Source: a virus
Taxonomy: Duplodnaviria > Heunggongvirae > Uroviricota > Caudoviricetes
Virus record (IMG/VR): IMGVR_UViG_2602041905_000001
Strand: one strand, 5' to 3'
Length of the DNA stretch: 4,370 nucleotides
Part shown: positions 1 to 4,370 of the stretch, piece after piece
Position numbering within the stretch: position 1 is the first letter of the stretch
Layout: the number at the start of each line of letters is the position of its first letter
Translations under genes and position numbers: made by a program
The notes under the pieces: generated by a model
The model's input: only the letters and a program-made list of their open reading frames with translations
Told to the model about the DNA's origin: nothing
Database searches by the model: none

Positions 1-100
1 ACGAGGGATAAAACATCCCTCAAATTGGGGGATTGCTATCCCTCAAAACAGGGGGACACAAAAGACACTATTACAAAAGAAAAAAGAAAAGATTATTCGT
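1..100. repeat. ori-lambda-like origin: iterons (one partial at 1-9, two complete at about 15-33 and 38-56) followed by an AT-rich region (about 57-100), embedded in the O coding sequence
   Basis: Seen directly: ATCCCTCAAATTGGGGGAT and ATCCCTCAAAACAGGGGGA are each imperfect inverted repeats (ATCCCTC ... GGGGGAT) spaced about 23 bp apart; the window begins with the 3' half (ACGAGGGAT) of another copy. They are followed by a purine-rich AT block (acaaaagaaaaaagaaaagattatt). This is the known organisation of ori-lambda. Confidence 0.7.
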
Positions 101-522
101 CAGAGAATTCTGGCGAATCCTCTGACCAGCCAGAAAACGACCTTTCTGTGGTGAAACCGGATGCTGCAATTCAGAGCGGCAGCAAGTGGGGGACAGCAGA
201 AGACCTGACCGCCGCAGAATGGATGTTTGACATGGTGAAGACCATCGCGCCATCAGCCAGAAAACCGAATTTTGCAGGGTGGGCTAACGATATCCGCCTG
301 ATGCGTGAACGTGACGGACGTAACCATCGCGACATGTGTGTACTGTTCCGCTGGGCATGCCAGGACAACTTCTGGTCCGGTAACGTGCTGAGCCCGGCCA
401 AACTCCGCGACAAGTGGACCCAGCTCGAAATCAACCGTAACAAGCAACAGGCAGGTGTGACAGCCTGCAAACCAAAACTCGACCTGACAAACACTGACTG
501 GATTTACGGGGTGGATTTATGA
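1..522 (+). CDS. O: Replication initiator protein O (lambda-like), C-terminal portion; 5'-truncated by the window edge
   Basis: Frame 1 is open from nt 1 with no stop until TGA at 520-522, so the TTG 'start' at 25 in the ORF track is an artefact. The coding sequence contains ori-type iterons and an AT-rich stretch, as the lambda O gene does. The stop overlaps the next ATG (ATGA at 519-522). The protein tail (...KLDLTNTDWIYGVDL) matches my recollection of lambda O. Confidence 0.85.
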   Translation, partial: TRDKTSLKLGDCYPSKQGDTKDTITKEKRKDYSSENSGESSDQPENDLSVVKPDAAIQSGSKWGTAEDLTAAEWMFDMVKTIAPSARKPNFAGWANDIRLMRERDGRNHRDMCVLFRWACQDNFWSGNVLSPAKLRDKWTQLEINRNKQQAGVTACKPKLDLTNTDWIYGVDL

Positions 523-1274
523 AAAACATCGCCGCACAGATGGTTAATTTTGACCGTGAGCAGATGCGTCGGATCGCCAACAACATGCCGGAACAGTACG
601 ACGAAAAGCCGCAGGTACAGCAGGTAGCGCAGATCATCAACNNNNNNNNNNACGACGAAAAGCCGCAGGTACAGCAGGTAGCGCAGATCATCAACGGTGT
701 GTTCAGCCAGTTACTGGCAACTTTCCCGGCGAGTCTGGCTAACCGTGACCAGAACGAACTGAACGAAATCCGCCGCCAGTGGGTTCTGGCTTTCCGGGAA
801 AACGGGATCACCACAATGGAACAGGTTAACGCAGGAATGCGCGTAGCCCGTCGGCAGAATCGACCATTTCTGCCATCACCCGGGCAGTTTGTTGCATGGT
901 GCCGGGAAGAAGCATCCGTTATCGCCGGACTGCCAAACGTCAGCGAGCTGGTTGATATGGTTTACGAGTATTGCCGGAAGCGAGGCCTGTATCCGGATGC
1001 AGAGTCTTATCCGTGGAAATCGAACGCGCACTACTGGCTGGTTACCAACCTGTACCAGAACATGCGGGCCAATGCGCTGACTGACGCGGAATTACGACGC
1101 AAGGCTGCCGATGAACTGACCTGTATGACAGCGCGAATTAACCGTGGTGAGACGATACCTGAACCAGTAAAACAACTTCCTGTCATGGGCGGCAGACCTC
1201 TAAATCGTGTTCAGGCGCTGGCGAAGATCGCAGAAATTAAAGCTAAGTTAGGACTGAAAGGAGCAAGTGTATGA
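519..1274 (+). CDS. P: Replication protein P (DnaB helicase loader), lambda-like; the reading frame contains a 10-N gap and a 44-nt duplicated flank
   Basis: ATG at 519 overlaps the O stop; stop TGA at 1272-1274 overlaps the ren ATG. The protein (MKNIAAQMVNFDREQMRRIANNMPEQYDEKPQVQQVAQIIN...AKIAEIKAKLGLKGASV) matches lambda P from memory. The length is 251 aa against 233 aa recalled for lambda P; the 18 extra codons are exactly the 54 nt made up of the 44-nt duplicate plus 10 N. Confidence 0.9.
   Translation: MKNIAAQMVNFDREQMRRIANNMPEQYDEKPQVQQVAQIINXXXXDEKPQVQQVAQIINGVFSQLLATFPASLANRDQNELNEIRRQWVLAFRENGITTMEQVNAGMRVARRQNRPFLPSPGQFVAWCREEASVIAGLPNVSELVDMVYEYCRKRGLYPDAESYPWKSNAHYWLVTNLYQNMRANALTDAELRRKAADELTCMTARINRGETIPEPVKQLPVMGGRPLNRVQALAKIAEIKAKLGLKGASV
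642..651. other. Run of 10 N (assembly or scaffold gap) inside the P coding sequence
   Basis: Ten consecutive n characters at 642-651, flanked on both sides by the identical 44-nt sequence acgacgaaaagccgcaggtacagcaggtagcgcagatcatcaac (598-641 and 652-695). Confidence 0.9.
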
Positions 1275-1561
1275 CGGGCAAAGAGGCAATTATTCATTAC
1301 CTGGGGACGCATAATAGCTTCTGTGCGCCGGACGTTGCCGCGCTAACAGGCGCAACAGTAACCAGCATAAATCAGGCCGCGGCTAAAATGGCACGGGCAG
1401 GTCTTCTGGTTATCGAAGGTAAGGTCTGGCGAACGGTGTATTACCGGTTTGCTACCAAGGAAGAACGGGAAGGAAAGATGAGCACGAACCTGATTTTTAA
1501 GGAGTGTCGCCAGAGTGCCACGATGAAACGGATATTGGCGGTATATGGAGTTAAAAGATGA
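1271..1561 (+). CDS. ren: Ren protein (lambda-like; confers resistance to Rex exclusion)
   Basis: 96-aa ORF with ATG at 1271 in an ATGA overlap with the P stop, and an AAGGAG ribosome-binding site 8 nt upstream. The sequence MTGKEAIIHYLGTHNSFCAPDVAALTGATVTSINQAAAKMARAGLLVIEGKVW... matches lambda Ren in length and sequence as recalled. Confidence 0.85.
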   Translation: MTGKEAIIHYLGTHNSFCAPDVAALTGATVTSINQAAAKMARAGLLVIEGKVWRTVYYRFATKEEREGKMSTNLIFKECRQSATMKRILAVYGVKR

Positions 1562-1586
1562 CCATCTACATCACTGAGCTAATAAC

Positions 1587-1618
1587 AGGCCTGCAGGTAA
1601 TCGCAGGCCTTTTTATTT
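1587..1618 (+). terminator. Rho-independent terminator, tR2-like (between ren and ninB)
   Basis: Seen directly: an 8-bp GC-rich stem AGGCCTGC (1587-1594) / GCAGGCCT (1603-1610) with an 8-nt loop, followed immediately by TTTTATTT (1611-1618). The position between ren and ninB corresponds to lambda tR2. Confidence 0.75.
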
Positions 1619-1634
1619 GGGGGAGAGGGAAGTC

Positions 1635-2075
1635 ATGAAAAAACTAACCTTTGAAATTCGATCTCCGGCACATCAGCAAAACGCTATTCACGCAGTACAG
1701 CAAATCCTTCCAGACCCAACCAAACCAATCGTAGTAACCATTCAGGAACGCAACCGCAGCTTAGACCAAAACAGGAAGCTATGGGCCTGCTTAGGTGACG
1801 TCTCTCGTCAGGTTGAATGGCATGGTCGCTGGCTGGATGCAGAAAGCTGGAAGTGTGTGTTTACCGCAGCATTAAAGCAGCAGGATGTTGTTCCTAACCT
1901 TGCCGGGAATGGCTTTGTGGTAATAGGCCAGTCAACCAGCAGGATGCGTGTAAGCGAATTTGCGGAGCTATTAGAGCTTATACAGGCATTCGGTACAGAG
2001 CGTGGCGTTAAGTGGTCAGACGAAGCGCGACTGGCTCTCGAATGGAAAGCGCGATGGGGAGATCGGGCTGCATGA
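1635..2075 (+). CDS. ninB: NinB (Orf-family recombination mediator), lambda-like
   Basis: The likely true start is ATG at 1635 (MKKLTFEIRSPAHQQNAIHAVQQ...), preceded by GGGAGAGGGA; the TTG at 1617 in the ORF track lies inside the terminator T-run. This gives 146 aa, the length I recall for lambda NinB. The stop TGA at 2073-2075 overlaps the next ATG. Confidence 0.9.
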   Translation: MKKLTFEIRSPAHQQNAIHAVQQILPDPTKPIVVTIQERNRSLDQNRKLWACLGDVSRQVEWHGRWLDAESWKCVFTAALKQQDVVPNLAGNGFVVIGQSTSRMRVSEFAELLELIQAFGTERGVKWSDEARLALEWKARWGDRAA

Positions 2076-2599
2076 CTATCAAATCAAATACGCCAGCACA
2101 CGACAAGGACTGCTGGCAAACGCCGCTTTGGCTTTTTGATGCACTGGATATTGAGTTTGGATTCTGGCTGGATTCGGCAGCGAGCGACAAAAATGCTCTG
2201 TGCGCTCACTGGCTAACTGAGGACGACGACGCGCTCAATTCTGAGTGGGTAAGCCACGGTGCAATCTGGAATAACCCACCGTACAGCAATATCAGGCCGT
2301 GGGTGGAAAAAGCCGCTGAGCAGTGTATACAACAGCGACAGACGGTAGTGATGCTTGTGCCAGAGGATATGTCTGTCGGATGGTTCAGCAAGGCTCTGGA
2401 GAGTGTTGACGAAGTTCGTATTATCACTGATGGACGGATTAATTTTATCGAACCATCGACAGGGCTGGAGAAGAAGGGAAACAGCAAAGGCTCCATGCTG
2501 CTGATTTGGCGACCGTTCATCAGTCCTCGACGGATGTTTACTACCGTATCCAAAGCGGCATTGATGGCGATCGGGCAGGGCGTCAGGAGGGCTGCATGA
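2072..2599 (+). CDS. Phage DNA N6-adenine methyltransferase (small Dam-family orphan MTase), occupying the lambda ninC position
   Basis: 175-aa ORF from ATG at 2072 ([25 protein letters not shown]...). It contains the catalytic NPPY motif (IWNNPPYSN) typical of N6-adenine methyltransferases and resembles the small Dam proteins of lambdoid prophages. The start in the ORF track (2012) falls inside ninB and is unlikely. The stop overlaps the ninE ATG (ATGA at 2596-2599). Confidence 0.8.
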
Positions 2600-2772
2600 G
2601 ACGACAGCGACGAAGCATCACCGACATAATCTGCGAAAACTGCAAATACCTTCCAACGAAACGCTCCAGAAATAAACGCAAGCTAATCCCAAAAGAATCT
2701 GACGTAAAAACCTTCAATTACACAGCCCACCTGTGGGATATCCGGTGGCTAAGATATCGTGCGAGGAAATGA
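2596..2772 (+). CDS. ninE: NinE
   Basis: 58-aa ORF from ATG at 2596, with AGGAGG 5 nt upstream: [58 protein letters not shown]. It matches lambda/DLP12 NinE as recalled. The ORF track extends it 5' into the methyltransferase gene, which is unlikely. Confidence 0.8.
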
Positions 2773-2774
2773 CA

Positions 2775-3116
2775 ATGGATTATTCACAGTTAAGTGATTT
2801 TGAAATTAACAGAATGGTAGGAGACATAATTTTTAAAGGCCTTTGGGCAAGTAAACCGGAAACATCAGGGAATAACACCAACAAATGGTATTACGGAAAT
2901 GCTGATACAACTTTTGAGCCATTAAATCATTTGCCTGACTACTGCAATGATCCGAGCGCTTCATGGCCGATTATTGAGAAATACAGGATTTCTATCTTAG
3001 ACCAGTTAACTGAATGGTGTGTGGATGCAAAAGGCGTAAGCCCAATATTTGATACCAGACCTCTCCGCGCCGCCATGATTGTCTTTCTCCTGATGCAGGA
3101 GGCCAATAATGCTTAG
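2775..3116 (+). CDS. NinX-like (DUF2591-like) nin-region protein of unknown function
   Basis: Open frame ending at TAG 3114-3116. ATG at 2775 has GAGGA 7 nt upstream; the alternative ATG at 2769 forms an ATGA overlap with the ninE stop. The protein is [24 protein letters not shown]...LLMQEANNA. Its position between ninE and ninF matches the P22-type ninE-ninX-ninF order; the family assignment is from memory and unverified. The region is visibly AT-richer than the O-P-ren-ninB block. Confidence 0.6.
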
Positions 3117-3303
3117 CCCATCTCAATCCCTTCAATACCTGAAAGAAAGCATAGAGCGGGCTTCAATGTGCACAGAGTGGATTCTATCTAGGTTTAGCGC
3201 ATACAGAAGATTGCCGGTAAAGGGCATGCCAAGCAAGTCGATGCTGCATATGCAAAAGAATGCGCGCTGGAAGGTATGGCGAGAACACAGGTTATGTGGC
3301 TGA
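3109..3303 (+). CDS. Short ORF with a NinF-like N-terminus ([10 protein letters not shown]...) whose 3' half reads through a ybcO remnant in another frame; possibly a chimeric or degenerate gene
   Basis: ATG at 3109 with a strong AGGAGG ribosome-binding site 7 nt upstream. The first ~18 aa resemble the lambda NinF N-terminus as recalled, but the rest ([21 protein letters not shown]...) lacks the Cys-rich motif I remember in NinF and overlaps the out-of-frame ybcO tail. Confidence 0.45.
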
Positions 3304-3326
3304 AAGAGGGGGTTATTAAGGCGTGA
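3240..3326 (+). pseudogene. ybcO: 3' remnant of a ybcO-like (DUF1364) gene: the last ~28 codons only, with no start codon
   Basis: The frame ending at TGA 3324-3326 encodes ...[28 protein letters not shown], matching the C-terminus of K-12 YbcO as recalled. Upstream, the same frame hits a TAG at 3195-3197 and shows no YbcO-like sequence or plausible start. Confidence 0.45.
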
Positions 3327-3685
3327 ATACCTACAGCATCACATTACCCTGGCCTCCGAGCAATAATCGCTATTACCGCCATAATCGCGGGCGCACGCAC
3401 GTCAGCGCAGAGGGGCAGGCATACCGCGATAACGTCGCCCGAATCATTAAAAACGCAATGCTGGATATCGGCCTGGCTATGCCTGTGAAAATCCGCATTG
3501 AGTGCCACATGCCGGATCGCCGTCGCCGTGACCTGGATAATCTGCAAAAAGCCGCTTTTGACGCACTCACTAAAGCAGGTTTCTGGCTGGATGATGCTCA
3601 GGTCGTTGATTACCGCGTTGTGAAGATGCCTGTTACCAAAGGTGGGAGGCTGGAACTGACCATCACCGAAATGGGGAATGAATGA
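3323..3685 (+). CDS. rusA: Crossover junction endodeoxyribonuclease RusA (Holliday junction resolvase)
   Basis: 120-aa ORF starting at GTG 3323, which overlaps the ybcO-frame stop as GTGA, with AGAGGGGG upstream. The protein [48 protein letters not shown]...[11 protein letters not shown] matches E. coli DLP12 RusA as recalled. Confidence 0.9.
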
Positions 3686-3822
3686 TGTTTGAGTTTAATA
3701 TGGCAGAACTTCTTCGCCACCGCTGGGGGCGTCTGCGCTTATATCGTTTCCTCGGTTCTGTTTTGACCGATTACCGAATACTGAAGAATTACGCCAAAAC
3801 CCTGACAGGAACAGGAGTATGA
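3682..3822 (+). CDS. ylcG: YlcG-like small protein (46 aa); not present in the supplied ORF track
   Basis: ATG at 3682 overlaps the rusA stop (ATGA), followed by a second ATG; stop TGA at 3820-3822. The translation [46 protein letters not shown] matches DLP12 YlcG as recalled. It lies in the conserved position between rusA and Q. Confidence 0.6.
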
Positions 3823-3907
3823 AGTCAGAGATAACAATCAACTAATACTGTTTTGTTGATTTTTGCTTGTAATTGGCGTTCTGGTCTGATTTTTGTGGAG
3901 TAAGTTG

Positions 3908-4291
3908 ATGCGTGATATTCAGATGGTTCTTGAGCGTTGGGGTGCGTGGGCGGCTAATAATCATGAAGATGTGACCTGGTCGTCCATTGCCGCCGGTTTT
4001 AAGGGATTAATTCCTTCAAAAGTAAAATCTCGCCCGCAATGTTGTGACGATGACGCGATGATCATTTGCGGGTGCATGGCCCGTCTGAAAAAGAACAACA
4101 GCGATTTACACGATTTATTAGTAGATTATTATGTATGTGGTATGACATTCATGTCACTGGCAAGTAAGCATTGCTGCTCGGATGGTTATATCGGGAAAAG
4201 GTTACAGAAGGCTGAGGGCATAATTGAAGGGATGTTAATGGCATTAGATATCCGGTTAGATATGGATATCGTTGCTAATAATTCTAATTGA
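3908..4291 (+). CDS. Q: Late-gene antitermination protein Q (short DLP12 quuD-type allele)
   Basis: 127-aa ORF from ATG 3908 with GGAG 7 nt upstream: [49 protein letters not shown]...DIVANNSN. It matches K-12 QuuD as recalled. The GTG at 3893 used in the ORF track is less likely given the ribosome-binding site spacing. Confidence 0.85.
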
Positions 4292-4311
4292 TATGCAATT
4301 GTTTACTAAAA

Positions 4312-4342
4312 GTTATTAAAAATGGGGCGTGGAAACGCCCCC
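4312..4342 (-). terminator. Intrinsic terminator hairpin oriented for minus-strand transcription (convergent on the Q 3' end)
   Basis: Seen directly: a 7-bp stem GGGGCGT (4324-4330) / ACGCCCC (4335-4341) with a GGAA tetraloop. On the minus strand the hairpin is followed by ATTTTTAATAA. On the plus strand it is followed by CAAAATAAA, with no U-tract, so it is a poor terminator for Q. Confidence 0.5.
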
Positions 4343-4370
4343 AAAATAAAGGGTAATATATAACAGAAGG

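Follow-up and report, generated by a model that had tools for sequence, protein, structure and literature searches.

The nin genes of lambdoid phages are non-essential and are carried on the pR transcript (PMC10695390). In phages P22 and L, a gene termed ninX occupies the slot between ninE and ninF, whereas in lambda ninX is absent and ninE directly abuts ninF. The NinX family (PF10765, Phage_P22_NinX/DUF2591) is already known and named, and its function has yet to be worked out; a full-text search of the literature returned no functional work on NinX, the family appearing only in annotation tables. Here we analyzed a ninX gene within a stretch of 4,370 nucleotides of DNA from a Caudoviricetes virus (hereafter, the window). 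An earlier reading of the sequence alone had singled out this gene as NinX-like and its function as uncharacterized; as regards function, the literature bears this out, and the related crystal structures described below were likewise deposited as uncharacterized proteins.

The window gene is almost certainly a NinX gene whose product belongs to PF10765. Its predicted protein matches the family profile well above the cut-off (62.1 bits against 22.6; E 7.4e-17), with residues 2–108 aligned to positions 1–114 of the 114-position profile, and matches phrog_444 with an E-value of 7.6e-44; NCBIfam gave no match. The protein contains the motif M-D/N-Y-x-x-[LM]-S-D-x-E-I-N at residues 1–12, the motif D-Y-C-N-N-P-x-D-A-W-P-I-I at residues 55–67 (with DPSASW replacing the consensus NPxDAW), the conserved tryptophan of strand 2 (residue 81) and the C-terminal family motif (residues 95–105). 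It is 100% identical to the annotated NinX of Escherichia phages ev207, ev017 and PhiR57_1, and shares 96.5% amino acid identity with NinX of phage L and 61% with NinX of P22 (NP_059615), both members of the same family in the same slot. The family match, the likeness to P22 NinX and the position between ninE and ninF substantiate the view that this is a NinX-like gene of the nin region. Its occurrence here is ordinary, the same allele being annotated in several sequenced phages.

Genes in the window are ordered ninB-dam-ninE, then ninX, then ninF-rusA. The ninE-ninX-ninF order is the same as in P22, with junctions of identical sequence. The upstream neighbor, ninE (2596–2772, plus strand; PF05322, E 1.8e-41), defines the insertion slot and shows ~95% nucleotide identity to P22 ninE, with similarity also to lambda ninE. 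The downstream ninF-like gene (3109–3303, plus strand) resembles lambda and P22 NinF over its first ~21 amino acids, and the remainder is unrelated.

We assign the ninX coding sequence to positions 2775–3116 of the plus strand, encoding 113 amino acids followed by a TAG stop codon (3114–3116). The reading frame is open from 2733 in the ORF listing and offers four in-frame starts: GTG 2733, GTG 2745, ATG 2769 and ATG 2775. RefSeq takes GTG 2745 as the start of ninX in phage ev207, and the P22 record starts ninX at the ATG equivalent to 2769, from which the product would be 115 amino acids long. We favor ATG 2775 because a Shine-Dalgarno-like GAGGAA, read from the sequence at 2763–2768 (plus strand), sits 6 nt upstream of it and because most aligned family members, those from unrelated phages included, open there with M-(D/N)-Y, preceded in some by one or two extra residues. 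The GAGGAA, which is kept at the 3' end of ninE in P22 and lambda, directly adjoins ATG 2769 and is too close to serve it. The ORF of ~113–115 amino acids reported earlier is a real gene, of either length depending on which ATG is taken. ORFs of 43–55 amino acids on the minus strand within ninX were dropped as unsupported.

Both ends of ninX are closely packed against its neighbors. ATGA junctions have been described for nin regions (PMC8022706), and the ATGA at 2769–2772 (plus strand), where the ninE stop codon TGA (2770–2772) is overlapped by the alternative ninX ATG (2769), is tight packing typical of nin genes. At the other end, the last 8 nt of ninX (3109–3116, plus strand) overlap ninF from its ATG at 3109, an arrangement that implies co-transcription of ninX and ninF and makes their translational coupling probable. 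No promoter-like excess, intrinsic terminator or Rfam family was found in or around ninX, and phage L has its annotated terminator on the strand opposite to ninX.

The gene is GC-poor relative to its surroundings. Positions 2775–3116 have a GC content of 40.6%, compared to 48.9% for the whole window and 45–53% for ninE, dam, ninF and rusA, confirming the lower GC content noted previously for ninX relative to the flanking genes; 5.7% of 342-nt windows have a GC content as low or lower. Low GC is also found elsewhere in the window, in the Q gene (42.6%) and at the 3' end (~36%), and ninX is therefore not the lowest region. Within the gene, GC content is 26% for the first 42 nt, 40% for the internal cassette and 44.5% for the 3' part. 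Against P22 ninX, identity reaches 100% over the first 42 nt around the start and 94.8% over the last 155 nt, whereas the internal 149 nt (2812–2960, approximately residues 13–62) are unrelated, with 38.6% nucleotide identity and a GC content of 40% here versus 51% in P22. Together with the lack of ninX in lambda, the unrelated interior between near-identical ends agrees with the separate ancestry that had been proposed on base composition, and ninX is a mosaic insertion in the ninE-ninF slot of a lambdoid phage or prophage.

Alignment of family members divides the protein into three conserved blocks separated by two hypervariable cassettes, all encoded on the plus strand. Conserved block 1 (2775–2822, residues 1–16) comprises the N-terminus and the start of helix 1, which spans residues 8–19 in the AF2 model of the window NinX. 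Hypervariable cassette 1 (2823–2933, residues 17–53) is modeled with a pLDDT of 54–63 and ranges in length from 22 to 60 amino acids in one family alignment (A2), with a minimum of ~13–14 amino acids in a wider set. Conserved block 2 (2934–2993, residues 54–73) contains a loop, helix 2 and strand 1; hypervariable cassette 2 (2994–3056, residues 74–94) holds the conserved W81; and conserved block 3 (3057–3113, residues 95–113) forms the C-terminal helix, its conserved stretch in the conservation profile being residues 95–108. Hypervariable loops such as these could simply tolerate change.

Among 267 NinX members, we counted 148 types of cassette 1 and 151 types of cassette 2. The cassette types of the window pair with 29 and 21 partner types, its cassette 2 type being joined to 21 cassette 1 types; these counts are subject to ascertainment bias because the homologues were gathered by similarity to the window allele and thus have one or both cassettes in common with it. 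Partial matches in E. coli break at nt 202 of ninX. From these sequence comparisons, the two cassettes appear to reassort almost independently on a fixed scaffold, with block 2 as the apparent recombination joint between them. Within close alleles, pN/pS is ~0.19 for the whole of ninX, and within one type it is 0.14 inside cassette 1; these ratios derive from few substitutions (no pair has more than ~18 differences), with not one synonymous difference in cassette 2.

Across deep branches of the family, only V15, W64, I66, L97, A100 and M101 are invariant, with I67, I72, W81, P96 and A99 near-invariant; L97, A100 and M101 are unchanged even in the Burkholderia branch. In the enterobacterial alignment, C57 is invariant and R98 near-invariant, which brought a catalytic pair into consideration. 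This pair is a feature of the enterobacterial branch only, as Sergei and Burkholderia members carry T, W or F in place of C57 and V or I in place of R98, and it was rejected. Neither family searches nor the alignment uncovered a catalytic motif, as the sequence-only reading had also concluded. The family is acidic, with a median pI of 4.74, a median net charge of −7.2 and a pI below 5.5 in 86% of members, which speaks against nucleic-acid binding; the window NinX, with a net charge of approximately −6 on 113 amino acids, is only moderately acidic.

In the AF2 model of the window NinX (pLDDT 83.8, pTM 0.77), an N-terminal helix is followed by the variable insert and another helix, then by three strands and a closing C-terminal helix. 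Together, these analyses show a soluble, acidic, constrained single-domain alpha/beta protein. The sole whole-chain PDB match to the model in Foldseek is 4pup_C (TM 0.62/0.61 over 119 columns), and, with a weak E-value of 0.75, this fold match rests on the TM-score and on a sequence bridge. The bridge is gp38 of the Burkholderia phage JC1, which scores 66.7 bits on PF10765 and matches 4pup and 4qyb with E-values of about 1e-11. The sequence of 4pup itself scores 59.6 bits on PF10765 and is thus a family member. Passage through a Burkholderia phage was needed, as enterobacterial NinX profiles matched no entry among PDB sequences, and hhalign of A2 against JC1 gp38 aligned the central block alone (probability 67%).

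Accordingly, the NinX family already has crystal structures, 4PUP (from Burkholderia cenocepacia J2315) and 4QYB (of nearly the same sequence), both deposited as 'Uncharacterized protein', and the link between these entries and NinX is new here. They share the core residues V15, W64, I66, L97, A100 and M101 with the window NinX but are only ~26% identical to it, have other inserts, and lack C57, R98 and the MDYS N-terminus. The description of the gene as unstudied therefore stands for its function, for which we found no study, and fails for structure, since 4PUP and 4QYB exist.

Further structural relatives were found in BFVD, where proteins from Edwardsiella phage PEi21, Rheinheimera phage Barba31A, Escherichia phage vB_EcoM_WFC and Pseudomonas phage ZC03 (a DUF2591 protein) have the same fold (Foldseek probability 1.0, TM 0.54–0.75) at 18–28% identity. 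Myoviruses and other non-lambdoid phages encode these proteins, all of which are annotated as being of unknown function. No characterized fold relative of NinX was present among the Foldseek matches in PDB and BFVD, and these searches, together with sequence and profile searches of PDB, returned uncharacterized relatives only. The clear match to a characterized family that would have refuted the sequence-only reading thus did not turn up. A second model, of the natural minimal member P0104 (96 amino acids, pLDDT 88.6), was made to lay bare the core fold and did not improve on the PDB match (best TM 0.36). Two of 134 family members, not including the window NinX itself, matched PF18066 (Phage ABA sandwich) marginally (E 0.099); predicted helices and a three-stranded sheet are alike in the two families, and the link is too weak for kinship to be claimed. 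Residues 60–112 have the alpha-beta-beta-beta-alpha order of dsRBD or HicA-like proteins, yet the best query-normalized TM-scores to the Dicer dsRBD, ADAR1 dsRBD3 and an S. pneumoniae toxin-antitoxin complex (5yrz) were 0.23–0.28 with E-values above 1, and this assignment was rejected. Acb4 (9e4w; TM 0.28, E 1.5) was the sole known anti-defense entry in the PDB Foldseek lists and is not a meaningful match; other known anti-defense folds were not seen in these lists, which argues against close relatives only. PADLOC-DB, which covers defense proteins only, contained no family matching NinX at E-values up to 1. A likeness of residues around Q5 (QLSDF) to the beta-clamp-binding motif QL[SD]LF was dropped because Q5 is not conserved and the segment caps a predicted helix.

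An exhaustive profile search placed NinX relatives in 1,854 clusters at 50% identity, and an intact ninX ORF is present in 607 of 5,426 complete E. coli genomes (~11%). Members were found in 599 of the 50,697 records of a phage collection; a scan of IMG/VR loci gave nearly all near-identical lambdoid copies and did not widen the range of contexts. The conserved blocks are retained all the way from Escherichia phages to those of Vibrio, Aeromonas and Burkholderia, and NinX genes sit in small-gene islands of unrelated phages. In the T1-like Klebsiella phage BUCT610 and Citrobacter phage K1M the island lies inside the tail module, in phiWec179 and Aeromonas phage phiA019 ninX belongs to early arrays (in the latter, before a primase/helicase gene), and in Yersinia phage vB_YenM_29.18 ninB and rusA flank it. 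Sergei has ninX after a DNA polymerase gene and adjacent to a DNA methyltransferase gene, and in JC1 the homologue is located upstream of the terminase gene; mass spectrometry did not pick up gp38 among the JC1 virion proteins. Across 11 phage contexts compared, no fixed partner gene was found.

These observations lead us to the following best explanation for the role of NinX. By analogy with the other nin genes, NinX would be made from the delayed-early rightward (pR) operon, transcribed with them after N-antitermination, and would be dispensable for plaque formation. The protein is predicted to have neither a signal peptide nor a membrane span, and it may act stoichiometrically by binding a partner, with no catalysis. 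Its hydrophobic core would serve as a scaffold for the display of two cassettes, hypervariable between alleles and constrained within a type, that may be swapped by recombination at the conserved blocks. Through these, NinX might neutralize a host factor that varies, for instance a defense protein, or escape being recognized by one, conflict being its most likely arena. That NinX is a non-enzymatic binder is probable, an enzyme being unlikely because only hydrophobic core residues are invariant across deep branches. A part in phage-host or phage-phage conflict, or in counter-defense, is put forward only tentatively. We infer the binding and conflict steps, as the literature searched gives no partner, phenotype or expression datum for the family. 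Blending its parts, the explanation as a whole falls a little short of an even chance. The anti-defense or host-modulation role raised by the sequence-only reading is compatible with this evidence and is speculation.

The same architecture could arise if NinX modulated host takeover or physiology by using its conserved helices to bind a host protein that is itself conserved, with the variable loops merely tolerated and shuffled by frequent lambdoid recombination. The retention of three blocks from Escherichia to Burkholderia phages is what a conserved target predicts, cassette 1 can shrink to ~14 amino acids with the predicted fold intact, and the mosaic joints fall at conserved blocks. However, the residues conserved family-wide form a hydrophobic core with no obvious polar interface, purifying selection acts on cassette 1 within a type, and the hosts comprise several orders of Gammaproteobacteria as well as Burkholderiales (Betaproteobacteria), such that a single target must be very conserved; we regard this possibility as fairly unlikely. 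The location of ninX between ninB-dam-ninE and ninF-rusA here, and its contexts in vB_YenM_29.18, Sergei and phiA019, would fit an accessory factor of phage recombination or replication acting with NinB/Orf and RusA/Rap. Such a factor is improbable, as ninR recombination maps to orf and rap, lambda recombines normally without ninX, no partner gene is fixed, and the T1-like and JC1 copies lie away from recombination genes; moreover, the protein is unlikely to bind DNA because it is acidic.

Acidity itself, along with the early context and the DNA methyltransferase neighbors here and in Sergei, could instead point to a DNA-mimic anti-restriction protein like Ocr or ArdA. A net charge of approximately −6 to −7 is far below that of classic mimics, Ocr, ArdA and other mimics are absent from the Foldseek lists, and hypervariable cassettes are not expected of a protein that mimics the invariant shape of DNA, leaving this idea very improbable. 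Still harder to sustain is enzymatic activity, such as that of a thiol-dependent or thioredoxin-like oxidoreductase relying on C57 or W81-C82. The conservation of C57 and R98 in enterobacterial members and weak phmmer matches to thioredoxin f (E 0.04–0.2, residues 59–106, with a 'TQWC'-like stretch) speak for it, but there is no CxxC, C82 lies inside a variable cassette, C57 and R98 are replaced in deep branches, the family profiles miss thioredoxins, and Foldseek TM-scores to thioredoxin domains are 0.14–0.18. The phmmer matches (E 0.04–1.8) are specific to cassette 2 of this allele, and the thioredoxin-like assignment is largely refuted. Finally, a non-functional or unexpressed remnant is hardly conceivable given the Pfam and PHROG matches, the number of clusters, the low pN/pS, the abundance of intact copies in E. 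coli, the well-placed Shine-Dalgarno sequence and the overlaps with both neighbors.

With at least 1,854 clusters, two crystal structures and no assigned function, the NinX family represents a large blind spot. Three points make it amenable to experiment: catalysis is unlikely, two cassettes that are constrained within a type reassort independently on a fixed scaffold, and suitable natural variants exist. The most specific form of the binding and conflict explanation is a display scaffold with two exchangeable specificity cassettes of hundreds of types, each combination of which neutralizes or escapes a different host immune component. We consider it unlikely, but if true, DUF2591 would be a large, unrecognized modular family of counter-defense or decoy proteins spanning lambdoid, T1-like, Jersey-like, rV5-like, T5-like and Burkholderia phages. 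Were the cassettes specificity determinants, the family would enlarge the repertoire of phage-host conflict considerably; otherwise, ninX would simply join the other dispensable nin genes. Minimal forms and cassette swaps of NinX both occur in nature, and these are ready-made controls.

The gene order of the window, based on its ORF listing, Pfam scans and the RefSeq annotation of an identical phage (ev207), is that of the delayed-early right arm of a lambdoid phage or prophage. The 3' end of O is followed by P (519-1274, PF06992), a ren-like gene (1271-1561), ninB (ending at 2075, PF05772), a Dam-type N6-adenine methyltransferase gene (2072-2599; PF05869, E 3.7e-65), ninE (2596-2772, PF05322), the ninX ORF (2775-3116, plus strand, PF10765), a ninF-like gene (3109-3303, no Pfam match), rusA (3323-3685, PF05866), ylcG (3682-3822) and Q (3893-4291, PF06530). 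The names ren-like and ylcG come only from the ev207 annotation, and these ORFs (96 and 46 aa) returned zero Pfam or PADLOC matches. Between ninB and ninE, the methyltransferase gene takes the place of lambda's ninC and ninD; in Salmonella phage Sergei, NinX also has DNA methylase genes close by, an anecdotal association. Escherichia phages ev207, ev017, PhiR57_1 and PhiR63_2 are 100% identical to the window across 2500-3400, and label the ORF studied here "Phage NinX", "NinX protein" or "DUF2591 family protein".

The ninX reading frame is open from 2733 to a TAG stop at 3114-3116, and three starts are in use among databases. RefSeq begins the ev207 gene at GTG 2745, the P22 record uses the equivalent of ATG 2769, overlapping the ninE stop as ATGA, and the largest protein cluster (710 member sequences) has 113 aa, the length expected from ATG 2775. 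We favor ATG 2775 because GAGGAA (2763-2768) lies 6 nt 5' of it and directly abuts ATG 2769, and because M-(D/N)-Y at the 2775 Met opens most family members, unrelated phages included; the sequence-only reading, which had given 113-115 aa, was thus right, with ATG 2769 as the alternative start. Its remark on low GC content also held, as ninX has 40.6% GC compared to 48.9% for the window and 45-53% for neighboring genes, and just 5.7% of windows of the same length reach so low a value; Q and the window's 3' end are likewise AT-rich.

The ORF is real and constrained. It is not a chance ORF, given its matches to PF10765 (62.1 bits, cut-off 22.6, whole model covered) and phrog_444 (E 7.6e-44), 930 matches in a 90%-clustered database, an exhaustive profile search yielding 1,854 clusters (50% identity), of which 1,175 had E <=1e-10, and a pN/pS of 0.19 among 21 close alleles; that it has no function can be practically dismissed. 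The label NinX-like proved apt: HMM score, coverage, motifs, synteny and fold all agree, and we regard membership in the NinX/DUF2591 family as virtually certain.

When ninE-ninX-ninF was aligned with lambda and P22, ninX was found to be absent entirely from lambda, where ninE leads straight into ninF, while the insertion and its junctions are common to the window and P22. The first 42 nt around the ninX start (26% GC) match P22 at 100% identity and the last 155 nt at 94.8%, whereas the intervening 149 nt (2812-2960) are unrelated (38.6% identity; GC 40% here and 51% in P22). Because lambda has no such gene, and because the near-identical ends enclose an unrelated interior, ninX is a mosaic insert that is itself mosaic, in line with the separate ancestry suggested earlier; relative to the P22 type gene, one internal cassette has been exchanged. 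Both gene and family were already known, and the window copy is a common allele, at least 80% of which is present in 607 of 5,426 complete E. coli genomes. Partial E. coli matches stop at gene nt 36-37 or nt 202, the edges of conserved protein blocks. Directly downstream, the ninF-like gene (3109-3303) resembles lambda and P22 NinF over its first ~21 residues only. Its remainder is unrelated (44.6% nt identity to P22) and lacks the NinF cysteine pattern CxxC...CxxCC, making this another intragenic mosaic joint.

A conservation profile of 134 representatives (mutual identity <= about 50%) contains three strongly conserved blocks, residues 1-16, 54-73 with W81, and 95-108, separated by two essentially unconserved segments of variable length (22-60 aa and 13-31 aa), hereafter cassette 1 (residues 17-53, 2823-2933) and cassette 2 (residues 74-94, 2994-3056). 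Among IMG/VR-locus alleles, three or more unrelated C-terminal modules occur joined to the window's N-terminal module, and another N-terminal module occurs with its C-terminal one. When the two segments of 267 non-identical members were each clustered at 60% identity, the result was 148 cassette-1 types, 151 cassette-2 types and 202 combinations, counts that show the reassortment to be extensive and not how frequent it is, as the sample is biased toward the query's own cassettes. The window's own cassette-1 type has 29 partner types for cassette 2, and its cassette-2 type has 21 for cassette 1, these being 13 to 54 residues long; the two cassettes reassort independently.

AlphaFold2, run on a 48-sequence alignment, predicted a single-domain protein (pLDDT 83.8, pTM 0.77) with a helix at 8-19, a low-confidence insert at 20-55, a helix at 60-69, strands at 73-76, 81-84 and 91-93 and a helix at 96-112. 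A natural 96-aa member (P0104), in which the first insert is cut to ~14 residues, has the same predicted core (pLDDT 88.6). No signal peptide or membrane span was seen in NinX, and a hydrophobic run of ~10 residues in the last helix belongs, by sequence and model, to the predicted core. The Foldseek search that the sequence-only reading had proposed found no characterized family: nothing in the PDB was significant, and the sole whole-chain match was 4pup_C, an uncharacterized Burkholderia cenocepacia protein (TM 0.62/0.61). The P0104 model had no PDB match above TM 0.36. In BFVD, all seven matches at E <=1e-3 were uncharacterized or unnamed proteins of Edwardsiella, Rheinheimera and other phages, followed lower in the list by an Escherichia myovirus protein and a Pseudomonas phage DUF2591 protein. 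A thioredoxin identity was ruled out by profile searches and Foldseek, and a dsRBD or HicA-like identity by Foldseek.

As enterobacterial NinX profiles gave no sequence match to 4pup, a bridge was built through gp38 of Burkholderia phage JC1, listed as DUF2591-superfamily (PMC9144972). JC1 gp38 scores 66.7 bits on PF10765 and matches 4pup_A and 4qyb_A over the full length (E about 1e-11), and the 4pup sequence, read off the gp38 alignment, scores 59.6 bits on that model. The NinX family thus already has two crystal structures, 4PUP and 4QYB, both deposited as "Uncharacterized protein", and the predicted NinX model agrees with their fold.

By tblastn, the family occurs in 599 of 50,697 phage records, non-lambdoid and virulent phages among them (Vibrio 331, Salmonella 95, Escherichia 76, Klebsiella 35, plus others). 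In lambdoids ninE and ninF flank ninX, and no constant partner gene was found among the phage neighborhoods compared. The neighbors of NinX are ninB, the NinI phosphatase gene and rusA in a Yersinia myovirus; in Sergei they are genes for DNA polymerase, a nucleoside deoxyribosyltransferase and a DNA methylase, and in a Vibrio phage those for dUTPase and DUF4406. phiWec179 and Aeromonas phiA019 carry it within extended arrays of small early genes, and JC1 has it upstream of its terminase gene. In Klebsiella phage BUCT610 and Citrobacter phage K1M, it belongs to a small island, divergently transcribed, that lies between the genes for the tape measure and the major tail protein. The common denominator is an "island of small accessory genes". 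In the siphoviruses BUCT610 (locus L082, 3065-4313) and K1M (locus L089, 2861-3942), this block comprises five short genes opposing tail-gene transcription; the K1M block encodes a DUF551 protein, and DUF551 also adjoins NinX in an E. coli prophage (H97). One family representative, P0131, is extended at its C-terminus by a stretch with two CxxC pairs (CTFCDGNG...CPQCEGKC) and is the likely source of the single match (E 8e-4) to the DnaJ CXXCXGXG zinc-finger model in the family alignment. Natural fusion to a small zinc-finger gene downstream, or artefactual read-through, may account for P0131. Similar fusions with neighboring genes (NinE, DUF1364, PF11134) are seen in P0003, P0030 and P0033.

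What NinX does was called uncharacterized by the sequence-only reading, and full-text searches for NinX, DUF2591, PF10765, IPR019701, phrog_444 and Phage_P22_NinX agreed, returning genome-annotation mentions only; the phage L paper calls nin gene functions "largely unknown" (PMC8022706), and PADLOC gave no match to NinX. In a deep alignment of the Sergei, BUCT610, Yersinia, Aeromonas, Vibrio, phiWec179 and JC1 members with 4pup, only V15, W64, I66, L97, A100 and M101 are invariant, and I67, I72, W81, P96 and A99 nearly so, all hydrophobic or structural. C57 is replaced by T, W or F, and R98 by V or I. The motifs that open each helix (S-D-x-E, N-P-x-D, N-P-L-R) are of capping type, and from helix-capping rules we infer a structural role. 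As the sequence-only reading had remarked, no catalytic motif was found. No polar residue is conserved family-wide, which argues against a shared catalytic site; an enzyme is hardly credible. The family is uniformly acidic (median pI 4.74, median charge -7.2, pI >7 in only 1%), which argues against nucleic-acid binding. That NinX mimics DNA seems very improbable, and a role as a recombination or replication accessory factor, with ninB, rusA and DNA polymerase genes among its variable neighbors, improbable.

A non-enzymatic binder is the reading we moderately favor, narrowing NinX function to a putative non-catalytic, modular binding protein. Lambda nin genes lie on the N-antiterminated pR transcript, and all those tested are dispensable once Q is supplied (PMC10695390); gp38 went undetected in the JC1 virion proteome (PMC9144972). 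In window 2400-3500, no promoter excess, terminator or Rfam family was found, so ninX would be read through with its neighbors. NinX would be made in the delayed-early phase, be non-essential and act by stoichiometric binding, its conserved core serving as scaffold and its cassettes as candidate specificity surfaces. Most speculatively, NinX might have as its partner some variable element of host immunity or of rival phages, which it would inhibit or evade. A role in conflict is possible and doubtful, and a modular display scaffold for counter-defence quite unlikely. The main rival, also unlikely, holds that NinX binds a conserved host protein and that the loops are merely tolerated; within one cassette-1 type, pN/pS is 0.14 (small counts), and this apparent purifying selection suggests that cassette 1 is not simply junk. 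The crystal structures already solved and the naturally occurring cassette variants offer a way in to function.

Elsewhere in the window, a weak Rfam Trp_leader match between ren and ninB (1527-1616; 21.5 bits, gathering score 41, E 0.54) is almost certainly due to chance. In gene P, 10 consecutive N (642-651) separate the two exact copies of a directly duplicated 44-nt stretch (598-641 = 652-695), which repeats 14 codons (DEKPQVQQVAQIIN). This seems to come from scaffolding or assembly, where overlapping ends of contigs were joined, and not from biology, and the P ORF would therefore be artificially lengthened.

Follow-up and report, generated by a model that had tools for sequence, protein, structure and literature searches.

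A three-part mosaic junction of ninF and ybcO fragments upstream of rusA in the nin region of a lambdoid prophage

We found that positions 3109-3326 of the window, the whole 4,370-nt stretch analyzed here (one strand of the Caudoviricetes record IMGVR_UViG_2602041905_000001 of IMG/VR), are a chimera of three parts with two joints, in which the 5' end of ninF is followed by a filler segment, hereafter X, and then by the tail of ybcO. Located in the nin region, a non-essential part of a lambdoid prophage, this interval is very probably a fossil mosaic junction and holds no working gene. The initial annotation had described a single recombination joint between ninF and ybcO. Recombination was borne out by a scar on a microhomology of 5 nt, but the single joint was not: alignment to ninF and ybcO located the end of each homology (3171 and 3237), and the two ends do not meet but lie 65 nt apart, with X (3172-3236) between them. 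The scar is already known, since RefSeq flags the pseudogene, and it is an ordinary lambdoid mosaic joint. As a textbook joint of two gene fragments the finding itself means very little; the sole lead worth following is a recurrent breakpoint inside X, at 3219-3221.

The window covers the early-right and nin regions of a lambdoid prophage in the order O-P-ren-ninB-dam-ninE-ninX-scar-rusA-ylcG-Q (table 1). The same gene order, NinX included, was annotated in phage ev207, in phage mEp332, and in the Escherichia coli type strain ATCC 11775. Three further features of the window were recorded outside the scar. Within the O gene (1-60), repeated ATCCCTCAAA-type motifs resemble the iterons of the lambda ori. 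In gene P, 10 N (642-651) stand between exact 44-nt duplicates (598-641 = 652-695), an arrangement that marks a scaffold gap where contigs overlap and that gives the P protein a spurious repeat. Between ren and ninB, a strong terminator-like hairpin of the intrinsic type (1587-1620; AGGCCTGC...GCAGGCCT and then TTTTATTT) occupies the same place as tR2 in lambda, and the weak Rfam match to Trp_leader at 1527-1616 (E = 0.54) is probably due to it.

Table 1. Features of the window and left partners found at the recurrent breakpoint within X.
Feature	Position	Strand	Remarks
O, 3' end	up to 522		
P	519-1274		
ren	1271-1561		
ninB	~1635-2075		
Dam-type methyltransferase gene	~2072-2599		
ninE	2596-2772		
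ninX (DUF2591)	2775-3116	+	Pfam Phage_P22_NinX, E = 7e-17; adjoins the 64-aa ORF on its upstream side
Scar region (junction between ninX and rusA)	3109-3326		
ninF 5' end, P22/ST64T type	3109-3171	+	~95% DNA identity to ST64T/P22 ninX-ninF; about 21 codons
Chimeric 64-aa ORF	3109-3303	+	21 codons of ninF, 22 of X, and 21 of ybcO read out of frame
Filler segment X, 65 nt	3172-3236	+	matches neither ninF nor ybcO; recurs in Stx1 phages
GTAAA, recurrent breakpoint within X	3217-3221	.	deletion anchor and IS100 insertion site
ybcO 3' remnant (DUF1364), start-less pseudogene	3237-3326	+	29 codons and stop; 98.8% DNA identity to intact ybcO-rusA
CGATG microhomology, X/ybcO crossover	3239-3243	.	window versus intact ybcO (PhiR34_1) versus Stx1-phage X
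rusA, Holliday-junction resolvase	3323-3685	+	Pfam RusA, E = 7e-23
ylcG	3682-3822		
Q-type antiterminator	~3908-4291		
Left partner: P	617|618		L127/L128, P0011/P0013
Left partner: P	about 712 (~712|713)		P0014/P0015
Left partner: 434-type cro			L125/L126, P0012
Left partner: a lambda-type cro			L264
Left partner: site downstream of ral			L131
Left partner: site next to ea8.5 (near ea22)			L129
Left partner: site without identification			L130
Left partner: normal X-left flank			wild type

At the left end of the scar, the DNA homology to ninX-ninF stops at 3171 after ~95% identity, both by blastn and in the alignment. The NinF-like start and strong ribosome-binding site reported at 3109 were confirmed. 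The ATG has AGGAGG six bases upstream and overlaps the ninX stop (ATGCTTAG), and the ORF of 64 aa that begins there stands directly after ninX and shares its first 18 residues with NinF of P22/ST64T. Beyond this leader the family likeness ends. The PHROG profile of the NinF family (672) aligns with the ORF at positions 1-22 of 58 only (E = 3.6e-4), and neither the ORF nor the third-frame translation gave a Pfam match to the NinF core (PF05810) at E <= 10; NinF of ST64T scores E = 6e-14. The Pfam model represents a zinc ribbon, CxxC...CxxCC, which lies at residues 20-44 of P22/ST64T NinF. Exactly this zinc-ribbon region has been replaced here, so that the NinF core is gone and the suspected loss of the 3' part of ninF is upheld.

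At the right end, the last 29 codons in the frame that ends with TGA at 3324-3326 are the C-terminus of YbcO. From 3237 on, the DNA shares 98.8% identity with ybcO-rusA of phage PhiR34_1, where ybcO is intact, and the encoded peptide aligns with residues 67-96 of the 96 in the YbcO structure 3G27 (E = 7e-13); the similarity of the ybcO tail, on which the initial annotation hung, is thus significant. The Pfam YbcO profile (PF07102) was matched at positions 62-92 of 92 with 17.7 bits, which is below the curated cut-off of 29.9. The resemblance of the ninF and ybcO parts to their parents is far beyond chance. The tail was said to lie start-less behind a TAG, and in fact its frame is closed upstream by TAG at both 3189-3191 and 3195-3197, has no start codon, and differs from the reading frame of the 64-aa ORF. 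Its stop still overlaps the GTG start of rusA at 3323 as GTGA (3323-3326), also as described. YbcO/DUF1364 belongs to the His-Me finger nucleases (PMC5714182). The C-terminal segment and the stop overlapping rusA are retained in the window, and the N-terminal His-Me finger/metal-binding core (residues ~1-66) and an intact ORF are absent. Homology starts at residue 67, and with the scar the initial 66-67 codons of ybcO were lost, His-Me finger core included, in line with the earlier view that most of ybcO was deleted. The equivalent of 3237-3326 in ATCC 11775 is annotated by RefSeq/PGAP as a pseudogene, "incomplete; missing N-terminus."

The segment between the two homologies is found elsewhere. 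X with its shared flanks extends over 3143-3243, and these 101 nt are 88% identical to the Stx1 phages SH2026Stx1 and AU6Stx1, in which X comes after ninE and a lambda-type ninF 5' stub (IDQNRSYEQESVERA...). In the Stx1 phages X is then followed by an AT-rich stretch with a reverse-strand gene, whereas in the window it is followed by ybcO-rusA, whose homology begins at 3237. A three-way comparison placed the X/ybcO crossover on the 5-nt CGATG, common to all three parental sequences, as illegitimate recombination predicts. Outside the lineage of the window, X was detected in the Stx1 phages only, likewise directly after a ninF 5' stub. Our survey comprised an 18-nt core of X among the collected loci (121 occurrences), the phage records matching X (31), and one match to a species-representative genome, and X always stood behind a ninF 5' end, in two contexts only. 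No third genomic context was found in the phage collection, IMG/VR, the species-representative genomes, or the metagenome scan; a 16-mer scan of genome contigs for X gave matches that were almost all due to chance. Because X also sits behind a ninF stub in the Stx1 phages, the history of the scar includes at least two events.

The lambda-type ninF stub before X in the Stx1 phages is likewise a pseudogene. In SH2026Stx1 (L005 1960-2130) and ~35 IMG/VR loci it usually has TAA for CAA at codon 4, and these stubs show GTG or TAA at the start position and are unannotated. In one IMG/VR locus with the Stx1-phage version of X, an element that we take to be IS5 is inserted at or near CTAG inside X (equivalent to 3187-3190), the insertion point being set by what we assume to be the IS5 end.

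The border between ninF and X is fuzzy: by eye, the similarity falls from ~95% to roughly 70% across ~20 nt and then to background. Given this gradual fading, X might be what is left of a highly divergent ninF allele, that is, a strongly diverged and frameshifted ninF middle rather than foreign DNA, which would leave X|ybcO as the only true joint. We consider this unlikely. The first ~20 nt past the break are, by eye, ~70% like canonical ninF and one Cys of the CxxC is retained (ERASMC vs. ERALTC), but past ~3180 there is no ninF similarity in any frame, blastn in distant mode found no ninF match beyond 3171, and no Pfam NinF match was obtained in three frames at E <= 10. That X follows the ninF 5' end at the same position in both known contexts also fits a diverged ninF. 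An LxCAxxG match in the third frame of X was dismissed, being out of register with the DNA alignment. The frames of X did not match the NinF or YbcO profiles of Pfam, NCBIfam, and PHROG, and X as a frameshifted NinF or an internal piece of YbcO was rejected; no other Pfam or NCBIfam family was matched in any frame either. The X of the window differs from the Stx1-phage version at 12 nt, which give eight amino-acid changes in the frame of the ORF and seven in each of the other two, so no reading frame is favored. A structured RNA, a terminator, or a known RNA family was rejected as well, since X matched no Rfam family, contained no terminator-like site, and had no stable fold, its fold z-score (+1.9) being worse than that of shuffled sequences.

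The 64-aa ORF is best read as a by-product of the junction and is predicted to be non-functional, although it is probably translated because the initiation signals of ninF were inherited. Among 45 haplotypes, the ORF had 13 non-synonymous versus 5 synonymous polymorphisms (omega-like 0.66), rusA 26 versus 37 (0.21), and ninX 12 versus 12 (0.25). The substitution patterns of the ORF and rusA differed (Fisher p = 0.03), and rusA is under purifying selection. The initial annotation had held that an intact family conserved by purifying selection would count against a scar; the ORF showed no sign of purifying selection, and its only copies were near-identical ones in E. coli. A search of 5.8 billion proteins revealed no relatives beyond near-identical or rearranged E. 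coli copies, and it also returned variants of the ORF with frameshifts into other frames, IS read-throughs, fusions, and truncations. One of the database proteins (P0016) has the ORF fused to DVYKRQ..., which we take to be a translated Nextera transposase adaptor; if this identification is right, the protein reflects adaptor contamination in a public assembly.

Several observations nevertheless speak against a by-product, namely the AGGAGG with a coupled start, the intactness of the ORF, and the low polymorphism of X. The ORF was free of nonsense changes and frameshifts in 81 of the 85 sequences compared, with very low diversity, the other four having a deletion that removes rusA (three) or an in-frame expansion of a 9-nt repeat (one). 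X was the least polymorphic part of the junction, with 1 variable site in 65 nt, as expected of a junction of single origin that, unlike its flanks, is unable to import alleles by homologous exchange. Intactness and low polymorphism could suggest constraint, but they are also expected of a young, single-origin junction; the comparison contained ~19 substitutions in total, for which about one nonsense change is expected by chance. As for the repeat, one IMG/VR locus (L083) has an in-frame 9-nt unit (TCAATCCCT) expanded in the ninF 5' leader (~3120-3140 equivalent), giving SLQSLQSLQ.

In the gene downstream, the RusA domain (PF05866) is full-length, covering profile positions 1-123 of 124, and rusA was annotated in all related records. 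The sequence upstream of rusA is unchanged from that of intact ybcO-rusA and includes a Shine-Dalgarno-like GAGGGGG 10-13 nt before the GTG. The rusA of K-12 is normally quiescent, becoming active when IS2 or IS10 inserts upstream (PMC1636454). Natural variants without the whole ybcO'-rusA-ylcG exist, indicating that the region is dispensable. The nin region of lambda as a whole is dispensable too, as the nin5 deletion shows.

The initial annotation made rusA expression dependent on the 64-aa ORF, a proposal that gained no support here. Could the ORF then be a new small gene with a function of its own, or serve as a leader that brings ribosomes to rusA in place of the lost ybcO-rusA coupling? 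We regard this as improbable. Such a role would suit the strong ribosome-binding site and the start overlapping the ninX stop, the persistence of the intact ORF in 81 of 85 sequences and in 584 genomes, and the position of its stop 20 nt ahead of the rusA GTG, which is itself poorly spaced from its Shine-Dalgarno sequence; yet the substitution pattern is near neutral, unlike that of rusA, no family is matched past the 22-residue NinF leader, and one-third of the ORF consists of out-of-frame ybcO. Versions that are frameshifted, carry IS100, or have lost rusA survive in nature, and the gene that the leader would serve sits in the nin region, dispensable in lambda. The label "protein ninF" in some records could be cited for function, but annotation of the ORF varies among phage records from this name to "hypothetical protein" or nothing at all, and the name should be treated with caution, given to an ORF without the NinF domain.

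The distribution of the scar is wide. An identical or near-identical 351-nt stretch was present in 27 phage records, including ev207, ev017, 2G7b, mEp332, PhiR57_1, and the Lambda_ev series, several of which list E. coli K-12 MG1655 as host, and the full joint was present in 584 of 5426 complete E. coli genomes (~11%), ATCC 11775 among them. This spread marks the scar as a fixed, widespread haplotype and excludes both an assembly artefact and a lesion private to this genome. An assembly or scaffolding error of the draft sequence, for which the scaffold gap with duplicated flanks at 598-695 might be invoked, has practically no chance of being the source of the joint and is refuted by the identical 351-nt stretch in complete phage genomes and the 584 complete E. 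coli genomes.

For the mosaic junction, we infer the following order of events. An allele would have pre-existed in which the ninF 5' end was followed by the unrelated 65-nt X, as is still found in Stx1 phages. Next, illegitimate recombination at CGATG would have placed X in front of the final 29 codons of a DLP12-type ybcO, by which the His-Me finger core of ybcO would have been lost and the downstream rusA-ylcG-Q module gained, while homologous exchange within the conserved 5' end of ninF could account for the P22-type left flank. Since the start codon and ribosome-binding site of ninF survived, an open frame runs through X and the out-of-frame ybcO tail, giving the 64-aa ORF. The ORF would probably be translated but under no selection. 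The start context of rusA is its own, to which termination-reinitiation from the ORF might add, and the haplotype would have spread widely among E. coli prophages afterwards.

The phosphodiester 3219|3220 within X (ccGGTA|AAGGGCATGCC) is a recurrent rearrangement point among related prophages. At least eight independent prophage deletions and one IS100 insertion have their break at 3219-3221. At least eight different left partners, among which the normal X-left flank is listed, were joined within the same 1-3 nt to an identical right side, (T)AAAGGGCATGCC (table 1); the partner site downstream of ral lies upstream of sieB on the lambda sequence. Other sites were reused as well, in independent combinations. 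One deletion starts at the X breakpoint and runs from 3219 to 3774 (right end 3773|3774, in ylcG; L133), and a deletion from 3294|3295 ends at the same 3773|3774 (L134-136). The break 617|618 in P recurs in two further combinations, one with 1054|1055 and one with a P22-type cro site. This breakpoint falls within the duplicated 44-mer of gene P, and 1044|1045 is likewise among the recurrent deletion breakpoints in related defective prophages. Nearly all junctions lie on a TA or GTA microhomology, the exception being the junction with the lambda-type cro, which lies on AAA.

An insertion sequence was found at the same point. IS100, of the IS21 family, is inserted exactly at ccgGTAAA|TGTCACG in one genome (GCA_041520495.1; L132 5109-5224, corresponding to window 3217-3221), and a second IS100 insertion occurs ~30 nt downstream, near 3250, in another (P0008). 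In both cases rusA lies downstream, as it does for the IS2 and IS10 insertions by which it is activated in K-12. The hotspot as a target consensus of IS100 was rejected, because the similar flanks in the first BLAST results were a ranking artefact. Six complete IS100 copies had variable 5-bp duplications (TAAAC, GTTAT, GTACC, TGAAG, GCAAA, and TTAGG), and no IS100 was found beside the right flank of X in complete E. coli genomes. A Chi-like sequence, RusA cleavage 5' of CC, splice-like or integron-like sites, and GCCGGT restriction were also considered, and on comparison of the sequences none of them fits all breakpoints.

Because IS100 sits exactly at the hotspot in one genome, an IS-anchored deletion was considered. 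IEE-dependent IS excision reportedly produces IS-adjacent deletions from a few nt to >40 kb with microhomology-mediated joining (PMC9943667), and a circular intermediate is presumed for the IS21 family (bioRxiv 10.1101/2023.06.07.543989). In light of these reports, an IS-anchored, excision-coupled deletion is a plausible though unproven cause of the hotspot, but alone it does not explain the other reused sites. As an alternative, an undescribed site-specific cleavage process could be shaping prophage decay. It is doubtful that GTAAA at 3217-3221 is a site-specific breakage or rearrangement hotspot that repeatedly truncates lambdoid prophages and leaves the rusA-Q-lysis side; if it were a genuine one, it would bear on how defective prophages shrink and yet keep their rusA-Q-lysis module.

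The window was compared with known systems. P22/ST64T matches it at ~95% identity from ninX through the overlapping ATG to codon 21 of ninF, but the window lacks both the zinc ribbon of NinF and the ninG/HNH genes that follow in these phages. The DLP12/phage-82-type ybcO-rusA-ylcG-quuD module, as in E. coli K-12 and PhiR34_1, shows 96-99% DNA identity from 3237 onward and has the ybcO 3' end, the GTGA overlap, rusA, ylcG, and Q in common with the window; it possesses the first 66-67 codons of ybcO and a ninE-ybcO junction, whereas the window has ninX, the ninF 5' end, and X instead. The same exchange of modules at short conserved or micro-homologous sequences, with gene fragments left behind, is characteristic of nin-region mosaicism and of prophage pseudogenes. 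From this ordinary lambdoid mosaicism the junction shows no categorical difference, the recurrent breakpoint at 3219-3221 being its sole distinctive feature.
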